A stretch of 64,000 nucleotides of DNA, from the IMG/VR virus record IMGVR_UViG_3300000052_000003; one strand, given 5' to 3'. The notes below the pieces were generated by a model. That model was given only the letters and a program-made list of their open reading frames with translations. It had not been told where the DNA came from and did not search any database. This document shows, piece after piece, positions 1-64,000 of the stretch (positions are counted from its first letter, which is position 1; the number at the start of each line of letters is the position of its first letter). The DNA is from a virus. The position numbers and the translations under genes are program-made.

Positions 1-48
1 ATCTTTGATATGTAGTCAGAACGACAAAACATCTAAACAATAAAAGTC

Positions 49-336
49 ATGAATGCTCAATTAAAAGAACTTGCCTACGGTGCTGCTTACAATGCTTTCT
101 TCAATAGCCATCGTGCTGATCGCGCTGGACTTAATGAAAACCAGATCAAAATTTTAGACTGGGTAGAGCCTAGCCTAGCTGACGCCTACGCTCAGTTAAT
201 GGTAGCTAGCGGAGGCAATCAAAAAGAAGCTTTGCGAATTATTCAGATTTTATACAAGCCAGAAAACTTAGTCAAAATCTTCAAGGCGATCGAGGCTGGT
301 GAACTTGAAGAAATTTTTCCAGGGCTGAACATTTAG
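49..336 (+). CDS. Hypothetical early protein (95 aa)
   Basis: ORF directly downstream of early promoter P1 with ACATCTAAAC leader motif. Confidence 0.75.
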   Translation: MNAQLKELAYGAAYNAFFNSHRADRAGLNENQIKILDWVEPSLADAYAQLMVASGGNQKEALRIIQILYKPENLVKIFKAIEAGELEEIFPGLNI

Positions 337-339
337 CCC

Positions 340-405
340 TAGAAAAAAAAGTTTAAAAAAAGTTTTTATTTATCAAATCTTTTATTACCTTTACTAAGTA
401 GTCAG
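340..405 (+). promoter_or_regulatory. Early promoter P2 (A/T box-TATCAA-N9-TACCTTTA-N4-GTAGTCAG)
   Basis: Same spacing and boxes as P1 (32243-32307) and P3 (20488-20541); -7 element resembles the Bacteroidota TAnnTTTG consensus. Confidence 0.75.
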
Positions 406-432
406 TGTGCTACTAATCTAAACCCCATCAAA

Positions 433-519
433 ATGATTTATTTATTTATTTTACTCGCCCTTGTTTTCCAGATTGTTTTAAACAATCACGTTCAGAGAAA
501 CGGAAATATCAGTCTTTAA
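433..519 (+). CDS. Small hydrophobic peptide, 28 aa (MIYLFILLALVFQIVLNNHVQRNGNISL)
   Basis: Hand-translated; first ATG after P2, preceded by ATCTAAACC and an A-rich leader. Confidence 0.55.
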   Translation: MIYLFILLALVFQIVLNNHVQRNGNISL

Positions 520-539
520 TCTTTTAAACATCTAATATC

Positions 540-1106
540 ATGAAAAATTTAATCAGTAAATTCGCCAGTGTTAATGTCGGTCTTGAGATCAATATCGAAA
601 GATGTGTCGCTTTGGGCCGTAATTTAAGAGCAAAAAGCGCCTATGCTAAACCACTTTTCAATTATAGATTTAGCAGTGTTGAACAAATGGAAGCTTGGCT
701 TGAAAAAGAATTAAATCGTAAATTAGCGATCCAAGCCTACCAGGATGAAAGAAAAGCAGAGAAGAAAAGAGCGCTTGAAAATAATCCTTTCCAGGTTGGA
801 GATCTTGTCTACGATAGCTGGGGATACGAGCAAACTAACATTGACTTCTACCAGGTGATCGAAGTTAAAAACAAAAGCGTAATGATCCAGCCGATCCAGG
901 GCAAAATGGTTCCAAGCCAAGGATATAGTAGCATGGCCGGTTTAACTGCTCCAGTTGCTAATAGTTTCTGTGGGGAGCCAATCAGAAAGAATGTGAACGC
1001 CTGGGTAAGTGGCGGAAATCCTAGCTACTATTTAAGAAGTGAGCACGGGATCATCAATCTTTACAATAAAGGAGACGAAGGAGTTTATTGCAGTTGGTAT
1101 GCTTAA
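540..1106 (+). CDS. Hypothetical early protein (188 aa; SWGYEQTNIDFYQV motif)
   Basis: Long ORF with ACATCTAA leader; stop overlaps the HD gene start (ATGCTTAA). Confidence 0.8.
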   Translation: MKNLISKFASVNVGLEINIERCVALGRNLRAKSAYAKPLFNYRFSSVEQMEAWLEKELNRKLAIQAYQDERKAEKKRALENNPFQVGDLVYDSWGYEQTNIDFYQVIEVKNKSVMIQPIQGKMVPSQGYSSMAGLTAPVANSFCGEPIRKNVNAWVSGGNPSYYLRSEHGIINLYNKGDEGVYCSWYA

Positions 1107-1617
1107 AAATAAAAATATAGAAAGTCAATTAATTAAGGAAGCCAGGGAACTGGCTTTCTGTTATCACGCCGATCAGATGTATGGATCACGTCCTTACTCT
1201 TATCACTTGCAAAAGGTAGTCAATATAGCTAGATTTTATTCTAGTTTGATCCCTAAGGAAGATCTTGAAGACGTCATTTGTGCCGCTTATTTGCACGATA
1301 TCCTCGAAGATACCCTATGCACCCAGGATGAAATTTTAAGAGCCTTAAATCCAAGGATTTTGTTGTTGGTTAAACTGCTGACAAAAAACGGATCAGATCC
1401 AGAAAGCTATTTTAACCAGGTAGCCCAGGATGATCTGGCGATCTTTATCAAATTATGCGATAGATATGCGAATGTTTTAGCGTGTGTTTACGATGGCGAA
1501 GATAAGAAGCTTGCTAAATATAAAAAGCAGAACCCTTATTTAATTAGGATTCTGCTTAATAAAAATTATATCGAATTAATGGAAGGAATCGAAGGATTAC
1601 TTCTTGCTTTTGATTAG
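1099..1617 (+). CDS. HD-domain small alarmone hydrolase (Mesh1/SAH/Aph1-like (p)ppNpp hydrolase)
   Basis: Motifs H..Q.Y...PYSYH, AAYLHDILEDT, IKLCDRYAN typical of RelA/SpoT HD hydrolases; ATG 1099 preferred over GTG 1039. Confidence 0.85.
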   Translation: MLKNKNIESQLIKEARELAFCYHADQMYGSRPYSYHLQKVVNIARFYSSLIPKEDLEDVICAAYLHDILEDTLCTQDEILRALNPRILLLVKLLTKNGSDPESYFNQVAQDDLAIFIKLCDRYANVLACVYDGEDKKLAKYKKQNPYLIRILLNKNYIELMEGIEGLLLAFD

Positions 1618-1838
1618 TAGGCTAAATACTCCGACTCGCTAATCTCTTTGCCTCCTTGATAGATCGCTTCGATCGCTAAGTCGGTGTTGAATGCCAAAGG
1701 GAATTCTTCGCCGGCTTTTCTTTTTGCAATCAGGCTCGGATTTTCTGGAAGACTTTTAATTACCAGATCTTCGCTTTCTAAAAGCAAATAAACTGGCACG
1801 CTATTTAAGCGCTCTACTAAATTCATCAAGTCACTCAT
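1614..1838 (-). CDS. Small acidic protein (74 aa), candidate immunity/antitoxin
   Basis: Immediately downstream of the protease-synthetase gene on the same strand; role inferred from position. Confidence 0.6.
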   Translation of the reverse strand: MSDLMNLVERLNSVPVYLLLESEDLVIKSLPENPSLIAKRKAGEEFPLAFNTDLAIEAIYQGGKEISESEYLAY

Positions 1839-1861
1839 ATTTACAATATATAAAATTTTAT

Positions 1862-3160
1862 TTAGAAACCAAAATTTTTGTAGTAATTTATTGACTGAGA
1901 TTTTAGCTCCTCAATCCTCTTTACATTTCCTACGGTTGGACGTTCAGCATTTAGGACTCTGATCTCTTCGTATAGCTTATGACCTTGGCCCCCAGGTAAA
2001 CCGGTTCTTTGTGCGATCTCATTATATTTCTGATCTCCTAATACTGCTCTAGCGCTTCCTTCTTTTTCTTTAGCGTATATCATCGCTGGAGTGTTGATCT
2101 GCATTTCTGCCATCGTACCGTTTTCAGTCTTGAAATTTACGATCGTTCCAGAATAGCCGAAGAATTGATCGCCTTCCTGAACCTTAATTCTACCGCCATT
2201 CTCAGCGCTGAATCTAGGATCAGATTTTGCCAGATCTCTGGCTGATCCGATCTTGTCTCGATCTATTACGACGGTGTTTCTGACTGCATCTTTTATCGCG
2301 TCTACCTTTCCACCTTCTTCGTCGTTTACCTTTCTTAAAATACTATCTTCAGATTTTAAGTTGATCGGAGTCACTACGCCTCCCAGTTTTTCAGCATAAC
2401 CTTTGCCTACTTTGTCCACTTCGCCAGACGAAGCTTTAGCGCCTGCCATTAAACTAGAAACTCTCGGATCTCCTGGTTTTACGATTGCCACTTTTGGCAT
2501 CCTACCAGCTCCCTTTGATTCTTTATCGGATCCTCCTTCTGGACGTCTACCACTACCAGGACCACCGAAATCTATTGCCTCCAGTATTACTGAAATTTCA
2601 GACCAAAGTTTTTGTTCTTTAGTCATCTCTCCAGGTTGCTTTTTGTAATTGAACATACCTTCGACGCTAAAGCCTTTAAATTCTCCAGACTTAACCTTCG
2701 TCCAGACGTCATCATTATCGATCGAATAAGAGGCAAAAGCGGAGCCGTCGGGAGCATCCTCAAAACCTTTCATAGGTTTGATTCCTCTCGACTCATCTGT
2801 GATCCAGATTTCAAACATCGTCACACCTTCGACCACCTGGTTAGGATCGTGCATCAAATTGACGTTTGAAGTGTATCCCTTCTGGAACATTTTTTTAACG
2901 ATCTTGTAAATCGTGTCTTTAGGGAAGGAGACAAAGTACTCCTGGCCATTATCGTTTCGATAGATCGGTGTATCTGCCAGCATAATAGGACCAGAGATGA
3001 TTCGACGCTCTTCGTCTTGGATCTCAAAATTCAATCGATCTGCTTTGAAGCGTAGGAAGTTTCTCTCGATCGCTGGCTTGTCTACCAAAGCGACGAAATC
3101 CACTTCTGATCCATCCATTAGATCCTCATTAATTTCTAGCAAGTAAATAGGTAAATTCAT
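1862..3160 (-). CDS. Prohead protease (XkdF-like) fused to C-terminal RelA/SpoT-type (Apk/Tas1-like) alarmone synthetase domain
   Basis: N-term NLMHD and GFSVEG protease motifs; GGPGSGR linker (aa199-205); C-term KSEDSILRKV, DAVRNT, GYSG, EMQINT, HKLYEEIR. Confidence 0.85.
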   Translation of the reverse strand: MNLPIYLLEINEDLMDGSEVDFVALVDKPAIERNFLRFKADRLNFEIQDEERRIISGPIMLADTPIYRNDNGQEYFVSFPKDTIYKIVKKMFQKGYTSNVNLMHDPNQVVEGVTMFEIWITDESRGIKPMKGFEDAPDGSAFASYSIDNDDVWTKVKSGEFKGFSVEGMFNYKKQPGEMTKEQKLWSEISVILEAIDFGGPGSGRRPEGGSDKESKGAGRMPKVAIVKPGDPRVSSLMAGAKASSGEVDKVGKGYAEKLGGVVTPINLKSEDSILRKVNDEEGGKVDAIKDAVRNTVVIDRDKIGSARDLAKSDPRFSAENGGRIKVQEGDQFFGYSGTIVNFKTENGTMAEMQINTPAMIYAKEKEGSARAVLGDQKYNEIAQRTGLPGGQGHKLYEEIRVLNAERPTVGNVKRIEELKSQSINYYKNFGF

Positions 3161-3171
3161 TCTTTTTTTAT

Positions 3172-5046
3172 TTAAAATCTTGAAGCTTTCTCGATACGCT
3201 CAATTCTTTTCTGCGATCCAGTGATGTCGCTTTCTACTACATAAGCCCTAGTCACTACGTTTGAAATAGTATTTAGTGATGTTTGATCCAATGTAGTTGC
3301 AATAGGCTCCGCTGATCTAGGTGCAATCGGAGCGCCAGCTCCTGCACTTGGTCCAGATCCTAGACTAGGAGCTGATCCTCCACCCGACTGACCAGGCACT
3401 TGGACAGATAAGATATTTTGAATTGACTTATATCCAGAAGCTAAAGCAAGTCCAGCGTTGATCGGGGCTAGCACTGGTCCGACAATAGGAATACCAATCG
3501 TAGACTCGTATGCTTTCTGAGCTGATAAGATCGCGGAGATAGTAGCACTGGCTACCGCTGCCGCCTTTCCTGCTGCCGTCTCCTGGCCTAAAAGATTCGA
3601 AAGACTTGCTAGTGTGTCAGCGGTTGCTTGAGCCGCTACAATCTTAGCCTTCTTCTCCTCGTCTGCTAGTTTTTTTCTTGCATCAGTTTGCGCCTTTAGA
3701 TTTTTAGTCTCAAGCTCTTCTCCTTTTTTAATTACTTGGACCGTCTCCTCAGTGGTAGCAGAAAGTTGCTCAAGTGCTAACTGATCATATTTTTGTTGGA
3801 TTGCTAAAAGCTCCTCATTCTTAGCCTCCTCAATTACTGCCTCATCACCTCCAAATTTAATTCGGTCCTCAAGTTGCTTTGTGTATTTAGCTTGGACTGC
3901 TTCTTCTTCTTTTTGTTGATCACTCAGGAATTTATCAGCGTTTCTGTTTCTTAATTCCTCATCTTCAGAAGCTATTCGATCCTGATTCTTTTTAAGCTCT
4001 TTAGCGGCCTCCTCAGCTCTTTTCTTTTCCTCCTCTTTACGTTTGTTCTCTTCTGCTATTTGCTTGTCTCTAGCCTCTTTGTTTTGCTTTGCTACTTCCT
4101 CATTCCTTTTATTATTTGCATCTACTACCGACTTATTATACTTAGTATCAATTACTACTAATTCGGTTTTTAGATCACGAAATTTTTTAGCCTCTTCGTC
4201 TGATAACTTGCCAGTCGCTTTTAGTTTTTCGCGTAATACATTTAAGTCAGTATTTACAATTTCCTTGCGCTTATCAGATAGAGCCTTTTCGCTGGCTCCT
4301 GCCGCTTCCATAACTTTAAGCTCAGCCTCTAGGCTTTCTTTTTTTCTTACGGATGATTTAGTGAATTTCTCTAAAGATCGTTCTGCTTCGTTTGTAATCC
4401 CTACAAAGTCAGTCACTTTTTCAACAATTCCAGTGAATATCTTACCTACGTCAGCAAGTCCAGGAATAACTTTAAGCACTGCTTCCTTAATCGCGTCAAA
4501 GTTTGCCACAATTAAACCCAAGGCAATCGCAAAAGCACCCACACCAGTGGCTATCAAAGCTCCTCTAATGGTAGTAAATGCCGTAATCGCTGCCGCTTTC
4601 ATCGAAGCAAAAGCGCTTAATACGTTAGTCTTAATTACAAGCGCTAAGTTTTTAAAGCCATCTATCGATGATAAGACCGTATTAAGTCCTTCAGATAACG
4701 CCAGGGCTCCCTGAACTTTTAAGAGTTGCTTCTCTACCTCAGCAGATTCTACTCCGACAAGGGCAAGAGCTCCCTGAGTTGCAGCGAACGCCCCAGCTAC
4801 GCCCTGGATCGATTGTCCGAATGCCTTGAATTTAGCATCTGGATCAAAAGCTTCGATAGTCGCCTTAGCATCACCAATCCGGTCTTTAAGTTCGGCCGCT
4901 CTTTTGGCAGCGTTAGCAATCTCAGCAGCGGAGGCTCCAGCAGAATTCTGGAGTTTTACTAATTCCATCATCGCCTCTCGAAGTTGCCCTCTAAGACTCC
5001 TGGTATCAGCTACTAGATTTATTCCTACGGTTTCGTTTACTGCCAT
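3172..5046 (-). CDS. Tail tape measure protein (624 aa)
   Basis: Long Ala-rich helical protein with hydrophobic segments and a charged coiled-coil stretch. Confidence 0.85.
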   Translation of the reverse strand: MAVNETVGINLVADTRSLRGQLREAMMELVKLQNSAGASAAEIANAAKRAAELKDRIGDAKATIEAFDPDAKFKAFGQSIQGVAGAFAATQGALALVGVESAEVEKQLLKVQGALALSEGLNTVLSSIDGFKNLALVIKTNVLSAFASMKAAAITAFTTIRGALIATGVGAFAIALGLIVANFDAIKEAVLKVIPGLADVGKIFTGIVEKVTDFVGITNEAERSLEKFTKSSVRKKESLEAELKVMEAAGASEKALSDKRKEIVNTDLNVLREKLKATGKLSDEEAKKFRDLKTELVVIDTKYNKSVVDANNKRNEEVAKQNKEARDKQIAEENKRKEEEKKRAEEAAKELKKNQDRIASEDEELRNRNADKFLSDQQKEEEAVQAKYTKQLEDRIKFGGDEAVIEEAKNEELLAIQQKYDQLALEQLSATTEETVQVIKKGEELETKNLKAQTDARKKLADEEKKAKIVAAQATADTLASLSNLLGQETAAGKAAAVASATISAILSAQKAYESTIGIPIVGPVLAPINAGLALASGYKSIQNILSVQVPGQSGGGSAPSLGSGPSAGAGAPIAPRSAEPIATTLDQTSLNTISNVVTRAYVVESDITGSQKRIERIEKASRF

Positions 5047-5047
5047 T

Positions 5048-7198
5048 TTATGCGTATGTTAATTCAATCACTCTTAATAATTCCACTTGAGTAGTCTTTG
5101 GTACGCTTGGATTGTAGTCATTAACTTTATTCAGTCTCCAAAGTGCGCCATCAATCAGGATCAGCTTTGCAAAATCTAGCGAATAGATGTCTTGCAAGTC
5201 TAGGTATAAATAGCAAGTAAGGAGCTTACTATCTTTGTTCACTATCTCAGCCAAATAATCACCCCAAAAAGCAGTAAATAAATTTGCACTAGGATAAGCT
5301 CCAGAAAGATTAAATAGAATTTCTTTAGGAACTCCAAAATTAATATCCGTAGCCGGTGTCGTTGGATTATCTAAGTGACCAGCATAACCGTAGTAAGTTA
5401 TCGAACTACCTAAATTACCGTTTCCTTGAGCGCTTGGTTGCTTTATATGCCAGCTAGGAACTCCAGTGATTTTTTTGTATTGCATGATTCGAAGATTATT
5501 ATCTCTTCGTGCCTCTACTCCGTCCGTCAAATCATATAAAGCAGTAGATAACTTGTCGTCTCCTCCTCTAGCTACCAATATAGACGGAGAAAAAATGATT
5601 TCTATATTTGTACGATCCTTAGTGAATTCAAAACCAGTATCTTCGTCTCGATCGCCATAACTTTGATTGAACTTTTTATTATAAGACTCATTATAAAAGT
5701 CATCGTCCTGAGTGTACTTAAAATCATAGAAGCGAGAATTTAGTTCGCTCATTGGTTTTATACTTATCTCTTGAGAGTAATCTACTTTATCTGTCCAGTC
5801 AATCGCATTTGATACTGGGCTTTCTAATAAAATTAATCCAGTCGAATCGCCAGGTTCCCCGTGAAGAAGCAAGTCTCCGAAATCGTCTAATTTTATAAAG
5901 CCTCCACCAATCTGATAGAAATCTATGTATGGCTCAATAATTATATGCTTGTCGATCGAGCTATCTTCATAGACATAAAGATTAAACATTCTACAAATCG
6001 AAATGAATAAATCCTTTTGAAGAATCCCCTTAGGTAATAAATCACCCATTACTAAGGAAGCTCCATAAATAGATTTTACTGGAGTCTTAGCGTTTGAGAT
6101 ATAATTAAATGATAAATTACTTCCTTCGAATGTGAAAGAATTTGCAGAAGTGACGTAAATAAATAATGTATCATTTGTGACTAGCGATATAGAAGCATTC
6201 AGAGTTATGAAAAAAGCATTTCTAACTCCACCGGTTGAGGCATAAGTTTGCTCAGCTATTACGTTAGAAGTACTATTTTTGCATATTTGGATTTTAACTG
6301 TGTTCGTGCTTGTTATATATCCATTCCCGTATACGCTAGAAGTACCGTTTAAAGCAGGAGTTCCAGTGTAGGTGAAAGTATTTGAAGTACTTAAACTGAA
6401 TAAATATAAAGAGTTATTTTCAAATGATACTTTGCTATTGGTCCCCGTGTAAATAAAGGTCCTGGTATTTGCGGATAATAGATTATCGATTACTTGCTCT
6501 AAATCTGCGTAATTATTAGGTAAAATCAGTCCTTTAAAAAAGCTACTATTAATAAAATCAGAGCTATAAGTATAGCCTGAATAATCAATTATCTTATCTA
6601 TTAATTCATGGACAAAAAATGCCGGTCTAAAAGCATCTAAGTGATAGTCTATTGTTCCATGCTTGCAAAGTCCGTAGTCTATTAAAGGATAAACTATTCC
6701 GGTTCCGCTAGCATCCCAGGAGTTTTTTACATTTGTCTCAGTCCAAGATTGATCGTAAGCAGTGAAATGATTTTTTAAATCTTGATCTTCTAGTGTTTTG
6801 TTAGCGATCGCGGAGGCAAATCCACCAAGCTCACCAAACACTGCGCACTCATATTCGATCTGGCCCTTAATGATTTTGATTTCTAGCAAGCGCAGAACTC
6901 CCTTGAATACCTGGATTTTATTTACAAAAATTTTTGCATTCGTCTGCTTAGTCGGATCGAAATTGTAACCAACACTTGGAGACTCATTATTAATCCCGTA
7001 ATTATTAGCGCTAGTAAGGCTATAAATATGCCCAAAAATTTTATTGTTATTAGCATTACCTGGAACCGTAATCGTTTTTGAATACGTTGTATTTCTGCTA
7101 GAAAAGTCTTTAATATCATCAATCGCCAAATTAAGCTCAAGTCCGATATCTTCATAAATATCGAGCCTGCTATTTTCTAAGATTATCTCTGTTATCAT
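5048..7198 (-). CDS. Tail tip/hub-like structural protein (716 aa)
   Basis: Beta-rich large protein in tail operon next to the tape measure gene. Confidence 0.65.
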   Translation of the reverse strand: MITEIILENSRLDIYEDIGLELNLAIDDIKDFSSRNTTYSKTITVPGNANNNKIFGHIYSLTSANNYGINNESPSVGYNFDPTKQTNAKIFVNKIQVFKGVLRLLEIKIIKGQIEYECAVFGELGGFASAIANKTLEDQDLKNHFTAYDQSWTETNVKNSWDASGTGIVYPLIDYGLCKHGTIDYHLDAFRPAFFVHELIDKIIDYSGYTYSSDFINSSFFKGLILPNNYADLEQVIDNLLSANTRTFIYTGTNSKVSFENNSLYLFSLSTSNTFTYTGTPALNGTSSVYGNGYITSTNTVKIQICKNSTSNVIAEQTYASTGGVRNAFFITLNASISLVTNDTLFIYVTSANSFTFEGSNLSFNYISNAKTPVKSIYGASLVMGDLLPKGILQKDLFISICRMFNLYVYEDSSIDKHIIIEPYIDFYQIGGGFIKLDDFGDLLLHGEPGDSTGLILLESPVSNAIDWTDKVDYSQEISIKPMSELNSRFYDFKYTQDDDFYNESYNKKFNQSYGDRDEDTGFEFTKDRTNIEIIFSPSILVARGGDDKLSTALYDLTDGVEARRDNNLRIMQYKKITGVPSWHIKQPSAQGNGNLGSSITYYGYAGHLDNPTTPATDINFGVPKEILFNLSGAYPSANLFTAFWGDYLAEIVNKDSKLLTCYLYLDLQDIYSLDFAKLILIDGALWRLNKVNDYNPSVPKTTQVELLRVIELTYA

Positions 7199-8349
7199 TA
7201 TTTGAACTGGCTAAATTGTTTAATCCCCAAATTAAAGTTTAATTCGTAATTAAAGATTTTGTCTGATGTGACGTCCTTTCCTTGCCATGTAGTGCCAGTA
7301 AATACGATAGGATAATAGTTACCACCAAACTGATAATATATCTCATTAGAAGCTAAAAGCTGAGCTCCTAGGTTATAGTCATCAATCGTCAGATAATCAC
7401 TTACAATAAAATAATCGTAATCGATACCAGTCGTGAAGCTTCGAGTACCGCCGTAAAATATATTCGACGAATCTTTAAAATCCATCGCTTTAGTCGAATT
7501 GTTAATTTCATATTCAGAACGTGTGTAAGTTTTGCGATCCATTTTTCTTGATTGTCGTGATAGCAATCTAAAAGCGAACTGATCGTATCCACCAAACTGA
7601 TTAAGGAATACAATCTGAACCGGTGTAAATCTAGGCGCGCATGTTTGTGTAATAGTTATCGAATCAGCTCCGATCGATACGCGATAAGCATAAGTACTCG
7701 CCGTGATCTTAGTCGTTCCTAGGTAGGCGTTTATCGAAGCTGGAGATAGATCGAGTAGTATTCCGTGGACCGCGCTAGCTAAGAAGTTAGATCCAGTCGA
7801 TGGGCTTCCGTTATTGGTCCCGTCCTCGTTTAGATTCTGGATCGTAGCAGTTAGCGAGGAGGCTAAGTCTGAATTAAAATATGTTATTAAGAACGATTCA
7901 CCAGAAATCACCTTAGCACTCAATCGATCGCGAGAAGTCAAGAACTTATTTTCATAAGTAGTCATCGGAGTTCGGAAAGGATCAAGCGAAAAGTTCCAGC
8001 CTTTATATGATCCAGAAGTCAAGTTTGGATAAGTTACTCCTGCATATTCTTCCCCAAAGCGGATCGTGTAATCGACATGGAGAAAACCGTCTGCGCATCT
8101 GACAAAGCCCGATCCGTCATCGACAAGTTGGCTTGCAAAGTAATTTCTGACAATAGGTCCGAAATCGATGATCCCCAGATCGTTAGTGTCTGGATAGACT
8201 TTGAAGCTTGCGACGGTTGCGGAATTAATTTGTACGTCAAATACATATTTAAAATTAGTTTGTCCGATATTGTCTGAGCTCACTACGAACCAAAGCGCGT
8301 CATGAGCGGAAGTATAACTAGCAGGAATGCTCTCGATAGTGATCGCCAT
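7198..8349 (-). CDS. Putative tail structural protein (383 aa)
   Basis: Beta-rich, translationally coupled within the tail operon. Confidence 0.6.
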   Translation of the reverse strand: MAITIESIPASYTSAHDALWFVVSSDNIGQTNFKYVFDVQINSATVASFKVYPDTNDLGIIDFGPIVRNYFASQLVDDGSGFVRCADGFLHVDYTIRFGEEYAGVTYPNLTSGSYKGWNFSLDPFRTPMTTYENKFLTSRDRLSAKVISGESFLITYFNSDLASSLTATIQNLNEDGTNNGSPSTGSNFLASAVHGILLDLSPASINAYLGTTKITASTYAYRVSIGADSITITQTCAPRFTPVQIVFLNQFGGYDQFAFRLLSRQSRKMDRKTYTRSEYEINNSTKAMDFKDSSNIFYGGTRSFTTGIDYDYFIVSDYLTIDDYNLGAQLLASNEIYYQFGGNYYPIVFTGTTWQGKDVTSDKIFNYELNFNLGIKQFSQFK

Positions 8350-9044
8350 TATTTAAAAGTTTGTTTTATGCTTAATGCTATGTCTTGACCTAGTGCCTTC
8401 GATAAAGCTATTTGGAAATCTTCACCAAAAGCAAGATCGATATTATCCTCAAAGAATCCAGTTCTTGAAATACCTTTACGCTTTATGTTTCTTGCCGTTG
8501 CAATCGCTATGCCTCTAATCTTATCGCTCTCATTTCCGATTGCTCCTAGCGTCTTTCTTTTACGTTGTAAAGCGGTTAAGTTCTCTCGCTGGTCTTCATT
8601 CCTTATATAGCTTTTATGACGTAAATACCACTTAGTAATTGAGTTAATAAATCCGCTAGATAGTCGTAAATTCTTAAAGCTATAAGGACTACCAGTAGGC
8701 TCATGAAATCCGCTTGGAAGCTTACCCTTAAATCCTCCGATTCCCTTAACACCCTTGTCGTTGAAGTCGTAATACTCAGAGGCTGGATTGCTTTTGTCGT
8801 ATCCGATCGTAATCGAATAAGATCCGCCCTTCTTAGTTAATTGACTAACTACGATGTCGGATAAATTACCAGTATCAATCTTGCCTCGCTGAGTTAATCG
8901 CTTTTTAGCTAATTGGATAAATTTAAGCGCTGCCTGAGACATGATCGTCTCGACTGCATTAAGTTGCAAGTCTCCACCTTTGGCGATTCCGCCTGGATCG
9001 AAACTAGAACCTAAAGAAGCCTGAGCCTGGCTAATGCTTTCCAT
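8349..9044 (-). CDS. Putative neck/tail-completion protein (HK97 gp10-like)
   Basis: Basic protein with DTGNL, EYYDF.DKGVKG and IARNIKRKGI motifs. Confidence 0.55.
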   Translation of the reverse strand: MESISQAQASLGSSFDPGGIAKGGDLQLNAVETIMSQAALKFIQLAKKRLTQRGKIDTGNLSDIVVSQLTKKGGSYSITIGYDKSNPASEYYDFNDKGVKGIGGFKGKLPSGFHEPTGSPYSFKNLRLSSGFINSITKWYLRHKSYIRNEDQRENLTALQRKRKTLGAIGNESDKIRGIAIATARNIKRKGISRTGFFEDNIDLAFGEDFQIALSKALGQDIALSIKQTFK

Positions 9045-9312
9045 ACGCTTTTTTTATTTGTTCGCGATCGTGCGCGGTTTTACTCTTTAAATATGCCAGG
9101 TCATTAAGGGCCTGAATCGTAGTGAGATTATAAACCTCATCCAATTTTATTCTTTCGTGTTCAGCGATGAGCGTAGCTTGATAAATCCATCCGTAGCGTC
9201 GCATAAATCCTGAGCCATTTTCTCGGCCTCCTCTTCCGTCATCCCCGCCTTCATTGACTCCGTCTTGAAATAGCCCGCTAAATTCTTTATCGAGTCGCTG
9301 AATAATTGACAA
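9031..9312 (-). CDS. Tail assembly chaperone frameshift extension (gpT-like part of G-T)
   Basis: -1 frame ORF overlapping the 215-aa gene, beginning at a U9 slippery run (9311-9319). Confidence 0.7.
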   Translation of the reverse strand: MSIIQRLDKEFSGLFQDGVNEGGDDGRGGRENGSGFMRRYGWIYQATLIAEHERIKLDEVYNLTTIQALNDLAYLKSKTAHDREQIKKAYGKH

Positions 9313-9794
9313 AAAAAAACAATCGAACCGTATACTTGCTCGAATGGAGCTTCCAAAAGATCCTCAGCGTATTCCTCGTGCTTTGCAGAGTCATAAGATG
9401 CGACCTTCCATCCTCGCCAAGTGAGTTTCATAGGCATCACCATAGAGGCGCAGATTTTGTGAATGTTCAAACCTATATCGGTACCGAAAAATTTAGTCTC
9501 CAGGTATCTTGCATATGGTATATTTTTTACATCGTAAACGCACCGATATCTTCGCCCTGGAGTCTTTATGAAATCCACTGGCTTAGGTTGTGGGAGTGTG
9601 TTAGTAATAAACTTAATACCCTCTAGTTGTTTTTGTAGATCCTTTATTTTTAAAGAATCTATTTGGTTTTCTGTTTGGTTAGTCAGAATAGCCAAGGATT
9701 TCACGGCGATGTCAAGCTCTGTATATTCTTCTTTTTTTAGAAGCACATTTTGGAGCTGGATCCATTGCCAAACGGTTACATCTTTCCAAGTCAT
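9147..9794 (-). CDS. Tail assembly chaperone (gpG-like)
   Basis: Contains GTT TTT TTT TGT slippery site with an open -1 frame downstream. Confidence 0.65.
   Translation of the reverse strand: MTWKDVTVWQWIQLQNVLLKKEEYTELDIAVKSLAILTNQTENQIDSLKIKDLQKQLEGIKFITNTLPQPKPVDFIKTPGRRYRCVYDVKNIPYARYLETKFFGTDIGLNIHKICASMVMPMKLTWRGWKVASYDSAKHEEYAEDLLEAPFEQVYGSIVFFCQLFSDSIKNLAGYFKTESMKAGMTEEEAEKMAQDLCDATDGFIKLRSSLNTKE
9311..9319 (-). other. Programmed -1 frameshift slippery site (U9)
   Basis: A9 on the + strand; -1 frame continues for 93 codons. Confidence 0.7.
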
Positions 9795-9812
9795 ATTAAT
9801 TATAAATAGCTT

Positions 9813-10985
9813 TTAAACAAAATTGTATTTTCCAGTTCCAGCCTTAAAGTCTAGCTTTCTCCAGGCAAGCGCCAAAGCCATGACGCAGTCATCGTGAAAA
9901 CCGCTCGGTGCTGAGTACTTTACACCATTAGCAGAGTACTGGTACTCAAAGATTTCAAGCTCCTCCTGGATCATGCCTGGAGGGTAGTGAATTTTTTCTT
10001 GATGGATCGCCACCTGCAAGCCTAACATTAATTCCTGCTTCGACTGGCTTGTAAACTTAAAGCCCTCGATCGCTAATCCTTCGCGCTGGAGTTGCTCGAC
10101 TACCGGATCACCTACGCCAGTGCTATCGATCAACATCGGAGCCCTGGGAAGCGTTCTGATTTTATTTTGTGTGCTAGCCCAGTCACTTTGGAATCGATCA
10201 AAATAAGCGACGTTTCCGTTTGCATCCATTCCGATGATCACCGTCCAGTCGCTATACTTTGCAAGGTCAATTCCGTAAACCTTAACCGGCTCCGATGACA
10301 TAGCAGAAACACATTTGGAAAGAGCCTGAGATCCAAAAGGATTCGCGCTATTCTCTGCTGGGTTTGCCATGTATTCCTGCTCGAATACGACTTCAGGAAG
10401 TGCAAGTCTTGCGCTATCGATTTCATCGTCTGAGATATACGGATTATCATAAGAGCTAAACTTAAACGATTCCCACTCGCTGGATGGATCAATCCCTTTT
10501 AAGAATAAAGAATAAAAGAAGTTCTTCCCTTTCGGAGTTGATAAGAAGATCGCCTTCCCCTGGTAATCTGTAAGCGTTGGACGTATCGCATTATTCCAGC
10601 CATCTTCAAGATCAGGAATAAAGGAAGCCTCATCAATGATCACATAGTGAAACTTTAAACCGCGGAGATTATCCAGGCGTTCACCAGTGAAGAATCTGAT
10701 CGATCCTCCAGAGATTAACTTAAAGGTTAGATCCGATCGGTTTGGTATCGCTACGTTTGCCGGCATCAATAAGGCCAGCTCATCGAAGAACGCCTTAGCT
10801 AATAGATACGTCGGTGTGATGTAAGCTACGCGCTTTCCTTGCATGGATTCAAGGCAAGTGATTACCTGGCAGATTAAGGACTTACCCCATCGTCTGCCGG
10901 ACATTAACACCTTGAACCTTGCTTTTGAATTTAAGACCTTCGCTTGGTTAGTGTGTGGTCTAGGAAGTGTGATCTTCGTTTGCAA
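9813..10985 (-). CDS. terL: Terminase large subunit
   Basis: Walker A SGRRWGKS, Walker B VIIDEA, nuclease motifs GIDLAKYSD and HDDCVMALALA. Confidence 0.95.
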   Translation of the reverse strand: MQTKITLPRPHTNQAKVLNSKARFKVLMSGRRWGKSLICQVITCLESMQGKRVAYITPTYLLAKAFFDELALLMPANVAIPNRSDLTFKLISGGSIRFFTGERLDNLRGLKFHYVIIDEASFIPDLEDGWNNAIRPTLTDYQGKAIFLSTPKGKNFFYSLFLKGIDPSSEWESFKFSSYDNPYISDDEIDSARLALPEVVFEQEYMANPAENSANPFGSQALSKCVSAMSSEPVKVYGIDLAKYSDWTVIIGMDANGNVAYFDRFQSDWASTQNKIRTLPRAPMLIDSTGVGDPVVEQLQREGLAIEGFKFTSQSKQELMLGLQVAIHQEKIHYPPGMIQEELEIFEYQYSANGVKYSAPSGFHDDCVMALALAWRKLDFKAGTGKYNFV

Positions 10986-11424
10986 AGCTTATGATTACTT
11001 CTTGTTTCTCTTCGTTCTTAGCTCTATCCGTCCATCCTAAGAGATTCTTAGCGTAGAAAATACCCTTTCCTTCATTGGCCACAATATCAGCCGCTAGAGC
11101 TCGAAACATTTCATCGATCTCTTTGACTTCTTTGTGTAGTGGATGATCAGAATTGCCCAGTACATTATACCAATTCGATCGCTTGTAAAATTGAGCGCCT
11201 TGTCTTGGTAGCCAGATCAGTAAAAAGTAGCTGATCGTAGGCAAGTGACGCTCACGAATGATCCGAACACCGGCCCCGGTTGCTACTTCCTTCGTGGAAT
11301 CTAGGCAATAATCAATATATTTATTTGCCCACTCCAGGATCAGGTCAGCTTCTCTGATTTTTTCGACTGGCTTCTTGTTGCTTACTGGTTTTTTCTCTTT
11401 CATTTTTTGAATAATAAGGTCCAA
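10960..11424 (-). CDS. terS: Terminase small subunit (P22 gp3-like)
   Basis: Directly upstream of TerL; PTIS and C-terminal IFYAKNLLGWTD motifs. Confidence 0.75.
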   Translation of the reverse strand: MDLIIQKMKEKKPVSNKKPVEKIREADLILEWANKYIDYCLDSTKEVATGAGVRIIRERHLPTISYFLLIWLPRQGAQFYKRSNWYNVLGNSDHPLHKEVKEIDEMFRALAADIVANEGKGIFYAKNLLGWTDRAKNEEKQEVIISFANEDHTS

Positions 11425-11936
11425 TCAGTCGGTAAGGTTAAGCGCTTTTCTAAGTTATAACCATATTCTGCCATAAATTCGATCCACTGATCTGTCGATT
11501 TTATGTTAATATGCCCCCACCAGGCGTCAAATTCTTCAGTCGTAGTGTAAGGAGTCGAAGAAAGTAGTAGGTATTTAGCCTCAATACTCTCTAAATAGTC
11601 ATTAATCTGTTCGTCTGTTAGATGTTCAAACACCTCAATGCTCACAATTAGATCACATCGGTTTGGATAATTCTTAAGTCCGTGCAATAATTGCCCCCTC
11701 TTTTTAGCAAAAGCCCGATGATATCTATTAGGCTCGATCCCGTAATAGTTTATTTTTAACTTAGACAAGCATTCTCCCAAGGTTCCCATTCCTGCCCCGA
11801 TCTCGATAACGCTCTTAGGATCGTATTGTTCGATGATGTTGGCAGTTTCCATCATTAAGTTCCAATAATCCGGATTATGTGGGGAAACTCCGATTTTAAT
11901 CTCGTAATCAAAAAACTCTTTAGGCGTTGCTTGCAT
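11400..11936 (-). CDS. Class I SAM-dependent methyltransferase
   Basis: VIEIGAGMG motif I, YGIEP, SIEVFEHL. Confidence 0.85.
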   Translation of the reverse strand: MQATPKEFFDYEIKIGVSPHNPDYWNLMMETANIIEQYDPKSVIEIGAGMGTLGECLSKLKINYYGIEPNRYHRAFAKKRGQLLHGLKNYPNRCDLIVSIEVFEHLTDEQINDYLESIEAKYLLLSSTPYTTTEEFDAWWGHINIKSTDQWIEFMAEYGYNLEKRLTLPTDWTLLFKK

Positions 11937-12351
11937 TATCTATCTGGTCTAATTTTCTAATCGCCCATTCTATCCCCTCGGTGCCTCCCCAGGCGTCCCA
12001 CATCAAGCCTCCACACCCTTCGCCATAAGCGACGTCTTTATTTTGTTGATGTCTTTTAAAGCTCGCCATTCTTGCGATCGTGTCTCTCGAAATGTCTTCT
12101 TTGTTTGCCAGCTGGTTAGCACGAATTTTTCCTACTGGAGTACCACATGATCCCCAGCCATTTTTCTCAGCATAATCAAGCGCTCGCTTAGCGTTATTAG
12201 TCGCAGCCTCTGGATAGTCATTGTAAGATTCAGCAAAAGCACCACCGGCTAGAATTGCCTGGTAGACTTCGATTGCCTTCTCCTCGGTATCGTAGATGCA
12301 AGCACCCGATCCGATTCTGTATTTTCCATTATTGCATTTAATGACTGGCAT
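11920..12351 (-). CDS. Conserved-looking phage protein of unknown function (143 aa)
   Basis: DYPEAATNNAKRAL...CGTPVG...GCGGLMWDAWGG; coupled to neighbouring genes. Confidence 0.7.
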   Translation of the reverse strand: MPVIKCNNGKYRIGSGACIYDTEEKAIEVYQAILAGGAFAESYNDYPEAATNNAKRALDYAEKNGWGSCGTPVGKIRANQLANKEDISRDTIARMASFKRHQQNKDVAYGEGCGGLMWDAWGGTEGIEWAIRKLDQIDNASNA

Positions 12352-12355
12352 AATT

Positions 12356-13378
12356 TTACTCGATTAGTTTGGAGTAAGTAGCAAATCGGGCCTCGTTAAT
12401 TTTAAAGATGTCGTAATGTTCGCGGACATATTCCCCATTTGCCTTACCATAGTCCTCTCGCATCTGCTTGCTAAATGCCATTCGTTTGATATCCCTCTCC
12501 CAGTTATCCACTTCGAAGATCGTTGGAATATCATCATAAGGAGCTCGCTTGTAGGTTAAGATCGGGATGTTTTTCGCTCCTGCCTCCAGGGCTTTAAGGT
12601 TTGACTTTAGACGGTTAAATTTATTATCTAGCAAAGGAACCAGAAGCATGTCAGCCTCCAGGTAGAAATTCATGTATAGATCCACCGGCATCGATTCAAG
12701 TATCTTGTATTCAAGCTTCTCGTTTGCCGTGTAGATATCGCCTATCTGCTTCCAGTGCCATTCGTTAAAATTATTCCATCCACATAAAAGCATTCTAGCG
12801 TTATCTCTAAATACCTTAGACTTCGCCAGCTCTGCAATAGGTTGCTTCAGTTGCTGGATGTCTGGATAGTGAGTGATCGATCCAGTGTGTGCGATTGTGA
12901 CTTTCTCATTTTCCTTTCTTACATCTGTGAACTGATCCTTATCGAATGGCAATGCGTTTGGCAGGATCTCGCAGTTTTTATTTATTTGGATTATTTCTAA
13001 ATAAAGTCTATTGTGAGTCGTTGTAACTAGGTCCGCGTGTTTGATGTAGTCACGAATAATCCTAGTGATCCCTAACTTGCGATAAGTGCCAGCGCTTAGG
13101 TGCTTATCAAATAGAATCCAATAGTCATCGATATCGATCACCAATTTAAATCCAAACTTCTGGCGCCACTCCAGGAGCTGAAGCAAAGGCACCGATTCCA
13201 GGAACCGATTTACCACTACGACGTTAAAGTTTTTATCCTTCAATAGCTCCTCTGTGATCGTGTCAGTTATCAGGCAGTATTCCTTCTCCATGATCGACAA
13301 AGGAAGCGCCAGTCTGTGATAGGTTACTCCGCTATTTTGACTTCCTACCGCGAGGATTCTTAGCTTGGATTTTGTCAT
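12356..13378 (-). CDS. GT-B (GT4-like) glycosyltransferase
   Basis: SGVTYHR, DIDD, and PLLDNKFNRLKSNLKALEAG donor-binding motif. Confidence 0.85.
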   Translation of the reverse strand: MTKSKLRILAVGSQNSGVTYHRLALPLSIMEKEYCLITDTITEELLKDKNFNVVVVNRFLESVPLLQLLEWRQKFGFKLVIDIDDYWILFDKHLSAGTYRKLGITRIIRDYIKHADLVTTTHNRLYLEIIQINKNCEILPNALPFDKDQFTDVRKENEKVTIAHTGSITHYPDIQQLKQPIAELAKSKVFRDNARMLLCGWNNFNEWHWKQIGDIYTANEKLEYKILESMPVDLYMNFYLEADMLLVPLLDNKFNRLKSNLKALEAGAKNIPILTYKRAPYDDIPTIFEVDNWERDIKRMAFSKQMREDYGKANGEYVREHYDIFKINEARFATYSKLIE

Positions 13379-13646
13379 TTGATTGGTTAGTTTGGTTAGT
13401 CTGGATCACTGCCTCCGCTTGCTTAGCTGATATAACATTCTCGTAGTGATGCTTTAGTCGTTTAAGCATGTCAAAAACGCATCCACCACACCAGGCGTTT
13501 AATACGAAGCTTGGATCCAGAGATCTCTTGTAGATTTCGTGATACTCATTAAGTACCGCGTGATCTAGATTTCTAGTGTAACCCAGAGCAACCGATTCAA
13601 AGTTGATGATATTGTCTTGGATAAATTTAATATCTTGATCTGTCAT
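13332..13646 (-). CDS. Hypothetical protein with CGGC motif
   Basis: AWCGGC; coupled ORF in operon. Confidence 0.6.
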   Translation of the reverse strand: MTDQDIKFIQDNIINFESVALGYTRNLDHAVLNEYHEIYKRSLDPSFVLNAWCGGCVFDMLKRLKHHYENVISAKQAEAVIQTNQTNQSNDKIQAKNPRGRKSK

Positions 13647-13882
13647 AGCTTTGTAAGTAATTTCATTAACAATCTTTCCACTATCGCAGCGATCACACCG
13701 GCGCCAAAAGATACCGCTAGGATCGTCGATAATAACTCAGGAGCAAACATCAATCCAAGCGCAACCCAGAACCCCAGGCAAGGCGCGCAGTTAAACGGTT
13801 TGAAATTTAACCCTAGGTCATAGGGCATATTGTTCATATTCCAGAACGTGACGAAAGAGACTGAGGCGATAAGTTGAATCAT
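13643..13882 (-). CDS. Small membrane protein with CxxC (KPFNCAPCLGFW)
   Basis: Hydrophobic helices flanking a CxxC motif. Confidence 0.65.
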   Translation of the reverse strand: MIQLIASVSFVTFWNMNNMPYDLGLNFKPFNCAPCLGFWVALGLMFAPELLSTILAVSFGAGVIAAIVERLLMKLLTKL

Positions 13883-13943
13883 TTGTTTATCATTTTTAGC
13901 AAATTTTGAAGAACAAAGTATTTTGTTGTTAAAATCTTGCAGT

Positions 13944-14135
13944 CTATTTTATTTCTATTTTATAAAGTGCTTCTTTAACTTCCAGGTAATAACACTTATC
14001 GTCCATCCTCTTGGACATATCGATGAACTTCTGGCACATATACAGAGCGCACTCTCGAGCCATTAGTTTGGAGCCAGTAAAGTAAAGGCAATTATTGAAC
14101 AGCTCTCGCGCTGTCTCATCTGGCTTCTTATTCAT
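13944..14135 (-). CDS. Small hypothetical protein (paralog of 18298-18498 and 18502-18693)
   Basis: Shared N-terminal ARELF-type helix and C-terminal Y[WY]xE[VL] motif. Confidence 0.65.
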   Translation of the reverse strand: MNKKPDETARELFNNCLYFTGSKLMARECALYMCQKFIDMSKRMDDKCYYLEVKEALYKIEIK

Positions 14136-14631
14136 CCTTGAGTTTATTCTTAATTAGCGAAATCGTCTTCACTATCGATGGATATGGGATCCGAGTCTTT
14201 CTGTGTAGCTCCATTTGATTAAAATTTGAAGCGACATATTGATCAAGCAAGGTGTTCTCATACCAGCAAAGATCTTTTCTTCTCTCGTCCAGTAGATCAA
14301 ATAGCTTTTCTTTCTCGTCTTTACGATCGTCGATCTGGTCCGCTATATTGTCGATCTCTTCGATTGACTCAAACTTAGCCCGAAAGTTTTTAAAGAAAGG
14401 CTGATTCATCCCAGTGCTTCGAATCATGTTTAGCATCGCGCGGACCAGGTAGAACTTCAAAGCGTTATTCTCGTGAAGGTTCCAGAACTTTTGATCTGAT
14501 AGGTTGCATAAGGAGATAAACATTTCCTGCCTAAGATCGTCGCGGAGGCTAGCCGGTTGCATCTTACGAAGCGCCTGGCTTATATCCTTGGAAAGATATA
14601 ACTCCTCGATTATCTGATTTCTGGTCTTCAC
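14128..14631 (-). CDS. Sigma70/ECF-like transcription factor
   Basis: Region-2-like LRDDLRQEMFISL...FYLVRAMLN and a C-terminal HTH-like segment. Confidence 0.65.
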   Translation of the reverse strand: MKTRNQIIEELYLSKDISQALRKMQPASLRDDLRQEMFISLCNLSDQKFWNLHENNALKFYLVRAMLNMIRSTGMNQPFFKNFRAKFESIEEIDNIADQIDDRKDEKEKLFDLLDERRKDLCWYENTLLDQYVASNFNQMELHRKTRIPYPSIVKTISLIKNKLKDE

Positions 14632-14894
14632 TATAAGTCCTCTGGTAAACTGGCGATGTAAGCTTCGACCTCCTTTACGATCTTCTTTGTATTTTCGATT
14701 TCGTACTTTAAGTATTCCATCGCTTTCTCTAAATCCTGGAGACGATCTTGTTTCTTGCCAGCTCTTAAGACGTACTTGACTACGTTACCTAGGGAGAACC
14801 CAAGCCCGAAAGCATCGATAACATCGATCGCCTGGAGTCCTCCCTTTCCTTGATAGTGATCAGGCTTGACCACTTGCTCAGCGTTACTATTCAT
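14631..14894 (-). CDS. DUF3310-like protein
   Basis: VVKPDHY...AIDVI...FSLGNVVKYVLRAGKK...DLEKA. Confidence 0.8.
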   Translation of the reverse strand: MNSNAEQVVKPDHYQGKGGLQAIDVIDAFGLGFSLGNVVKYVLRAGKKQDRLQDLEKAMEYLKYEIENTKKIVKEVEAYIASLPEDL

Positions 14895-14934
14895 TTTCTT
14901 TTCGTTTGGTTAGGCAAAGTTTAAAAAATGTTTT

Positions 14935-15279
14935 TTAAAACTCCAAATTTACACCGTAATTTTTTAGTAATATATTTAGCTGAGTATTAAGCCCTTCGCT
15001 CTTGGTCTCTGTCATTTCAGTCATCTCCAAGCCCAGGCGAAAGAATAAAAGCATAAGCTTGCCAGCATCCAGGTATTGATCAGTGACATCTCCGCTCGGA
15101 TCGCCTTTGTAGATCTCTTGCTCGATCTTTAGCAATTCATCCATGACGCTATTTGATTTCATCTTCAGCGCCTGGCGATTAAAAATGGACGGACGGAAGT
15201 CTGCCTCGATGTGATCGATCAGCGCATTGATCAGTCCGGCGTAGATAATGATCGTCTCTTTTTCTTTTAACTTTTTCAT
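14935..15279 (-). CDS. Hypothetical protein (114 aa)
   Basis: Operon ORF with CATCTAAA leader and ATGAAAAA start. Confidence 0.65.
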   Translation of the reverse strand: MKKLKEKETIIIYAGLINALIDHIEADFRPSIFNRQALKMKSNSVMDELLKIEQEIYKGDPSGDVTDQYLDAGKLMLLFFRLGLEMTEMTETKSEGLNTQLNILLKNYGVNLEF

Positions 15280-15506
15280 GGTTTTTTATTTAGATGGTCC
15301 TTTATTCTTTTGGTCCTCAGGAAGGCAGCCCTCCGCTCGGATCCGTGATTATTTAAAATTCTCAATAGATTGATTCTAAGCGAATGATTTACATCATTGA
15401 TATAAACACCAGGCAGAAGGATAGATCGCGTCTCTCGTGTCAATTCTGACTCGATCCAAGCGATGCACTGCTTGTAATTGTCTGGCAGATTTTTATTAGT
15501 GTCCAT
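15276..15506 (-). CDS. Hypothetical protein
   Basis: Coupled ORF; ATG at 15506 preferred over the longer track call. Confidence 0.55.
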   Translation of the reverse strand: MDTNKNLPDNYKQCIAWIESELTRETRSILLPGVYINDVNHSLRINLLRILNNHGSERRAAFLRTKRIKDHLNKKP

Positions 15507-15507
15507 T

Positions 15508-15846
15508 TTAAACCGGTTTAATCTCAAACTCAATCCTGGGATTTAGCTTATCGATGTGCTTTCTCATAACCAGGACCGAACACAGTCGATCGTTCTGGAT
15601 CATGCTAGTATTCTGCAAGCAGTCCAGGATTATCTTTGCCGCGTTGTCCAGGTCAGATCTGTTAGATTGGAAGTAGACATCGATCCAGATCTGGAAGGGA
15701 ACGCTGATTGTTTCGCCTCTGTGCTTTCTGATCTGCCACTCAAAACTTACTTCGTACTCTTTTAGATCTACCGTCTTATAAAGGCGATTTCCTCCGATCC
15801 GGTATCCGTTTGACTTGCTAGGCACCTGGCCCTTGATTATGATCAT
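15508..15846 (-). CDS. rusA: RusA-like Holliday junction resolvase
   Basis: PSKSN, SDLDNAAKIILDCL and NDR motifs. Confidence 0.85.
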   Translation of the reverse strand: MIIIKGQVPSKSNGYRIGGNRLYKTVDLKEYEVSFEWQIRKHRGETISVPFQIWIDVYFQSNRSDLDNAAKIILDCLQNTSMIQNDRLCSVLVMRKHIDKLNPRIEFEIKPV

Positions 15847-15849
15847 GAT

Positions 15850-17268
15850 CTAAAATTTAGCCTCCTCGAAGGTGTGATTTATTGTATTGATCGCGCTTTG
15901 CTTATCCGAACCCGTTCCAATTTGGAACGCTTTGAGTTCCTCGTAAGAATCCGCGATTCGATTGGTAGTAACATCGACGTATCGATCAATAGTGCAAGTC
16001 TCTCCGTCTCTATTTTTAAGTATCACATAATTAAGGATATTATCGTCCGGTCCTTTGGGGGTATTGTTAGCCCTGGCGTCAGTGTACTTGTAATAGTCAT
16101 CACGATATAAACCTATAACTGCAATCGCGTCCTGCTCGACATTCCCAGAGCTTCTAATATCTGATAACTGGGGCAGTCTTGATGATCGCCCCTCTATGCC
16201 CCTGGATAACTGAGACAAGGCGATTATCGGAATCTTTAGCTTCCTGGTTAGCTTCTGGATTTTATTTGATACGGATGAAACCTGGGCAAAGTCAGACTGA
16301 TCCTTGAGCTGATTGTCTCTGATCAGTTGAAGATAGTCAATAACTACCAGGTCAATTTTATTCCGTTTGGCCTCAGATGTCAGGATCATGGACAGATAAT
16401 TAATATCACGATTATCGGAGTCATAAAAGAAGATCGGTAAGGATTTTAAGATCGAAGCGTTTGAGTTGCGGATCTTAAGGATGTCATCTGGCTTCACTCG
16501 GTTAGCTTTTAGATCGCTATACTTGTAGTCAAAATTCTCGGAGCTTATAAGTCTATACATTAGCGACTCCTTTGGCATCTCAAGCGAAAGGAATAGAACT
16601 CTTTTGCCAGATTTTGCAGCGCTCTTAGCGTGTTGCAATCCAGCGATTGTCTTTCCCATACCTGGACGCCCAGCGATAACCGTCATTCCTTCCTGGAATC
16701 CTCCAAGAATATAATTTAGATCCCTTGATCCAGTGTCAATCCCTGAGAATTTTATCTTTCCAGCGTTTGCTTCTAGTCGATCAATCACTTGATCATAAAT
16801 AGTTGCGATATCAAACACCTCAGAGGAGGCTACCGACTTATCTAGGCTTTCAATCTCCTTATCTACGATCGTTTGTAAGTCAGAGACTTCCTTATTATCC
16901 AGGATTGCCGTCTGTAATTTGAAGGCAAGATCGTAAAATCTCCTCTTTCCTTCTGTCTCTTTTAGCTGATAGCACGATTCTTCTAGGTTGATCACACGAT
17001 CTGGCATCAATTTTAGGATCAATTCGGATGAATATCCCTTTTCTGATTCCTTTGATTTAAGCAATCTAAATACATCCGCTCTAGTGATTCTCTTATCTTC
17101 TAGAGATAACTCTTTAAATCCAAGGAATGACGCCTTAAATAAAGCGTCAGTAAAAGATTCTTCACTGACTAATTTATTAGCCTCGCTAAATAGGTGAGGA
17201 TAAGCTAGTAAGTGTGCAATGATGTCACGCTCTAGGTGAACATCGTTAAGATTTATTTTTACTGCCAT
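15850..17268 (-). CDS. dnaB: Replicative helicase
   Basis: GRPGMGKT, SLEM, IDYLQL, LSQLSR, DIRSSGNVEQDA, KNRDG. Confidence 0.95.
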   Translation of the reverse strand: MAVKINLNDVHLERDIIAHLLAYPHLFSEANKLVSEESFTDALFKASFLGFKELSLEDKRITRADVFRLLKSKESEKGYSSELILKLMPDRVINLEESCYQLKETEGKRRFYDLAFKLQTAILDNKEVSDLQTIVDKEIESLDKSVASSEVFDIATIYDQVIDRLEANAGKIKFSGIDTGSRDLNYILGGFQEGMTVIAGRPGMGKTIAGLQHAKSAAKSGKRVLFLSLEMPKESLMYRLISSENFDYKYSDLKANRVKPDDILKIRNSNASILKSLPIFFYDSDNRDINYLSMILTSEAKRNKIDLVVIDYLQLIRDNQLKDQSDFAQVSSVSNKIQKLTRKLKIPIIALSQLSRGIEGRSSRLPQLSDIRSSGNVEQDAIAVIGLYRDDYYKYTDARANNTPKGPDDNILNYVILKNRDGETCTIDRYVDVTTNRIADSYEELKAFQIGTGSDKQSAINTINHTFEEAKF

Positions 17269-17975
17269 TGTTCTGGTATTATAGGTTTGTTCTGCAATGT
17301 AGTTAAATTGCGATTATCTTGTGCTCCTGGAGTTGTATTATTTTTTTTAGGAGAAAATAATCCTTGATAATTATTAGAAATTGAGTGATTAATTGCAAGC
17401 TCTAAATCTTCATCGCTTTTATCTGACCACTCCTTTTGTAGTTGTAAGGATCCAATAAGAGTATAGCTAGACTTCTTTTCTTTTTTATAATCAAACCATC
17501 TTTGAAAAAGAAAATCTCGCTTAGTAAAATCTCCTTTGATTTTCTCTTCTTTACTTTCTTCTTCTTTACTTTCCTTTACTTTGTTGAACGGTCGTTGAAC
17601 GGTCGTTGAACGGTCGTTGCTAAGTCGCTTAGCAGCAGACTTTAAGCCAGCATCTCTACGTTGTTCTTTCATCTTAAAATAGGGCTCCAAATAGATCAAC
17701 ATTTTAGGAGAAAAGAATTTCTGTTCTGGATCGAGTTGAAACAATTCGTAGTTGCAGATCACGACTCTGATCTTCTGCTCTGAGGTTCCAAACTCTTCAG
17801 CTAATAGATCAATGTCTTCGATTGGATACATCAAATCTTGTTGCTCTCTTAGCGTCTCCAATAACATAAAATAAATACCGTACCCTTCAAGTCCGAGCTC
17901 CTTTCTTAGTCGCTTAATCTTTCGATCATGTCTAGCGTTACAAAAGTGTGGGAAATAATAAGCGTCTTTTTGCAT
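17259..17975 (-). CDS. Replication initiator (DUF4373/Lin1244-like N-terminal domain)
   Basis: YFPH...DRKIKRLRKELGLEGYGIYFMLLE N-terminus; internal iterons; upstream of dnaB. Confidence 0.8.
   Translation of the reverse strand: MQKDAYYFPHFCNARHDRKIKRLRKELGLEGYGIYFMLLETLREQQDLMYPIEDIDLLAEEFGTSEQKIRVVICNYELFQLDPEQKFFSPKMLIYLEPYFKMKEQRRDAGLKSAAKRLSNDRSTTVQRPFNKVKESKEEESKEEKIKGDFTKRDFLFQRWFDYKKEKKSSYTLIGSLQLQKEWSDKSDEDLELAINHSISNNYQGLFSPKKNNTTPGAQDNRNLTTLQNKPIIPEQWQ
17545..17619. repeat. Putative replication origin: 3.4 x 11-bp GTTGAACGGTC iterons plus adjacent TCTTTACTT repeats
   Basis: Tandem repeat 17583-17619 inside the initiator gene, lambda O-like arrangement. Confidence 0.75.
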
Positions 17976-17986
17976 TGTAATAAAAT

Positions 17987-18072
17987 AAAAAAAAGCCAGT
18001 CTGCGTAGGAGTGCAAATCTGGCTCTGGTTTTTAAACCCTTAAATAACCCAAGAACTCCTACCCTCTTGGCT
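17987..18072 (-). promoter_or_regulatory. Structured initiator leader: two hairpins with complementary loops, the second followed by U8
   Basis: Loops GTAGGAGT and ACTCCTAC on the mRNA are exact 8-nt complements. Confidence 0.7.
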
Positions 18073-18081
18073 TATTGTTCT

Positions 18082-18089
18082 CAAATATA
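18082..18089 (-). promoter_or_regulatory. -7 promoter element TATATTTG for the initiator leader
   Basis: Matches TAnnTTTG about 10 nt upstream of the first leader hairpin. Confidence 0.6.
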
Positions 18090-18106
18090 AAAAACATTTT
18101 TAACAC

Positions 18107-18301
18107 CTACAAATCATTTAAAAGATTCTCGAGTCTCATGATCTCTGCCTCCGCTTCGCTCATTTTATCCAGGATCAGATCGAATGCTTTGACATCTGGA
18201 TTGTAATACTTCATGATCTGAGTGTACTCGTTAAGATCAATTTTACGGTGAGCGATCTGGACATTCACCACTGCAAGAAAGCATCTGTCTTCTAGTGTCA
18301 T
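18107..18301 (-). CDS. Hypothetical protein (64 aa)
   Basis: Coupled operon ORF. Confidence 0.6.
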   Translation of the reverse strand: MTLEDRCFLAVVNVQIAHRKIDLNEYTQIMKYYNPDVKAFDLILDKMSEAEAEIMRLENLLNDL

Positions 18302-18498
18302 TGTCTTTCCTTTATGTGACTAACTACTTCACGCCAGTACGTCGCATCTAGTCCGTCGATGATCCGATTTTTAATGATCAGAATTGAGTTTTCCAGGGCT
18401 TCTTCTAGGACGTATTTCATCTGAATCTTACCATATTGCTTTAGATGAGTTTCGCTGATATAGTCGATTATATCGTCTGCCTTTTCTTTCGGTGTCAT
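18298..18498 (-). CDS. Small hypothetical protein (MTPKEKA-type)
   Basis: Paralogous to 18502-18693 and 13944-14135. Confidence 0.7.
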   Translation of the reverse strand: MTPKEKADDIIDYISETHLKQYGKIQMKYVLEEALENSILIIKNRIIDGLDATYWREVVSHIKERQ

Positions 18499-18501
18499 GG
18501 C

Positions 18502-18693
18502 TTACAGATTTATAAGGTCCTCTCTTAATTCTGCCCAATAACTAAGATCTAAATCGCCAGCGTGGATCGCTTCCATCACTATCTCAGCTCCTAGAATTGC
18601 GGAGGCGATGGCCTCCTCTTTATTTTTCTTGATCTGTGGATGCGATTCCTGGAAACGCTTCACTAGACTTATTGCGAATTGCTTTCTTGTCAT
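18502..18693 (-). CDS. Small hypothetical protein (MTRKQFA-type paralog)
   Basis: CACATCTAACC leader; C-terminal YWAEL. Confidence 0.7.
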   Translation of the reverse strand: MTRKQFAISLVKRFQESHPQIKKNKEEAIASAILGAEIVMEAIHAGDLDLSYWAELREDLINL

Positions 18694-18708
18694 TGTCTTG
18701 GTTAGATG

Positions 18709-18746
18709 TGGGCCAGCCTAGATGACCGGCCCAGTTTACAAATATA
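18709..18746 (-). promoter_or_regulatory. -7 element TATATTTG followed by a 5' hairpin (TGGGCC/GGCCCA)
   Basis: CAAATATA at 18739-18746 on +; stem arms 18709-18714 and 18728-18733. Confidence 0.55.
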
Positions 18747-19013
18747 CTAATTTTTTACTTTCCTGATTCTGTGAAAGAATATACCTTCCAGGTAAGGGAA
18801 GTCTGATTCTAACTTTCTCGAATAGTCTGCCGTGTAGTTATTATTTACTTTATATCGATCAGTCTTTTCGATCATTGACTCCCAGCGGATCCTCTCGAAG
18901 ATCTGCTTAGCTCCAATTTTTTTGTGACCGTTATTGATCAGCAAAAAGGCAAAGCGTTTGAACTCTTCGTAGATCCTGGGATTTAGCTCGTGATACTCTT
19001 TGAATGTTAGCAT
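18747..19013 (-). CDS. Conserved phage protein (88 aa, possible winged-helix)
   Basis: NPRIYEEF...IFERIRW...KVNNNY pattern; TCACATCT leader. Confidence 0.7.
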   Translation of the reverse strand: MLTFKEYHELNPRIYEEFKRFAFLLINNGHKKIGAKQIFERIRWESMIEKTDRYKVNNNYTADYSRKLESDFPYLEGIFFHRIRKVKN

Positions 19014-19116
19014 CTTGCTTTATTTGAGATGTGATGTAAAGTTTACGACGATCATTTTGAAGCTCTCTGGCTATGTGATCCATCCAGTCATTGAAATTAA
19101 GCTTGTTCGTATTCAT
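18931..19116 (-). CDS. Hypothetical protein (61 aa)
   Basis: ATG overlaps upstream stop; overlaps the next gene at its 3' end. Confidence 0.45.
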   Translation of the reverse strand: MNTNKLNFNDWMDHIARELQNDRRKLYITSQIKQDANIQRVSRAKSQDLRRVQTLCLFADQ

Positions 19117-19291
19117 TGTAGATCAATTTAATTTCGTCTAAAACCTCTGGATATTTTACCTTCCCGTATACGGTCTGCTGAACTATCGCAGTGGTCCACT
19201 CTCTAGCGCTAAAGGGCTTAATCCCTTTAGCATTTAAACGCTCAGCACATTGCTGATAAACATTCATTTTTTTAACTCTTGTCATCTTCAT
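19097..19291 (-). CDS. Small putative DNA-binding protein
   Basis: AERLNAKGI....W....V resembles the DNA-binding segment of serine recombinases; no catalytic domain present. Confidence 0.55.
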   Translation of the reverse strand: MKMTRVKKMNVYQQCAERLNAKGIKPFSAREWTTAIVQQTVYGKVKYPEVLDEIKLIYNEYEQA

Positions 19292-19469
19292 TTTCTTTTA
19301 ATTTCATGTAAGGACTTGATCCGATTACTTTATAACCTGACCACATTTGCCAGTCCACATATTTAACGTATTCCTCGCTGGAAGCAAACCGCTCAATGAC
19401 GCTGTAATAATTGCCTGACGGGCTCTTCAAGTCTAACCTTAGAACCTGGGGATAAGTCTCTTCTACCAT
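19272..19469 (-). CDS. Hypothetical protein (65 aa)
   Basis: Coupled operon ORF. Confidence 0.55.
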   Translation of the reverse strand: MVEETYPQVLRLDLKSPSGNYYSVIERFASSEEYVKYVDWQMWSGYKVIGSSPYMKLKENEDDKS

Positions 19470-20116
19470 GGTAAATCGTCTTCGCTAATTTCACCAAACT
19501 CTACATTCTCTGGAGCATCTGCGATCACTGGTGAATTCTTAAGGATTGCCTGATATTCCTGCGAGCTTGCAATCTTCTCCTTGATAAAATCTGGGAAGGA
19601 ATCATAAGCCACCTGGTCAAAGTTATTAACCGAAAAGACCATTTGAGGATTGATCAAATCCGGCACTTGCATTCCTTTCATCACGCCTCCGATCGATGCG
19701 ATCTCAGCGTAAGTCTTACCGCTTACCTTAGACGTCTTATGGATGATCGATAAGGTGCAAGCCTTACCAGCTAGGACCGCGATGTCGAATGCCTTACATT
19801 CGTCCTCTGTTAGTGCCTTGCCTCTCCAGGAGTTAAGAAAAGCGCGAAGGTTTGATTTATCACCTAGCGACAAAGTAAATTCCTTAGAGATTACCTGAGG
19901 TTGCTCTCCGTTCTCTTCCTTGAATACTTTCATTTCCGTAGGAAGCTCGAAAGTAAGGCGTACCTTATTGACGTTTTTCTCTTCGCCCATGTAGGATTCT
20001 TTGATAGTTCCTAAGTGAACCATAGAATAGCATCGTGCGACGTAAGTACCTGCCGGGATCGGCTCGTAGTTTGAGCCTCCAGTTGAGGAGGCAATGATAG
20101 TTGTTTTGTTAGACAT
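19463..20116 (-). CDS. Putative single-stranded DNA-binding protein
   Basis: PAGTYVARC N-terminus, beta-rich core, acidic SSB-type tail EDDLPW. Confidence 0.7.
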   Translation of the reverse strand: MSNKTTIIASSTGGSNYEPIPAGTYVARCYSMVHLGTIKESYMGEEKNVNKVRLTFELPTEMKVFKEENGEQPQVISKEFTLSLGDKSNLRAFLNSWRGKALTEDECKAFDIAVLAGKACTLSIIHKTSKVSGKTYAEIASIGGVMKGMQVPDLINPQMVFSVNNFDQVAYDSFPDFIKEKIASSQEYQAILKNSPVIADAPENVEFGEISEDDLPW

Positions 20117-20127
20117 GATAATAAAAA

Positions 20128-20238
20128 TTAAAGGTTTGAAATGATTGTGATTACTGATAAAATTCCGATGATAATCAGAGTTAGGATAGTAGCCTGGGCT
20201 AGTTCAGATCCTGGGATTGTTTTTAATAATTCTCTCAT
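20128..20238 (-). CDS. Small membrane peptide, 36 aa (MRELLKTIPGSELAQATILTLIIIGILSVITIISNL)
   Basis: Hand-translated; ACATCTA leader; fills the gap upstream of the SSB gene. Confidence 0.6.
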   Translation of the reverse strand: MRELLKTIPGSELAQATILTLIIIGILSVITIISNL

Positions 20239-20290
20239 TTGGATAGATGTTTAAAGATTGCCAGGGAATCAGCCCTGGCTCTGTTATGAA

Positions 20291-20458
20291 TTAATAAACC
20301 TTAACAATGAATAAATTGTCGTAATTCATTTCTTTTTGAAATTGATTTACGAAAGTCATTGCAAGTCTTTTAGTAGGAAATAAATGATCTAAAAAAACTG
20401 GATTTCCGTAAACTGTTTTTTGATTCTTGCTGACAATTACTTGAGTTGGCTTTTTCAT
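20291..20458 (-). CDS. Hypothetical early protein, 55 aa (MKKPTQVIVSKNQK...)
   Basis: Hand-translated; first ORF after promoter P3, ACATCTAAA leader. Confidence 0.65.
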   Translation of the reverse strand: MKKPTQVIVSKNQKTVYGNPVFLDHLFPTKRLAMTFVNQFQKEMNYDNLFIVKVY

Positions 20459-20487
20459 GATTTAGATGTTTTGTAGTTGCTTCGTTG

Positions 20488-20541
20488 CTGACTACATGAC
20501 AAATTTAATACCTTTTTTGATATAAAAAAACTTTTTTTAAA
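20488..20541 (-). promoter_or_regulatory. Early promoter P3 (A/T box-TATCAA-N9-TAAATTTG-N4-GTAGTCAG)
   Basis: Identical spacing to P1 and P2. Confidence 0.8.
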
Positions 20542-20567
20542 TTTATTTTAAATTATTTTTCAGACAC

Positions 20568-20600
20568 AAAAAAAGCCCAAGGATAAGATCCCAGGGCTTT
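20568..20600 (-). terminator. Intrinsic terminator ending the minus-strand late transcript / sRNA
   Basis: GCCC..GGAT-loop-ATCC..GGGC stem followed by U7 on the minus strand. Confidence 0.8.
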
Positions 20601-20636
20601 AGTATTCACATCTAAACCTATACTATGAAAAACAAT
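20568..20636 (-). ncRNA. Candidate antisense sRNA targeting ACATCTAA(AC) leaders of early genes
   Basis: TAAATTTG promoter at 20641-20648, TAGTAT/ATACTA stem with loop AGGTTTAGATGTGA, then terminator; 5' end estimated. Confidence 0.55.
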
Positions 20637-20645
20637 TAAACAAAT

Positions 20646-21638
20646 TTACACTATTTTTCCTTCTTTAATCATAAGATTCGAAACTTTACTTTTGCCGTCT
20701 TTAATTTCTACCAGTGCGAAGCCGTGATTATGCTGGGCAAAAGGATAGTATTTGGGAGACAAGTGAGTCAGGCACCCAGTCGAATAGGAATGAATGAAGT
20801 TTTTAAACCCGTCTTTCTTTGTCGTGCTAGTGGTCCGATGAACGTGACCAATCAAGGTATTGCAGAAAGTCTTATTAAATGTAGTCTGGGAAGGATTCAT
20901 TCCGCCAGCCATGATCTCGTGTCCATGACAAACTAATAAATCTCCCATTTCCATACCTTGCCAGTCCTCTACCCACTCGATTTTTAAGTGATCCATACGG
21001 AAGAACTTATCGAATTGCAATTCGTGGAGGCCGGCGAACTCCTCCGCCTGGCTAAACAGATAGCGCTGGAATCGATTCTCGTGATTGCCTGCCTTAAAAT
21101 AGATTGGAATAGTTGGAAAGATGTCGCGAAGCTTCTGAAGAAAGTTTCTAGCCATCTCGATCTCTCGCGGGAAGTCTCTAAGATCCTTCTCCTTCTCGTG
21201 TCTAGATATCGAATAGAAGTCGAAGGTATCACCGTTCAAATAAAGGCAGTCGATCTCTTGCTCTCTTAGGTACTTAATAGCGCAGGTAAGCGCTTCTAAA
21301 GAATGAAACGGGACATGGATGTCTGATAGGATCCCGATCTTTTTTAAGTGATCTGGAAGGCGTGCACTGGTGTAATCTTTCCCGATCCCTGGCTCAATCC
21401 CAAAGCTATCGATTTCGTCCAGGTTAAATGATTCTATCTTAGCGCTTGGTCTTGTCTTTTTAAAGTATTCGGACCTATCCTTTACAGATATACCTAGTCT
21501 AGTCATCTGGCGATGAAAGGTAGATAAATCTTTATATCCGTAATTCTCCCAATTTTCACGCTCAAAATCTGCGCGAGTCATATTAGTAGAATAAAAATGC
21601 TTTTTTATCGCCTCGGATTTACCGTTGTCTTTGTTCAT
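20646..21638 (-). CDS. Calcineurin-like metallophosphoesterase with N-terminal extension
   Basis: SDIH, NGD..D, GNHE, HGHE, GHVHR metal-binding motifs. Confidence 0.9.
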   Translation of the reverse strand: MNKDNGKSEAIKKHFYSTNMTRADFERENWENYGYKDLSTFHRQMTRLGISVKDRSEYFKKTRPSAKIESFNLDEIDSFGIEPGIGKDYTSARLPDHLKKIGILSDIHVPFHSLEALTCAIKYLREQEIDCLYLNGDTFDFYSISRHEKEKDLRDFPREIEMARNFLQKLRDIFPTIPIYFKAGNHENRFQRYLFSQAEEFAGLHELQFDKFFRMDHLKIEWVEDWQGMEMGDLLVCHGHEIMAGGMNPSQTTFNKTFCNTLIGHVHRTTSTTKKDGFKNFIHSYSTGCLTHLSPKYYPFAQHNHGFALVEIKDGKSKVSNLMIKEGKIV

Positions 21639-21813
21639 ATTCTTCCATTAGTTGGTCTACCAGAAACTCAATGTTATTTAATAGCTTCATGCGAAGCACA
21701 AAACCAGCATCGTCGATGTGCTCGATAGATTCCATTACCTCAATCATTTTATCTAGCGTTTCACTTGTAGGATTTCGAGGATTTTCGATAGGATCGATGT
21801 CTATTTGATACAC
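21619..21813 (-). CDS. Hypothetical acidic protein (64 aa)
   Basis: Coupled ORF. Confidence 0.55.
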   Translation of the reverse strand: MYQIDIDPIENPRNPTSETLDKMIEVMESIEHIDDAGFVLRMKLLNNIEFLVDQLMEEYEQRQR

Positions 21814-22259
21814 TATTTTAAACCGAATTTAAGGTATAAATAAGCCACTAGCATAATAGCTTCCGCAAATAGTAGCATTACTACCCAATCAGGAACCCGA
21901 TACTTGATTACTTCCTTGTCTCTGTATTCGATCCATTTTACCTGGGAGTTGCGATAGTTATTCTCGATCTCCTGGCGCATCGAATCAATATCGATCGTCG
22001 CTCTGATCTGGCCCTTGTCAGACTTGATTGTTACTGATCCATTAGGAAGGACCAGACGTGAATAAAAAGTAGATAGTAAGCCAGCGGAGTCGCAAGGATT
22101 CGAGATCGTGAGCGTGTCGTGTACCGCTCTAAATCTTTCGACTATTTTCTCGCTTTTCATTGTGTCGATTCTAAGCGTTTCTTTATACTCGGTTAGAGTC
22201 TTTGTCTGCTTACAAGAAACAAACACAATACAAGCCAAAAGAATGATGAATTTTTGCAT
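21813..22259 (-). CDS. Putative unimolecular spanin (lipoprotein with C-terminal TM helix)
   Basis: Signal peptide ending FVSC at Cys16; C-terminal hydrophobic helix; directly after endolysin. Confidence 0.65.
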   Translation of the reverse strand: MQKFIILLACIVFVSCKQTKTLTEYKETLRIDTMKSEKIVERFRAVHDTLTISNPCDSAGLLSTFYSRLVLPNGSVTIKSDKGQIRATIDIDSMRQEIENNYRNSQVKWIEYRDKEVIKYRVPDWVVMLLFAEAIMLVAYLYLKFGLK

Positions 22260-22261
22260 TA

Positions 22262-22717
22262 TTAAGAGAAGTAAAGGTCAGCCTCCGCTTGACGTCGTTT
22301 AGTTAATCCAGCTAGAACCTTTCCGCCTCCCTTATTCCACTTCATAAACTCCGCGCGAATCGTCGGATCATTCGGATTAAGATTGACTTTCTTTAATAAA
22401 GTGGATGATTTTAGATTTCTTGGTCCGCAATTATAAGCAAAGGATGCAAGTGCATCGAATTGATTTTGACTGATATCGTCGCGACAGAAACTATCGACGT
22501 CTTTCTCGTAGGATTGAATTAAAAACTTTAGTAACTCTTCTGCTTTTTGAGGAGTGATCGCCGGATCTGTTAATTTTACTTTAGATCCATCTGGATAATA
22601 GCAATTTCCAAACCCGATTGTCGGAATGTTAGCAGGGCAAAGGTATGGCTTCAATTTAAGCCCCTCAAATCTTTTTATTAGATCGAGTCCTTTTTGGCTG
22701 GCTTTGGTTACTTTCAT
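22262..22717 (-). CDS. Endolysin (GH24 lysozyme)
   Basis: FEG....Y.C.A..PTIGFG catalytic region, QNQFDALASFAYNCG, GLTKRR..E. Confidence 0.92.
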   Translation of the reverse strand: MKVTKASQKGLDLIKRFEGLKLKPYLCPANIPTIGFGNCYYPDGSKVKLTDPAITPQKAEELLKFLIQSYEKDVDSFCRDDISQNQFDALASFAYNCGPRNLKSSTLLKKVNLNPNDPTIRAEFMKWNKGGGKVLAGLTKRRQAEADLYFS

Positions 22718-22985
22718 CAATTATGCCTAGTTTGGTTTTTAGGTTTGAATTTTCGGATTTTAAAGAGTGAACTTCAGCCGTTAAGACGTCTATCTTGTCG
22801 CTTAGTTCCTTCACTTTGTCAGACATTTCTTGAGCCATCTGTCTCCAGATTTCGATGGCCTTAGAGGTTTGATCGAGCTCAGAGGTTGTGATCTCAGCCT
22901 GCTCTTTTCTTCTACCTACTAGCCATCCGATCAGTGCGGCGATCGCCCCCGTGACAGATTGCCCAAGAATGTCTTCCAAATTCAT
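22665..22985 (-). CDS. Putative holin/antiholin (one N-terminal TM plus coiled coil)
   Basis: Hydrophobic N-terminus then basic residues; directly upstream of endolysin. Confidence 0.55.
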   Translation of the reverse strand: MNLEDILGQSVTGAIAALIGWLVGRRKEQAEITTSELDQTSKAIEIWRQMAQEMSDKVKELSDKIDVLTAEVHSLKSENSNLKTKLGIIDESNQSQPKRTRSNKKI

Positions 22986-22988
22986 TTA

Positions 22989-23258
22989 TTAATCCTTCTT
23001 TAATACCTGCAATAATTGAGCTTTTGCAAGGATTGTGAAACCTTCAGAATCCTTGATAAAGTTTTTGATCGTTTCTTGATCGCTTGAGTCCAAGTCAAGA
23101 ATCTCTCCTTTGTTTAAGTTTACCGCCCAGTCCCAGAACTTTAAGGCATCGCCTTTGGATCCTTGAGCTAAAGCGTTAGCTAATAACTTACCTGCATTCG
23201 CGCCATCAATGGCCTGACCGTCTAATCCGACAAGGTCAAAATTAAAATTTAACTTCAT
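22989..23258 (-). CDS. Hypothetical protein (89 aa), possible fibre-assembly factor
   Basis: Position between fibre cluster and lysis genes. Confidence 0.55.
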   Translation of the reverse strand: MKLNFNFDLVGLDGQAIDGANAGKLLANALAQGSKGDALKFWDWAVNLNKGEILDLDSSDQETIKNFIKDSEGFTILAKAQLLQVLKKD

Positions 23259-23301
23259 TCTTTTTTTTGTTTGGTTTAACTTTTAATATATAGCAAAAGT
23301 C

Positions 23302-23631
23302 CTAGATTTTTGCAGGATCCTCTTCTATTACTGGCGCTTCTTCTTCTATTACTGGCGCTACATAATCTCCGGTAATAGTTAGATTTAATTTTTCTGCGAT
23401 AAAATCCCAAGCTAAAGAATCATCTTCCCAAGCTTCGTACTCTTCTCCTTGCATTGTTAAATTTCCATCTGTTAATTTTTCAGCTAAAAATCCTTCTTCG
23501 TTTTGAACATGCAAAGAATAATAAAAAGTAGCAGAACTATTTATAGTTACATTAACTGCATAAGCGTTTAAAATTTTAGCCTCTTTGCTTACTCCGTTAT
23601 CCCAGATAGAAACTGGCTCGATAATTTTCAT
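23302..23631 (-). CDS. Hypothetical fibre-associated protein with duplicated APVIEE tail
   Basis: 21-bp-period repeat at about 23320-23359. Confidence 0.65.
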   Translation of the reverse strand: MKIIEPVSIWDNGVSKEAKILNAYAVNVTINSSATFYYSLHVQNEEGFLAEKLTDGNLTMQGEEYEAWEDDSLAWDFIAEKLNLTITGDYVAPVIEEEAPVIEEDPAKI

Positions 23632-23656
23632 ATTTTTATTTATTTAAAGTTTAAAT

Positions 23657-24091
23657 TTAAGGGCATCCAGTTTGTCCAGATACTATTTGAATAGAGCCAT
23701 TATAGCCAGCTGGTAAAGTAGTTTGCGAATTACCGCTAAAGGTGTAATAAACTGGTGTACTGCTTGGAAATATGTAACGCTGACCAGTTCCTAAAGTAGG
23801 AACAATTTTTGTCCAAGCTACTGCACCACCAGAGCAGTTATTTAATTGATAATAGGTTGCTGGTGTAGCTAATAAATTACTTTTTACTACTAGCTGATTA
23901 TCCGATTTACCAGATAATGGAGAACTCTGAATATCTACCGTAGTTAAGGCTCCAATTTTAGTTACTTGCCTAGAGCCAGAAACTCCAGGAGGCGGAATTG
24001 TACCTATTTTTATAAATACGTTATTATCTACCGCGTTCTGTAAATTATCCCAGCTAACCGTTTGACTATTTGATATACCACTCCAAGACAT
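23657..24091 (-). CDS. Putative tail-fibre-associated protein (144 aa)
   Basis: Ser/Thr/Gly-rich, 2 Cys, directly downstream of the fibre gene. Confidence 0.6.
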   Translation of the reverse strand: MSWSGISNSQTVSWDNLQNAVDNNVFIKIGTIPPPGVSGSRQVTKIGALTTVDIQSSPLSGKSDNQLVVKSNLLATPATYYQLNNCSGGAVAWTKIVPTLGTGQRYIFPSSTPVYYTFSGNSQTTLPAGYNGSIQIVSGQTGCP

Positions 24092-24092
24092 A

Positions 24093-26453
24093 CTAATTTA
24101 ATTTAGCTTTTAGTTCTTCAATTTCTTTTTCAAGTCTAGCTATTTTAGCCGTATGCACTTCGCGGTAAGAAAGATTTAATAATCCATTTTCTCCAGTTGT
24201 AACTGCGCTAGGTAGAATAGGCTTTACGTCTTGCGCAAAATAACCTAGCTCCTCTACTCCATTCTTTAAATATAACTTAGGAGTTATAGTCTCTATACCT
24301 TTAGCCTGGTAGTTATCTTCGATTAAAGTTTTAATAGTCTTGTCAGAAGATTCAAAAAAAGCGGTAGCGGTTACTGTGTTGTTAAACGTAGCTGCCCCGT
24401 TAGGATAATAAAATTTAACCGCGGCTAAAGTATCAGCCATTCTTATTTCTAAATCGTCTCCTCTAGTTCTTAATCTCCAGTTATAATTTGAAGAACTTCC
24501 AATTATTATTTGTCTATCCGTACCAGTAACAAGTGATAAATTAGCACTTATAGAAACGTCTCCAGTAAAGTTAGCAGTTGTAGAGGTCAAACCACTACTA
24601 AATCTTCCGCTCCCATTAACATCTAGTTTAAATCCAGCGTCTGTAGTGCCATTTCCTACAATTAAATTACCTCCATTTGTTAGATGTAATTTTTCTGTAG
24701 TAGTTCCATTTGTAAAAAAAGAAATTCCATAAGCACCATCTGTAGCAAAACCTAGATTATTTTCTGTAGTTCCTTTCCATGTTCCCGATCGAATAAAATA
24801 TCCTAAAACACCATCTGTATTTGTATTTAATCTAAAAACTCCACTAGATAAAGCTCTAAATGAATCGCCAGAAATGACTGCATTTGAAAACGTGGCTACT
24901 CCTGTGGAGGCAATGACAAATTGATTAGTACCAGCTGACTGAAAACTAAAACCATTACCATTTCTATTATCAAGAACAAAAGAAGATCCAGCATCGTAAA
25001 GCCTAGTATAAATTCCATTATCCGTACGATAAAATCTTAATTCATTACCGCTTAAAATTGAATTATTTGCCCCTTGTAAAGTTAAGGTGCTTGTAATTCT
25101 AACCGTACCCGTTACGTCTAATTTGAAAGAGCCTGGAGCTTGTCCGATTCCGACATTAGTTCCGTCATCCCAAATCTGAGCGACGCTTAAATCAGAGCTA
25201 CTAATCCATCTTGCTAATCTAGAAGAAGAACCAGAGCCAGCTACATAAGTTCCGATAGGTTGGTATTGTGCCGCTGCGCTAGACGTAGTCAAATAAGTAC
25301 TTGAATCTACGGAGCCATCCGCTTTCAAGAATTGTCCAGAAGTACCACTAGATTTAACAAAAGAGCTAGCAGTAACAGAGCTAGAAAAAGTAGCCGCGCC
25401 AGTTACTCGAAGAGTTCCAGTAACGTCTAGTTTAAACGCTCCAGGTGCTTGACCTATTCCTATGTTTGTGCCATCGTCCCATATTTGAGCGACGCTTAAA
25501 TTAGAAGTGCTAGTCCATCTTCCCAAGCGCGAAGACTCGCCAGATCCAGTCATATAAGAGCCTAAAGGCTGGTACTGAGCGGCGGCGCTTGCAGTCGTTA
25601 AATAAGTGCTAGAGTCTACGCTTCCGTCTGCCTTTAAAAATTGGCTAGAAGTACCGCTTGTTTTTACAAAAGAAGTAGCAGTAACGCTATTCGAAAAAGT
25701 TGCAGCGCCATTAGGATAATATATTTTTAAAGCCGTAAAAGCATCCGCCCCTCCTATTATTTCAAAATCATTATCATATGCTCTTAATTTATAATAATAA
25801 CTAGCTGCACTTCCTATTTGAATATATTTATTAGAGCCAGTATCTAGAGTTAAATTACCGGTTAAAGTACCGCCACCTATTGGTAAATAAAGTCCAGCAT
25901 GATTACCCCAGCCGTAGGCAGTATTCCAGTTTGCAGAATTGTTAGTAATTGAAGTACCCCAAGCCGTACCCGTAGAGATTGGAATACCAGCCCCAGGGTA
26001 AACCATTGAATCAACAGACCAGCTACGGTCTGCGCTTAAATCGTAAGCCGTCCCGTTAATTGTTAAAGTCCTAGAAGTGCTTACCTTATTATTAAAAGTA
26101 CTCCAGTCTGTCGAGGTTAAATATCCGTTCTGTGAGCTTGTCGCCGCCGGAATACTAAATACTCCAGTCCCACTATTATAAGCTAAAGGAGACGAAGAAG
26201 AAAGCGCAGCTCTCGCCCTGGTATCTGTAAACCATTTATTTGTAGGACTAGCCAGCTCCTGGATGTCGTCAGTGTCTAAAACTACGACGCCCACCAAACC
26301 GTTTACTGAAGCTACCGCTGAACCGATAACCGCTCCAAGAGATGAAACCGTGGTCTTGAATAGCTGACCAGTTGAAGGATCAGCAATAGGTAGTAAATCA
26401 GTCGTAAGGACTGAGGGCTTGCTGGTTAATTGACTTACTTTTTTATTTGCCAT
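24093..26453 (-). CDS. Tail fibre with C-terminal intramolecular chaperone (peptidase S74-like)
   Basis: Gly/Ser/Thr-rich repeats; SDKTIK...GYFAQDV...C-terminal coiled coil. Confidence 0.9.
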   Translation of the reverse strand: MANKKVSQLTSKPSVLTTDLLPIADPSTGQLFKTTVSSLGAVIGSAVASVNGLVGVVVLDTDDIQELASPTNKWFTDTRARAALSSSSPLAYNSGTGVFSIPAATSSQNGYLTSTDWSTFNNKVSTSRTLTINGTAYDLSADRSWSVDSMVYPGAGIPISTGTAWGTSITNNSANWNTAYGWGNHAGLYLPIGGGTLTGNLTLDTGSNKYIQIGSAASYYYKLRAYDNDFEIIGGADAFTALKIYYPNGAATFSNSVTATSFVKTSGTSSQFLKADGSVDSSTYLTTASAAAQYQPLGSYMTGSGESSRLGRWTSTSNLSVAQIWDDGTNIGIGQAPGAFKLDVTGTLRVTGAATFSSSVTASSFVKSSGTSGQFLKADGSVDSSTYLTTSSAAAQYQPIGTYVAGSGSSSRLARWISSSDLSVAQIWDDGTNVGIGQAPGSFKLDVTGTVRITSTLTLQGANNSILSGNELRFYRTDNGIYTRLYDAGSSFVLDNRNGNGFSFQSAGTNQFVIASTGVATFSNAVISGDSFRALSSGVFRLNTNTDGVLGYFIRSGTWKGTTENNLGFATDGAYGISFFTNGTTTEKLHLTNGGNLIVGNGTTDAGFKLDVNGSGRFSSGLTSTTANFTGDVSISANLSLVTGTDRQIIIGSSSNYNWRLRTRGDDLEIRMADTLAAVKFYYPNGAATFNNTVTATAFFESSDKTIKTLIEDNYQAKGIETITPKLYLKNGVEELGYFAQDVKPILPSAVTTGENGLLNLSYREVHTAKIARLEKEIEELKAKLN
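25092..25709 (-). repeat. Tandem 309-bp (103-aa) module duplication in the tail fibre
   Basis: aa249-351 vs aa352-454, e.g. QFLKADGSVDSSTYLTT and VAQIWDDGTN in both. Confidence 0.9.
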
Positions 26454-26911
26454 TAGTTAGGATAATTGAAATCGGTTGGAACTTGACATCTGTCTGATAA
26501 CATCGGGAAGGAAACGGTTACGTCTGCCTTTACTCCTGCTAAATAATCTTCTTCTTTCTCTGTAAAAAACTCCATTGAAACCTGATCACCTATCTCCCAG
26601 TCAAATTTAGGATATCTCATCATGGAGATAATATCTTGGGCAATTAATAACTGATCTGAAAGGACCTCATTTTCATTTGACTCATCTTGTAATTGACGAT
26701 CCAGGAAGAAAAAAGAGAAATCCAGGTTTAATGATTTACCAGAAATCGAAGATCCAGTCAATGAATAGAACATGGCTGGATAAACATTATCCGCTTGACT
26801 TAAAAACTCCCATACATCACCAAAATAAACCGTGTTTATTTGCTCATGTGCTAAGCCTAAATCACTTATTAATTGGATTGTTTGATTTAATGTCAGTTGC
26901 TTGATTGCCAT
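26453..26911 (-). CDS. Putative tail terminator/neck protein (152 aa)
   Basis: Acidic, YPAMF motif, follows the head-tail adaptor. Confidence 0.55.
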   Translation of the reverse strand: MAIKQLTLNQTIQLISDLGLAHEQINTVYFGDVWEFLSQADNVYPAMFYSLTGSSISGKSLNLDFSFFFLDRQLQDESNENEVLSDQLLIAQDIISMMRYPKFDWEIGDQVSMEFFTEKEEDYLAGVKADVTVSFPMLSDRCQVPTDFNYPN

Positions 26912-26975
26912 TTGTTTGGGTAGCCAGGTAAACCTGGAGCTTTTTTATATTTTTTGTGCTATATGCTTTAGGCAT
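26862..26975 (-). CDS. Small ORF, 37 aa (MPKAYSTKNIKKLQVYLATQ...)
   Basis: Hand-translated; A-rich leader fills the 26912-26986 gap. Confidence 0.35.
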   Translation of the reverse strand: MPKAYSTKNIKKLQVYLATQTNGNQATDIKSNNPINK

Positions 26976-26986
26976 CTTTTTATTTT

Positions 26987-27568
26987 TTAGCAGAGACCAT
27001 TCTCGCCCTGGTATCTTTCTTCAAAGCTCATCGGTGTACAAGATGAATCATCACCTAACCAGATCGAAGCCTTATAAGCGTCGCGTTCTGGCTTGATAAT
27101 ATCGACACCGGTGCCATAGTTCACGTATTCCTGGAACTTATCAGATGTAGAAGATACTTGCTTTAGGTGCTTTATCAATCTCTCTGTATAAAACTCAGCT
27201 CGTGTACGATATCTGTTAGCGACATCAATAAGATCCTGCATATTTGGAGTATCTGTGTTGTCGCTTGTCTTTCTGATTAATCCTTTATTGTAAAATTGAT
27301 AAGACAATCCTACTGGAAGCTCGGAAAGCGTGTAATAAACTAGCGCATTTGTGATAAAATTATCTAATAAGTCCACCTCGTCAGCGGTTAGATTATTATT
27401 ATCAATCCCATCCTGCAAGCGATCATATAAAGCAGATCCCAAAGATGGCAAAATATACATGTCTTGAGCCGTCAAGATTTCTGGAAGGATCAATTTGTCA
27501 TCGACATTCGAATGAAGCGCTGATCTTTCCTTGATCGTGTTTACGTTTATAAAGCAGATATTTTTCAT
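26987..27568 (-). CDS. Putative head-tail adaptor
   Basis: Helical protein immediately after the portal. Confidence 0.6.
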   Translation of the reverse strand: MKNICFINVNTIKERSALHSNVDDKLILPEILTAQDMYILPSLGSALYDRLQDGIDNNNLTADEVDLLDNFITNALVYYTLSELPVGLSYQFYNKGLIRKTSDNTDTPNMQDLIDVANRYRTRAEFYTERLIKHLKQVSSTSDKFQEYVNYGTGVDIIKPERDAYKASIWLGDDSSCTPMSFEERYQGENGLC

Positions 27569-27571
27569 TCC

Positions 27572-29545
27572 TTAGTCTTTTTTTATTACCACTTGAGAAG
27601 CCCAGACGTGACGGCAAGAAGGAGAGTGTTCTCCGTCTGGCATTGTCCACCAGCCACCGCGACGATCAAATACTGAATAACCTAGGCGCAAGCTGATCGC
27701 TTCGATTTCTGCTCTGGTGTATAGCTTATCTAATTGCATCAAGCGCGCACAGAATTGTCTGCTTGGATGCGCTGCTGAGTTTCTCTGTCCTGCTGGTATC
27801 GATGATCTCCACTCGTAAGAATAACGGACCATAAAGCTACGCGTCGATGGCTTGGTGTCAGTGATCTCAGATAGGGGAGATGTTAAAATTCTCTCGACGT
27901 TTCCCCTTACATTTGTGGACTTGATCAAACCGCGCTCCTCTAAGGAGTCCATGATTTTATTTATGATCCCTAGATCCGTTTTGATCGTCCCAGCTATAAT
28001 CTCAGGAGTGATTCTTTTGTCCTTCTGGATGAGATCCAATACATTCGCCTCTAGACGCGTTAATTCTTGCGTAGCAAAGTCTAAATTCATCGCCTCCTCT
28101 AAGTCATTAGGCAAAGCAGAGAACGTGTCTCTAGTGCGAAATATGGAGTAATTACTTTTAGACTCTCCGAACTGATCAAATATCGAGATTACATCATCTT
28201 CGCTGAATCGTAAATTAGTAGAAGCTGGAGCTCCTTCTAATTCAGATCCACCTTGCTCAGCTATTAAGCCTACCAAAGCGCGGACCTCATTTGGAGTCAT
28301 TGACTCAAGTACTTTATTTGCTACTAATGGCGATAAGCTATTGATTGCATCGATCACATCCTGAGAAGTTCCAGAAGTTTTCGGTTCTAATTTAGGAGCT
28401 CCAAGTTTTTCGCGGATCTCGTCTTTAGTTAAGTTCTGCGCGATCGTAGTTTCAGAGAACTCCATACCAATCGGCTCGACTGGAATTATTTGTAGCCCAT
28501 TGATAGCACCGCGTAATTTGGCAAGTAAACTGAATACTTGTTCTTGATATATTTGCTTATCATTTACATAAGTGTTTTTAAATATCTCGTAAGAATCGCG
28601 CATTTGCTGGCGTGATCCTAATTGCCCAGGTGTAGCAATACCGAATAAATCTGGAGACGTGATCTGGTGACCAGCGTACACGTTTTTCTCAATGATTTTA
28701 TCTACGTTTGCGAAATCCTCCTTTGTAATATCAGAAGCTCCTAGATCCTCAATGATTGGCTTTCTAGAAGCATCGTTCACAAAGGAAAGAATGAACTTTT
28801 TTCCGTCGGATCCTGAGAAACGATCTGTAAATTTACGCTCTACTATTCTCTTCTCTTCATCTTGAGGCTCACCGTTAGGAAGAGTGATCAATTTTGAAGC
28901 ACTAAATCCGGTCTGAGCATTGCCTAAAACGTGCTTAGAAACCTCGATATCTGACTCGATATAGTTTAAAGCACCAATATAACCAGGTAAAGAGTAAGCC
29001 GAAAGGTTAGGACGGTACTCTTTTAGATACAAAATCTGGGTTCCTTGAGGCAATTTGTCGTTAAAAGCGTTGTAAATAGAGCGCTTATACTTACTATCTT
29101 GCCAGTTTTCAGAGTACCAGAACTGGGTATTATCGTCATTTGTCCGGACCTTAGTATAGTCTAAGTGATAAATCTCCGAAACTTGACCAGCTATCTGGCT
29201 CCAGATTACTTGAAGATAAGCACCTCCAAACAATTCGACGTCAGTAGATACTTTTTTTAAGATATCATTTAATGATTCGAAAGGGTTTGGCTTCTCAATA
29301 AACTCCTGAGCGATCTGATCGTTTTCATCTACTGGTTTAAAGCCATTACCAGTGATATAATTTACCTTGCTTTTAATAATCGCGTTATGCTTAGCTGATT
29401 TAGTAAACAAATCGACCAAGTAATTAGGGTAGTCGTTCTTTTTTCCGAACTCAATATATCCGCCGTTCTCTCCTTTTTTCTCAGAGTATTCTGGCTGCCT
29501 TGCTTCAGCAAAGGTAAGGACATTTAAAAAGTTTGTATTGCTCAT
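27572..29545 (-). CDS. Portal protein with C-terminal winged-helix and MuF-like extensions
   Basis: Portal-like core (HNAIIKSK..YITGNG, GHQITSP.LFGI); C-terminal SRQFC and CRHVW motifs. Confidence 0.85.
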   Translation of the reverse strand: MSNTNFLNVLTFAEARQPEYSEKKGENGGYIEFGKKNDYPNYLVDLFTKSAKHNAIIKSKVNYITGNGFKPVDENDQIAQEFIEKPNPFESLNDILKKVSTDVELFGGAYLQVIWSQIAGQVSEIYHLDYTKVRTNDDNTQFWYSENWQDSKYKRSIYNAFNDKLPQGTQILYLKEYRPNLSAYSLPGYIGALNYIESDIEVSKHVLGNAQTGFSASKLITLPNGEPQDEEKRIVERKFTDRFSGSDGKKFILSFVNDASRKPIIEDLGASDITKEDFANVDKIIEKNVYAGHQITSPDLFGIATPGQLGSRQQMRDSYEIFKNTYVNDKQIYQEQVFSLLAKLRGAINGLQIIPVEPIGMEFSETTIAQNLTKDEIREKLGAPKLEPKTSGTSQDVIDAINSLSPLVANKVLESMTPNEVRALVGLIAEQGGSELEGAPASTNLRFSEDDVISIFDQFGESKSNYSIFRTRDTFSALPNDLEEAMNLDFATQELTRLEANVLDLIQKDKRITPEIIAGTIKTDLGIINKIMDSLEERGLIKSTNVRGNVERILTSPLSEITDTKPSTRSFMVRYSYEWRSSIPAGQRNSAAHPSRQFCARLMQLDKLYTRAEIEAISLRLGYSVFDRRGGWWTMPDGEHSPSCRHVWASQVVIKKD

Positions 29546-29928
29546 ATATCGCGCACTTTATAAGTGTTGTTCGTTTGGTTGTATGTGGTGAATTCAAATT
29601 CAGTTGAATTCTTTAATGACATTTGTCCAGATTCTACCAGGCCAGAAGCTAGCGCTGGATTTAAATTGCTTGTAGATGCTTGCTGATAAATTGAGTAATT
29701 AAACTCTCCGCTTGTTACATTAGCAAAGTGATTATTAACTACTATATTAAAAGCATTGAAGCGATCTTTATAGGCAGATAGATCACTGGATCCTAGGACC
29801 ACAAAAGCGACGCTTAGATCAGTAACTCTGGAAGTGAAATAGAATAGGAAATTTGCACCCGTTAGGGTTTGCTTTTCCTTTAGAGTTAAAATAACTTTTT
29901 CGGTCTGTCCTTTAGTCAAGTGAATCAT
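29542..29928 (-). CDS. Hypothetical structural protein (128 aa)
   Basis: Between tail tube and portal genes, coupled to the portal start. Confidence 0.65.
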   Translation of the reverse strand: MIHLTKGQTEKVILTLKEKQTLTGANFLFYFTSRVTDLSVAFVVLGSSDLSAYKDRFNAFNIVVNNHFANVTSGEFNYSIYQQASTSNLNPALASGLVESGQMSLKNSTEFEFTTYNQTNNTYKVRDI

Positions 29929-29966
29929 CGAGATTAAATAGCAAAGGATTAATTATTTTATTAAAC

Positions 29967-29995
29967 AAAAAAAAGAGGAGGCTCTCGCCCCCTCC
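29967..29995 (-). terminator. Intrinsic terminator after the tail tube gene
   Basis: GAGGGGGC-GAGA-GCCTCCTC stem followed by U8. Confidence 0.85.
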
Positions 29996-30020
29996 CCCGT
30001 CTAACCAAACGACTATCTTA

Positions 30021-30533
30021 TTAGGTTGTTAAACCTGCAATGACGCTAGATTGAACTTCTGGAGCCATTGCTTTTTCAGATGCTGAGAAAGTTAATGTAT
30101 AACCAGAGCGATCTCCGTTAGCCGTACCGGTTGCACCGTTACCGCCTGACATATTGATCCCAGACACCTTGCCTAAATACCAATACTTCCCGTTATTATC
30201 GCCTACTACTGCGACTAAAGTGTTTTGAGCTAATAAAAGAATTTCATTTCTTGTATTTGCTTGTAATTTATTAAGAATGATAGACAATTCTTGAGCGTAG
30301 AATACGGTCCCGTTTTGCACGTTAGCGTTGATGTTCTCAGTTAAAGAAGAAGTTCCAGGAACTAATTCATATTTTCTGAAAACCTTACCGCTTGCCTTAG
30401 TGATTGCAGTAATTACACCGCTTGCCTCAGTCGTGCTAGATACGTTACCTTTTTCAATGAAATACACTTCCGTGATTCCGCCTAATGAATCTCTGCAATC
30501 TAAGGAATACCCTTGAGTTAATGCGCAAGCCAT
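30021..30533 (-). CDS. Major tail (tube) protein
   Basis: MAC.LT.G..LDC...GG; follows the capsid gene and shares its strong-expression context (terminator downstream). Confidence 0.75.
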   Translation of the reverse strand: MACALTQGYSLDCRDSLGGITEVYFIEKGNVSSTTEASGVITAITKASGKVFRKYELVPGTSSLTENINANVQNGTVFYAQELSIILNKLQANTRNEILLLAQNTLVAVVGDNNGKYWYLGKVSGINMSGGNGATGTANGDRSGYTLTFSASEKAMAPEVQSSVIAGLTT

Positions 30534-30560
30534 TATTTTAAATTTAAAAGGTTAAAATTA

Positions 30561-30588
30561 GGGGAGTCCTATCCAAAGGAATCTCCCC
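30561..30588 (-). promoter_or_regulatory. Intergenic hairpin between capsid and tail tube genes
   Basis: GGGGAG/CTCCCC outer stem with inner TCCT/AGGA; weak U tail. Confidence 0.6.
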
Positions 30589-30605
30589 AAACTTATTTGT
30601 AAGAA

Positions 30606-31568
30606 TTAAGCTAAGATAAAATCAACCATCTCAGCAGGGAAAGCGATCTGAACGCCAGCCTTGAACTCAGCTACGAAACGAACTTGATCCGCTTCTTTAG
30701 CGAAGAACAATTCGAAACGCTCTTGCTCATCTAATAAGTCAGTTCCAAAGAACATGTTAGAAACGCGACCACCGTAGATCTTAGAAGTACCGTTCAAACC
30801 TTGAACTGCTACTACTTTTACCGTAGTACCTGGAAGCATTAACTCAGAATCTGCCTTGCCATCAAAATTGTAAGCGAATAAGTTCGCGTTCTTTAATGCG
30901 ATTGTGTAAGTACGGAATACATCCATTCCTACGAAGATAGTCACATCATCCTTAGCTACGATCTCAGCAGGTAAAGCCTTGTAAACTGCGTCGATTACGT
31001 TGATCACGTTTGAAGTAGTGATACCAGCTGAAGCAGCTAATGGAGTACCGTAAAAAGTAGTCGTGTTAGCGTGGATTACTGAAGCAGAAGCAGCAGCTAC
31101 TAACTTAGCGAAACCGTCGAACTTGTTTAAGTTTCCGTTTGCTGAAGCAGTGTCTCCTTGCCAAGAAGCGATCTCTAATTGAGCAGCGATCTTGTCAGCC
31201 TTACGTTGTGAGTACTCAGCAGCGAATACGATTGAATCGTAAGAAGAACCAGCAGGTAAAGCCTTCTGTAAATACTTAGATTCTAAATCTTTCGGGCAAA
31301 GTTCCTCGTTTACCTTAATCTTTCCTACCGTTAAAGTACGTTGTGTGAAAGTAGTTGTACCTGAAGCGTTGAAACCGCAAGATGAACCATCTTGGAAGAA
31401 CGCGTCAGTGTCCATGATATTAACCGTTTCAGCAGACTTAACGCCTAACATCACGTTTCCTTGATCCTTGATCAAAGAGATTGTTTTTGCACCTAATACA
31501 GATGAAGCTACTAATTGGGTAGCGTTCTCTTCTGTATAGTTAGCTAATGAAGATACTACAAATGCCAT
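30606..31568 (-). CDS. Major capsid protein
   Basis: 320 aa after scaffold; HK97-type layout (ADKIAAQLE..WQGD, FDG), highly biased codon use. Confidence 0.9.
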   Translation of the reverse strand: MAFVVSSLANYTEENATQLVASSVLGAKTISLIKDQGNVMLGVKSAETVNIMDTDAFFQDGSSCGFNASGTTTFTQRTLTVGKIKVNEELCPKDLESKYLQKALPAGSSYDSIVFAAEYSQRKADKIAAQLEIASWQGDTASANGNLNKFDGFAKLVAAASASVIHANTTTFYGTPLAASAGITTSNVINVIDAVYKALPAEIVAKDDVTIFVGMDVFRTYTIALKNANLFAYNFDGKADSELMLPGTTVKVVAVQGLNGTSKIYGGRVSNMFFGTDLLDEQERFELFFAKEADQVRFVAEFKAGVQIAFPAEMVDFILA

Positions 31569-31588
31569 CTTTTTTCTTTTTTAAATTG

Positions 31589-32182
31589 TTATTTTAAATT
31601 TTTTACTTTGTTTAAAAATCTCTCGATTTTCTCGTCTCTTTTCTCAGATTGAGAGAAAGAATTTTTTGGTGCCTGGATAGGACTAGCGCCTGGAGTTGAA
31701 GCTAAACCTAAAACTACGTCAGATAGATCATTGATCGCTTGAGAGAATTTACCCTCGATAGATGCGATCTTAGCTTTTAAAGCTTCGTTCTCTGCCTTTA
31801 AGTTTTCGATAGTGCCATCAATTACCTGGAACTTATCTTCTTCCATTGGAATTTCTTCCTCTGGCATTTCAATCGGCTCCATTTCTGCCTGAGGTGTCTC
31901 AATGCCTTCAATTTTGCCCCCTACGGTTGTGACCATAGTACCGTCTACTAGCTCATGCTCGCCATCTGGAGCAGGATAAGTATTGCCGCTTTCATCCACT
32001 AGCATCGCTTCAGCTCCAATCTCTAAACCGCTTAATTCAATCTTAGATCCGTCTTTAAGATCATAAGTTTCAAAAGCTAATTCTGCGACTGGTGCCTCTG
32101 GTTCGCTAGTCTCTACTTGATCGACCTCAAATTCTGAAGCCAGCATCAAGCGGATTTTTTCGATTCCTTCTTTTACCGTCAT
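31589..32182 (-). CDS. Capsid scaffolding protein
   Basis: Very acidic, APDGEHEL.DG motif, C-terminal coiled coil; directly upstream of the capsid gene. Confidence 0.8.
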   Translation of the reverse strand: MTVKEGIEKIRLMLASEFEVDQVETSEPEAPVAELAFETYDLKDGSKIELSGLEIGAEAMLVDESGNTYPAPDGEHELVDGTMVTTVGGKIEGIETPQAEMEPIEMPEEEIPMEEDKFQVIDGTIENLKAENEALKAKIASIEGKFSQAINDLSDVVLGLASTPGASPIQAPKNSFSQSEKRDEKIERFLNKVKNLK

Positions 32183-32242
32183 TTTTTATTTTGGTTTTTT
32201 ACTTTGCTTATAAATACCGTAGAAAAAAAACTTTATACTTTA

Positions 32243-32307
32243 TAGAAAAAAAAGTTTAAAAAAGTTTTTTATTATCAATTACTTTTGTATCTTTGATATG
32301 TAGTCAG
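32243..32307 (+). promoter_or_regulatory. Early promoter P1 (A/T box-TATCAA-N9-TATCTTTG-N4-GTAGTCAG), divergent from the scaffold gene
   Basis: Near-identical to P2; its 3' part also appears at 1-19. Confidence 0.8.
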
Positions 32308-32336
32308 AACGACAAAACATCTAAACAATAAAAGTC

Positions 32337-32624
32337 ATGAATGCTCAATTAAAAGAACTTGCCTACGGTGCTGCTTACAATGCTTTCTTCAATAGCCATC
32401 GTGCTGATCGCGCTGGACTTAATGAAAACCAGATCAAAATTTTAGACTGGGTAGAGCCTAGCCTAGCTGACGCCTACGCTCAGTTAATGGTAGCTAGCGG
32501 AGGCAATCAAAAAGAAGCTTTGCGAATTATTCAGATTTTATACAAGCCAGAAAACTTAGTCAAAATCTTCAAGGCGATCGAGGCTGGTGAACTTGAAGAA
32601 ATTTTTCCAGGGCTGAACATTTAG
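32337..32624 (+). CDS. Hypothetical early protein, copy 2
   Basis: Copy of 49-336. Confidence 0.75.
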   Translation: MNAQLKELAYGAAYNAFFNSHRADRAGLNENQIKILDWVEPSLADAYAQLMVASGGNQKEALRIIQILYKPENLVKIFKAIEAGELEEIFPGLNI

Positions 32625-32827
32625 CCCTAGAAAAAAAAGTTTAAAAAAAGTTTTTATTTATCAAATCTTTTATTACCTTTACTAAGTAGTCAGTGTGCTA
32701 CTAATCTAAACCCCATCAAAATGATTTATTTATTTATTTTACTCGCCCTTGTTTTCCAGATTGTTTTAAACAATCACGTTCAGAGAAACGGAAATATCAG
32801 TCTTTAATCTTTTAAACATCTAATATC

Positions 32828-33394
32828 ATGAAAAATTTAATCAGTAAATTCGCCAGTGTTAATGTCGGTCTTGAGATCAATATCGAAAGATGTGTCGCTT
32901 TGGGCCGTAATTTAAGAGCAAAAAGCGCCTATGCTAAACCACTTTTCAATTATAGATTTAGCAGTGTTGAACAAATGGAAGCTTGGCTTGAAAAAGAATT
33001 AAATCGTAAATTAGCGATCCAAGCCTACCAGGATGAAAGAAAAGCAGAGAAGAAAAGAGCGCTTGAAAATAATCCTTTCCAGGTTGGAGATCTTGTCTAC
33101 GATAGCTGGGGATACGAGCAAACTAACATTGACTTCTACCAGGTGATCGAAGTTAAAAACAAAAGCGTAATGATCCAGCCGATCCAGGGCAAAATGGTTC
33201 CAAGCCAAGGATATAGTAGCATGGCCGGTTTAACTGCTCCAGTTGCTAATAGTTTCTGTGGGGAGCCAATCAGAAAGAATGTGAACGCCTGGGTAAGTGG
33301 CGGAAATCCTAGCTACTATTTAAGAAGTGAGCACGGGATCATCAATCTTTACAATAAAGGAGACGAAGGAGTTTATTGCAGTTGGTATGCTTAA
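32828..33394 (+). CDS. Hypothetical early protein (188 aa), copy 2
   Basis: Copy of 540-1106. Confidence 0.8.
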   Translation: MKNLISKFASVNVGLEINIERCVALGRNLRAKSAYAKPLFNYRFSSVEQMEAWLEKELNRKLAIQAYQDERKAEKKRALENNPFQVGDLVYDSWGYEQTNIDFYQVIEVKNKSVMIQPIQGKMVPSQGYSSMAGLTAPVANSFCGEPIRKNVNAWVSGGNPSYYLRSEHGIINLYNKGDEGVYCSWYA

Positions 33395-33905
33395 AAATAA
33401 AAATATAGAAAGTCAATTAATTAAGGAAGCCAGGGAACTGGCTTTCTGTTATCACGCCGATCAGATGTATGGATCACGTCCTTACTCTTATCACTTGCAA
33501 AAGGTAGTCAATATAGCTAGATTTTATTCTAGTTTGATCCCTAAGGAAGATCTTGAAGACGTCATTTGTGCCGCTTATTTGCACGATATCCTCGAAGATA
33601 CCCTATGCACCCAGGATGAAATTTTAAGAGCCTTAAATCCAAGGATTTTGTTGTTGGTTAAACTGCTGACAAAAAACGGATCAGATCCAGAAAGCTATTT
33701 TAACCAGGTAGCCCAGGATGATCTGGCGATCTTTATCAAATTATGCGATAGATATGCGAATGTTTTAGCGTGTGTTTACGATGGCGAAGATAAGAAGCTT
33801 GCTAAATATAAAAAGCAGAACCCTTATTTAATTAGGATTCTGCTTAATAAAAATTATATCGAATTAATGGAAGGAATCGAAGGATTACTTCTTGCTTTTG
33901 ATTAG
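33387..33905 (+). CDS. HD-domain alarmone hydrolase, copy 2
   Basis: Copy of 1099-1617. Confidence 0.85.
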   Translation: MLKNKNIESQLIKEARELAFCYHADQMYGSRPYSYHLQKVVNIARFYSSLIPKEDLEDVICAAYLHDILEDTLCTQDEILRALNPRILLLVKLLTKNGSDPESYFNQVAQDDLAIFIKLCDRYANVLACVYDGEDKKLAKYKKQNPYLIRILLNKNYIELMEGIEGLLLAFD

Positions 33906-34126
33906 TAGGCTAAATACTCCGACTCGCTAATCTCTTTGCCTCCTTGATAGATCGCTTCGATCGCTAAGTCGGTGTTGAATGCCAAAGGGAATTCTTCGCC
34001 GGCTTTTCTTTTTGCAATCAGGCTCGGATTTTCTGGAAGACTTTTAATTACCAGATCTTCGCTTTCTAAAAGCAAATAAACTGGCACGCTATTTAAGCGC
34101 TCTACTAAATTCATCAAGTCACTCAT
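33902..34126 (-). CDS. Candidate immunity protein, copy 2
   Basis: Copy of 1614-1838. Confidence 0.6.
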   Translation of the reverse strand: MSDLMNLVERLNSVPVYLLLESEDLVIKSLPENPSLIAKRKAGEEFPLAFNTDLAIEAIYQGGKEISESEYLAY

Positions 34127-34149
34127 ATTTACAATATATAAAATTTTAT

Positions 34150-35448
34150 TTAGAAACCAAAATTTTTGTAGTAATTTATTGACTGAGATTTTAGCTCCTC
34201 AATCCTCTTTACATTTCCTACGGTTGGACGTTCAGCATTTAGGACTCTGATCTCTTCGTATAGCTTATGACCTTGGCCCCCAGGTAAACCGGTTCTTTGT
34301 GCGATCTCATTATATTTCTGATCTCCTAATACTGCTCTAGCGCTTCCTTCTTTTTCTTTAGCGTATATCATCGCTGGAGTGTTGATCTGCATTTCTGCCA
34401 TCGTACCGTTTTCAGTCTTGAAATTTACGATCGTTCCAGAATAGCCGAAGAATTGATCGCCTTCCTGAACCTTAATTCTACCGCCATTCTCAGCGCTGAA
34501 TCTAGGATCAGATTTTGCCAGATCTCTGGCTGATCCGATCTTGTCTCGATCTATTACGACGGTGTTTCTGACTGCATCTTTTATCGCGTCTACCTTTCCA
34601 CCTTCTTCGTCGTTTACCTTTCTTAAAATACTATCTTCAGATTTTAAGTTGATCGGAGTCACTACGCCTCCCAGTTTTTCAGCATAACCTTTGCCTACTT
34701 TGTCCACTTCGCCAGACGAAGCTTTAGCGCCTGCCATTAAACTAGAAACTCTCGGATCTCCTGGTTTTACGATTGCCACTTTTGGCATCCTACCAGCTCC
34801 CTTTGATTCTTTATCGGATCCTCCTTCTGGACGTCTACCACTACCAGGACCACCGAAATCTATTGCCTCCAGTATTACTGAAATTTCAGACCAAAGTTTT
34901 TGTTCTTTAGTCATCTCTCCAGGTTGCTTTTTGTAATTGAACATACCTTCGACGCTAAAGCCTTTAAATTCTCCAGACTTAACCTTCGTCCAGACGTCAT
35001 CATTATCGATCGAATAAGAGGCAAAAGCGGAGCCGTCGGGAGCATCCTCAAAACCTTTCATAGGTTTGATTCCTCTCGACTCATCTGTGATCCAGATTTC
35101 AAACATCGTCACACCTTCGACCACCTGGTTAGGATCGTGCATCAAATTGACGTTTGAAGTGTATCCCTTCTGGAACATTTTTTTAACGATCTTGTAAATC
35201 GTGTCTTTAGGGAAGGAGACAAAGTACTCCTGGCCATTATCGTTTCGATAGATCGGTGTATCTGCCAGCATAATAGGACCAGAGATGATTCGACGCTCTT
35301 CGTCTTGGATCTCAAAATTCAATCGATCTGCTTTGAAGCGTAGGAAGTTTCTCTCGATCGCTGGCTTGTCTACCAAAGCGACGAAATCCACTTCTGATCC
35401 ATCCATTAGATCCTCATTAATTTCTAGCAAGTAAATAGGTAAATTCAT
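34150..35448 (-). CDS. Prohead protease-alarmone synthetase fusion, copy 2
   Basis: Copy of 1862-3160. Confidence 0.85.
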   Translation of the reverse strand: MNLPIYLLEINEDLMDGSEVDFVALVDKPAIERNFLRFKADRLNFEIQDEERRIISGPIMLADTPIYRNDNGQEYFVSFPKDTIYKIVKKMFQKGYTSNVNLMHDPNQVVEGVTMFEIWITDESRGIKPMKGFEDAPDGSAFASYSIDNDDVWTKVKSGEFKGFSVEGMFNYKKQPGEMTKEQKLWSEISVILEAIDFGGPGSGRRPEGGSDKESKGAGRMPKVAIVKPGDPRVSSLMAGAKASSGEVDKVGKGYAEKLGGVVTPINLKSEDSILRKVNDEEGGKVDAIKDAVRNTVVIDRDKIGSARDLAKSDPRFSAENGGRIKVQEGDQFFGYSGTIVNFKTENGTMAEMQINTPAMIYAKEKEGSARAVLGDQKYNEIAQRTGLPGGQGHKLYEEIRVLNAERPTVGNVKRIEELKSQSINYYKNFGF

Positions 35449-35459
35449 TCTTTTTTTAT

Positions 35460-37334
35460 TTAAAATCTTGAAGCTTTCTCGATACGCTCAATTCTTTTCT
35501 GCGATCCAGTGATGTCGCTTTCTACTACATAAGCCCTAGTCACTACGTTTGAAATAGTATTTAGTGATGTTTGATCCAATGTAGTTGCAATAGGCTCCGC
35601 TGATCTAGGTGCAATCGGAGCGCCAGCTCCTGCACTTGGTCCAGATCCTAGACTAGGAGCTGATCCTCCACCCGACTGACCAGGCACTTGGACAGATAAG
35701 ATATTTTGAATTGACTTATATCCAGAAGCTAAAGCAAGTCCAGCGTTGATCGGGGCTAGCACTGGTCCGACAATAGGAATACCAATCGTAGACTCGTATG
35801 CTTTCTGAGCTGATAAGATCGCGGAGATAGTAGCACTGGCTACCGCTGCCGCCTTTCCTGCTGCCGTCTCCTGGCCTAAAAGATTCGAAAGACTTGCTAG
35901 TGTGTCAGCGGTTGCTTGAGCCGCTACAATCTTAGCCTTCTTCTCCTCGTCTGCTAGTTTTTTTCTTGCATCAGTTTGCGCCTTTAGATTTTTAGTCTCA
36001 AGCTCTTCTCCTTTTTTAATTACTTGGACCGTCTCCTCAGTGGTAGCAGAAAGTTGCTCAAGTGCTAACTGATCATATTTTTGTTGGATTGCTAAAAGCT
36101 CCTCATTCTTAGCCTCCTCAATTACTGCCTCATCACCTCCAAATTTAATTCGGTCCTCAAGTTGCTTTGTGTATTTAGCTTGGACTGCTTCTTCTTCTTT
36201 TTGTTGATCACTCAGGAATTTATCAGCGTTTCTGTTTCTTAATTCCTCATCTTCAGAAGCTATTCGATCCTGATTCTTTTTAAGCTCTTTAGCGGCCTCC
36301 TCAGCTCTTTTCTTTTCCTCCTCTTTACGTTTGTTCTCTTCTGCTATTTGCTTGTCTCTAGCCTCTTTGTTTTGCTTTGCTACTTCCTCATTCCTTTTAT
36401 TATTTGCATCTACTACCGACTTATTATACTTAGTATCAATTACTACTAATTCGGTTTTTAGATCACGAAATTTTTTAGCCTCTTCGTCTGATAACTTGCC
36501 AGTCGCTTTTAGTTTTTCGCGTAATACATTTAAGTCAGTATTTACAATTTCCTTGCGCTTATCAGATAGAGCCTTTTCGCTGGCTCCTGCCGCTTCCATA
36601 ACTTTAAGCTCAGCCTCTAGGCTTTCTTTTTTTCTTACGGATGATTTAGTGAATTTCTCTAAAGATCGTTCTGCTTCGTTTGTAATCCCTACAAAGTCAG
36701 TCACTTTTTCAACAATTCCAGTGAATATCTTACCTACGTCAGCAAGTCCAGGAATAACTTTAAGCACTGCTTCCTTAATCGCGTCAAAGTTTGCCACAAT
36801 TAAACCCAAGGCAATCGCAAAAGCACCCACACCAGTGGCTATCAAAGCTCCTCTAATGGTAGTAAATGCCGTAATCGCTGCCGCTTTCATCGAAGCAAAA
36901 GCGCTTAATACGTTAGTCTTAATTACAAGCGCTAAGTTTTTAAAGCCATCTATCGATGATAAGACCGTATTAAGTCCTTCAGATAACGCCAGGGCTCCCT
37001 GAACTTTTAAGAGTTGCTTCTCTACCTCAGCAGATTCTACTCCGACAAGGGCAAGAGCTCCCTGAGTTGCAGCGAACGCCCCAGCTACGCCCTGGATCGA
37101 TTGTCCGAATGCCTTGAATTTAGCATCTGGATCAAAAGCTTCGATAGTCGCCTTAGCATCACCAATCCGGTCTTTAAGTTCGGCCGCTCTTTTGGCAGCG
37201 TTAGCAATCTCAGCAGCGGAGGCTCCAGCAGAATTCTGGAGTTTTACTAATTCCATCATCGCCTCTCGAAGTTGCCCTCTAAGACTCCTGGTATCAGCTA
37301 CTAGATTTATTCCTACGGTTTCGTTTACTGCCAT
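35460..37334 (-). CDS. Tape measure protein, copy 2
   Basis: Copy of 3172-5046. Confidence 0.85.
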   Translation of the reverse strand: MAVNETVGINLVADTRSLRGQLREAMMELVKLQNSAGASAAEIANAAKRAAELKDRIGDAKATIEAFDPDAKFKAFGQSIQGVAGAFAATQGALALVGVESAEVEKQLLKVQGALALSEGLNTVLSSIDGFKNLALVIKTNVLSAFASMKAAAITAFTTIRGALIATGVGAFAIALGLIVANFDAIKEAVLKVIPGLADVGKIFTGIVEKVTDFVGITNEAERSLEKFTKSSVRKKESLEAELKVMEAAGASEKALSDKRKEIVNTDLNVLREKLKATGKLSDEEAKKFRDLKTELVVIDTKYNKSVVDANNKRNEEVAKQNKEARDKQIAEENKRKEEEKKRAEEAAKELKKNQDRIASEDEELRNRNADKFLSDQQKEEEAVQAKYTKQLEDRIKFGGDEAVIEEAKNEELLAIQQKYDQLALEQLSATTEETVQVIKKGEELETKNLKAQTDARKKLADEEKKAKIVAAQATADTLASLSNLLGQETAAGKAAAVASATISAILSAQKAYESTIGIPIVGPVLAPINAGLALASGYKSIQNILSVQVPGQSGGGSAPSLGSGPSAGAGAPIAPRSAEPIATTLDQTSLNTISNVVTRAYVVESDITGSQKRIERIEKASRF

Positions 37335-37335
37335 T

Positions 37336-39486
37336 TTATGCGTATGTTAATTCAATCACTCTTAATAATTCCACTTGAGTAGTCTTTGGTACGCTTGGAT
37401 TGTAGTCATTAACTTTATTCAGTCTCCAAAGTGCGCCATCAATCAGGATCAGCTTTGCAAAATCTAGCGAATAGATGTCTTGCAAGTCTAGGTATAAATA
37501 GCAAGTAAGGAGCTTACTATCTTTGTTCACTATCTCAGCCAAATAATCACCCCAAAAAGCAGTAAATAAATTTGCACTAGGATAAGCTCCAGAAAGATTA
37601 AATAGAATTTCTTTAGGAACTCCAAAATTAATATCCGTAGCCGGTGTCGTTGGATTATCTAAGTGACCAGCATAACCGTAGTAAGTTATCGAACTACCTA
37701 AATTACCGTTTCCTTGAGCGCTTGGTTGCTTTATATGCCAGCTAGGAACTCCAGTGATTTTTTTGTATTGCATGATTCGAAGATTATTATCTCTTCGTGC
37801 CTCTACTCCGTCCGTCAAATCATATAAAGCAGTAGATAACTTGTCGTCTCCTCCTCTAGCTACCAATATAGACGGAGAAAAAATGATTTCTATATTTGTA
37901 CGATCCTTAGTGAATTCAAAACCAGTATCTTCGTCTCGATCGCCATAACTTTGATTGAACTTTTTATTATAAGACTCATTATAAAAGTCATCGTCCTGAG
38001 TGTACTTAAAATCATAGAAGCGAGAATTTAGTTCGCTCATTGGTTTTATACTTATCTCTTGAGAGTAATCTACTTTATCTGTCCAGTCAATCGCATTTGA
38101 TACTGGGCTTTCTAATAAAATTAATCCAGTCGAATCGCCAGGTTCCCCGTGAAGAAGCAAGTCTCCGAAATCGTCTAATTTTATAAAGCCTCCACCAATC
38201 TGATAGAAATCTATGTATGGCTCAATAATTATATGCTTGTCGATCGAGCTATCTTCATAGACATAAAGATTAAACATTCTACAAATCGAAATGAATAAAT
38301 CCTTTTGAAGAATCCCCTTAGGTAATAAATCACCCATTACTAAGGAAGCTCCATAAATAGATTTTACTGGAGTCTTAGCGTTTGAGATATAATTAAATGA
38401 TAAATTACTTCCTTCGAATGTGAAAGAATTTGCAGAAGTGACGTAAATAAATAATGTATCATTTGTGACTAGCGATATAGAAGCATTCAGAGTTATGAAA
38501 AAAGCATTTCTAACTCCACCGGTTGAGGCATAAGTTTGCTCAGCTATTACGTTAGAAGTACTATTTTTGCATATTTGGATTTTAACTGTGTTCGTGCTTG
38601 TTATATATCCATTCCCGTATACGCTAGAAGTACCGTTTAAAGCAGGAGTTCCAGTGTAGGTGAAAGTATTTGAAGTACTTAAACTGAATAAATATAAAGA
38701 GTTATTTTCAAATGATACTTTGCTATTGGTCCCCGTGTAAATAAAGGTCCTGGTATTTGCGGATAATAGATTATCGATTACTTGCTCTAAATCTGCGTAA
38801 TTATTAGGTAAAATCAGTCCTTTAAAAAAGCTACTATTAATAAAATCAGAGCTATAAGTATAGCCTGAATAATCAATTATCTTATCTATTAATTCATGGA
38901 CAAAAAATGCCGGTCTAAAAGCATCTAAGTGATAGTCTATTGTTCCATGCTTGCAAAGTCCGTAGTCTATTAAAGGATAAACTATTCCGGTTCCGCTAGC
39001 ATCCCAGGAGTTTTTTACATTTGTCTCAGTCCAAGATTGATCGTAAGCAGTGAAATGATTTTTTAAATCTTGATCTTCTAGTGTTTTGTTAGCGATCGCG
39101 GAGGCAAATCCACCAAGCTCACCAAACACTGCGCACTCATATTCGATCTGGCCCTTAATGATTTTGATTTCTAGCAAGCGCAGAACTCCCTTGAATACCT
39201 GGATTTTATTTACAAAAATTTTTGCATTCGTCTGCTTAGTCGGATCGAAATTGTAACCAACACTTGGAGACTCATTATTAATCCCGTAATTATTAGCGCT
39301 AGTAAGGCTATAAATATGCCCAAAAATTTTATTGTTATTAGCATTACCTGGAACCGTAATCGTTTTTGAATACGTTGTATTTCTGCTAGAAAAGTCTTTA
39401 ATATCATCAATCGCCAAATTAAGCTCAAGTCCGATATCTTCATAAATATCGAGCCTGCTATTTTCTAAGATTATCTCTGTTATCAT
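37336..39486 (-). CDS. Tail tip/hub-like protein, copy 2
   Basis: Copy of 5048-7198. Confidence 0.65.
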   Translation of the reverse strand: MITEIILENSRLDIYEDIGLELNLAIDDIKDFSSRNTTYSKTITVPGNANNNKIFGHIYSLTSANNYGINNESPSVGYNFDPTKQTNAKIFVNKIQVFKGVLRLLEIKIIKGQIEYECAVFGELGGFASAIANKTLEDQDLKNHFTAYDQSWTETNVKNSWDASGTGIVYPLIDYGLCKHGTIDYHLDAFRPAFFVHELIDKIIDYSGYTYSSDFINSSFFKGLILPNNYADLEQVIDNLLSANTRTFIYTGTNSKVSFENNSLYLFSLSTSNTFTYTGTPALNGTSSVYGNGYITSTNTVKIQICKNSTSNVIAEQTYASTGGVRNAFFITLNASISLVTNDTLFIYVTSANSFTFEGSNLSFNYISNAKTPVKSIYGASLVMGDLLPKGILQKDLFISICRMFNLYVYEDSSIDKHIIIEPYIDFYQIGGGFIKLDDFGDLLLHGEPGDSTGLILLESPVSNAIDWTDKVDYSQEISIKPMSELNSRFYDFKYTQDDDFYNESYNKKFNQSYGDRDEDTGFEFTKDRTNIEIIFSPSILVARGGDDKLSTALYDLTDGVEARRDNNLRIMQYKKITGVPSWHIKQPSAQGNGNLGSSITYYGYAGHLDNPTTPATDINFGVPKEILFNLSGAYPSANLFTAFWGDYLAEIVNKDSKLLTCYLYLDLQDIYSLDFAKLILIDGALWRLNKVNDYNPSVPKTTQVELLRVIELTYA

Positions 39487-40637
39487 TATTTGAACTGGCT
39501 AAATTGTTTAATCCCCAAATTAAAGTTTAATTCGTAATTAAAGATTTTGTCTGATGTGACGTCCTTTCCTTGCCATGTAGTGCCAGTAAATACGATAGGA
39601 TAATAGTTACCACCAAACTGATAATATATCTCATTAGAAGCTAAAAGCTGAGCTCCTAGGTTATAGTCATCAATCGTCAGATAATCACTTACAATAAAAT
39701 AATCGTAATCGATACCAGTCGTGAAGCTTCGAGTACCGCCGTAAAATATATTCGACGAATCTTTAAAATCCATCGCTTTAGTCGAATTGTTAATTTCATA
39801 TTCAGAACGTGTGTAAGTTTTGCGATCCATTTTTCTTGATTGTCGTGATAGCAATCTAAAAGCGAACTGATCGTATCCACCAAACTGATTAAGGAATACA
39901 ATCTGAACCGGTGTAAATCTAGGCGCGCATGTTTGTGTAATAGTTATCGAATCAGCTCCGATCGATACGCGATAAGCATAAGTACTCGCCGTGATCTTAG
40001 TCGTTCCTAGGTAGGCGTTTATCGAAGCTGGAGATAGATCGAGTAGTATTCCGTGGACCGCGCTAGCTAAGAAGTTAGATCCAGTCGATGGGCTTCCGTT
40101 ATTGGTCCCGTCCTCGTTTAGATTCTGGATCGTAGCAGTTAGCGAGGAGGCTAAGTCTGAATTAAAATATGTTATTAAGAACGATTCACCAGAAATCACC
40201 TTAGCACTCAATCGATCGCGAGAAGTCAAGAACTTATTTTCATAAGTAGTCATCGGAGTTCGGAAAGGATCAAGCGAAAAGTTCCAGCCTTTATATGATC
40301 CAGAAGTCAAGTTTGGATAAGTTACTCCTGCATATTCTTCCCCAAAGCGGATCGTGTAATCGACATGGAGAAAACCGTCTGCGCATCTGACAAAGCCCGA
40401 TCCGTCATCGACAAGTTGGCTTGCAAAGTAATTTCTGACAATAGGTCCGAAATCGATGATCCCCAGATCGTTAGTGTCTGGATAGACTTTGAAGCTTGCG
40501 ACGGTTGCGGAATTAATTTGTACGTCAAATACATATTTAAAATTAGTTTGTCCGATATTGTCTGAGCTCACTACGAACCAAAGCGCGTCATGAGCGGAAG
40601 TATAACTAGCAGGAATGCTCTCGATAGTGATCGCCAT
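39486..40637 (-). CDS. Putative tail structural protein, copy 2
   Basis: Copy of 7198-8349. Confidence 0.6.
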   Translation of the reverse strand: MAITIESIPASYTSAHDALWFVVSSDNIGQTNFKYVFDVQINSATVASFKVYPDTNDLGIIDFGPIVRNYFASQLVDDGSGFVRCADGFLHVDYTIRFGEEYAGVTYPNLTSGSYKGWNFSLDPFRTPMTTYENKFLTSRDRLSAKVISGESFLITYFNSDLASSLTATIQNLNEDGTNNGSPSTGSNFLASAVHGILLDLSPASINAYLGTTKITASTYAYRVSIGADSITITQTCAPRFTPVQIVFLNQFGGYDQFAFRLLSRQSRKMDRKTYTRSEYEINNSTKAMDFKDSSNIFYGGTRSFTTGIDYDYFIVSDYLTIDDYNLGAQLLASNEIYYQFGGNYYPIVFTGTTWQGKDVTSDKIFNYELNFNLGIKQFSQFK

Positions 40638-41332
40638 TATTTAAAAGTTTGTTTTATGCTTAATGCTATGTCTTGACCTAGTGCCTTCGATAAAGCTATT
40701 TGGAAATCTTCACCAAAAGCAAGATCGATATTATCCTCAAAGAATCCAGTTCTTGAAATACCTTTACGCTTTATGTTTCTTGCCGTTGCAATCGCTATGC
40801 CTCTAATCTTATCGCTCTCATTTCCGATTGCTCCTAGCGTCTTTCTTTTACGTTGTAAAGCGGTTAAGTTCTCTCGCTGGTCTTCATTCCTTATATAGCT
40901 TTTATGACGTAAATACCACTTAGTAATTGAGTTAATAAATCCGCTAGATAGTCGTAAATTCTTAAAGCTATAAGGACTACCAGTAGGCTCATGAAATCCG
41001 CTTGGAAGCTTACCCTTAAATCCTCCGATTCCCTTAACACCCTTGTCGTTGAAGTCGTAATACTCAGAGGCTGGATTGCTTTTGTCGTATCCGATCGTAA
41101 TCGAATAAGATCCGCCCTTCTTAGTTAATTGACTAACTACGATGTCGGATAAATTACCAGTATCAATCTTGCCTCGCTGAGTTAATCGCTTTTTAGCTAA
41201 TTGGATAAATTTAAGCGCTGCCTGAGACATGATCGTCTCGACTGCATTAAGTTGCAAGTCTCCACCTTTGGCGATTCCGCCTGGATCGAAACTAGAACCT
41301 AAAGAAGCCTGAGCCTGGCTAATGCTTTCCAT
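40637..41332 (-). CDS. Putative neck/tail-completion protein, copy 2
   Basis: Copy of 8349-9044. Confidence 0.55.
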   Translation of the reverse strand: MESISQAQASLGSSFDPGGIAKGGDLQLNAVETIMSQAALKFIQLAKKRLTQRGKIDTGNLSDIVVSQLTKKGGSYSITIGYDKSNPASEYYDFNDKGVKGIGGFKGKLPSGFHEPTGSPYSFKNLRLSSGFINSITKWYLRHKSYIRNEDQRENLTALQRKRKTLGAIGNESDKIRGIAIATARNIKRKGISRTGFFEDNIDLAFGEDFQIALSKALGQDIALSIKQTFK

Positions 41333-41600
41333 ACGCTTTTTTTATTTGTTCGCGATCGTGCGCGGTTTTACTCTTTAAATATGCCAGGTCATTAAGGGCC
41401 TGAATCGTAGTGAGATTATAAACCTCATCCAATTTTATTCTTTCGTGTTCAGCGATGAGCGTAGCTTGATAAATCCATCCGTAGCGTCGCATAAATCCTG
41501 AGCCATTTTCTCGGCCTCCTCTTCCGTCATCCCCGCCTTCATTGACTCCGTCTTGAAATAGCCCGCTAAATTCTTTATCGAGTCGCTGAATAATTGACAA
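41319..41600 (-). CDS. Tail chaperone frameshift extension, copy 2
   Basis: Copy of 9031-9312. Confidence 0.7.
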   Translation of the reverse strand: MSIIQRLDKEFSGLFQDGVNEGGDDGRGGRENGSGFMRRYGWIYQATLIAEHERIKLDEVYNLTTIQALNDLAYLKSKTAHDREQIKKAYGKH

Positions 41601-42082
41601 AAAAAAACAATCGAACCGTATACTTGCTCGAATGGAGCTTCCAAAAGATCCTCAGCGTATTCCTCGTGCTTTGCAGAGTCATAAGATGCGACCTTCCATC
41701 CTCGCCAAGTGAGTTTCATAGGCATCACCATAGAGGCGCAGATTTTGTGAATGTTCAAACCTATATCGGTACCGAAAAATTTAGTCTCCAGGTATCTTGC
41801 ATATGGTATATTTTTTACATCGTAAACGCACCGATATCTTCGCCCTGGAGTCTTTATGAAATCCACTGGCTTAGGTTGTGGGAGTGTGTTAGTAATAAAC
41901 TTAATACCCTCTAGTTGTTTTTGTAGATCCTTTATTTTTAAAGAATCTATTTGGTTTTCTGTTTGGTTAGTCAGAATAGCCAAGGATTTCACGGCGATGT
42001 CAAGCTCTGTATATTCTTCTTTTTTTAGAAGCACATTTTGGAGCTGGATCCATTGCCAAACGGTTACATCTTTCCAAGTCAT
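41435..42082 (-). CDS. Tail assembly chaperone, copy 2
   Basis: Copy of 9147-9794. Confidence 0.65.
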   Translation of the reverse strand: MTWKDVTVWQWIQLQNVLLKKEEYTELDIAVKSLAILTNQTENQIDSLKIKDLQKQLEGIKFITNTLPQPKPVDFIKTPGRRYRCVYDVKNIPYARYLETKFFGTDIGLNIHKICASMVMPMKLTWRGWKVASYDSAKHEEYAEDLLEAPFEQVYGSIVFFCQLFSDSIKNLAGYFKTESMKAGMTEEEAEKMAQDLCDATDGFIKLRSSLNTKE

Positions 42083-42100
42083 ATTAATTATAAATAGCTT

Positions 42101-43273
42101 TTAAACAAAATTGTATTTTCCAGTTCCAGCCTTAAAGTCTAGCTTTCTCCAGGCAAGCGCCAAAGCCATGACGCAGTCATCGTGAAAACCGCTCGGTGCT
42201 GAGTACTTTACACCATTAGCAGAGTACTGGTACTCAAAGATTTCAAGCTCCTCCTGGATCATGCCTGGAGGGTAGTGAATTTTTTCTTGATGGATCGCCA
42301 CCTGCAAGCCTAACATTAATTCCTGCTTCGACTGGCTTGTAAACTTAAAGCCCTCGATCGCTAATCCTTCGCGCTGGAGTTGCTCGACTACCGGATCACC
42401 TACGCCAGTGCTATCGATCAACATCGGAGCCCTGGGAAGCGTTCTGATTTTATTTTGTGTGCTAGCCCAGTCACTTTGGAATCGATCAAAATAAGCGACG
42501 TTTCCGTTTGCATCCATTCCGATGATCACCGTCCAGTCGCTATACTTTGCAAGGTCAATTCCGTAAACCTTAACCGGCTCCGATGACATAGCAGAAACAC
42601 ATTTGGAAAGAGCCTGAGATCCAAAAGGATTCGCGCTATTCTCTGCTGGGTTTGCCATGTATTCCTGCTCGAATACGACTTCAGGAAGTGCAAGTCTTGC
42701 GCTATCGATTTCATCGTCTGAGATATACGGATTATCATAAGAGCTAAACTTAAACGATTCCCACTCGCTGGATGGATCAATCCCTTTTAAGAATAAAGAA
42801 TAAAAGAAGTTCTTCCCTTTCGGAGTTGATAAGAAGATCGCCTTCCCCTGGTAATCTGTAAGCGTTGGACGTATCGCATTATTCCAGCCATCTTCAAGAT
42901 CAGGAATAAAGGAAGCCTCATCAATGATCACATAGTGAAACTTTAAACCGCGGAGATTATCCAGGCGTTCACCAGTGAAGAATCTGATCGATCCTCCAGA
43001 GATTAACTTAAAGGTTAGATCCGATCGGTTTGGTATCGCTACGTTTGCCGGCATCAATAAGGCCAGCTCATCGAAGAACGCCTTAGCTAATAGATACGTC
43101 GGTGTGATGTAAGCTACGCGCTTTCCTTGCATGGATTCAAGGCAAGTGATTACCTGGCAGATTAAGGACTTACCCCATCGTCTGCCGGACATTAACACCT
43201 TGAACCTTGCTTTTGAATTTAAGACCTTCGCTTGGTTAGTGTGTGGTCTAGGAAGTGTGATCTTCGTTTGCAA
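42101..43273 (-). CDS. terL: Terminase large subunit, copy 2
   Basis: Copy of 9813-10985. Confidence 0.95.
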   Translation of the reverse strand: MQTKITLPRPHTNQAKVLNSKARFKVLMSGRRWGKSLICQVITCLESMQGKRVAYITPTYLLAKAFFDELALLMPANVAIPNRSDLTFKLISGGSIRFFTGERLDNLRGLKFHYVIIDEASFIPDLEDGWNNAIRPTLTDYQGKAIFLSTPKGKNFFYSLFLKGIDPSSEWESFKFSSYDNPYISDDEIDSARLALPEVVFEQEYMANPAENSANPFGSQALSKCVSAMSSEPVKVYGIDLAKYSDWTVIIGMDANGNVAYFDRFQSDWASTQNKIRTLPRAPMLIDSTGVGDPVVEQLQREGLAIEGFKFTSQSKQELMLGLQVAIHQEKIHYPPGMIQEELEIFEYQYSANGVKYSAPSGFHDDCVMALALAWRKLDFKAGTGKYNFV

Positions 43274-43712
43274 AGCTTATGATTACTTCTTGTTTCTCTT
43301 CGTTCTTAGCTCTATCCGTCCATCCTAAGAGATTCTTAGCGTAGAAAATACCCTTTCCTTCATTGGCCACAATATCAGCCGCTAGAGCTCGAAACATTTC
43401 ATCGATCTCTTTGACTTCTTTGTGTAGTGGATGATCAGAATTGCCCAGTACATTATACCAATTCGATCGCTTGTAAAATTGAGCGCCTTGTCTTGGTAGC
43501 CAGATCAGTAAAAAGTAGCTGATCGTAGGCAAGTGACGCTCACGAATGATCCGAACACCGGCCCCGGTTGCTACTTCCTTCGTGGAATCTAGGCAATAAT
43601 CAATATATTTATTTGCCCACTCCAGGATCAGGTCAGCTTCTCTGATTTTTTCGACTGGCTTCTTGTTGCTTACTGGTTTTTTCTCTTTCATTTTTTGAAT
43701 AATAAGGTCCAA
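43248..43712 (-). CDS. terS: Terminase small subunit, copy 2
   Basis: Copy of 10960-11424. Confidence 0.75.
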   Translation of the reverse strand: MDLIIQKMKEKKPVSNKKPVEKIREADLILEWANKYIDYCLDSTKEVATGAGVRIIRERHLPTISYFLLIWLPRQGAQFYKRSNWYNVLGNSDHPLHKEVKEIDEMFRALAADIVANEGKGIFYAKNLLGWTDRAKNEEKQEVIISFANEDHTS

Positions 43713-44224
43713 TCAGTCGGTAAGGTTAAGCGCTTTTCTAAGTTATAACCATATTCTGCCATAAATTCGATCCACTGATCTGTCGATTTTATGTTAATAT
43801 GCCCCCACCAGGCGTCAAATTCTTCAGTCGTAGTGTAAGGAGTCGAAGAAAGTAGTAGGTATTTAGCCTCAATACTCTCTAAATAGTCATTAATCTGTTC
43901 GTCTGTTAGATGTTCAAACACCTCAATGCTCACAATTAGATCACATCGGTTTGGATAATTCTTAAGTCCGTGCAATAATTGCCCCCTCTTTTTAGCAAAA
44001 GCCCGATGATATCTATTAGGCTCGATCCCGTAATAGTTTATTTTTAACTTAGACAAGCATTCTCCCAAGGTTCCCATTCCTGCCCCGATCTCGATAACGC
44101 TCTTAGGATCGTATTGTTCGATGATGTTGGCAGTTTCCATCATTAAGTTCCAATAATCCGGATTATGTGGGGAAACTCCGATTTTAATCTCGTAATCAAA
44201 AAACTCTTTAGGCGTTGCTTGCAT
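43688..44224 (-). CDS. SAM-dependent methyltransferase, copy 2
   Basis: Copy of 11400-11936. Confidence 0.85.
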   Translation of the reverse strand: MQATPKEFFDYEIKIGVSPHNPDYWNLMMETANIIEQYDPKSVIEIGAGMGTLGECLSKLKINYYGIEPNRYHRAFAKKRGQLLHGLKNYPNRCDLIVSIEVFEHLTDEQINDYLESIEAKYLLLSSTPYTTTEEFDAWWGHINIKSTDQWIEFMAEYGYNLEKRLTLPTDWTLLFKK

Positions 44225-44639
44225 TATCTATCTGGTCTAATTTTCTAATCGCCCATTCTATCCCCTCGGTGCCTCCCCAGGCGTCCCACATCAAGCCTCC
44301 ACACCCTTCGCCATAAGCGACGTCTTTATTTTGTTGATGTCTTTTAAAGCTCGCCATTCTTGCGATCGTGTCTCTCGAAATGTCTTCTTTGTTTGCCAGC
44401 TGGTTAGCACGAATTTTTCCTACTGGAGTACCACATGATCCCCAGCCATTTTTCTCAGCATAATCAAGCGCTCGCTTAGCGTTATTAGTCGCAGCCTCTG
44501 GATAGTCATTGTAAGATTCAGCAAAAGCACCACCGGCTAGAATTGCCTGGTAGACTTCGATTGCCTTCTCCTCGGTATCGTAGATGCAAGCACCCGATCC
44601 GATTCTGTATTTTCCATTATTGCATTTAATGACTGGCAT
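44208..44639 (-). CDS. Phage protein of unknown function, copy 2
   Basis: Copy of 11920-12351. Confidence 0.7.
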   Translation of the reverse strand: MPVIKCNNGKYRIGSGACIYDTEEKAIEVYQAILAGGAFAESYNDYPEAATNNAKRALDYAEKNGWGSCGTPVGKIRANQLANKEDISRDTIARMASFKRHQQNKDVAYGEGCGGLMWDAWGGTEGIEWAIRKLDQIDNASNA

Positions 44640-44643
44640 AATT

Positions 44644-45666
44644 TTACTCGATTAGTTTGGAGTAAGTAGCAAATCGGGCCTCGTTAATTTTAAAGATGTC
44701 GTAATGTTCGCGGACATATTCCCCATTTGCCTTACCATAGTCCTCTCGCATCTGCTTGCTAAATGCCATTCGTTTGATATCCCTCTCCCAGTTATCCACT
44801 TCGAAGATCGTTGGAATATCATCATAAGGAGCTCGCTTGTAGGTTAAGATCGGGATGTTTTTCGCTCCTGCCTCCAGGGCTTTAAGGTTTGACTTTAGAC
44901 GGTTAAATTTATTATCTAGCAAAGGAACCAGAAGCATGTCAGCCTCCAGGTAGAAATTCATGTATAGATCCACCGGCATCGATTCAAGTATCTTGTATTC
45001 AAGCTTCTCGTTTGCCGTGTAGATATCGCCTATCTGCTTCCAGTGCCATTCGTTAAAATTATTCCATCCACATAAAAGCATTCTAGCGTTATCTCTAAAT
45101 ACCTTAGACTTCGCCAGCTCTGCAATAGGTTGCTTCAGTTGCTGGATGTCTGGATAGTGAGTGATCGATCCAGTGTGTGCGATTGTGACTTTCTCATTTT
45201 CCTTTCTTACATCTGTGAACTGATCCTTATCGAATGGCAATGCGTTTGGCAGGATCTCGCAGTTTTTATTTATTTGGATTATTTCTAAATAAAGTCTATT
45301 GTGAGTCGTTGTAACTAGGTCCGCGTGTTTGATGTAGTCACGAATAATCCTAGTGATCCCTAACTTGCGATAAGTGCCAGCGCTTAGGTGCTTATCAAAT
45401 AGAATCCAATAGTCATCGATATCGATCACCAATTTAAATCCAAACTTCTGGCGCCACTCCAGGAGCTGAAGCAAAGGCACCGATTCCAGGAACCGATTTA
45501 CCACTACGACGTTAAAGTTTTTATCCTTCAATAGCTCCTCTGTGATCGTGTCAGTTATCAGGCAGTATTCCTTCTCCATGATCGACAAAGGAAGCGCCAG
45601 TCTGTGATAGGTTACTCCGCTATTTTGACTTCCTACCGCGAGGATTCTTAGCTTGGATTTTGTCAT
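44644..45666 (-). CDS. Glycosyltransferase, copy 2
   Basis: Copy of 12356-13378. Confidence 0.85.
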   Translation of the reverse strand: MTKSKLRILAVGSQNSGVTYHRLALPLSIMEKEYCLITDTITEELLKDKNFNVVVVNRFLESVPLLQLLEWRQKFGFKLVIDIDDYWILFDKHLSAGTYRKLGITRIIRDYIKHADLVTTTHNRLYLEIIQINKNCEILPNALPFDKDQFTDVRKENEKVTIAHTGSITHYPDIQQLKQPIAELAKSKVFRDNARMLLCGWNNFNEWHWKQIGDIYTANEKLEYKILESMPVDLYMNFYLEADMLLVPLLDNKFNRLKSNLKALEAGAKNIPILTYKRAPYDDIPTIFEVDNWERDIKRMAFSKQMREDYGKANGEYVREHYDIFKINEARFATYSKLIE

Positions 45667-46415
45667 TTGATTGGTTAGTTTGGTTAGTCTGGATCACTGC
45701 CTCCGCTTGCTTAGCTGATATAACATTCTCGTAGTGATGCTTTAGTCGTTTAAGCATGTCAAAAACGCATCCACCACACCAGGCGTTTAATACGAAGCTT
45801 GGATCCAGAGATCTCTTGTAGATTTCGTGATACTCATTAAGTACCGCGTGATCTAGATTTCTAGTGTAACCCAGAGCAACCGATTCAAAGTTGATGATAT
45901 TGTCTTGGATAAATTTAATATCTTGATCTGTCATAGCTTTGTAAGTAATTTCATTAACAATCTTTCCACTATCGCAGCGATCACACCGGCGCCAAAAGAT
46001 ACCGCTAGGATCGTCGATAATAACTCAGGAGCAAACATCAATCCAAGCGCAACCCAGAACCCCAGGCAAGGCGCGCAGTTAAACGGTTTGAAATTTAACC
46101 CTAGGTCATAGGGCATATTGTTCATATTCCAGAACGTGACGAAAGAGACTGAGGCGATAAGTTGAATCATTTGTTTATCATTTTTAGCAAATTTTGAAGA
46201 ACAAAGTATTTTGTTGTTAAAATCTTGCAGTCTATTTTATTTCTATTTTATAAAGTGCTTCTTTAACTTCCAGGTAATAACACTTATCGTCCATCCTCTT
46301 GGACATATCGATGAACTTCTGGCACATATACAGAGCGCACTCTCGAGCCATTAGTTTGGAGCCAGTAAAGTAAAGGCAATTATTGAACAGCTCTCGCGCT
46401 GTCTCATCTGGCTTC

Positions 46416-46919
46416 TTATTCATCCTTGAGTTTATTCTTAATTAGCGAAATCGTCTTCACTATCGATGGATATGGGATCCGAGTCTTTCTGTGTAGCTCC
46501 ATTTGATTAAAATTTGAAGCGACATATTGATCAAGCAAGGTGTTCTCATACCAGCAAAGATCTTTTCTTCTCTCGTCCAGTAGATCAAATAGCTTTTCTT
46601 TCTCGTCTTTACGATCGTCGATCTGGTCCGCTATATTGTCGATCTCTTCGATTGACTCAAACTTAGCCCGAAAGTTTTTAAAGAAAGGCTGATTCATCCC
46701 AGTGCTTCGAATCATGTTTAGCATCGCGCGGACCAGGTAGAACTTCAAAGCGTTATTCTCGTGAAGGTTCCAGAACTTTTGATCTGATAGGTTGCATAAG
46801 GAGATAAACATTTCCTGCCTAAGATCGTCGCGGAGGCTAGCCGGTTGCATCTTACGAAGCGCCTGGCTTATATCCTTGGAAAGATATAACTCCTCGATTA
46901 TCTGATTTCTGGTCTTCAC
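46416..46919 (-). CDS. Sigma-like factor, copy 2
   Basis: Copy of 14128-14631. Confidence 0.65.
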   Translation of the reverse strand: MKTRNQIIEELYLSKDISQALRKMQPASLRDDLRQEMFISLCNLSDQKFWNLHENNALKFYLVRAMLNMIRSTGMNQPFFKNFRAKFESIEEIDNIADQIDDRKDEKEKLFDLLDERRKDLCWYENTLLDQYVASNFNQMELHRKTRIPYPSIVKTISLIKNKLKDE

Positions 46920-47182
46920 TATAAGTCCTCTGGTAAACTGGCGATGTAAGCTTCGACCTCCTTTACGATCTTCTTTGTATTTTCGATTTCGTACTTTAAG
47001 TATTCCATCGCTTTCTCTAAATCCTGGAGACGATCTTGTTTCTTGCCAGCTCTTAAGACGTACTTGACTACGTTACCTAGGGAGAACCCAAGCCCGAAAG
47101 CATCGATAACATCGATCGCCTGGAGTCCTCCCTTTCCTTGATAGTGATCAGGCTTGACCACTTGCTCAGCGTTACTATTCAT
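46919..47182 (-). CDS. DUF3310-like protein, copy 2
   Basis: Copy of 14631-14894. Confidence 0.8.
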   Translation of the reverse strand: MNSNAEQVVKPDHYQGKGGLQAIDVIDAFGLGFSLGNVVKYVLRAGKKQDRLQDLEKAMEYLKYEIENTKKIVKEVEAYIASLPEDL

Positions 47183-47795
47183 TTTCTTTTCGTTTGGTTA
47201 GGCAAAGTTTAAAAAATGTTTTTTAAAACTCCAAATTTACACCGTAATTTTTTAGTAATATATTTAGCTGAGTATTAAGCCCTTCGCTCTTGGTCTCTGT
47301 CATTTCAGTCATCTCCAAGCCCAGGCGAAAGAATAAAAGCATAAGCTTGCCAGCATCCAGGTATTGATCAGTGACATCTCCGCTCGGATCGCCTTTGTAG
47401 ATCTCTTGCTCGATCTTTAGCAATTCATCCATGACGCTATTTGATTTCATCTTCAGCGCCTGGCGATTAAAAATGGACGGACGGAAGTCTGCCTCGATGT
47501 GATCGATCAGCGCATTGATCAGTCCGGCGTAGATAATGATCGTCTCTTTTTCTTTTAACTTTTTCATGGTTTTTTATTTAGATGGTCCTTTATTCTTTTG
47601 GTCCTCAGGAAGGCAGCCCTCCGCTCGGATCCGTGATTATTTAAAATTCTCAATAGATTGATTCTAAGCGAATGATTTACATCATTGATATAAACACCAG
47701 GCAGAAGGATAGATCGCGTCTCTCGTGTCAATTCTGACTCGATCCAAGCGATGCACTGCTTGTAATTGTCTGGCAGATTTTTATTAGTGTCCATT

Positions 47796-48134
47796 TTAAA
47801 CCGGTTTAATCTCAAACTCAATCCTGGGATTTAGCTTATCGATGTGCTTTCTCATAACCAGGACCGAACACAGTCGATCGTTCTGGATCATGCTAGTATT
47901 CTGCAAGCAGTCCAGGATTATCTTTGCCGCGTTGTCCAGGTCAGATCTGTTAGATTGGAAGTAGACATCGATCCAGATCTGGAAGGGAACGCTGATTGTT
48001 TCGCCTCTGTGCTTTCTGATCTGCCACTCAAAACTTACTTCGTACTCTTTTAGATCTACCGTCTTATAAAGGCGATTTCCTCCGATCCGGTATCCGTTTG
48101 ACTTGCTAGGCACCTGGCCCTTGATTATGATCAT
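47796..48134 (-). CDS. rusA: RusA-like resolvase, copy 2
   Basis: Copy of 15508-15846. Confidence 0.85.
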   Translation of the reverse strand: MIIIKGQVPSKSNGYRIGGNRLYKTVDLKEYEVSFEWQIRKHRGETISVPFQIWIDVYFQSNRSDLDNAAKIILDCLQNTSMIQNDRLCSVLVMRKHIDKLNPRIEFEIKPV

Positions 48135-48137
48135 GAT

Positions 48138-49556
48138 CTAAAATTTAGCCTCCTCGAAGGTGTGATTTATTGTATTGATCGCGCTTTGCTTATCCGAACC
48201 CGTTCCAATTTGGAACGCTTTGAGTTCCTCGTAAGAATCCGCGATTCGATTGGTAGTAACATCGACGTATCGATCAATAGTGCAAGTCTCTCCGTCTCTA
48301 TTTTTAAGTATCACATAATTAAGGATATTATCGTCCGGTCCTTTGGGGGTATTGTTAGCCCTGGCGTCAGTGTACTTGTAATAGTCATCACGATATAAAC
48401 CTATAACTGCAATCGCGTCCTGCTCGACATTCCCAGAGCTTCTAATATCTGATAACTGGGGCAGTCTTGATGATCGCCCCTCTATGCCCCTGGATAACTG
48501 AGACAAGGCGATTATCGGAATCTTTAGCTTCCTGGTTAGCTTCTGGATTTTATTTGATACGGATGAAACCTGGGCAAAGTCAGACTGATCCTTGAGCTGA
48601 TTGTCTCTGATCAGTTGAAGATAGTCAATAACTACCAGGTCAATTTTATTCCGTTTGGCCTCAGATGTCAGGATCATGGACAGATAATTAATATCACGAT
48701 TATCGGAGTCATAAAAGAAGATCGGTAAGGATTTTAAGATCGAAGCGTTTGAGTTGCGGATCTTAAGGATGTCATCTGGCTTCACTCGGTTAGCTTTTAG
48801 ATCGCTATACTTGTAGTCAAAATTCTCGGAGCTTATAAGTCTATACATTAGCGACTCCTTTGGCATCTCAAGCGAAAGGAATAGAACTCTTTTGCCAGAT
48901 TTTGCAGCGCTCTTAGCGTGTTGCAATCCAGCGATTGTCTTTCCCATACCTGGACGCCCAGCGATAACCGTCATTCCTTCCTGGAATCCTCCAAGAATAT
49001 AATTTAGATCCCTTGATCCAGTGTCAATCCCTGAGAATTTTATCTTTCCAGCGTTTGCTTCTAGTCGATCAATCACTTGATCATAAATAGTTGCGATATC
49101 AAACACCTCAGAGGAGGCTACCGACTTATCTAGGCTTTCAATCTCCTTATCTACGATCGTTTGTAAGTCAGAGACTTCCTTATTATCCAGGATTGCCGTC
49201 TGTAATTTGAAGGCAAGATCGTAAAATCTCCTCTTTCCTTCTGTCTCTTTTAGCTGATAGCACGATTCTTCTAGGTTGATCACACGATCTGGCATCAATT
49301 TTAGGATCAATTCGGATGAATATCCCTTTTCTGATTCCTTTGATTTAAGCAATCTAAATACATCCGCTCTAGTGATTCTCTTATCTTCTAGAGATAACTC
49401 TTTAAATCCAAGGAATGACGCCTTAAATAAAGCGTCAGTAAAAGATTCTTCACTGACTAATTTATTAGCCTCGCTAAATAGGTGAGGATAAGCTAGTAAG
49501 TGTGCAATGATGTCACGCTCTAGGTGAACATCGTTAAGATTTATTTTTACTGCCAT
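48138..49556 (-). CDS. dnaB: Replicative helicase, copy 2
   Basis: Copy of 15850-17268. Confidence 0.95.
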   Translation of the reverse strand: MAVKINLNDVHLERDIIAHLLAYPHLFSEANKLVSEESFTDALFKASFLGFKELSLEDKRITRADVFRLLKSKESEKGYSSELILKLMPDRVINLEESCYQLKETEGKRRFYDLAFKLQTAILDNKEVSDLQTIVDKEIESLDKSVASSEVFDIATIYDQVIDRLEANAGKIKFSGIDTGSRDLNYILGGFQEGMTVIAGRPGMGKTIAGLQHAKSAAKSGKRVLFLSLEMPKESLMYRLISSENFDYKYSDLKANRVKPDDILKIRNSNASILKSLPIFFYDSDNRDINYLSMILTSEAKRNKIDLVVIDYLQLIRDNQLKDQSDFAQVSSVSNKIQKLTRKLKIPIIALSQLSRGIEGRSSRLPQLSDIRSSGNVEQDAIAVIGLYRDDYYKYTDARANNTPKGPDDNILNYVILKNRDGETCTIDRYVDVTTNRIADSYEELKAFQIGTGSDKQSAINTINHTFEEAKF

Positions 49557-50263
49557 TGTTCTGGTATTATAGGTTTGTTCTGCAATGTAGTTAAATTGCG
49601 ATTATCTTGTGCTCCTGGAGTTGTATTATTTTTTTTAGGAGAAAATAATCCTTGATAATTATTAGAAATTGAGTGATTAATTGCAAGCTCTAAATCTTCA
49701 TCGCTTTTATCTGACCACTCCTTTTGTAGTTGTAAGGATCCAATAAGAGTATAGCTAGACTTCTTTTCTTTTTTATAATCAAACCATCTTTGAAAAAGAA
49801 AATCTCGCTTAGTAAAATCTCCTTTGATTTTCTCTTCTTTACTTTCTTCTTCTTTACTTTCCTTTACTTTGTTGAACGGTCGTTGAACGGTCGTTGAACG
49901 GTCGTTGCTAAGTCGCTTAGCAGCAGACTTTAAGCCAGCATCTCTACGTTGTTCTTTCATCTTAAAATAGGGCTCCAAATAGATCAACATTTTAGGAGAA
50001 AAGAATTTCTGTTCTGGATCGAGTTGAAACAATTCGTAGTTGCAGATCACGACTCTGATCTTCTGCTCTGAGGTTCCAAACTCTTCAGCTAATAGATCAA
50101 TGTCTTCGATTGGATACATCAAATCTTGTTGCTCTCTTAGCGTCTCCAATAACATAAAATAAATACCGTACCCTTCAAGTCCGAGCTCCTTTCTTAGTCG
50201 CTTAATCTTTCGATCATGTCTAGCGTTACAAAAGTGTGGGAAATAATAAGCGTCTTTTTGCAT
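49547..50263 (-). CDS. Replication initiator, copy 2
   Basis: Copy of 17259-17975. Confidence 0.8.
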   Translation of the reverse strand: MQKDAYYFPHFCNARHDRKIKRLRKELGLEGYGIYFMLLETLREQQDLMYPIEDIDLLAEEFGTSEQKIRVVICNYELFQLDPEQKFFSPKMLIYLEPYFKMKEQRRDAGLKSAAKRLSNDRSTTVQRPFNKVKESKEEESKEEKIKGDFTKRDFLFQRWFDYKKEKKSSYTLIGSLQLQKEWSDKSDEDLELAINHSISNNYQGLFSPKKNNTTPGAQDNRNLTTLQNKPIIPEQWQ

Positions 50264-51750
50264 TGTAATAAAATAAAAAAAAGCCAGTCTGCGTAGGAGT
50301 GCAAATCTGGCTCTGGTTTTTAAACCCTTAAATAACCCAAGAACTCCTACCCTCTTGGCTTATTGTTCTCAAATATAAAAAACATTTTTAACACCTACAA
50401 ATCATTTAAAAGATTCTCGAGTCTCATGATCTCTGCCTCCGCTTCGCTCATTTTATCCAGGATCAGATCGAATGCTTTGACATCTGGATTGTAATACTTC
50501 ATGATCTGAGTGTACTCGTTAAGATCAATTTTACGGTGAGCGATCTGGACATTCACCACTGCAAGAAAGCATCTGTCTTCTAGTGTCATTGTCTTTCCTT
50601 TATGTGACTAACTACTTCACGCCAGTACGTCGCATCTAGTCCGTCGATGATCCGATTTTTAATGATCAGAATTGAGTTTTCCAGGGCTTCTTCTAGGACG
50701 TATTTCATCTGAATCTTACCATATTGCTTTAGATGAGTTTCGCTGATATAGTCGATTATATCGTCTGCCTTTTCTTTCGGTGTCATGGCTTACAGATTTA
50801 TAAGGTCCTCTCTTAATTCTGCCCAATAACTAAGATCTAAATCGCCAGCGTGGATCGCTTCCATCACTATCTCAGCTCCTAGAATTGCGGAGGCGATGGC
50901 CTCCTCTTTATTTTTCTTGATCTGTGGATGCGATTCCTGGAAACGCTTCACTAGACTTATTGCGAATTGCTTTCTTGTCATTGTCTTGGTTAGATGTGGG
51001 CCAGCCTAGATGACCGGCCCAGTTTACAAATATACTAATTTTTTACTTTCCTGATTCTGTGAAAGAATATACCTTCCAGGTAAGGGAAGTCTGATTCTAA
51101 CTTTCTCGAATAGTCTGCCGTGTAGTTATTATTTACTTTATATCGATCAGTCTTTTCGATCATTGACTCCCAGCGGATCCTCTCGAAGATCTGCTTAGCT
51201 CCAATTTTTTTGTGACCGTTATTGATCAGCAAAAAGGCAAAGCGTTTGAACTCTTCGTAGATCCTGGGATTTAGCTCGTGATACTCTTTGAATGTTAGCA
51301 TCTTGCTTTATTTGAGATGTGATGTAAAGTTTACGACGATCATTTTGAAGCTCTCTGGCTATGTGATCCATCCAGTCATTGAAATTAAGCTTGTTCGTAT
51401 TCATTGTAGATCAATTTAATTTCGTCTAAAACCTCTGGATATTTTACCTTCCCGTATACGGTCTGCTGAACTATCGCAGTGGTCCACTCTCTAGCGCTAA
51501 AGGGCTTAATCCCTTTAGCATTTAAACGCTCAGCACATTGCTGATAAACATTCATTTTTTTAACTCTTGTCATCTTCATTTTCTTTTAATTTCATGTAAG
51601 GACTTGATCCGATTACTTTATAACCTGACCACATTTGCCAGTCCACATATTTAACGTATTCCTCGCTGGAAGCAAACCGCTCAATGACGCTGTAATAATT
51701 GCCTGACGGGCTCTTCAAGTCTAACCTTAGAACCTGGGGATAAGTCTCTT

Positions 51751-52404
51751 CTACCATGGTAAATCGTCTTCGCTAATTTCACCAAACTCTACATTCTCTG
51801 GAGCATCTGCGATCACTGGTGAATTCTTAAGGATTGCCTGATATTCCTGCGAGCTTGCAATCTTCTCCTTGATAAAATCTGGGAAGGAATCATAAGCCAC
51901 CTGGTCAAAGTTATTAACCGAAAAGACCATTTGAGGATTGATCAAATCCGGCACTTGCATTCCTTTCATCACGCCTCCGATCGATGCGATCTCAGCGTAA
52001 GTCTTACCGCTTACCTTAGACGTCTTATGGATGATCGATAAGGTGCAAGCCTTACCAGCTAGGACCGCGATGTCGAATGCCTTACATTCGTCCTCTGTTA
52101 GTGCCTTGCCTCTCCAGGAGTTAAGAAAAGCGCGAAGGTTTGATTTATCACCTAGCGACAAAGTAAATTCCTTAGAGATTACCTGAGGTTGCTCTCCGTT
52201 CTCTTCCTTGAATACTTTCATTTCCGTAGGAAGCTCGAAAGTAAGGCGTACCTTATTGACGTTTTTCTCTTCGCCCATGTAGGATTCTTTGATAGTTCCT
52301 AAGTGAACCATAGAATAGCATCGTGCGACGTAAGTACCTGCCGGGATCGGCTCGTAGTTTGAGCCTCCAGTTGAGGAGGCAATGATAGTTGTTTTGTTAG
52401 ACAT
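51751..52404 (-). CDS. Putative SSB, copy 2
   Basis: Copy of 19463-20116. Confidence 0.7.
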   Translation of the reverse strand: MSNKTTIIASSTGGSNYEPIPAGTYVARCYSMVHLGTIKESYMGEEKNVNKVRLTFELPTEMKVFKEENGEQPQVISKEFTLSLGDKSNLRAFLNSWRGKALTEDECKAFDIAVLAGKACTLSIIHKTSKVSGKTYAEIASIGGVMKGMQVPDLINPQMVFSVNNFDQVAYDSFPDFIKEKIASSQEYQAILKNSPVIADAPENVEFGEISEDDLPW

Positions 52405-52855
52405 GATAATAAAAATTAAAGGTTTGAAATGATTGTGATTACTGATAAAATTCCGATGATAATCAGAGTTAGGATAGTAGCCTGGGCTAGTTCAGATCCT
52501 GGGATTGTTTTTAATAATTCTCTCATTTGGATAGATGTTTAAAGATTGCCAGGGAATCAGCCCTGGCTCTGTTATGAATTAATAAACCTTAACAATGAAT
52601 AAATTGTCGTAATTCATTTCTTTTTGAAATTGATTTACGAAAGTCATTGCAAGTCTTTTAGTAGGAAATAAATGATCTAAAAAAACTGGATTTCCGTAAA
52701 CTGTTTTTTGATTCTTGCTGACAATTACTTGAGTTGGCTTTTTCATGATTTAGATGTTTTGTAGTTGCTTCGTTGCTGACTACATGACAAATTTAATACC
52801 TTTTTTGATATAAAAAAACTTTTTTTAAATTTATTTTAAATTATTTTTCAGACAC

Positions 52856-52924
52856 AAAAAAAGCCCAAGGATAAGATCCCAGGGCTTTAGTATTCACATC
52901 TAAACCTATACTATGAAAAACAAT
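52856..52924 (-). ncRNA. Candidate antisense sRNA, copy 2
   Basis: Copy of 20568-20636. Confidence 0.55.
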
Positions 52925-52933
52925 TAAACAAAT

Positions 52934-53926
52934 TTACACTATTTTTCCTTCTTTAATCATAAGATTCGAAACTTTACTTTTGCCGTCTTTAATTTCTACC
53001 AGTGCGAAGCCGTGATTATGCTGGGCAAAAGGATAGTATTTGGGAGACAAGTGAGTCAGGCACCCAGTCGAATAGGAATGAATGAAGTTTTTAAACCCGT
53101 CTTTCTTTGTCGTGCTAGTGGTCCGATGAACGTGACCAATCAAGGTATTGCAGAAAGTCTTATTAAATGTAGTCTGGGAAGGATTCATTCCGCCAGCCAT
53201 GATCTCGTGTCCATGACAAACTAATAAATCTCCCATTTCCATACCTTGCCAGTCCTCTACCCACTCGATTTTTAAGTGATCCATACGGAAGAACTTATCG
53301 AATTGCAATTCGTGGAGGCCGGCGAACTCCTCCGCCTGGCTAAACAGATAGCGCTGGAATCGATTCTCGTGATTGCCTGCCTTAAAATAGATTGGAATAG
53401 TTGGAAAGATGTCGCGAAGCTTCTGAAGAAAGTTTCTAGCCATCTCGATCTCTCGCGGGAAGTCTCTAAGATCCTTCTCCTTCTCGTGTCTAGATATCGA
53501 ATAGAAGTCGAAGGTATCACCGTTCAAATAAAGGCAGTCGATCTCTTGCTCTCTTAGGTACTTAATAGCGCAGGTAAGCGCTTCTAAAGAATGAAACGGG
53601 ACATGGATGTCTGATAGGATCCCGATCTTTTTTAAGTGATCTGGAAGGCGTGCACTGGTGTAATCTTTCCCGATCCCTGGCTCAATCCCAAAGCTATCGA
53701 TTTCGTCCAGGTTAAATGATTCTATCTTAGCGCTTGGTCTTGTCTTTTTAAAGTATTCGGACCTATCCTTTACAGATATACCTAGTCTAGTCATCTGGCG
53801 ATGAAAGGTAGATAAATCTTTATATCCGTAATTCTCCCAATTTTCACGCTCAAAATCTGCGCGAGTCATATTAGTAGAATAAAAATGCTTTTTTATCGCC
53901 TCGGATTTACCGTTGTCTTTGTTCAT
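52934..53926 (-). CDS. Metallophosphoesterase, copy 2
   Basis: Copy of 20646-21638. Confidence 0.9.
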   Translation of the reverse strand: MNKDNGKSEAIKKHFYSTNMTRADFERENWENYGYKDLSTFHRQMTRLGISVKDRSEYFKKTRPSAKIESFNLDEIDSFGIEPGIGKDYTSARLPDHLKKIGILSDIHVPFHSLEALTCAIKYLREQEIDCLYLNGDTFDFYSISRHEKEKDLRDFPREIEMARNFLQKLRDIFPTIPIYFKAGNHENRFQRYLFSQAEEFAGLHELQFDKFFRMDHLKIEWVEDWQGMEMGDLLVCHGHEIMAGGMNPSQTTFNKTFCNTLIGHVHRTTSTTKKDGFKNFIHSYSTGCLTHLSPKYYPFAQHNHGFALVEIKDGKSKVSNLMIKEGKIV

Positions 53927-54100
53927 ATTCTTCCATTAGTTGGTCTACCAGAAACTCAATGTTATTTAATAGCTTCATGCGAAGCACAAAACCAGCATCG
54001 TCGATGTGCTCGATAGATTCCATTACCTCAATCATTTTATCTAGCGTTTCACTTGTAGGATTTCGAGGATTTTCGATAGGATCGATGTCTATTTGATACA

Positions 54101-54547
54101 CTATTTTAAACCGAATTTAAGGTATAAATAAGCCACTAGCATAATAGCTTCCGCAAATAGTAGCATTACTACCCAATCAGGAACCCGATACTTGATTACT
54201 TCCTTGTCTCTGTATTCGATCCATTTTACCTGGGAGTTGCGATAGTTATTCTCGATCTCCTGGCGCATCGAATCAATATCGATCGTCGCTCTGATCTGGC
54301 CCTTGTCAGACTTGATTGTTACTGATCCATTAGGAAGGACCAGACGTGAATAAAAAGTAGATAGTAAGCCAGCGGAGTCGCAAGGATTCGAGATCGTGAG
54401 CGTGTCGTGTACCGCTCTAAATCTTTCGACTATTTTCTCGCTTTTCATTGTGTCGATTCTAAGCGTTTCTTTATACTCGGTTAGAGTCTTTGTCTGCTTA
54501 CAAGAAACAAACACAATACAAGCCAAAAGAATGATGAATTTTTGCAT
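54101..54547 (-). CDS. Putative u-spanin, copy 2
   Basis: Copy of 21813-22259. Confidence 0.65.
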   Translation of the reverse strand: MQKFIILLACIVFVSCKQTKTLTEYKETLRIDTMKSEKIVERFRAVHDTLTISNPCDSAGLLSTFYSRLVLPNGSVTIKSDKGQIRATIDIDSMRQEIENNYRNSQVKWIEYRDKEVIKYRVPDWVVMLLFAEAIMLVAYLYLKFGLK

Positions 54548-54549
54548 TA

Positions 54550-55005
54550 TTAAGAGAAGTAAAGGTCAGCCTCCGCTTGACGTCGTTTAGTTAATCCAGC
54601 TAGAACCTTTCCGCCTCCCTTATTCCACTTCATAAACTCCGCGCGAATCGTCGGATCATTCGGATTAAGATTGACTTTCTTTAATAAAGTGGATGATTTT
54701 AGATTTCTTGGTCCGCAATTATAAGCAAAGGATGCAAGTGCATCGAATTGATTTTGACTGATATCGTCGCGACAGAAACTATCGACGTCTTTCTCGTAGG
54801 ATTGAATTAAAAACTTTAGTAACTCTTCTGCTTTTTGAGGAGTGATCGCCGGATCTGTTAATTTTACTTTAGATCCATCTGGATAATAGCAATTTCCAAA
54901 CCCGATTGTCGGAATGTTAGCAGGGCAAAGGTATGGCTTCAATTTAAGCCCCTCAAATCTTTTTATTAGATCGAGTCCTTTTTGGCTGGCTTTGGTTACT
55001 TTCAT
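54550..55005 (-). CDS. Endolysin, copy 2
   Basis: Copy of 22262-22717. Confidence 0.92.
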   Translation of the reverse strand: MKVTKASQKGLDLIKRFEGLKLKPYLCPANIPTIGFGNCYYPDGSKVKLTDPAITPQKAEELLKFLIQSYEKDVDSFCRDDISQNQFDALASFAYNCGPRNLKSSTLLKKVNLNPNDPTIRAEFMKWNKGGGKVLAGLTKRRQAEADLYFS

Positions 55006-55273
55006 CAATTATGCCTAGTTTGGTTTTTAGGTTTGAATTTTCGGATTTTAAAGAGTGAACTTCAGCCGTTAAGACGTCTATCTTGTCGCTTAGTTCCTTC
55101 ACTTTGTCAGACATTTCTTGAGCCATCTGTCTCCAGATTTCGATGGCCTTAGAGGTTTGATCGAGCTCAGAGGTTGTGATCTCAGCCTGCTCTTTTCTTC
55201 TACCTACTAGCCATCCGATCAGTGCGGCGATCGCCCCCGTGACAGATTGCCCAAGAATGTCTTCCAAATTCAT
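54953..55273 (-). CDS. Putative holin, copy 2
   Basis: Copy of 22665-22985. Confidence 0.55.
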   Translation of the reverse strand: MNLEDILGQSVTGAIAALIGWLVGRRKEQAEITTSELDQTSKAIEIWRQMAQEMSDKVKELSDKIDVLTAEVHSLKSENSNLKTKLGIIDESNQSQPKRTRSNKKI

Positions 55274-56380
55274 TTATTAATCCTTCTTTAATACCTGCAA
55301 TAATTGAGCTTTTGCAAGGATTGTGAAACCTTCAGAATCCTTGATAAAGTTTTTGATCGTTTCTTGATCGCTTGAGTCCAAGTCAAGAATCTCTCCTTTG
55401 TTTAAGTTTACCGCCCAGTCCCAGAACTTTAAGGCATCGCCTTTGGATCCTTGAGCTAAAGCGTTAGCTAATAACTTACCTGCATTCGCGCCATCAATGG
55501 CCTGACCGTCTAATCCGACAAGGTCAAAATTAAAATTTAACTTCATTCTTTTTTTTGTTTGGTTTAACTTTTAATATATAGCAAAAGTCCTAGATTTTTG
55601 CAGGATCCTCTTCTATTACTGGCGCTTCTTCTTCTATTACTGGCGCTACATAATCTCCGGTAATAGTTAGATTTAATTTTTCTGCGATAAAATCCCAAGC
55701 TAAAGAATCATCTTCCCAAGCTTCGTACTCTTCTCCTTGCATTGTTAAATTTCCATCTGTTAATTTTTCAGCTAAAAATCCTTCTTCGTTTTGAACATGC
55801 AAAGAATAATAAAAAGTAGCAGAACTATTTATAGTTACATTAACTGCATAAGCGTTTAAAATTTTAGCCTCTTTGCTTACTCCGTTATCCCAGATAGAAA
55901 CTGGCTCGATAATTTTCATATTTTTATTTATTTAAAGTTTAAATTTAAGGGCATCCAGTTTGTCCAGATACTATTTGAATAGAGCCATTATAGCCAGCTG
56001 GTAAAGTAGTTTGCGAATTACCGCTAAAGGTGTAATAAACTGGTGTACTGCTTGGAAATATGTAACGCTGACCAGTTCCTAAAGTAGGAACAATTTTTGT
56101 CCAAGCTACTGCACCACCAGAGCAGTTATTTAATTGATAATAGGTTGCTGGTGTAGCTAATAAATTACTTTTTACTACTAGCTGATTATCCGATTTACCA
56201 GATAATGGAGAACTCTGAATATCTACCGTAGTTAAGGCTCCAATTTTAGTTACTTGCCTAGAGCCAGAAACTCCAGGAGGCGGAATTGTACCTATTTTTA
56301 TAAATACGTTATTATCTACCGCGTTCTGTAAATTATCCCAGCTAACCGTTTGACTATTTGATATACCACTCCAAGACATA

Positions 56381-58741
56381 CTAATTTAATTTAGCTTTTA
56401 GTTCTTCAATTTCTTTTTCAAGTCTAGCTATTTTAGCCGTATGCACTTCGCGGTAAGAAAGATTTAATAATCCATTTTCTCCAGTTGTAACTGCGCTAGG
56501 TAGAATAGGCTTTACGTCTTGCGCAAAATAACCTAGCTCCTCTACTCCATTCTTTAAATATAACTTAGGAGTTATAGTCTCTATACCTTTAGCCTGGTAG
56601 TTATCTTCGATTAAAGTTTTAATAGTCTTGTCAGAAGATTCAAAAAAAGCGGTAGCGGTTACTGTGTTGTTAAACGTAGCTGCCCCGTTAGGATAATAAA
56701 ATTTAACCGCGGCTAAAGTATCAGCCATTCTTATTTCTAAATCGTCTCCTCTAGTTCTTAATCTCCAGTTATAATTTGAAGAACTTCCAATTATTATTTG
56801 TCTATCCGTACCAGTAACAAGTGATAAATTAGCACTTATAGAAACGTCTCCAGTAAAGTTAGCAGTTGTAGAGGTCAAACCACTACTAAATCTTCCGCTC
56901 CCATTAACATCTAGTTTAAATCCAGCGTCTGTAGTGCCATTTCCTACAATTAAATTACCTCCATTTGTTAGATGTAATTTTTCTGTAGTAGTTCCATTTG
57001 TAAAAAAAGAAATTCCATAAGCACCATCTGTAGCAAAACCTAGATTATTTTCTGTAGTTCCTTTCCATGTTCCCGATCGAATAAAATATCCTAAAACACC
57101 ATCTGTATTTGTATTTAATCTAAAAACTCCACTAGATAAAGCTCTAAATGAATCGCCAGAAATGACTGCATTTGAAAACGTGGCTACTCCTGTGGAGGCA
57201 ATGACAAATTGATTAGTACCAGCTGACTGAAAACTAAAACCATTACCATTTCTATTATCAAGAACAAAAGAAGATCCAGCATCGTAAAGCCTAGTATAAA
57301 TTCCATTATCCGTACGATAAAATCTTAATTCATTACCGCTTAAAATTGAATTATTTGCCCCTTGTAAAGTTAAGGTGCTTGTAATTCTAACCGTACCCGT
57401 TACGTCTAATTTGAAAGAGCCTGGAGCTTGTCCGATTCCGACATTAGTTCCGTCATCCCAAATCTGAGCGACGCTTAAATCAGAGCTACTAATCCATCTT
57501 GCTAATCTAGAAGAAGAACCAGAGCCAGCTACATAAGTTCCGATAGGTTGGTATTGTGCCGCTGCGCTAGACGTAGTCAAATAAGTACTTGAATCTACGG
57601 AGCCATCCGCTTTCAAGAATTGTCCAGAAGTACCACTAGATTTAACAAAAGAGCTAGCAGTAACAGAGCTAGAAAAAGTAGCCGCGCCAGTTACTCGAAG
57701 AGTTCCAGTAACGTCTAGTTTAAACGCTCCAGGTGCTTGACCTATTCCTATGTTTGTGCCATCGTCCCATATTTGAGCGACGCTTAAATTAGAAGTGCTA
57801 GTCCATCTTCCCAAGCGCGAAGACTCGCCAGATCCAGTCATATAAGAGCCTAAAGGCTGGTACTGAGCGGCGGCGCTTGCAGTCGTTAAATAAGTGCTAG
57901 AGTCTACGCTTCCGTCTGCCTTTAAAAATTGGCTAGAAGTACCGCTTGTTTTTACAAAAGAAGTAGCAGTAACGCTATTCGAAAAAGTTGCAGCGCCATT
58001 AGGATAATATATTTTTAAAGCCGTAAAAGCATCCGCCCCTCCTATTATTTCAAAATCATTATCATATGCTCTTAATTTATAATAATAACTAGCTGCACTT
58101 CCTATTTGAATATATTTATTAGAGCCAGTATCTAGAGTTAAATTACCGGTTAAAGTACCGCCACCTATTGGTAAATAAAGTCCAGCATGATTACCCCAGC
58201 CGTAGGCAGTATTCCAGTTTGCAGAATTGTTAGTAATTGAAGTACCCCAAGCCGTACCCGTAGAGATTGGAATACCAGCCCCAGGGTAAACCATTGAATC
58301 AACAGACCAGCTACGGTCTGCGCTTAAATCGTAAGCCGTCCCGTTAATTGTTAAAGTCCTAGAAGTGCTTACCTTATTATTAAAAGTACTCCAGTCTGTC
58401 GAGGTTAAATATCCGTTCTGTGAGCTTGTCGCCGCCGGAATACTAAATACTCCAGTCCCACTATTATAAGCTAAAGGAGACGAAGAAGAAAGCGCAGCTC
58501 TCGCCCTGGTATCTGTAAACCATTTATTTGTAGGACTAGCCAGCTCCTGGATGTCGTCAGTGTCTAAAACTACGACGCCCACCAAACCGTTTACTGAAGC
58601 TACCGCTGAACCGATAACCGCTCCAAGAGATGAAACCGTGGTCTTGAATAGCTGACCAGTTGAAGGATCAGCAATAGGTAGTAAATCAGTCGTAAGGACT
58701 GAGGGCTTGCTGGTTAATTGACTTACTTTTTTATTTGCCAT
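56381..58741 (-). CDS. Tail fibre, copy 2
   Basis: Copy of 24093-26453. Confidence 0.9.
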   Translation of the reverse strand: MANKKVSQLTSKPSVLTTDLLPIADPSTGQLFKTTVSSLGAVIGSAVASVNGLVGVVVLDTDDIQELASPTNKWFTDTRARAALSSSSPLAYNSGTGVFSIPAATSSQNGYLTSTDWSTFNNKVSTSRTLTINGTAYDLSADRSWSVDSMVYPGAGIPISTGTAWGTSITNNSANWNTAYGWGNHAGLYLPIGGGTLTGNLTLDTGSNKYIQIGSAASYYYKLRAYDNDFEIIGGADAFTALKIYYPNGAATFSNSVTATSFVKTSGTSSQFLKADGSVDSSTYLTTASAAAQYQPLGSYMTGSGESSRLGRWTSTSNLSVAQIWDDGTNIGIGQAPGAFKLDVTGTLRVTGAATFSSSVTASSFVKSSGTSGQFLKADGSVDSSTYLTTSSAAAQYQPIGTYVAGSGSSSRLARWISSSDLSVAQIWDDGTNVGIGQAPGSFKLDVTGTVRITSTLTLQGANNSILSGNELRFYRTDNGIYTRLYDAGSSFVLDNRNGNGFSFQSAGTNQFVIASTGVATFSNAVISGDSFRALSSGVFRLNTNTDGVLGYFIRSGTWKGTTENNLGFATDGAYGISFFTNGTTTEKLHLTNGGNLIVGNGTTDAGFKLDVNGSGRFSSGLTSTTANFTGDVSISANLSLVTGTDRQIIIGSSSNYNWRLRTRGDDLEIRMADTLAAVKFYYPNGAATFNNTVTATAFFESSDKTIKTLIEDNYQAKGIETITPKLYLKNGVEELGYFAQDVKPILPSAVTTGENGLLNLSYREVHTAKIARLEKEIEELKAKLN

Positions 58742-59199
58742 TAGTTAGGATAATTGAAATCGGTTGGAACTTGACATCTGTCTGATAACATCGGGAAGGA
58801 AACGGTTACGTCTGCCTTTACTCCTGCTAAATAATCTTCTTCTTTCTCTGTAAAAAACTCCATTGAAACCTGATCACCTATCTCCCAGTCAAATTTAGGA
58901 TATCTCATCATGGAGATAATATCTTGGGCAATTAATAACTGATCTGAAAGGACCTCATTTTCATTTGACTCATCTTGTAATTGACGATCCAGGAAGAAAA
59001 AAGAGAAATCCAGGTTTAATGATTTACCAGAAATCGAAGATCCAGTCAATGAATAGAACATGGCTGGATAAACATTATCCGCTTGACTTAAAAACTCCCA
59101 TACATCACCAAAATAAACCGTGTTTATTTGCTCATGTGCTAAGCCTAAATCACTTATTAATTGGATTGTTTGATTTAATGTCAGTTGCTTGATTGCCAT
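58741..59199 (-). CDS. Putative tail terminator, copy 2
   Basis: Copy of 26453-26911. Confidence 0.55.
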   Translation of the reverse strand: MAIKQLTLNQTIQLISDLGLAHEQINTVYFGDVWEFLSQADNVYPAMFYSLTGSSISGKSLNLDFSFFFLDRQLQDESNENEVLSDQLLIAQDIISMMRYPKFDWEIGDQVSMEFFTEKEEDYLAGVKADVTVSFPMLSDRCQVPTDFNYPN

Positions 59200-59274
59200 T
59201 TGTTTGGGTAGCCAGGTAAACCTGGAGCTTTTTTATATTTTTTGTGCTATATGCTTTAGGCATCTTTTTATTTT

Positions 59275-59856
59275 TTAGCAGAGACCATTCTCGCCCTGGT
59301 ATCTTTCTTCAAAGCTCATCGGTGTACAAGATGAATCATCACCTAACCAGATCGAAGCCTTATAAGCGTCGCGTTCTGGCTTGATAATATCGACACCGGT
59401 GCCATAGTTCACGTATTCCTGGAACTTATCAGATGTAGAAGATACTTGCTTTAGGTGCTTTATCAATCTCTCTGTATAAAACTCAGCTCGTGTACGATAT
59501 CTGTTAGCGACATCAATAAGATCCTGCATATTTGGAGTATCTGTGTTGTCGCTTGTCTTTCTGATTAATCCTTTATTGTAAAATTGATAAGACAATCCTA
59601 CTGGAAGCTCGGAAAGCGTGTAATAAACTAGCGCATTTGTGATAAAATTATCTAATAAGTCCACCTCGTCAGCGGTTAGATTATTATTATCAATCCCATC
59701 CTGCAAGCGATCATATAAAGCAGATCCCAAAGATGGCAAAATATACATGTCTTGAGCCGTCAAGATTTCTGGAAGGATCAATTTGTCATCGACATTCGAA
59801 TGAAGCGCTGATCTTTCCTTGATCGTGTTTACGTTTATAAAGCAGATATTTTTCAT
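59275..59856 (-). CDS. Putative head-tail adaptor, copy 2
   Basis: Copy of 26987-27568. Confidence 0.6.
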   Translation of the reverse strand: MKNICFINVNTIKERSALHSNVDDKLILPEILTAQDMYILPSLGSALYDRLQDGIDNNNLTADEVDLLDNFITNALVYYTLSELPVGLSYQFYNKGLIRKTSDNTDTPNMQDLIDVANRYRTRAEFYTERLIKHLKQVSSTSDKFQEYVNYGTGVDIIKPERDAYKASIWLGDDSSCTPMSFEERYQGENGLC

Positions 59857-59859
59857 TCC

Positions 59860-61833
59860 TTAGTCTTTTTTTATTACCACTTGAGAAGCCCAGACGTGAC
59901 GGCAAGAAGGAGAGTGTTCTCCGTCTGGCATTGTCCACCAGCCACCGCGACGATCAAATACTGAATAACCTAGGCGCAAGCTGATCGCTTCGATTTCTGC
60001 TCTGGTGTATAGCTTATCTAATTGCATCAAGCGCGCACAGAATTGTCTGCTTGGATGCGCTGCTGAGTTTCTCTGTCCTGCTGGTATCGATGATCTCCAC
60101 TCGTAAGAATAACGGACCATAAAGCTACGCGTCGATGGCTTGGTGTCAGTGATCTCAGATAGGGGAGATGTTAAAATTCTCTCGACGTTTCCCCTTACAT
60201 TTGTGGACTTGATCAAACCGCGCTCCTCTAAGGAGTCCATGATTTTATTTATGATCCCTAGATCCGTTTTGATCGTCCCAGCTATAATCTCAGGAGTGAT
60301 TCTTTTGTCCTTCTGGATGAGATCCAATACATTCGCCTCTAGACGCGTTAATTCTTGCGTAGCAAAGTCTAAATTCATCGCCTCCTCTAAGTCATTAGGC
60401 AAAGCAGAGAACGTGTCTCTAGTGCGAAATATGGAGTAATTACTTTTAGACTCTCCGAACTGATCAAATATCGAGATTACATCATCTTCGCTGAATCGTA
60501 AATTAGTAGAAGCTGGAGCTCCTTCTAATTCAGATCCACCTTGCTCAGCTATTAAGCCTACCAAAGCGCGGACCTCATTTGGAGTCATTGACTCAAGTAC
60601 TTTATTTGCTACTAATGGCGATAAGCTATTGATTGCATCGATCACATCCTGAGAAGTTCCAGAAGTTTTCGGTTCTAATTTAGGAGCTCCAAGTTTTTCG
60701 CGGATCTCGTCTTTAGTTAAGTTCTGCGCGATCGTAGTTTCAGAGAACTCCATACCAATCGGCTCGACTGGAATTATTTGTAGCCCATTGATAGCACCGC
60801 GTAATTTGGCAAGTAAACTGAATACTTGTTCTTGATATATTTGCTTATCATTTACATAAGTGTTTTTAAATATCTCGTAAGAATCGCGCATTTGCTGGCG
60901 TGATCCTAATTGCCCAGGTGTAGCAATACCGAATAAATCTGGAGACGTGATCTGGTGACCAGCGTACACGTTTTTCTCAATGATTTTATCTACGTTTGCG
61001 AAATCCTCCTTTGTAATATCAGAAGCTCCTAGATCCTCAATGATTGGCTTTCTAGAAGCATCGTTCACAAAGGAAAGAATGAACTTTTTTCCGTCGGATC
61101 CTGAGAAACGATCTGTAAATTTACGCTCTACTATTCTCTTCTCTTCATCTTGAGGCTCACCGTTAGGAAGAGTGATCAATTTTGAAGCACTAAATCCGGT
61201 CTGAGCATTGCCTAAAACGTGCTTAGAAACCTCGATATCTGACTCGATATAGTTTAAAGCACCAATATAACCAGGTAAAGAGTAAGCCGAAAGGTTAGGA
61301 CGGTACTCTTTTAGATACAAAATCTGGGTTCCTTGAGGCAATTTGTCGTTAAAAGCGTTGTAAATAGAGCGCTTATACTTACTATCTTGCCAGTTTTCAG
61401 AGTACCAGAACTGGGTATTATCGTCATTTGTCCGGACCTTAGTATAGTCTAAGTGATAAATCTCCGAAACTTGACCAGCTATCTGGCTCCAGATTACTTG
61501 AAGATAAGCACCTCCAAACAATTCGACGTCAGTAGATACTTTTTTTAAGATATCATTTAATGATTCGAAAGGGTTTGGCTTCTCAATAAACTCCTGAGCG
61601 ATCTGATCGTTTTCATCTACTGGTTTAAAGCCATTACCAGTGATATAATTTACCTTGCTTTTAATAATCGCGTTATGCTTAGCTGATTTAGTAAACAAAT
61701 CGACCAAGTAATTAGGGTAGTCGTTCTTTTTTCCGAACTCAATATATCCGCCGTTCTCTCCTTTTTTCTCAGAGTATTCTGGCTGCCTTGCTTCAGCAAA
61801 GGTAAGGACATTTAAAAAGTTTGTATTGCTCAT
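59860..61833 (-). CDS. Portal-wHTH-MuF-like fusion, copy 2
   Basis: Copy of 27572-29545. Confidence 0.85.
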   Translation of the reverse strand: MSNTNFLNVLTFAEARQPEYSEKKGENGGYIEFGKKNDYPNYLVDLFTKSAKHNAIIKSKVNYITGNGFKPVDENDQIAQEFIEKPNPFESLNDILKKVSTDVELFGGAYLQVIWSQIAGQVSEIYHLDYTKVRTNDDNTQFWYSENWQDSKYKRSIYNAFNDKLPQGTQILYLKEYRPNLSAYSLPGYIGALNYIESDIEVSKHVLGNAQTGFSASKLITLPNGEPQDEEKRIVERKFTDRFSGSDGKKFILSFVNDASRKPIIEDLGASDITKEDFANVDKIIEKNVYAGHQITSPDLFGIATPGQLGSRQQMRDSYEIFKNTYVNDKQIYQEQVFSLLAKLRGAINGLQIIPVEPIGMEFSETTIAQNLTKDEIREKLGAPKLEPKTSGTSQDVIDAINSLSPLVANKVLESMTPNEVRALVGLIAEQGGSELEGAPASTNLRFSEDDVISIFDQFGESKSNYSIFRTRDTFSALPNDLEEAMNLDFATQELTRLEANVLDLIQKDKRITPEIIAGTIKTDLGIINKIMDSLEERGLIKSTNVRGNVERILTSPLSEITDTKPSTRSFMVRYSYEWRSSIPAGQRNSAAHPSRQFCARLMQLDKLYTRAEIEAISLRLGYSVFDRRGGWWTMPDGEHSPSCRHVWASQVVIKKD

Positions 61834-62216
61834 ATATCGCGCACTTTATAAGTGTTGTTCGTTTGGTTGTATGTGGTGAATTCAAATTCAGTTGAATTCT
61901 TTAATGACATTTGTCCAGATTCTACCAGGCCAGAAGCTAGCGCTGGATTTAAATTGCTTGTAGATGCTTGCTGATAAATTGAGTAATTAAACTCTCCGCT
62001 TGTTACATTAGCAAAGTGATTATTAACTACTATATTAAAAGCATTGAAGCGATCTTTATAGGCAGATAGATCACTGGATCCTAGGACCACAAAAGCGACG
62101 CTTAGATCAGTAACTCTGGAAGTGAAATAGAATAGGAAATTTGCACCCGTTAGGGTTTGCTTTTCCTTTAGAGTTAAAATAACTTTTTCGGTCTGTCCTT
62201 TAGTCAAGTGAATCAT
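61830..62216 (-). CDS. Hypothetical structural protein, copy 2
   Basis: Copy of 29542-29928. Confidence 0.65.
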   Translation of the reverse strand: MIHLTKGQTEKVILTLKEKQTLTGANFLFYFTSRVTDLSVAFVVLGSSDLSAYKDRFNAFNIVVNNHFANVTSGEFNYSIYQQASTSNLNPALASGLVESGQMSLKNSTEFEFTTYNQTNNTYKVRDI

Positions 62217-62308
62217 CGAGATTAAATAGCAAAGGATTAATTATTTTATTAAACAAAAAAAAGAGGAGGCTCTCGCCCCCTCCCCCGTCTAACCAAACGA
62301 CTATCTTA

Positions 62309-62821
62309 TTAGGTTGTTAAACCTGCAATGACGCTAGATTGAACTTCTGGAGCCATTGCTTTTTCAGATGCTGAGAAAGTTAATGTATAACCAGAGCGAT
62401 CTCCGTTAGCCGTACCGGTTGCACCGTTACCGCCTGACATATTGATCCCAGACACCTTGCCTAAATACCAATACTTCCCGTTATTATCGCCTACTACTGC
62501 GACTAAAGTGTTTTGAGCTAATAAAAGAATTTCATTTCTTGTATTTGCTTGTAATTTATTAAGAATGATAGACAATTCTTGAGCGTAGAATACGGTCCCG
62601 TTTTGCACGTTAGCGTTGATGTTCTCAGTTAAAGAAGAAGTTCCAGGAACTAATTCATATTTTCTGAAAACCTTACCGCTTGCCTTAGTGATTGCAGTAA
62701 TTACACCGCTTGCCTCAGTCGTGCTAGATACGTTACCTTTTTCAATGAAATACACTTCCGTGATTCCGCCTAATGAATCTCTGCAATCTAAGGAATACCC
62801 TTGAGTTAATGCGCAAGCCAT
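62309..62821 (-). CDS. Major tail protein, copy 2
   Basis: Copy of 30021-30533. Confidence 0.75.
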   Translation of the reverse strand: MACALTQGYSLDCRDSLGGITEVYFIEKGNVSSTTEASGVITAITKASGKVFRKYELVPGTSSLTENINANVQNGTVFYAQELSIILNKLQANTRNEILLLAQNTLVAVVGDNNGKYWYLGKVSGINMSGGNGATGTANGDRSGYTLTFSASEKAMAPEVQSSVIAGLTT

Positions 62822-62893
62822 TATTTTAAATTTAAAAGGTTAAAATTAGGGGAGTCCTATCCAAAGGAATCTCCCCAAACTTATTTGTAAGAA

Positions 62894-63856
62894 TTAAGCT
62901 AAGATAAAATCAACCATCTCAGCAGGGAAAGCGATCTGAACGCCAGCCTTGAACTCAGCTACGAAACGAACTTGATCCGCTTCTTTAGCGAAGAACAATT
63001 CGAAACGCTCTTGCTCATCTAATAAGTCAGTTCCAAAGAACATGTTAGAAACGCGACCACCGTAGATCTTAGAAGTACCGTTCAAACCTTGAACTGCTAC
63101 TACTTTTACCGTAGTACCTGGAAGCATTAACTCAGAATCTGCCTTGCCATCAAAATTGTAAGCGAATAAGTTCGCGTTCTTTAATGCGATTGTGTAAGTA
63201 CGGAATACATCCATTCCTACGAAGATAGTCACATCATCCTTAGCTACGATCTCAGCAGGTAAAGCCTTGTAAACTGCGTCGATTACGTTGATCACGTTTG
63301 AAGTAGTGATACCAGCTGAAGCAGCTAATGGAGTACCGTAAAAAGTAGTCGTGTTAGCGTGGATTACTGAAGCAGAAGCAGCAGCTACTAACTTAGCGAA
63401 ACCGTCGAACTTGTTTAAGTTTCCGTTTGCTGAAGCAGTGTCTCCTTGCCAAGAAGCGATCTCTAATTGAGCAGCGATCTTGTCAGCCTTACGTTGTGAG
63501 TACTCAGCAGCGAATACGATTGAATCGTAAGAAGAACCAGCAGGTAAAGCCTTCTGTAAATACTTAGATTCTAAATCTTTCGGGCAAAGTTCCTCGTTTA
63601 CCTTAATCTTTCCTACCGTTAAAGTACGTTGTGTGAAAGTAGTTGTACCTGAAGCGTTGAAACCGCAAGATGAACCATCTTGGAAGAACGCGTCAGTGTC
63701 CATGATATTAACCGTTTCAGCAGACTTAACGCCTAACATCACGTTTCCTTGATCCTTGATCAAAGAGATTGTTTTTGCACCTAATACAGATGAAGCTACT
63801 AATTGGGTAGCGTTCTCTTCTGTATAGTTAGCTAATGAAGATACTACAAATGCCAT
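62894..63856 (-). CDS. Major capsid protein, copy 2
   Basis: Copy of 30606-31568. Confidence 0.9.
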   Translation of the reverse strand: MAFVVSSLANYTEENATQLVASSVLGAKTISLIKDQGNVMLGVKSAETVNIMDTDAFFQDGSSCGFNASGTTTFTQRTLTVGKIKVNEELCPKDLESKYLQKALPAGSSYDSIVFAAEYSQRKADKIAAQLEIASWQGDTASANGNLNKFDGFAKLVAAASASVIHANTTTFYGTPLAASAGITTSNVINVIDAVYKALPAEIVAKDDVTIFVGMDVFRTYTIALKNANLFAYNFDGKADSELMLPGTTVKVVAVQGLNGTSKIYGGRVSNMFFGTDLLDEQERFELFFAKEADQVRFVAEFKAGVQIAFPAEMVDFILA

Positions 63857-63876
63857 CTTTTTTCTTTTTTAAATTG

Positions 63877-64000
63877 TTATTTTAAATTTTTTACTTTGTT
63901 TAAAAATCTCTCGATTTTCTCGTCTCTTTTCTCAGATTGAGAGAAAGAATTTTTTGGTGCCTGGATAGGACTAGCGCCTGGAGTTGAAGCTAAACCTAAA
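63877..64000 (-). CDS. Scaffold protein, copy 2 (3' end only, cut by the window edge)
   Basis: Matches 31589-31712. Confidence 0.8.
   Translation of the reverse strand, partial: LGLASTPGASPIQAPKNSFSQSEKRDEKIERFLNKVKNLK

Follow-up and report, generated by a model that had tools for sequence, protein, structure and literature searches.

The 64,000-nucleotide stretch of viral DNA analysed here (the window) encodes what we read, with moderate confidence, as a polymorphic toxin-immunity system mounted on a phage capsid-maturation protease, with packaging, release, injection and antidote control. Judged by homology, it is the known MuF Apk2-IapK-Aph1 toxin module, carried on a head protein that is undescribed as a carrier in the literature searched. 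An initial annotation of this DNA had named three ORFs, namely a 432-aa ORF, a 74-aa ORF and an HD hydrolase, and all three were found where it placed them.

The locus and its phage

The features of the locus, with the basis for each, are as follows.

1862–3160, minus strand: fusion gene, 432 aa, XkdF-type prohead protease, Gly-rich linker and Tas1-like alarmone synthetase toxin domain (ORF list)
2561–3160, minus strand: XkdF/Peptidase_S78_2 protease domain, residues 1–200, with putative catalytic His104 and Ser165 (Pfam, conservation, fold)
2531–2566, minus strand: junction motif GGPGSGRRPEGG, residues 199–210, at the carrier/toxin border (kept in relatives)
1865–2488, minus strand: predicted Tas1/Apk-type RSH synthetase toxin domain, residues 225–432 (profile, AF2, Foldseek)
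1614–1838, minus strand: predicted Tis1/IapK-family immunity gene, 74 aa, P0002 (family homology, complex model)
1099–1617, plus strand: predicted RSH-type HD small alarmone hydrolase, 172 aa (Pfam HD, PHROG 990, PDB matches)
540–1106, plus strand: 188-aa gene preceding the HD gene in the same direction (sole match PHROG 37844, unknown function)
31589–32182, minus strand: scaffold-like gene, 197 aa (homology to the C-terminal extension of XkdF homologues)
30606–31568, minus strand: major-capsid-like gene, 320 aa (PHROG 11320 and PHROG 1623, virion structural protein)
33387–35448, no strand assigned: duplicate copy of the entire locus (same ORFs listed)

A 32,288-bp unit makes up the window almost twice over, positions 1–31712 being the same as 32289–64000 at 100% identity. 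The locus recurs at 33387–35448 because this 32,288-bp genome stands twice in the window, and the copy and the original are one locus, not two.

The 74-aa gene lies downstream of the fusion gene on the same strand, after a gap of 23 nt. The HD ORF, with a likely ATG start at 1099, ends at 1617 with a TAG stop that shares nucleotides with the stop codon of the 74-aa gene, and the two genes are therefore convergent. The 188-aa gene, a homologue of which is kept in relatives of both toxin types described below (Tas1 and Zeta; 40–44% identity), is probably outside the toxin cassette. On the circular map, the next minus-strand gene past the cassette is the scaffold-like gene, which is directly upstream of the major-capsid-like gene, whose orthologue in the relative L006 has a faint SU10_MCP match. 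The fusion gene is upstream of the scaffold- and capsid-like genes, separated from them by no more than the cassette and a plus-strand cluster of three genes.

The source is a small, uncultured phage, probably with a host among freshwater Bacteroidota. Every ORF of at least 250 aa was scanned and no integrase was seen among them, so the phage is probably virulent. Searches against GenBank phages gave no match by megablast with 25 kb of the window, and tblastn returned half-length matches only: a human-gut phage record for the C-half, Nonlabens phages for the N-half. Promoter scans were negative; sigma-70 sites were rarer than in shuffled controls, and the Bacteroidetes-type two-box pattern was not above chance frequency.

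Carrier and toxin domains of the fusion protein

Residues 45–169 of the fusion protein match the Pfam family Peptidase_S78_2/XkdF (E 2.3e-11; 44.2 bits against a gathering cut-off of 24); across 151 homologues, conservation is 100% at His104 and 99% at Ser165. The AF2 model of the N-domain (pLDDT 89) has T4 gp21 (5JBL) as its top structural match (Z 8.3, rmsd 2.8 Å over 116 residues), well ahead of the next rows, a likeness seen by the exhaustive VIA structure search only; herpesvirus assemblins come next (VZV, Z 4.8; HCMV, Z 3.8). Foldseek gave only noise for this domain (TM ∼0.12), and the PDB holds no sequence relative of it. The XkdF match and the T4-gp21-like fold bear out the head-maturation protease proposed for the N-half in the initial annotation.

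As judged from sequence and model, the carrier is a prohead-protease-type domain of assemblin fold and not MuF. The MuF-type PHROG 7625 matches the fusion protein through its C-terminal third only, whereas true MuF-type loci match it end to end. Apk2 proper, which has an N-terminal MuF domain, was ruled out, since the N-half here is Peptidase_S78_2/XkdF. The further suggestion that this phage bears a MuF-like domain fused to its portal found no support: the C-half of the portal showed no Phage_Mu_F match at E 0.01 or even at E 10 and only weak winged-helix matches, and in an Atlas search winged-helix clusters came first, with a MuF cluster appearing only at rank 28 (score 0.76).

In 54 of the 64 C-terminally extended XkdF homologues, a scaffold-like domain homologous to the 197-aa gene product (E down to 3e-15) is fused to the protease at the position of the toxin domain; in the present phage, the scaffold-like domain is a separate gene just past the cassette.

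For the C-half, Pfam RelA_SpoT remained below threshold (E 0.049), and the family assignment therefore rests on Tas1. In a single-sequence search, the toxin domain of Tas1 (PDB 6OX6_A) was matched by residues 235–410 with E 1.2e-31, and the profile of the toxin family matches it at E 3.9e-48 over Tas1 residues 249–432, the sole PDB sequence match at E ≤0.01. The AF2 model of the toxin domain has a pLDDT of 96, and Foldseek placed Tas1 best (E 1e-15; TM 0.77/0.82), followed by SaEAS, SAS1/2, RelP and CapRel. Furthermore, the synthetase motif residues K..S..RK, D..R, GY.G, E.Q and H..Y align with those of Tas1 and are invariant in 27 family members; we infer that these correspond to syn1–5. Taken from sequence and model together, the C-half is a predicted Tas1/Apk-type alarmone synthetase with the RSH synthetase (Pol-beta-like nucleotidyltransferase) fold. 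The profile and structure searches that the initial annotation had proposed thus agree with the synthetase that it described, and the nucleotidyltransferase fold on which it had made that reading depend is present in the model.

Predicted antidote genes and variation of the C-domain among relatives

The gene for the 74-aa protein is conserved in relatives and aligns with small ORFs downstream of distant fusions, with 11 invariant columns. Alone, the 74-aa protein gave no direct Pfam match. Two of eight members of the small-ORF family match Tis1_ImmP (PF24154; best E 1.3e-6), and the family profile has Tis1 (6OX6_B) as its best PDB match, end to end over residues 7–71, at E 0.063. By this transitive route, the 74-aa protein is assigned to the Tis1/IapK immunity family. 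Modelled with the toxin domain, it gave an ipSAE of 0.87 in three runs, against 0.00 for the best of three controls, a score that may reflect likeness to the solved complex 6OX6. At least 94% of contacts were common between runs and the partner pLDDT was at least 91. Of 80 solved complexes, 58 reached the mark used for ipSAE, as did 2 of 110 mismatched pairs, a calibration that is only rough here because our own alignments were used. The 74-aa protein is thus predicted to block the synthetase by binding, in keeping with the candidate immunity gene that it had been proposed to be.

The HD ORF matches Pfam HD (E 8.6e-6) and PHROG 990 phosphohydrolase (E 1.7e-34). Its family profile matches the small alarmone hydrolases 6YVC and 6Z3N at ∼3e-15, Mesh1 and the RelSeq hydrolase domain at ∼1e-6, and Aph1 (7SMG) end to end at 3.9e-6, so that generic small alarmone hydrolases are closer to the protein in sequence than Aph1 is. 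Invariant throughout the family are the motifs His23, His36, His66-Asp67, Glu70-Asp71 and Asp121-Arg122..Asn125. These RSH-type motifs and the small alarmone hydrolase matches endorse the earlier description of a convergent HD hydrolase; by homology, the ORF is an RSH-type small alarmone hydrolase, which would degrade the product of the synthetase.

More than 100 clusters of full-length fusion homologues were found in metagenomes, at 46–93% identity. All 46 XkdF-type IMG/VR loci have the same toxin, a Tis1-like gene immediately downstream and a convergent HD gene, and five diverged metagenomic lineages likewise have the downstream Tis1-like gene and the convergent HD gene. Sister phages have the same protease and GGPGSGRxPEGG linker, with a Zeta_toxin C-domain (E 1.2e-24) in place of the Tas1-like one; the two types share 61% identity over residues 1–223, with the linker in common. 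These Zeta variants have neither the Tis1-like gene nor the HD gene and carry at that place a 57-aa ORF, for which a family search gave no match.

Among the XkdF homologues found, whose variable C-terminal domains the initial annotation had suggested surveying, Tas1-like, Zeta_toxin and unassigned C-domains and the scaffold-like extension occur; for P0142, P0226, P0256 and P0260, the C-domain matched no family. The GGPGSGRxPEGG junction precedes three kinds of C-domain (Tas1-like, Zeta-toxin and the unassigned one), and this motif, or a variant of it at one or two residues, is present in most of the fusion family. In the present protein, the junction motif GGPGSGRRPEGG is a candidate recombination joint and/or cleavage site.

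Being replaced together in the Zeta variants and intact in 46 of 46 viral loci, the three parts travel as a unit. The HD protein was also considered as a stand-alone counter-defence enzyme, and this was set aside as the gene vanishes along with the synthetase in the Zeta variants. A common carrier and junction, variable toxins, and neighbours that change with the toxin therefore mark a polymorphic-toxin family on a prohead-protease carrier. Orphan cassettes, in which the phage linker and a Tas1-like domain are accompanied by one Tis1-like gene or two, were found in Chitinophagaceae MAG contigs, which may be mis-binned phage or defective remnants.

Proposed mechanism and comparison with known systems

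We infer the loading of the capsid, the cleavage and injection, the early timing of HD expression and the nature of the nucleotide made. In the proposed sequence, the protease domain would carry the toxin into the procapsid, in the place of the scaffold-like domain that is fused to most extended XkdF homologues. A cut at the linker or close to it would free the toxin, which would be ejected along with the DNA. In the next cell it would make (p)ppApp from ATP/ADP, and so deplete ATP and stall the metabolism and defences of the host. The Tis1-like protein and the hydrolase, made by the phage, would afterwards switch the toxin off, and late in infection both antidotes would shield the producing cell from fresh toxin until lysis. 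In HK97 and T4, prohead proteases usually digest themselves and exit the capsid, so the retention of a released cargo in the capsid is not guaranteed. Moreover, since the phage is probably virulent, an injected ATP-draining toxin looks costly unless quickly neutralised.

More tentatively, XkdF-type prohead proteases could form a second, mechanistically distinct polymorphic-toxin carrier after MuF, one that loads its own cargo, cuts it at GGPGSGRxPEGG and has it injected; the phages would be apparently virulent ones of freshwater Bacteroidota, with hosts that capture orphan toxin-immunity cassettes for protection.

The apparent virulence of the phage, and the insertion-like placement of the cassette exactly at the protease/scaffold junction, would suit a different account, which we consider unlikely: that the fusion works solely inside the producing cell as a late shut-off or ATP-draining device tuned by the antidotes, never packaged or injected, the fusion being the landing site of a mobile cassette with late expression. 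A purely intracellular toxin would, however, have no need of a covalent link to a capsid-interior enzyme; at least three unrelated C-domains on one carrier, joined through the same linker, are a hallmark of delivery-domain polymorphic toxins, and the MuF-borne versions of the same toxins also sit on head proteins. It is quite improbable, in our estimate, that the module serves mainly as a weapon or a means of recognition, whether among phages in competition or between lysogen-like carriers and hosts, in which the injected toxin aborts infection where matching antidotes are missing and resident kin, or hosts that have captured the immunity gene, are protected. Sister phages that differ in toxin type, each with its own antidotes, and the orphan linker, Tas1-like and Tis1-like cassettes of the Chitinophagaceae contigs are consistent with such a role, but the possible origin of those contigs by mis-binning or decay weakens the second point, and packaging and injection would be required here too, so that this account overlaps with the delivery of a protease-borne toxin that we favour.

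At the Apk 'GxN' site in syn3, Tas1 reads G-V-N and the window protein G-T-I; the consensus of the family reads G-N-I and has, four residues past the Gly, an Asn that is invariant. 'GxN' at syn3 is an Apk-specific signature, the residues of which are insufficient to set specificity (PMC12226406). Some Apk1 homologues produce (p)ppGpp, and ones producing only (p)ppGpp exist. Given the G-T-I reading and these (p)ppGpp-producing homologues, (p)ppApp is the likely but not certain product. The alternative, that the enzyme is no (p)ppApp synthetase but has (p)ppGpp or both alarmones as its product, or acts as FaRel2/CapRel do in pyrophosphorylating the CCA ends of tRNA, is one that we doubt. It draws on the unconserved Apk signature, on the (p)ppGpp-only homologues and on a partner hydrolase that is nearest to the generic enzymes; against these stand a toxin profile that matches Tas1 alone among solved sequences at E ≤0.01, a Foldseek preference for Tas1 over CapRel, FaRel2 and SAS1/2 by about ten orders of magnitude, and an antidote of the Tis1 type, the partner of the (p)ppApp makers Tas1 and Apk2.

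Among known systems, the FaRel-ATfaRel toxSAS toxin-antitoxin modules, reportedly described by Jimmy and colleagues in 2020 and cited in PMC10083569, have a small alarmone hydrolase as antitoxin, and the present locus resembles them in pairing a toxic alarmone synthetase with a hydrolase predicted to degrade its product. They differ in being cytoplasmic two-gene modules without a carrier domain and in belonging to another synthetase subfamily, with weak fold matches only to the toxin here. In T4, a capsid-targeting sequence directs the internal proteins and Alt into the prohead, where the prohead protease gp21 cuts them, and they are injected along with the DNA; PMC5512222 cites this as a precedent. 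The proposal for the present toxin shares with them the prohead-core cargo enzyme, processing by an assemblin-fold protease (the N-domain here has the gp21 fold) and ejection into the host; unlike the T4 proteins, which have a short targeting peptide, the cargo here is covalently fused to the protease that would process it before the presumed injection. A capsid-interior protease as carrier suggests a concrete, testable route of loading and release.

The Tas1(Apk1)-Tis1 pair of Pseudomonas aeruginosa (6OX6) contains, among solved structures, the nearest relative of the toxin domain (35% identity, TM ∼0.8) and also, weakly, of the 74-aa protein. Tas1 is a bacterial weapon with a PAAR/T6SS carrier and no hydrolase partner, whereas the toxin here is phage-encoded.

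The nearest parallel is with the MuF polymorphic toxins of (pro)phages, which include Apk2-IapK(Tis1-like)-Aph1 modules (Ahmad et al., 2023, PMC10083569; Paulet et al., 2025, PMC12226406; Jamet et al., 2017, PMC5576092), a background that the initial annotation had given accurately. The three-gene module of Apk2, Tis1/IapK and Aph1 has been tested experimentally (PMC10083569; PMC12226406), and the packaging and injection of MuF toxins, and their benefit to the phage, have been posed as an open question (PMC10083569). For Apk2, toxicity is reported to be relieved in part by either partner and in full by the two combined. Both systems have a Tas1-like synthetase as the C-domain of a head protein, a Tis1-family gene directly downstream and an HD alarmone hydrolase alongside, and the MuF carrier, like the XkdF one, also bears other toxins including Zeta toxin. 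In contrast to the MuF Apk2 systems, the toxin is carried here by an XkdF-type prohead protease. Each of the 46 XkdF-type loci has a convergent HD gene, encoded on the opposite strand, and in MuF-type loci this gene is co-directional and follows the immunity gene; the HD protein here lies nearer to generic small alarmone hydrolases than to the Aph1 of MuF modules. Furthermore, the XkdF-type toxin phages have genomes of ∼32–36 kb in which an integrase was not found, whereas published descriptions link MuF toxins to temperate phages. As the initial annotation had supposed, no protease-borne version is described in the literature searched, including a 2025 survey of 1,369 Apk1 homologues; the XkdF-borne family, frequent in viral metagenomes with its 46 IMG/VR loci and over 100 protein clusters, is absent from this latest survey of the carriers of Tas1-like enzymes. 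A toxin repertoire of alarmone synthetase and Zeta toxin has thus been mounted on phage head proteins at least twice.

The Tas1-like domain and its two neighbours

The three ORFs reported in the initial annotation (432-aa, 74-aa and HD) are present as described there, and the cassette of toxin domain, 74-aa gene and convergent HD gene lies in the window as follows.

1099-1617, plus strand: HD ORF, 172 aa, with ATG 1099 as the most likely start
1614-1838, minus strand: 74-aa ORF, 23 nt 3' of the 432-aa ORF
1862-3160, minus strand: fusion gene, ORF of 432 aa
1099-3160: cassette locus, copy 1
33387-35448: cassette locus, copy 2

Self-comparison of the window showed 1-31712 to be identical (100%) to 32289-64000, hence a unit of 32,288 bp written almost twice, with each feature present as two copies. 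The viral contig is thus presumably circular, or else terminally redundant.

The C-terminal half of the fusion protein, initially annotated as a RelA/SpoT-type synthetase, matched Pfam RelA_SpoT below threshold (E 0.049), and profile and structure searches placed it with Tas1, a type VI effector of Pseudomonas aeruginosa that synthesises (p)ppApp. Residues 235-410 match the Tas1 toxin domain (PDB 6OX6_A) with E 1.2e-31, and the toxin-family profile A2, made from 27 members, covered that whole domain with E 3.9e-48 and gave no other PDB match at E <=0.01. Likewise, Foldseek with the AlphaFold2 model of the domain (mean pLDDT 96) returned Tas1 at the top (E 1e-15, TM 0.77/0.82, 35% identity), followed, some ten orders of magnitude weaker, by the exported synthetase SaEAS, SAS1/2, RelP, CapRel and FaRel2. 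Furthermore, the synthetase-motif residues align with those of Tas1 and are invariant across the family. The 'GxN' at syn3 is the signature given to adenosine-specific enzymes by Paulet et al. (PMC12226406). With G-T-I at this position in the window's domain, and with some Apk1 homologues producing (p)ppGpp, (p)ppApp is the most likely rather than an established product.

The 74-aa protein shares 74-96% identity among close relatives and can be aligned, with 11 invariant positions, with 70-72-aa ORFs 3' of diverged fusion genes. With the window's own protein as query no Pfam family was matched; Tis1_ImmP was matched by two of eight aligned family members (best E 1.3e-6), and the best PDB match of the family profile was Tis1 (6OX6_B), with an end-to-end alignment but a marginal E (0.063). 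The 74-aa protein is predicted to bind the toxin domain: the modelled complex scored an ipSAE of 0.87 in three runs (best of three controls, 0.00), with at least 94% of contacts common to the runs and a partner pLDDT of at least 91. Of 80 solved complexes in the tool's calibration 58 reached the mark, as did 2 of 110 mismatched pairs; these figures apply only roughly because our own alignments served as input. Moreover, the Tas1-Tis1 complex has already been solved, so the score indicates likeness to that pair, short of proof of binding.

The HD gene and the 74-aa gene overlap at their stop codons, the HD gene ending in TAG. The motifs of RSH hydrolase domains (His, HD, ED and DR..N) are present and invariant in the HD family, and its profile matched the small alarmone hydrolase entries 6YVC and 6Z3N at ~3e-15, as against ~1e-6 for Mesh1, the RelSeq hydrolase domain and the (p)ppApp hydrolase Aph1 (7SMG, end to end). 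The protein is therefore a small alarmone hydrolase with no special closeness to Aph1.

The carrier protease and the exchange of toxin domains

Residues 45-169 of the fusion protein match Peptidase_S78_2/XkdF above the gathering score, with His104 conserved in 100% and Ser165 in 99% of 151 homologues. Foldseek with the AF2 model of the N-domain (pLDDT 89) found nothing; an exhaustive structural search ranked the T4 prohead protease gp21 first (5JBL; Z 8.3, rmsd 2.8 A, 116 residues), then the VZV and HCMV assemblins (Z 4.8 and 3.8), with unrelated rows at about Z 3.5 or lower.

An exhaustive search with residues 1-200 gave 3,902 representative proteins. Among the best 150 of these, 85 XkdF homologues stand alone and 64 have a C-terminal extension, which in 54 of the 64 is one family, with homology to the 197-aa gene that stands by itself in the window (E down to 3e-15). 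A scaffold-like domain thus occupies the toxin's position in most other C-terminally extended homologues. On the circular map the fusion gene is followed by the cassette, the plus-strand cluster, the 197-aa gene and then a capsid-like gene of 320 aa. Within this phage group, protease and scaffold-like gene are separated by the cassette. Some XkdF homologues (P0102, P0109, P0144, P0164 and P0119) have an insertion of ~100-250 residues that parts the domain core from the first 40 residues, and P0119 has an internal duplication. Just 5' of the fusion gene (3172-5046, minus strand), a coiled-coil-rich 624-aa gene with weak tape-measure-like PHROG matches, its N-terminal part kept in relatives, could encode an internal or ejected virion protein.

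The full-length fusion recurs in more than 100 clusters at 46-93% identity, mostly on 32-36-kb contigs, and five diverged lineages fetched with flanks all have, in this order, the fusion, a ~72-aa ORF, the convergent HD gene and a ~190-aa ORF. An IMG/VR scan for the toxin domain yielded 46 loci of XkdF type (three ending at a contig edge), and all 46 have a Tis1-like gene downstream and an HD gene on the opposite strand. The three-part association proposed initially thus holds, with both antidote genes, in the 46 loci and the five lineages. The next group of toxin loci is classical Apk2, matching MuF-type 'head morphogenesis' and Bxa-like PHROGs over their whole length; its Tis1-like and HD genes are co-directional, whereas the HD gene of XkdF-type loci is convergent.

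Sister-phage proteins of 483-485 aa have the same linker and, at 61% identity across residues 1-223, the same N-domain, but their C-domain is Zeta_toxin (E 1.2e-24). Their genomes have neither a Tis1-like nor an HD gene; they keep the ~190-aa gene and head genes, and have a 57-aa ORF at the antidote position. This ORF (L001:9815-9988, minus, and L002:11449-11622), on the opposite strand and overlapping the end of the Zeta toxin gene, matched no family; it is a candidate for the antidote of the Zeta toxin. A third type of C-domain follows the same linker in the relative P0142, with no family assignment found. The initially suggested survey of XkdF-like proteases for variable C-domains thus recovered different ones behind one linker, and most family members have GGPGSGRxPEGG, or a motif close to it, at the junction. 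Carrier and junction are conserved, the toxins are swappable and the neighbouring genes match them, which defines a polymorphic toxin system.

Further architectures were also seen among viral Tas1-like proteins. A 965-aa protein (L062:2906-5800) has a MuF-type N-half, the toxin domain mid-protein and an extra C-terminal DUF3626 domain; in two viral Tas1-like proteins (L064:3074-4579 and L092:3143-4603) the N-terminal regions, without PHROG or Pfam match, may be further carriers. Chitinophagaceae/Bacteroidetes MAG contigs (L010:896-2268, also L009, L011 and L012) hold an orphan cassette of a short helix, the phage linker GGPGSGRHPEGG, a Tas1-like domain and an in-frame Tis1-like domain. L010 has an additional free-standing Tis1-like gene and cellular-looking neighbours, namely an AAA ATPase and a repeat-rich protein of 567 aa that has a hydrophobic stretch at its N-terminus. 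These cassettes could be toxin-immunity DNA that hosts captured from phages, or phage remnants that were mis-binned.

Genome, portal and host

The phage has genes for a large terminase, DnaB helicase, replication initiator, lysozyme, portal, methyl- and glycosyltransferases and a metallophosphoesterase. No integrase was found among its ORFs of at least 250 aa, every one of which was scanned, and the phage is probably virulent. Only three genes are on the plus strand (49-336, 540-1106 and 1099-1617), all others being on the minus strand. The 154-nt gap between the HD cluster and the divergent head-gene operon contains, at 32281-32288 and ~49 nt 5' of the first plus-strand gene, a -7 box of Bacteroidetes type (TAnnTTTG, here TACTTTTG); this one motif match is consistent with the cluster forming its own transcription unit. 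Two genes adjoining the terminase on the minus strand (11400-13378) may act in DNA or surface modification: one encodes a methyltransferase of 178 aa, the other is glycosyltransferase-like (340 aa, PHROG 7162).

The portal had been assigned a fused MuF-like domain. Its C-terminal half gave no MuF match and weak winged-helix signals instead, leaving that assignment unsupported. Residues 330-657 (27572-28558) form a ~330-residue C-terminal extension with weak HTH_24/MarR signals, and its nearest Atlas clusters are viral proteins, free-standing or portal-fused.

The nearest isolates by N-domain are Nonlabens (Flavobacteriia) phages, Chitinophagaceae/Bacteroidetes MAG contigs carry related toxin genes, and a Shine-Dalgarno is absent ahead of the 74-aa gene. 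The host is likely, if unproven, one of the Bacteroidota.

Proposed route and comparison with Apk2

The comparisons show what the four domains are, that they are linked and that the C-terminal one is polymorphic, and we assign the identities of the parts with high confidence. In the proposed route, the protease domain would carry the toxin into the procapsid, a cut at or near the linker would free it, and it would be ejected along with the DNA to drain the new host's ATP until phage-made antidotes stopped it; the antidotes would also shield the producing cell late in infection. The internal proteins and Alt of T4, which are prohead-targeted, cut by gp21 and injected, offer a precedent. We regard this overall reading, of a protease-loaded, cleaved and injected toxin with phage antidotes, as rather probable; packaging and injection of the toxin are put forward tentatively, at slightly under an even chance.

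The module itself is the known Apk2-IapK-Aph1 system, in which the Apk2 toxin domains are toxic and make (p)ppApp; Tis1/IapK proteins counter them by blocking the acceptor site and Aph1 by hydrolysing the product, and the protections are additive (PMC12226406; PMC10083569). None of the openly accessible papers searched reports a protease-borne version; among them, a 2025 survey of 1,369 Apk1 homologues lists Sec, WXG/LXG, XopAD, SPP1/MuF, DUF4157 and Rhs/PAAR carriers and none of XkdF type. MuF toxins are tied to temperate phages, whereas the XkdF-borne system sits in an apparently virulent genome. What is new is the XkdF carrier, the convergent hydrolase gene, the apparently virulent setting, and a second head protein that bears toxins and has a junction motif of its own.

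Follow-up and report, generated by a model that had tools for sequence, protein, structure and literature searches.

Among toxins carried on phage head proteins, the closest described relatives of the locus studied here are the Apk2 proteins, MuF-fused (p)ppApp synthetase toxins of temperate phages accompanied by Tis1-like and Aph1 immunity proteins and described in Bacteroides caccae, Streptococcus pneumoniae, Mannheimia and Pasteurella (PMC10083569, PMC12226406). All tested Apk1 and Apk2 domains convert ATP to (p)ppApp; both Tis1-like binders and (p)ppApp hydrolases neutralise them (PMC10083569, PMC12226406). The authors who characterised Apk2 call the packaging and injection of MuF toxins untested. 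How and why phages carry such toxins is the question addressed by the present lineage. In T4, delivery of head proteins is established: the internal proteins and Alt use a capsid-targeting sequence, are cleaved by the gp21 prohead protease and are injected with the DNA (summarised in PMC5512222).

We analysed a 64,000-nucleotide stretch of DNA (the window) from an uncultured phage of about 32 kb. The window is made of a 32,288-bp unit in two exact copies. The Apk-Tis1-hydrolase triad is already known; here, it is found on an XkdF prohead protease instead of MuF (Apk2) or PAAR (Apk1).

The protease-toxin fusion

The fusion gene is a 432-aa ORF (positions 1862-3160, minus strand; second copy at 34150-35448) consisting of an XkdF-type protease, a linker and a Tas1/Apk-type toxin domain. 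An alignment-based AlphaFold2 model was used, single-sequence AlphaFold2 having given a pLDDT of only 38. The model has a mean pLDDT of 82 and shows two folded domains around a disordered region at aa 196-223.

The N-terminal part (aa 1-198; 2567-3160, minus strand) is an XkdF/Peptidase_S78_2 prohead (capsid-maturation) serine protease domain, as shown by HMM match, fold and place beside scaffold and capsid genes. Pfam PF14550 (Peptidase_S78_2/XkdF) matched aa 45-169 over its gathering score (E 2.3e-11), and residues 16-177 of the model were aligned by VIA to the T4 gp21 capsid protease (5JBL) with a modest Z of 8.3. Residues H104, S140, S144, S165 and E167 are invariant across the protease domains of the lineage. 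In relatives without the toxin (unarmed relatives), 45-60 nt separate the protease gene from the scaffold-like and capsid-like genes downstream of it. Pfam detected neither Phage_Mu_F nor PAAR in the 432-aa protein, which therefore falls outside the published definitions of Apk2 and Apk1 (PMC10083569). A MuF-like domain considered at the portal end was not supported by Pfam at E<=0.01, where only Phage_portal and a weak wHTH were obtained. No integrase was seen in the phage genes.

The C-terminal domain (aa 224-432; 1865-2491, minus strand, followed by the stop codon at 1862-1864) is a predicted (p)ppApp synthetase toxin domain of the Tas1/Apk adenosine 3'-pyrophosphokinase family. The initial annotation had placed it in the (p)ppApp (Apk/Tas1) clade from five synthetase motifs, all of which were found at the claimed residues: LKSEDSILRKV (268-278), DAVRNT (291-296), GYSG (335-338), EMQINT (352-357) and HKLYEEIR (394-401). 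As an argument for the clade, these motifs hold in part: syn2 (RNT) agrees with Tas1, but syn3 and syn4 read G-T-I and I-N as compared to the published GxN and YH. The motif set is nevertheless no chance likeness, because aa 199-432 alone matches Tas1 (6OX6_A), the sole PDB sequence retrieved by phmmer at E<=10 (113.6 bits, E 1.2e-31). With a family profile, Tas1 scored 214.5 bits, followed by SaEAS (26.5 bits) and by Rel/RelQ-like chains (20 bits at most), leaving a gap of about 190 bits between Tas1 and the next PDB match; CapRel and FaRel/FaRel2 were not matched by this profile in the PDB search.

Structural comparisons gave the same ranking. Foldseek TM values of the modelled domain were 0.84 with Tas1 (rmsd 2.5 A), 0.58 with SaEAS, 0.4-0.55 with RelP/Q, 0.36 with FaRel and 0.27 with CapRel. 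In VIA, 192 of 194 residues were aligned to Tas1 (Z 22.4, rmsd 2.2 A), the next best Z being 12.1; RelP, RelQ and CapRel were at about 12 (CapRel 12.0) and FaRel at 7.5. Structural alignments showed 34-35% identity with Tas1, and all 13 invariant columns of the family are kept (K269, K277, D291, R294, G335, E352, Q354, A363, K364, G393, H394, Y397 and R401). Pfam RelA_SpoT scored the domain below threshold (E 0.049), and nothing in Pfam or NCBIfam scored it above threshold. The proposed clade was thus borne out, Tas1 being best by profile, Foldseek and VIA and the partner genes being those expected for Apk. A grouping with ppGpp-making SAS or tRNA-modifying toxSAS was looked for, and the domain grouped with Tas1/Apk instead in both profile and structure rankings, which covered CapRel and FaRel among the toxSAS. 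Overall, the data support membership of the Tas1/Apk family, rather than of either of these groups.

The ATP-site residues published for Apk1 are R330, K353, N370, E382 and Q384 (PMC12691689). Using a numbering offset of 21 residues deduced from the alignment, the window keeps R294, K326, E352 and Q354 as counterparts; in the column of N370 it has Ile340, with Asn342 two residues further. SaEAS, a fold relative, produces both (p)ppApp and (p)ppGpp (PMC12691689), and therefore the fold alone does not tell which product is made; synthetase motifs alone do not determine specificity either (PMC12226406). Most likely, the domain pyrophosphorylates ATP/ADP to (p)ppApp, which would deplete ATP.

The MuF-fused homologues of the toxin domain are 45-47% identical to it. 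A tree was built within the Apk family, with PAAR- and MuF-bearing homologues standing in for P. aeruginosa Tas1 and B. caccae Apk2 themselves. The Apk clade of the window lies within a 99%-supported clade containing MuF-fused Apk domains, and two further XkdF-fused clades fall outside. The XkdF-fused Apk domains are therefore split across the tree, showing at least two carrier switches. The PAAR-bearing homologues of Pseudomonadota form a separate clade with 100% support. Carrier labels in this tree are incomplete, since MuF was labelled in 6 proteins by local iterative detection as compared to 9 by Pfam.

Immunity genes and payload exchange

A 74-aa ORF (1614-1838, minus strand) begins 23 nt past the toxin stop codon and belongs by sequence to the Tis1 family, with a predicted immunity role. 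An HMM of the phage copies found ORFs of 71-79 aa immediately after Apk genes in many bacterial genomes, and the joint profile matched Tis1 (6OX6_B) with an E of 3.1e-26. Pfam Tis1_ImmP matched 21 of the 27 family members; the 74-aa ORF of the window itself was not matched by Tis1_ImmP, nor by any other Pfam or NCBIfam model above threshold. When profiles of the window clade and of Pseudomonadota Tis1 were compared directly, the match was weak (E 1.8e-4, probability 48%).

Convergent with these genes lies a second candidate immunity gene (1099-1617, plus strand; 172 aa from ATG 1099, the longest ORF starting at GTG 1039). It codes for an RSH-type HD small alarmone hydrolase that carries the motifs of RelA/SpoT hydrolases and is predicted to give immunity by hydrolysing (p)ppApp. 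The protein matched Pfam HD (E 8.6e-6) and the hydrolase region of TIGR00691, and the H..HD..ED..DR..N hydrolase motifs are invariant in the HD proteins. Against the PDB, Rel hydrolase domains and PaSAH (6YVC) were matched at about 1e-5, Aph1 (7SMG) being marginal at 0.36. The HD protein thus resembles the bifunctional PaSAH more closely than Aph1, which is specific for (p)ppApp. In four Chitinophagaceae MAG contigs, we found a protease tail, linker, Apk domain and Tis1-like ORF together with additional Tis1-like ORFs.

The toxin and its partners belong to a 2.64-kb cassette (32243-34881, corresponding to 32243-32288 plus 1-2593 of the circular unit), which comprises the last protease codons, the linker, the Apk, Tis1-like and HD regions, two further genes (p188 and p95) and promoters. 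In a blastn comparison with the unarmed relative L008, homology is lost at about codon 189 of the protease and is regained 60 nt ahead of the scaffold-like gene, the 2.64 kb of the window corresponding to 28 bp in L008. The same indel was seen against the relative L012. Outside the cassette, identity between L008 and the window is 96% for the protease, 87% for the scaffold-like protein and 98% for the capsid-like protein. The unarmed protease stops about 5 residues ahead of the linker position (..ILKECKV* in L008 as compared to ..ILEAIDF-GGPGSGR in the window).

The initial annotation had proposed that the sequence behind the protease would vary in homologues while the protease is conserved. 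We examined the best 120 of 1106 and the best 80 of 574 relatives and found just such variation: proteases without a cassette and proteases with Apk, Zeta or other tails. Apk, Zeta_toxin (PF06414) and at least 2 further tails are borne by protease domains 58-65% identical to that of the window. One and the same linker precedes the Apk, Zeta-toxin and other tails, with divergence setting in 10-25 aa beyond it. Partner genes vary with the payload. Tis1-like and HD genes are each present in 16/16 Apk loci and in 0/9 Zeta loci, while a 57-aa ORF is present in 9/9 Zeta loci and in 0/16 Apk loci. The 376-aa and 307-aa tail classes have no immunity genes. No Pfam or NCBIfam match was obtained for the 57-aa Zeta partner or for the 157-aa and 116-aa tails. 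Therefore, the locus is a polymorphic toxin system, with a conserved carrier, alternative unrelated C-terminal toxins and a payload-specific adjoining immunity gene.

Two cassette genes have no assigned function. The 188-aa protein p188 (540-1106, plus strand) matched phrog_37844 only, with no Pfam or NCBIfam match and no ESM Atlas lead. Its gene is present in 16/16 Apk and 9/9 Zeta cassettes; unarmed relatives lack it, as do relatives without immunity genes. The 95-aa protein p95 (49-336, plus strand), which likewise had no Pfam or NCBIfam match, is encoded by the first gene of the plus-strand module, behind a promoter-like element. This gene is conserved in the window-clade Apk loci L002, L010, L018, L025 and L039 (58-98% identity); in L006 and L007 no homologue was detected at E<=1e-4, and an 84-aa ORF occupies the same place. 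The promoter-like element is common to the regions upstream of the 95-aa gene, upstream of the 188-aa and HD genes, and at about 20.5 kb.

Past the cassette, the next head gene encodes a 197-aa, coiled-coil-like, scaffold-like protein (31589-32182, minus strand), which weakly matches Nonlabens phage gp01 and, in the XkdF-plus-scaffold fusion family phrog_24921, the C-terminal half. Among the relatives listed, about 70 unarmed loci have it immediately behind the protease. The 320-aa major-capsid-like protein (30606-31568, minus strand) matches the virion structural protein phrog_1623, is homologous to Nonlabens phage gp02 and is 66-98% identical over all related loci.

The GGPGSGR linker

The linker (aa 199-223; 2492-2566, minus strand) is glycine-rich and predicted to be disordered, pLDDT being below 50 across aa 196-223 of the AlphaFold2 model. 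As previously noted, it starts right after the protease domain: GGPGSGRRPEGG is found at aa 199-210 of the 432-aa ORF. Amino-acid pair identity in the linker is 0.94 as compared to 0.3-0.5 in the flanks. In contrast, synonymous-codon identity is not raised (0.47 as compared to 0.57-0.70), which rules out the linker as a DNA-level recombination block. Because it is kept as a peptide and not as a DNA homology block, the linker is a junction marker rather than a crossover site. Thus, of the initial view of the linker as a recombination point, the part that stands is that it marks the payload junction; its conservation is at the peptide level only.

Apk and Zeta payloads have four linker types in common. 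The GR-type linker was present in 0/178 non-XkdF Apk proteins, and it is therefore tied to the carrier/cargo system and not to Apk toxins generally. The initial annotation had also placed the motif in other phage head proteins with accessory domains, and it was indeed found in unrelated phage contigs, where K-GGPGSGR-[HKR]-PEG joins portal, XkdF or short leaders to other domains. These are ART, NUDIX, DUF4258, Zn-peptidase-like, methyltransferase, pentapeptide-repeat and topoisomerase IB domains. The flanking Lys is conserved among the unrelated proteins bearing the motif. Since the same motif links other effectors to head proteins in unrelated phages, the linker is probably a cargo-processing signal and, in the window, a candidate processing site at the payload junction. 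No mention of the GGPGSGR motif or of XkdF/prohead-protease carriers was found in the searchable literature.

It is possible, although we would put it forward only tentatively, that K-GGPGSGR-[HKR]-PEG is a general capsid-cargo signal, most simply one that the maturation protease recognises or cuts. With its help, many uncultured phages would couple short leaders or head proteins to effectors destined for injection (Apk, Zeta, ADP-ribosyltransferase, NUDIX, DUF4258, Zn-peptidase, methyltransferase, a pentapeptide-repeat DNA mimic and topoisomerase IB) and then free these effectors in the head. The fusion of the window would then be one instance of a modular cargo-loading code, giving a (p)ppApp burst at entry that an early hydrolase would reverse. 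If this were true, injected effectors would become predictable across uncultured phages.

Encapsidation model, alternatives and known systems

We consider it rather probable that the armed phage protease, with its disordered conserved linker and Tas1/Apk toxin, represents one allele of a polymorphic-toxin locus whose product is encapsidated and injected. The 2.64-kb cassette, found in part of the phage lineage, takes the place of the final protease codons and brings in the linker, the toxin, a same-strand putative inhibitor of the Tis1 family and an opposite-strand module (95-aa, 188-aa and RSH-type HD hydrolase genes) with its own putative promoters; sister phages have no cassette, or a Zeta-toxin cassette with a different small partner gene. 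Prohead proteases themselves become incorporated in the procapsid, and for this reason the protease moiety would carry the toxin into it. Cutting of the linker, probably by the protease, would then set free a toxin of about 23 kDa inside the head. On ejection into the next cell along with the DNA, the toxin would cause an immediate shut-off by ATP-to-(p)ppApp conversion. Tis1, presumably co-transcribed with the toxin, would guard the producing cell late in infection, and the hydrolase, whose promoters appear to share their type with a promoter in the replication region, would clear (p)ppApp early after entry. Prohead proteases usually digest themselves and exit the head, so that retention of the payload is an assumption of the model. 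The packaged toxin could also be inert if Tis1 stays bound to it.

Alternatively, the toxin may not be virion cargo and may act late inside the producing cell, in host-metabolism shutdown or lysis tuning, the protease fusion merely giving late co-expression and Tis1 and the hydrolase setting the timing. The fusion gene does lie within the late structural array with its inhibitor immediately downstream, packaging is something that we infer, and full-length MuF-Apk2 is less toxic than the free domain (PMC10083569), fitting a regulated intracellular role. However, co-expression hardly explains fusion to a procapsid-built protein via a linker that elsewhere also joins effectors to portals. Moreover, unarmed sister phages manage without the toxin, and the orphan Tis1-like genes of the Chitinophagaceae MAG contigs suggest that immunity is selected in cells that do not make it. 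We therefore regard a purely intracellular role as unlikely.

A different chemistry, namely synthesis of (p)ppGpp, of both alarmones as by SaEAS, or tRNA pyrophosphorylation as by CapRel, FaRel2 and PhRel2, appears quite improbable. The partial match of the specificity motifs, with Ile for the syn3 Asn, would be compatible with it, as would the resemblance of the linked hydrolase to bifunctional SAHs, the failure of motif swaps to convert Apk2 specificity (PMC12226406) and the fold shared with the promiscuous SaEAS (PMC12691689). Set against this are the identity (34-35%) and Z of 22.4 with Tas1, as compared to about 12 for CapRel and RelP/Q and 7.5 for FaRel, the profile gap of about 190 bits, a cognate inhibitor of the Tis1 family, and the nesting of the domain among MuF-fused Apk, whose tested members make only (p)ppApp. 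Very little credit can be given to the idea of a linker that is a mere flexible spacer, passed on together with the carrier, and of a C-terminal domain that has decayed into a non-toxic remnant: predicted disorder of the linker agrees with it, and the 376-aa and 307-aa tails without immunity genes may be non-toxins, yet the linker peptide is far better conserved than its flanks with no synonymous excess, the motif recurs in unrelated proteins with its flanking Lys, all invariant catalytic-core residues of the family are present, and two dedicated immunity genes are strictly retained.

Under the encapsidation model, the lineage gives a second and mechanistically clearer carrier of (p)ppApp synthetase toxins, a protease known to enter procapsids. 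Armed and unarmed sister genomes and alternative payloads are natural controls, and the short conserved linker is a directly testable candidate processing site. The lineage also takes phage polymorphic toxins past temperate phages and past MuF.

Compared to known systems, the toxin domain shares the RSH synthetase fold with toxSAS (FaRel, FaRel2, PhRel, CapRel) and SAS (RelP/RelQ). FaRel is likewise able to synthesise (pp)pApp, and its antitoxin is a hydrolase. However, toxSAS and SAS have different neutralisation partners and are far more distant in structure (Z 7.5-12 as compared to 22.4 for Tas1, among structures including CapRel and FaRel). The working model resembles the fate of the T4 internal proteins, in that cargo would enter the procapsid, be freed by the maturation protease and be injected; the N-terminal domain has a gp21-like fold, and the short-leader-plus-motif proteins of other phages resemble capsid-targeting-sequence cargo. 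Unlike in T4, the cargo of the window is fused to the protease itself, and its motif bears no relation to the L/I-x-E sites of T4. With the MuF polymorphic toxins (Jamet et al. 2017, PMC5576092) and the phage polyvalent proteins (Iyer et al. 2017, PMC5512222), the locus shares a conserved N-terminal carrier associated with the head, toxins that vary at the C-terminus, an immunity gene further downstream and signs of cassette exchange, whereas its carrier domain differs from both.

Tas1/Apk1-Tis1 of Pseudomonas aeruginosa PA14 (6OX6) is the best match in sequence and structure, with cognate immunity of the Tis1 family and shared RNT (syn2) and E-x-Q-x-N (syn4) signatures. Tas1 is a T6SS effector delivered by prePAAR/PAAR, whereas the domain of the window is on a phage protease and differs at the N370 equivalent. 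With Apk2, the window shares the toxin family, the C-terminal position of the toxin on a virion-assembly protein, and the association of a head-protein toxin with a Tis1-family binder and an HD hydrolase. It differs from Apk2 in that the carrier is XkdF and not MuF, a GGPGSGR linker precedes the payload, and the hydrolase gene is convergent, lies in a separate promoter-bearing module and encodes a protein nearer to PaSAH than to Aph1. Finally, MuF toxins have been described as specific to temperate phages, whereas the phage of the window shows no integrase.

The protease-toxin fusion and its genome

A 32,288-bp unit, which is a circular or concatenated phage genome, is present in the window as two exact copies (0 mismatches over 31,712 compared positions), so that every feature appears twice. 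The minus strand carries nearly all genes, including those for the portal, the terminase, DnaB, a lysozyme and a tape-measure-like protein. Inspection of all ORFs of at least 180 aa revealed neither an integrase nor a recombinase. At its C-terminus, the portal protein (27572-29545, minus strand) is extended by ~300 aa that give a weak winged-helix match; Pfam detected no MuF domain there.

The 432-aa ORF at 1862..3160 (minus strand) joins a protease to a toxin domain. Pfam Peptidase_S78_2 (XkdF) matches aa 45-169 above threshold, and aa 199-432 match Tas1 (PDB 6OX6_A; E 1.2e-31), the sole PDB sequence with E<=10. Since Pfam RelA_SpoT reaches only E 0.049 on this protein, the toxin would be missed by standard annotation. 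An AlphaFold2 model, built from an 84-row alignment (mean pLDDT 82), contains two compact domains separated by disordered residues 196-223, the GGPGSGRRPEGG region. The N-domain model (16-177) matches the T4 gp21 capsid protease with Z 8.3 and, in BFVD, many XkdF proteins and one XkdF-Zeta fusion. The C-domain model superimposes on Tas1 with Z 22.4 (192 residues, 2.2 A), as compared to ~12 for RelP, SAS2, SaEAS and CapRel and 7.5 for FaRel; Foldseek gave a TM score of 0.84 for Tas1 and at most 0.6 for the others. A profile from 38 family members scored 214.5 bits against Tas1 and 26.5 bits against SaEAS, the next structure, with CapRel and FaRel absent from its structure matches. All 13 invariant family columns are kept in the window protein. 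Five ATP-site residues have been described in Apk1 (PMC12691689); by alignment, four of them appear conserved and the fifth, an Asn, is offset by two positions. All motifs read in this ORF by the initial annotation are present at the residues it assigned, and the profile and model scores favor its placement of the domain in the Tas1/Apk-type (p)ppApp clade.

Payload exchange behind a conserved linker

A search with aa 1-200 returned 1106 proteins of 237-756 aa. Among the best 120 of these, with protease domains 58-65% identical to that of the window, 42 carry an Apk tail, 20 a Zeta_toxin/AAA_33 tail and three a 157-aa unknown tail; the others have nothing after the protease. The three tail-bearing classes all contain GGPGSGR(R/Q)PEGGG and diverge 10-25 residues downstream. 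Three other linker types (GGEGSGCxGDNCGRPKGSG, ERDxxGRFAPKGGGG and ERDESGRWGSGGG) are each common to Apk and Zeta payloads, each on its own carrier subclade. The expectation that tails would vary after GGPGSGR on a conserved protease was thus borne out. The accompanying proposal, that the motif is the recombination point, holds only in that payloads change after it. Indeed, in ten type-1 (GGPGSGR-kind) loci, amino-acid pair identity over GGPGSGRRPE is 0.94 versus 0.3-0.5 in the flanks, while synonymous-codon identity in the linker, 0.47, is not above the 0.57-0.70 of the flanks. This rules out a DNA homology block for recombination and shows selection on the peptide.

A motif of this kind is lacking from all of 178 Apk proteins that have other carriers. 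When IMG/VR was scanned at the DNA level with a degenerate pattern for G-G-P-G-S-G-R-x-P-E-G, 113 stretches emerged; 80 loci from among them, with 84 matches, were examined. About half of these matches lie outside this lineage, usually as K-GGPGSGR-[HKR]-PEG, a motif for which our literature search found no paper. In unrelated phage proteins, it connects a portal with DUF4258 or with NUDIX and a tail; it also links an unknown N-terminal part with an ADP-ribosyltransferase or Zn-peptidase-like domain, and a methyltransferase with an XkdF protease; elsewhere, a 9-21-aa leader and the motif precede a pentapeptide-repeat protein or topoisomerase IB (locus-local coordinates L181:973-2706, L199:6929-7810, L184:3951-5723, L204:2773-4545, L227:1642-3852, L220:1109-3385, L188:4488-6308). 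One 113-kb contig encodes three motif-bearing proteins. The initial annotation's statement that other phage head proteins with accessory domains contain this motif therefore holds. Its conservation and recurrence are compatible with a signal, for processing or for cargo, that would act within the head.

In IMG/VR, 574 relatives were found, of which the best 80 loci were examined. In most of these the protease is unarmed (without toxin payload), measures ~197 aa and ends ~5 residues short of the linker position; scaffold-like and capsid-like genes follow after 45-60 nt. In one relative, L008, the protease, capsid protein and scaffold protein are 96%, 98% and 87% identical to those of the window, and 28 bp replace 2.64 kb (32243..34881) holding the linker, Apk, the Tis1-like and HD genes, a 188-aa gene and a 95-aa gene. 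Together with the unarmed layout, this shows that the cassette is wedged into a set of protease, scaffold and capsid genes that normally lie side by side. In gp01 of Nonlabens phage P12024L (L004:179-1228), the XkdF protease continues into a fused C-terminal part weakly like the scaffold-like protein, which is separate in the window; this fusion in cultured Nonlabens phages suggests that proteins of the capsid interior are naturally attached at the protease C-terminus. Some lineage proteases (L005:5001-5885, L007:5001-6596), whether or not they have a toxin tail, contain a ~100-aa Cys-containing insertion (..GWGSCG.. ..GYGDGCG..) that separates the protease core from the first 40 residues.

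Genes accompanying the payloads

Among non-redundant loci recovered via the linker pattern, the Tis1-like and HD genes accompany the payload in 16 of 16 Apk loci and in none of nine Zeta loci, a 57-aa convergent ORF in none and nine, respectively, and the 188-aa gene in all. The 376-aa and 307-aa classes are devoid of these four genes and have the scaffold gene directly next. The Zeta toxin (PF06414) of a sister phage (L001:6001-7452; also L059 and nine loci) is preceded by the same linker. Its constant 57-aa companion (L001:7449-7622, minus strand), without Pfam match, is a candidate antitoxin. The 188-aa protein (540-1106, plus strand; phrog_37844, function not annotated) is encoded in every Apk and Zeta cassette and is missing both in unarmed phages and where a tail has no immunity genes; it may therefore serve packaged toxins in general. 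Two more tails after the same linker, of 157 aa (L003:6601-7131) and 116 aa (L177:2179-2526), have neither Pfam match nor adjoining immunity genes and so may be non-toxic cargo.

In the window, a 74-aa ORF (1614..1838, minus strand) starts 23 nt downstream of the toxin ORF on the same strand, and all Apk-armed relatives encode a homologue. An HMM from the phage copies alone retrieved ORFs of 71-79 aa that directly adjoin Apk genes in Riemerella, Prevotella, Pseudomonas, Vibrio, Neisseria and others. The joint profile matches Tis1 (6OX6_B, 77 aa) across its full length (E 3.1e-26), and Pfam Tis1_ImmP matches 21 of its 27 members. Because the window clade aligns only weakly to Tis1 by direct hhalign (E 1.8e-4) and Pfam misses the window's own copy, its assignment to the Tis1 family is by transitive homology together with position. 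The convergent gene at 1039/1099..1617 (plus strand) encodes a predicted RSH-type HD hydrolase, matching the TIGR00691 hydrolase region, and Rel hydrolase domains and PaSAH at ~1e-5; the match to Aph1 is marginal (E 0.36). Its hydrolase motifs are invariant.

In the mechanism we propose, the protease moiety would bring the toxin into the procapsid, where cutting of the linker would leave a protease of unarmed size and a free toxin able to enter the next cell together with the DNA. Late co-transcription of Tis1 would protect the producer cell, and the hydrolase, expressed early, would clear (p)ppApp after entry. A promoter-like element (A/T box, TATCAA, TAnnTTT(G/A), GTAGTCAG) has two copies, both on the plus strand (32235-32340 and 335-405), that would drive the plus-strand cassette genes, the hydrolase lying behind one of them. 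Its third copy (20470-20545, minus strand), at ~20.5 kb, lies ahead of the replication region, which suggests early expression of the hydrolase.

In four Chitinophagaceae MAG contigs, protease tail, linker, Apk and Tis1-like sequence form a single ORF, accompanied by additional Tis1-like ORFs. In the Chitinophagaceae and Ferruginibacter contigs with this layout (L088:896-1849 and L088:2041-2268; also L089-L091 and L167), the context looks chromosomal; the ORF has ~20 protease-tail residues, its Apk domain looks intact, its Tis1-like domain is in frame, and separate orphan Tis1-like ORFs lie close by. This arrangement may be an orphan toxin-immunity module; alternatively, the toxin may be fused and self-inhibited. 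These ORFs give a hint of the host range, and also a hint that immunity is selected for in cells.

Relation to Apk2 and Tas1

Apk domains formed 656 representative clusters at E<=1e-3; Pfam carriers among 99 representatives included MuF (9), XkdF (4), DUF6861 (3) and PAAR/DUF4280 (2). In an IQ-TREE phylogeny of 65 Apk domains (unrooted, quick search, incomplete carrier labels), one clade with 99% support unites MuF-fused domains, two further XkdF-fused proteins and the window's clade; two larger XkdF-fused clades fall outside. At least two carrier switches are required by the starred branches. As judged from these sequences, the window toxin is more closely allied with the phage (Apk2-like) part of the family than with Tas1 proper, since prePAAR/PAAR (Tas1-like) proteins lie within a separate, 100%-supported Pseudomonadota clade. 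However, having no MuF domain, it is not Apk2 by definition. The Apk2-Tis1-Aph1 triad is already published (PMC10083569, PMC12226406); from its predicted proteins, the window locus reproduces the same three parts on a different carrier, an XkdF protease.

Follow-up and report, generated by a model that had tools for sequence, protein, structure and literature searches.

The window analysed here is a 64,000-nt stretch of viral DNA (IMG/VR record IMGVR_UViG_3300000052_000003). On its minus strand lies a gene for a 238-residue replication initiation protein of the DUF4373/Lin1244_N type (17259..17975; Pfam PF14297, E 6e-14; PHROG 2562, replication initiation protein), the first of its operon. It is followed, with a 10-nt overlap, by a gene for a DnaB-type replicative helicase (15850..17268; Pfam DnaB_C, E 1e-61). 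The leader that precedes the initiator gene lies at the replication module, at a distance of 7 kb from the terminase gene. Exact matches to its hairpin-containing part are found at 50282..50358 on the same strand because the window contains a 32,288-bp genome twice (offset 32,288, 0 mismatches). The source is an uncultured tailed phage, probably of a Bacteroidota host, the phylum being deduced solely from the promoter motif and the absence of Shine-Dalgarno sequences. Searches at the nucleotide and protein levels returned no close cultured-phage relative and no host. The more than 1,000 homologues of the Rep protein that we found were all on contigs no longer than about 50 kb. The PHROG and Pfam matches included no integrase or repressor, with many open reading frames (ORFs) still lacking annotation.

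Direct reading of the minus strand gave the order TTTG-N20-TATATTTG, a promoter of the Bacteroidota type, then a first hairpin (H1), a small middle hairpin (P2), a second hairpin (H2) with a U8 tract and the ATG. The promoter spans 18082..18113, with the -33 TTTG at 18113-18110, a 20-nt spacer and the -7 box TATATTTG at 18089-18082. The first-pass annotation had proposed TATATTTG as a promoter element, and it does correspond to the -7 box of the Bacteroidota consensus (PMC7366714), accompanied by its -33 partner. The complete pattern TTTG-N17-23-TAnnTTTG occurs only twice on the genome's minus strand, the leader promoter being one of the two occurrences. The -33 box shares bases with the stop codon of the upstream ORF. 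H1 begins about 6 nt past the -7 box, at the predicted 5' end of the RNA, and the distance from the -7 box to H1 is constant in 93 relatives.

H1 (18044..18075) is made of an outer stem, AAUA/UUAU (18075-18072 / 18047-18044), and an inner stem (18070-18065 / 18054-18049), the inner part reading CCAAGA-[GGGTAGGAGT]-TCTTGG (18070-18049) with the loop GGGUAGGAGU at 18064-18055. P2, GGUU-UAAA-AACC (18027..18038), appears in the minimum free energy (MFE) fold. H2 (17994..18024), AGCCAG-A-TTTGC-[ACTCCTAC]-GCAGA-CTGGCT, is the terminator stem; it comprises a lower stem AGCCAG/CUGGCU, a bulged A18018, an upper stem UUUGC/GCAGA and the loop ACUCCUAC (18012-18005). The H1 loop segment GUAGGAGU (18062-18055) and this H2 loop are perfect 8-nt complements. 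Direct reading of each element thus recovered the two hairpins and the loop complementarity first noticed at this locus. The conserved core of the pairing joins GUAGGAG in the H1 loop (18056..18062; conserved form GU-NNN-AG) to CUCCUAC in the apical loop of the terminator hairpin (18005..18011; conserved form CU-NNN-AC), with U18055 providing the eighth pair in the present phage.

The U tract (17987..17994) counts eight residues if the last base of the stem is included and seven beyond the stem. It is separated from the ATG at 17975 by the A/U-only spacer AUUUUAUUACA (17976..17986), which carries A at -3, -6 and -11. The U8 and the ATG behind it were confirmed as described earlier. H2 and its U tract, a G+C-rich hairpin and a U run placed between the promoter and the first gene, are built like an intrinsic terminator, as the first-pass annotation had suspected, and they stand directly before the initiator and dnaB. 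A simple terminator scan reported H1 and missed H2, probably because of the 1-nt bulge of the latter. U runs of 5-9 were present in every leader retrieved via the Rep protein alone. The MFE structure consists of H1, P2 and H2 (-37.9 kcal/mol, z = -3.6, none of 200 shuffles as good); the fold energy of H2 is -16.3 kcal/mol and that of the loop-loop duplex -11.0 kcal/mol. Across 112 relatives, G accounted for at most 3% at positions -1 to -16 and A for 77% at -3. This A/U-rich, G-poor start region agrees with the Shine-Dalgarno-less initiation of Bacteroidota (PMC7366714).

The loop complementarity is far above chance expectation. Eight complementary nucleotides arose in about 1e-4 of trials with random loops of equal sizes, and in 0.25% of composition-preserving shuffles. 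When the H2 pattern was searched for in bacterial genomes as a control, one chance complement was seen among the 120 matches listed; these matches were unrelated terminators only and yielded neither a prophage copy nor a host. The corresponding control for the second class of leaders described below gave 0 complements in 84 unrelated matches. Among all hairpins preceding T runs in the genome, the leader was the sole case on the coding strand whose loop complement exceeded 6 nt, and no second leader of like kind emerged from a generic scan for terminator loops with complements upstream. The loop 7-mers do not recur at any other place in the 32,288-bp genome. Model R1 had a single copy in the genome and one per related locus.

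Covariance in homologous leaders had been named at the outset as a check on the loop pairing. We collected relatives by H2 alone, leaving the H1 loop out of the selection, and an exact complement of the H2 loop was nevertheless found in the H1 loop of all 113 family members, 7 of the 8 nt of the present phage being conserved across the family. In a 93-sequence alignment (A1), the 7-bp loop-loop helix was 100% paired, with Watson-Crick pairs throughout, and its three central pairs covaried (GC/AU/CG, GC/AU and GC/UA). These leaders, which we call class 1, fall into six loop types that differ solely in the central triplet. Overall, 95.1% of the cells of A1 were paired, compared with 36-48% when the partners were slid, and the covariation score was 0.333 against 0.120 in shuffles, a value reached by 0 of 500 shuffles. 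All 10 pairs of the H1 stem varied on both sides in relatives (97.7% of cells paired), and the upper-stem pairs of H2 covaried (98.4%). P2 was found in class-1 relatives with some matched changes, such as GGUA/UACC; its column support was weak because the alignment is poor in that region. G.U cells outnumbered A.C cells (92 versus 41), favoring the sense (minus) strand as the RNA; a U.G pair at columns 96/113 is compatible with the minus strand alone, and the promoter and the U tract both lie on that strand. That more than 100 related phages keep the pairing by matched mutations identifies the leader as a real RNA element. One relative, L070, has the promoter, terminator and ATG and no loop pairing, indicating that a gate is possible without the kissing interaction.

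Two other readings of the loops were discarded. The AGGAG of loop 1 might mimic a Shine-Dalgarno sequence or take part in a Shine-Dalgarno/anti-Shine-Dalgarno pair; however, it is absent from the types GUGAGAG and GUGGUAG, and the start regions have no G. The form CU-NNN-AC resembles an anticodon loop, as would befit tRNA mimicry or a T-box-like sensor, but the loop has 8 nt, and the pairing of the second class involves 8 nt of which six vary. The types also include ACC and AUC, which are not known to be bacterial anticodons.

A second class of leaders, of different sequence, occupies the same locus and follows the same loop-to-terminator-loop logic. Model R1 is blind to it. Its pairing, which we verified sequence by sequence, is 8 bp long with six variable positions and comes in five types; column pair counts are not given for this class because its alignment, A2, sets the loops in different registers. 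The two classes together thus comprise at least 11 loop types, and a leader of one or the other class was present at no fewer than 60 of the 73 loci found through the Rep protein. Both classes share the same upstream genes. In one comparison, of class-2 L014 with class-1 L012, the upstream flank was identical over more than 40 nt and divergence started at the -7 box. Conserved unpaired bases include GG 5' of the H1 pairing strand and, in class 2, AUUAUAG in the H1 loop and AAG in the H2 loop. The first genes behind the leader belong to unrelated families (DUF4373, HTH_36, ParB-methylase, HNH and small ORFs), and irrespective of the gene, 108 of 113 members have their ATG 8-14 nt past the matched CTGGCTTTTTT end. 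The presence of the same leader before unrelated genes marks it as an operon leader rather than as an origin or a site specific to the initiator.

The first-pass annotation had likened the locus to the rep pseudoknots of IncI/IncB plasmids, with an antisense RNA from the plus strand as a possible inhibitor; such pseudoknots are found in the rep mRNA of IncI-alpha, IncB and IncL/M plasmids. The likeness is that the loop of a hairpin in the leader of an initiator gene pairs with a distal complement on the same RNA. In the ColIb-P9 repZ type, that partner is a CGCC of 4 nt immediately before the rep Shine-Dalgarno sequence; the pairing depends on translation of a leader peptide, exposes a structured GUG start and is blocked by the antisense Inc RNA (PMC4705826). 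None of these four features was detected in the phage leader. Its H1 loop pairs with the apical loop of H2 (18011-18005), some 30 nt ahead of the ATG, with the 3' arm of H2 and the U tract in between, and the helix has 7-8 bp. The ATG is unpaired in a G-free A/U stretch, both in the fold and in 112 relatives. There is no AUG or GUG in the leader, and neither of its two UUG frames (6 and 36 codons) is conserved among relatives. On the plus strand opposite the leader, no -7 box (TAnnTTTG or a relaxed form of it) occurs in 17800-18250, which leaves the antisense RNA unsupported, although a non-consensus promoter is possible. Control of the IncI/IncB type does not fit this locus, and control by the phage leader is most likely transcriptional.

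The explanation that we favor, with moderate confidence, is a promoter-proximal leader of about 90 nt in which a constitutive kissing loop locks the terminator and which works as a transcription gate, giving off a short RNA; the start site, the efficiency of termination and the existence of the short RNA are read from motifs. The kissing helix would form unaided during transcription and tie H1 and the terminator hairpin into one compact domain. Most polymerases, whether they come from the leader promoter or from the upstream early operon, would halt at the U tract and free a stable RNA of about 90 nt, and the replication genes would be transcribed solely by read-through. As the 20 nt separating the terminator from the ATG leave no room for a promoter, the element may set the level or timing of the transition from early transcription to replication, and the leader probably gates transcription into the replication genes. 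On the read-through mRNA, the same fold could serve as a 5' cap-like structure, leaving the U/A-rich stretch free for Shine-Dalgarno-independent initiation. Termination might be relieved by leakiness, by a phage early protein or by a host factor. No switch is visible, since no conserved competing antiterminator fold was detected: the MFE and centroid structures show all three hairpins together, and by inspection no complement to the 5' arm of H2 is conserved across types. H2 is strong by itself (-16 kcal/mol), and the kissing helix is thus unnecessary for the stability of the terminator.

The lambdoid PR' - 6S RNA - tR' unit consists of a constitutive promoter and a nearby strong terminator that yield a short RNA, the late operon being reached by read-through upon release by Q. 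The phage leader has the same arrangement of promoter, terminator and predicted short RNA, with the operon behind it reached by read-through. However, no Q-like protein or qut site was identified here, the lambda unit has no loop-loop pseudoknot, and the replication module takes the place of the late genes. In pT181 and pIP501, kissing-loop RNA contacts decide termination at a terminator in the rep leader, through a separate antisense RNA and alternative folds. A terminator in a rep leader and kissing-loop contacts are common to those plasmids and the phage, whereas both loops are on the sense transcript here and no alternative fold is conserved. Countertranscript-driven attenuators of this kind are cited in PMC10724649.

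The terminated RNA of about 90 nt might itself be functional, as a trans-acting sRNA with the loop pair as its specificity type, a possibility that we regard as rather unlikely. The RNA could bind nascent leaders, whether of its own phage or of a co-infecting one, and bring about type-specific feedback or incompatibility like the P4 CI RNA or plasmid countertranscripts, or it could form head-to-tail dimers or rings like the pRNA of phi29. The 11 or more discrete loop types in two classes would suit such a role, as would the restriction of the variation to the central bases with the flanking GU/AC pairs fixed, and contigs of a single metagenome sample (3300020047) carry several types. Furthermore, by our own geometric estimate, the class-2 architecture (6-bp H1, H2 of about 20 layers, 11-nt linker) disfavors an intramolecular coaxial kiss. 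Nevertheless, the genome offers the loop 7-mers no further target, any trans partner would face competition from the cis partner, and the tight spacing to the ATG suits a 5' untranslated region better than a free-standing gene. A test of local diversification was also negative: among pairs of leaders sharing both flanks at 90% identity or more, 19 were of the same loop type and none of different type. The changes of loop type look like ordinary compensatory drift combined with mosaic recombination. A role in lysogenic immunity is unlikely given that no integrase or repressor was found. In favor of an sRNA, an own promoter and an own terminator are canonical features of intergenic sRNAs (PMC7366714). 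That the loop pair is a specificity code by which released leader RNAs act between molecules, be it as type-specific regulators or as head-to-tail dimers or rings, seems to us unlikely.

The specificity of the c4 RNA of P1 and P7 changes through matched substitutions. In the immunity system of P4 (CI RNA, seqA/seqC; PMC4825925), as here, complementary segments lie within one untranslated leader upstream of replication genes, and their pairing is tied to premature termination before those genes, as is proposed for the phage leader. The CI RNA is processed, serves as an antisense factor in lysogens and has two target sites, whereas the phage leader has one pair of partners, both of them hairpin loops, with no lysogeny genes seen and no match to the Rfam C4 or CI families. 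The pRNA of phi29 also has two mutually complementary loops that covary between phages; their pairing is intermolecular and of 4 bp, and the RNA belongs to a packaging motor and is encoded near the genome end. The present element shares the two covarying complementary loops but lies at the replication module as a 5' leader with a terminator at its end, and no Rfam pRNA match was obtained.

A terminator in a 5' leader usually means a regulatory input, and an early phage protein, a host factor or a small molecule might, on binding the kissing complex, either relieve termination or enforce it, in the manner of nut/N, qut/Q or a riboswitch in which the loop of the expression platform docks on the aptamer. 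The conserved unpaired bases in H1 and in the class-2 loops would offer a docking site, and in the cobalamin riboswitch (L5-L13) the loop of an upstream hairpin does dock on that of the expression-platform hairpin (PMC10907184). The riboswitch helix is imperfect and ligand dependent, ligand-dependent kissing loops requiring a bulge or a non-Watson-Crick pair in the interloop helix (PMC10907184). That of the leader is a perfect 7-8 bp in every member, with no aptamer-like conserved core, which argues for a constitutive lock over a switch. In addition, two sequence-unrelated classes would need one common factor, the sharing of the same upstream genes by both classes makes no class-specific protein partner evident, and no Rfam family matched even at E 10. 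We therefore consider a sensor of this kind improbable.

There is a slim chance that the kissing structure opposes termination, in the manner of the put RNA of HK022, as a cis element that makes polymerases ignore H2 and downstream terminators. Its location right behind the promoter is put-like, and transcription of the replication genes must cross H2. However, transcripts from upstream promoters contain the same RNA, so that it would not discriminate between them, and a strong stem with a U tract, kept in all members, would be pointless if it never acted. From the known mechanism of termination, moreover, the loop end of a 12-bp hairpin should be outside the RNA exit channel, where the kiss should not impede stem formation. 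Finally, a role at the DNA level, as an origin, as a site of single-strand initiation or as a site that the initiator binds in folded single-stranded DNA, is very improbable, even though the element adjoins the initiator and helicase genes, in view of its occurrence before at least four unrelated first-gene families (methylase and HNH nucleases included), its promoter, U tract and fixed ATG spacing, which are RNA features, and the fact that no iterons were noted.

The leader is a candidate new RNA family, absent from Rfam: a cmscan of 17000-19000 against Rfam 15, at E up to 10, gave no match to it and three chance-level matches. We found no description of the motif in the literature, although a catalogue of about 10,000 candidate structured RNAs of viruses (PMC10690425) might include it. 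Gene regulation in Bacteroidota phages is nearly unexplored, and phages of this type, with genomes of about 32 kb, are abundant in metagenomes. Located where the phage switches into DNA replication, the leader offers a compact, well-supported fold that comes in two architectures and, in nature, with at least 11 orthogonal loop pairs. Should the kiss tune termination, it would represent a new attenuator design in which the terminator loop is a docking site, and the family would be a ready set of orthogonal RNA parts. Should the RNA instead act in trans, it would constitute an RNA-based compatibility code among phages. Were the loop pair indeed a specificity code, co-resident related phages would be compatible or incompatible according to an address of three to six bases, and lytic Bacteroidota phages would possess an incompatibility or immunity system made of RNA only.

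The leader lies on the minus strand of the phage genome, behind a promoter whose TTTG element overlaps the stop codon of an upstream 64-aa ORF (18107-18301, minus) and is followed 20 bases later by the -7 box TATATTTG (18089-18082, minus). Three hairpins come next: H1 (18075-18044, minus; loop GGGUAGGAGU), the small hairpin P2 (18038-18027, minus) and H2 (18024-17994, minus). In H2 a G+C-rich base of 6 bp and an upper stem of 5 bp are separated by one bulged A, and the loop is ACUCCUAC. RNAfold returned exactly these three hairpins (z = -3.6), none of 200 shuffled sequences was as stable, and H2 on its own is worth -16 kcal/mol. The first-pass annotation had proposed a kissing-loop attenuator here, and direct reading of the minus strand bore out all of its coordinates. 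The U run that it placed after H2 (17994-17987, minus) is eight long if the final stem base is counted as its first U, but the spacer AUUUUAUUACA between this run and the ATG (17975, minus) is 11 nt and not 12. As it claimed, the H1 and H2 loops complement each other perfectly over 8 nt, and their duplex is calculated at -11.0 kcal/mol; randomly drawn loops of equal length gave an 8-nt complement in about 1 of 10,000 trials. The leader is a single-copy element, one per related locus, and the 7-mers GTAGGAG and CTCCTAC have no other occurrence in the genome. Another T run, on the non-coding strand of the portal gene (about 28740-28800, plus), is preceded by a hairpin whose loop, ACAAAGGAAA, is complementary to 8 nt of upstream sequence, probably by chance or as a piece of a longer stem.

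A protein search with the initiator retrieved 73 related loci from IMG/VR, and upstream of the Rep-linked loci both loops vary in step (GUAGGAG/CUCCUAC, GUGAGAG/CUCUCAC, GUGGUAG/CUACCAC, GUCAGAG/CUCUGAC and GUCGGAG/CUCCGAC). So that selection would not rest on the feature under test, we then scanned IMG/VR with an H2-only pattern that allowed any base at the three central loop positions. The 120 distinct matches comprised 113 family members and 7 unrelated terminators with neither promoter nor H1. The loop complementarity is conserved in these homologous leaders, as in all 113 members the H1 loop exactly complements that member's H2 loop, in six types; in control bacterial genomes, the H2 pattern gave 1 chance complement among the 120 matches listed. 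The full structure, pseudoknot included, was scored in an alignment (A1) built from 93 distinct sequences, where 95.1% of cells were paired, against 36-48% with partners slid by 1-3 columns, and the covariation score was 0.333 versus 0.120 in shuffles, a value reached by 0 of 500. Two-sided changes were found in all 10 H1 pairs, and the 7-bp interloop helix was paired in 100% of cells, with GC/AU/CG, GC/AU and GC/UA at its central pairs. Since G.U cells outnumber A.C cells (92 versus 41), and promoter and U tract lie on the sense strand, it is the sense transcript that folds. These comparative data are the decisive evidence that the leader is more than chance. A divergent class-1 subtype (L120:3003-4390 and L204:924-1856, two related loci) has the loop pair GUGAUAG/CUAUCAC, a larger H1 loop and a longer middle hairpin, and precedes ParB-like N6/N4 DNA methylase or ParB/GmrSD-like genes, not an initiator.

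Roughly one in three Rep-linked loci (e.g., L012, L229, L231, L224 and L068; L229:3279-3388) carries a leader of differing sequence, class 2, which the class-1 covariance model R1 did not pick up. Its H1 is 6 bp long and closes a loop of 14 nt; an 11-nt linker leads to a long H2, which is interrupted by an internal loop and followed by a U tract. The apical loop of H2 holds a purine-rich strand and the H1 loop its 8-nt complement, in five types (GUAGUGAG, GUCGAGAG, GUGAGAAC, GUGAGAAG and GUGAGAUC); the class-2 pattern gave no loop complement in 84 unrelated control matches. Class 2 can share promoter and upstream gene with class 1: in loci L014 and L012 the upstream flanks, promoter included, are identical over more than 40 nt, and the two classes part immediately downstream of the -7 box. 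Of the 73 protein-retrieved loci, at least 60 have one class or the other. As two architectures at one locus make the same contact between the loop of the 5' hairpin and that of the terminator, this contact appears to be the functional core. In one locus (L070:2560-2680), promoter, terminator and ATG are laid out in the same way ahead of an HTH_36 gene, but the leader is A/U-rich, unstructured and devoid of loop pairing.

The 32,288-bp genome is present about twice in the window, with 0 mismatches over 31,712 bases at an offset of 32,288, and the leader therefore recurs at 50282-50358, as do all features below 31,713 within 1-64000; this duplication points to an assembly that is circular or circularly permuted. 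PHROG matches to a large terminase (9813-10985), a portal (27572-29545), an endolysin (22262-22720) and one tape-measure-like protein indicate that it is a tailed phage. Nearly all genes are on the minus strand, and no integrase or repressor was recognised in the genome. The operon starts with a 238-aa DUF4373/Lin1244_N protein (Pfam E 6e-14), labelled replication initiation protein in PHROGs, and the DnaB helicase gene (15850-17268) overlaps the end of this initiator gene. A glycosyltransferase (12356-13378, minus), a metallophosphoesterase (20646-21638, minus) and an HD-type phosphohydrolase (1099-1617, plus) are possible auxiliary or host-takeover genes. Between two structural-region ORFs (29929-30020, minus) lies a very G+C-rich terminator, GGGGGAGGGGGCGAGAGCCUCCUC, with U8 (-22.8 kcal/mol).

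The arrangement TTTG-N20-TAnnTTTG is the primary sigma factor consensus of Bacteroidota (PMC7366714), and the minus strand of the genome has just two full matches, the leader promoter being one. The distance from -7 box to H1 is fixed in relatives, so the RNA 5' end is expected within a few bases of H1. Among 112 relatives, G makes up at most 3% at each of positions -1 to -16 before the ATG and A occupies -3 in 77%, a G-poor start region that agrees with Bacteroidota initiation without a Shine-Dalgarno sequence (PMC7366714). Promoter motif and start region, which fit such a host, are the whole of the host evidence; searches for relatives found no cultured relative or prophage copy, and all 120 homologues listed, of 1,191 found, are on metagenomic contigs of ~50 kb or less.

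In 108 of 113 members the ATG lies 8-14 nt past the matched terminator end, and the first genes belong to unrelated families (two DUF4373 kinds, HTH_36, ParB-like N6/N4 methylase, HNH endonucleases and small ORFs). With its spacing kept before unrelated genes, the element is an operon leader; an origin or initiator-specific site was rejected because of these unrelated families. In some relatives (L106:874-1392 and L127:1930-2346) an HNH endonuclease gene directly follows the leader, before the replication genes, which fits a homing-type insertion at the module boundary. The 20 nt between terminator and ATG are too short for a promoter, and thus the replication genes must be transcribed through H2. 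Transcripts from an upstream early small-ORF operon, with -7 boxes at 20507 and 18746, also have H2 in their path. The box at 18746, again the consensus TATATTTG, is followed (18700-18755, minus) by a G+C-rich hairpin, UGGGCCGG...GCUGGCCCA, without a U tract and ahead of a 63-aa ORF (18502-18693); its loop and the stretch just 3' of the whole hairpin share the direct repeat CAUCUA. In 20459-20645 (minus), a terminator-like hairpin with U tract (20595-20576) comes first, then A/T-rich sequence and then the -7 box TAAATTTG (20507); together they probably mark the end of the late or lysis genes and the start of the early operon.

No Rfam family matches the leader, a literature search found no paper describing the motif, and nothing alike is described in the text of a catalogue of ~10,000 candidate viral RNAs (PMC10690425), which may itself contain the leader. 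The comparative evidence makes it a genuine and conserved RNA motif that Rfam lacks. The first-pass observation is confirmed, and its interpretation is supported in part. The defining traits of the IncI/IncB leaders to which it had likened the element (PMC4705826) are a leader peptide, a partner beside the ribosome-binding site, masking of the start codon and an antisense RNA. All that the two have in common is the idea that a hairpin loop in a rep leader pairs with a distal site; peptide, partner and masked start are absent, and the antisense RNA is without support at this leader. The lambdoid PR'-6S-tR' unit is nearer in logic, although the phage leader is not a member. The same holds for P4 immunity, where complementary segments of an untranslated leader cause premature termination ahead of replication genes (PMC4825925).

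The many discrete loop types would suit a trans-acting or multimerising small RNA, as would the class-2 geometry, which makes an intramolecular coaxial kiss hard. We consider this unlikely, since the genome offers the loops no further target and a test for local diversification was negative (both flanks at least 90% identical in 0 pairs of different type versus 19 of the same type); the pattern resembles compensatory drift together with mosaic recombination where modules meet. In kissing loops five to seven Watson-Crick pairs are usual, stacked between both stems and stable on their own, and the ligand-dependent kind requires an interloop helix that contains a bulge or mismatch (PMC10907184). 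Here every member has a perfect interloop helix of 7-8 bp, unlike the ligand-dependent kind, and so the kiss looks constitutive. A protein- or ligand-sensing platform, for which the conserved unpaired bases speak, is accordingly rather less likely still, given also two unrelated leader classes and the lack of an Rfam match. A put-like read-through element fits poorly and is improbable, and a DNA-level origin element, also a poor fit, is very improbable.

What the data show is the structure, a promoter-proximal RNA whose putative terminator hairpin is tied loop-to-loop to a 5' hairpin. It is akin to leader attenuators and pseudoknots, and we infer, with about even confidence, that it acts as a locked terminator or attenuator with partial or later-signal read-through to the replication module. 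No conserved antiterminator fold was seen, and the loop end of the 12-bp hairpin should sit outside the polymerase exit channel, so that the kiss would be no bar to termination. The locked-terminator reading has its weak point in that H2 does not need the kiss to be strong and that L070 has the layout without the pairing. Most transcripts would stop at the terminator, releasing a compact RNA of ~90 nt, and the replication module would be expressed via the fraction reading through, or via a later antitermination signal. In the read-through mRNA, the leader fold may shield the 5' end and leave the U/A tract open for initiation.
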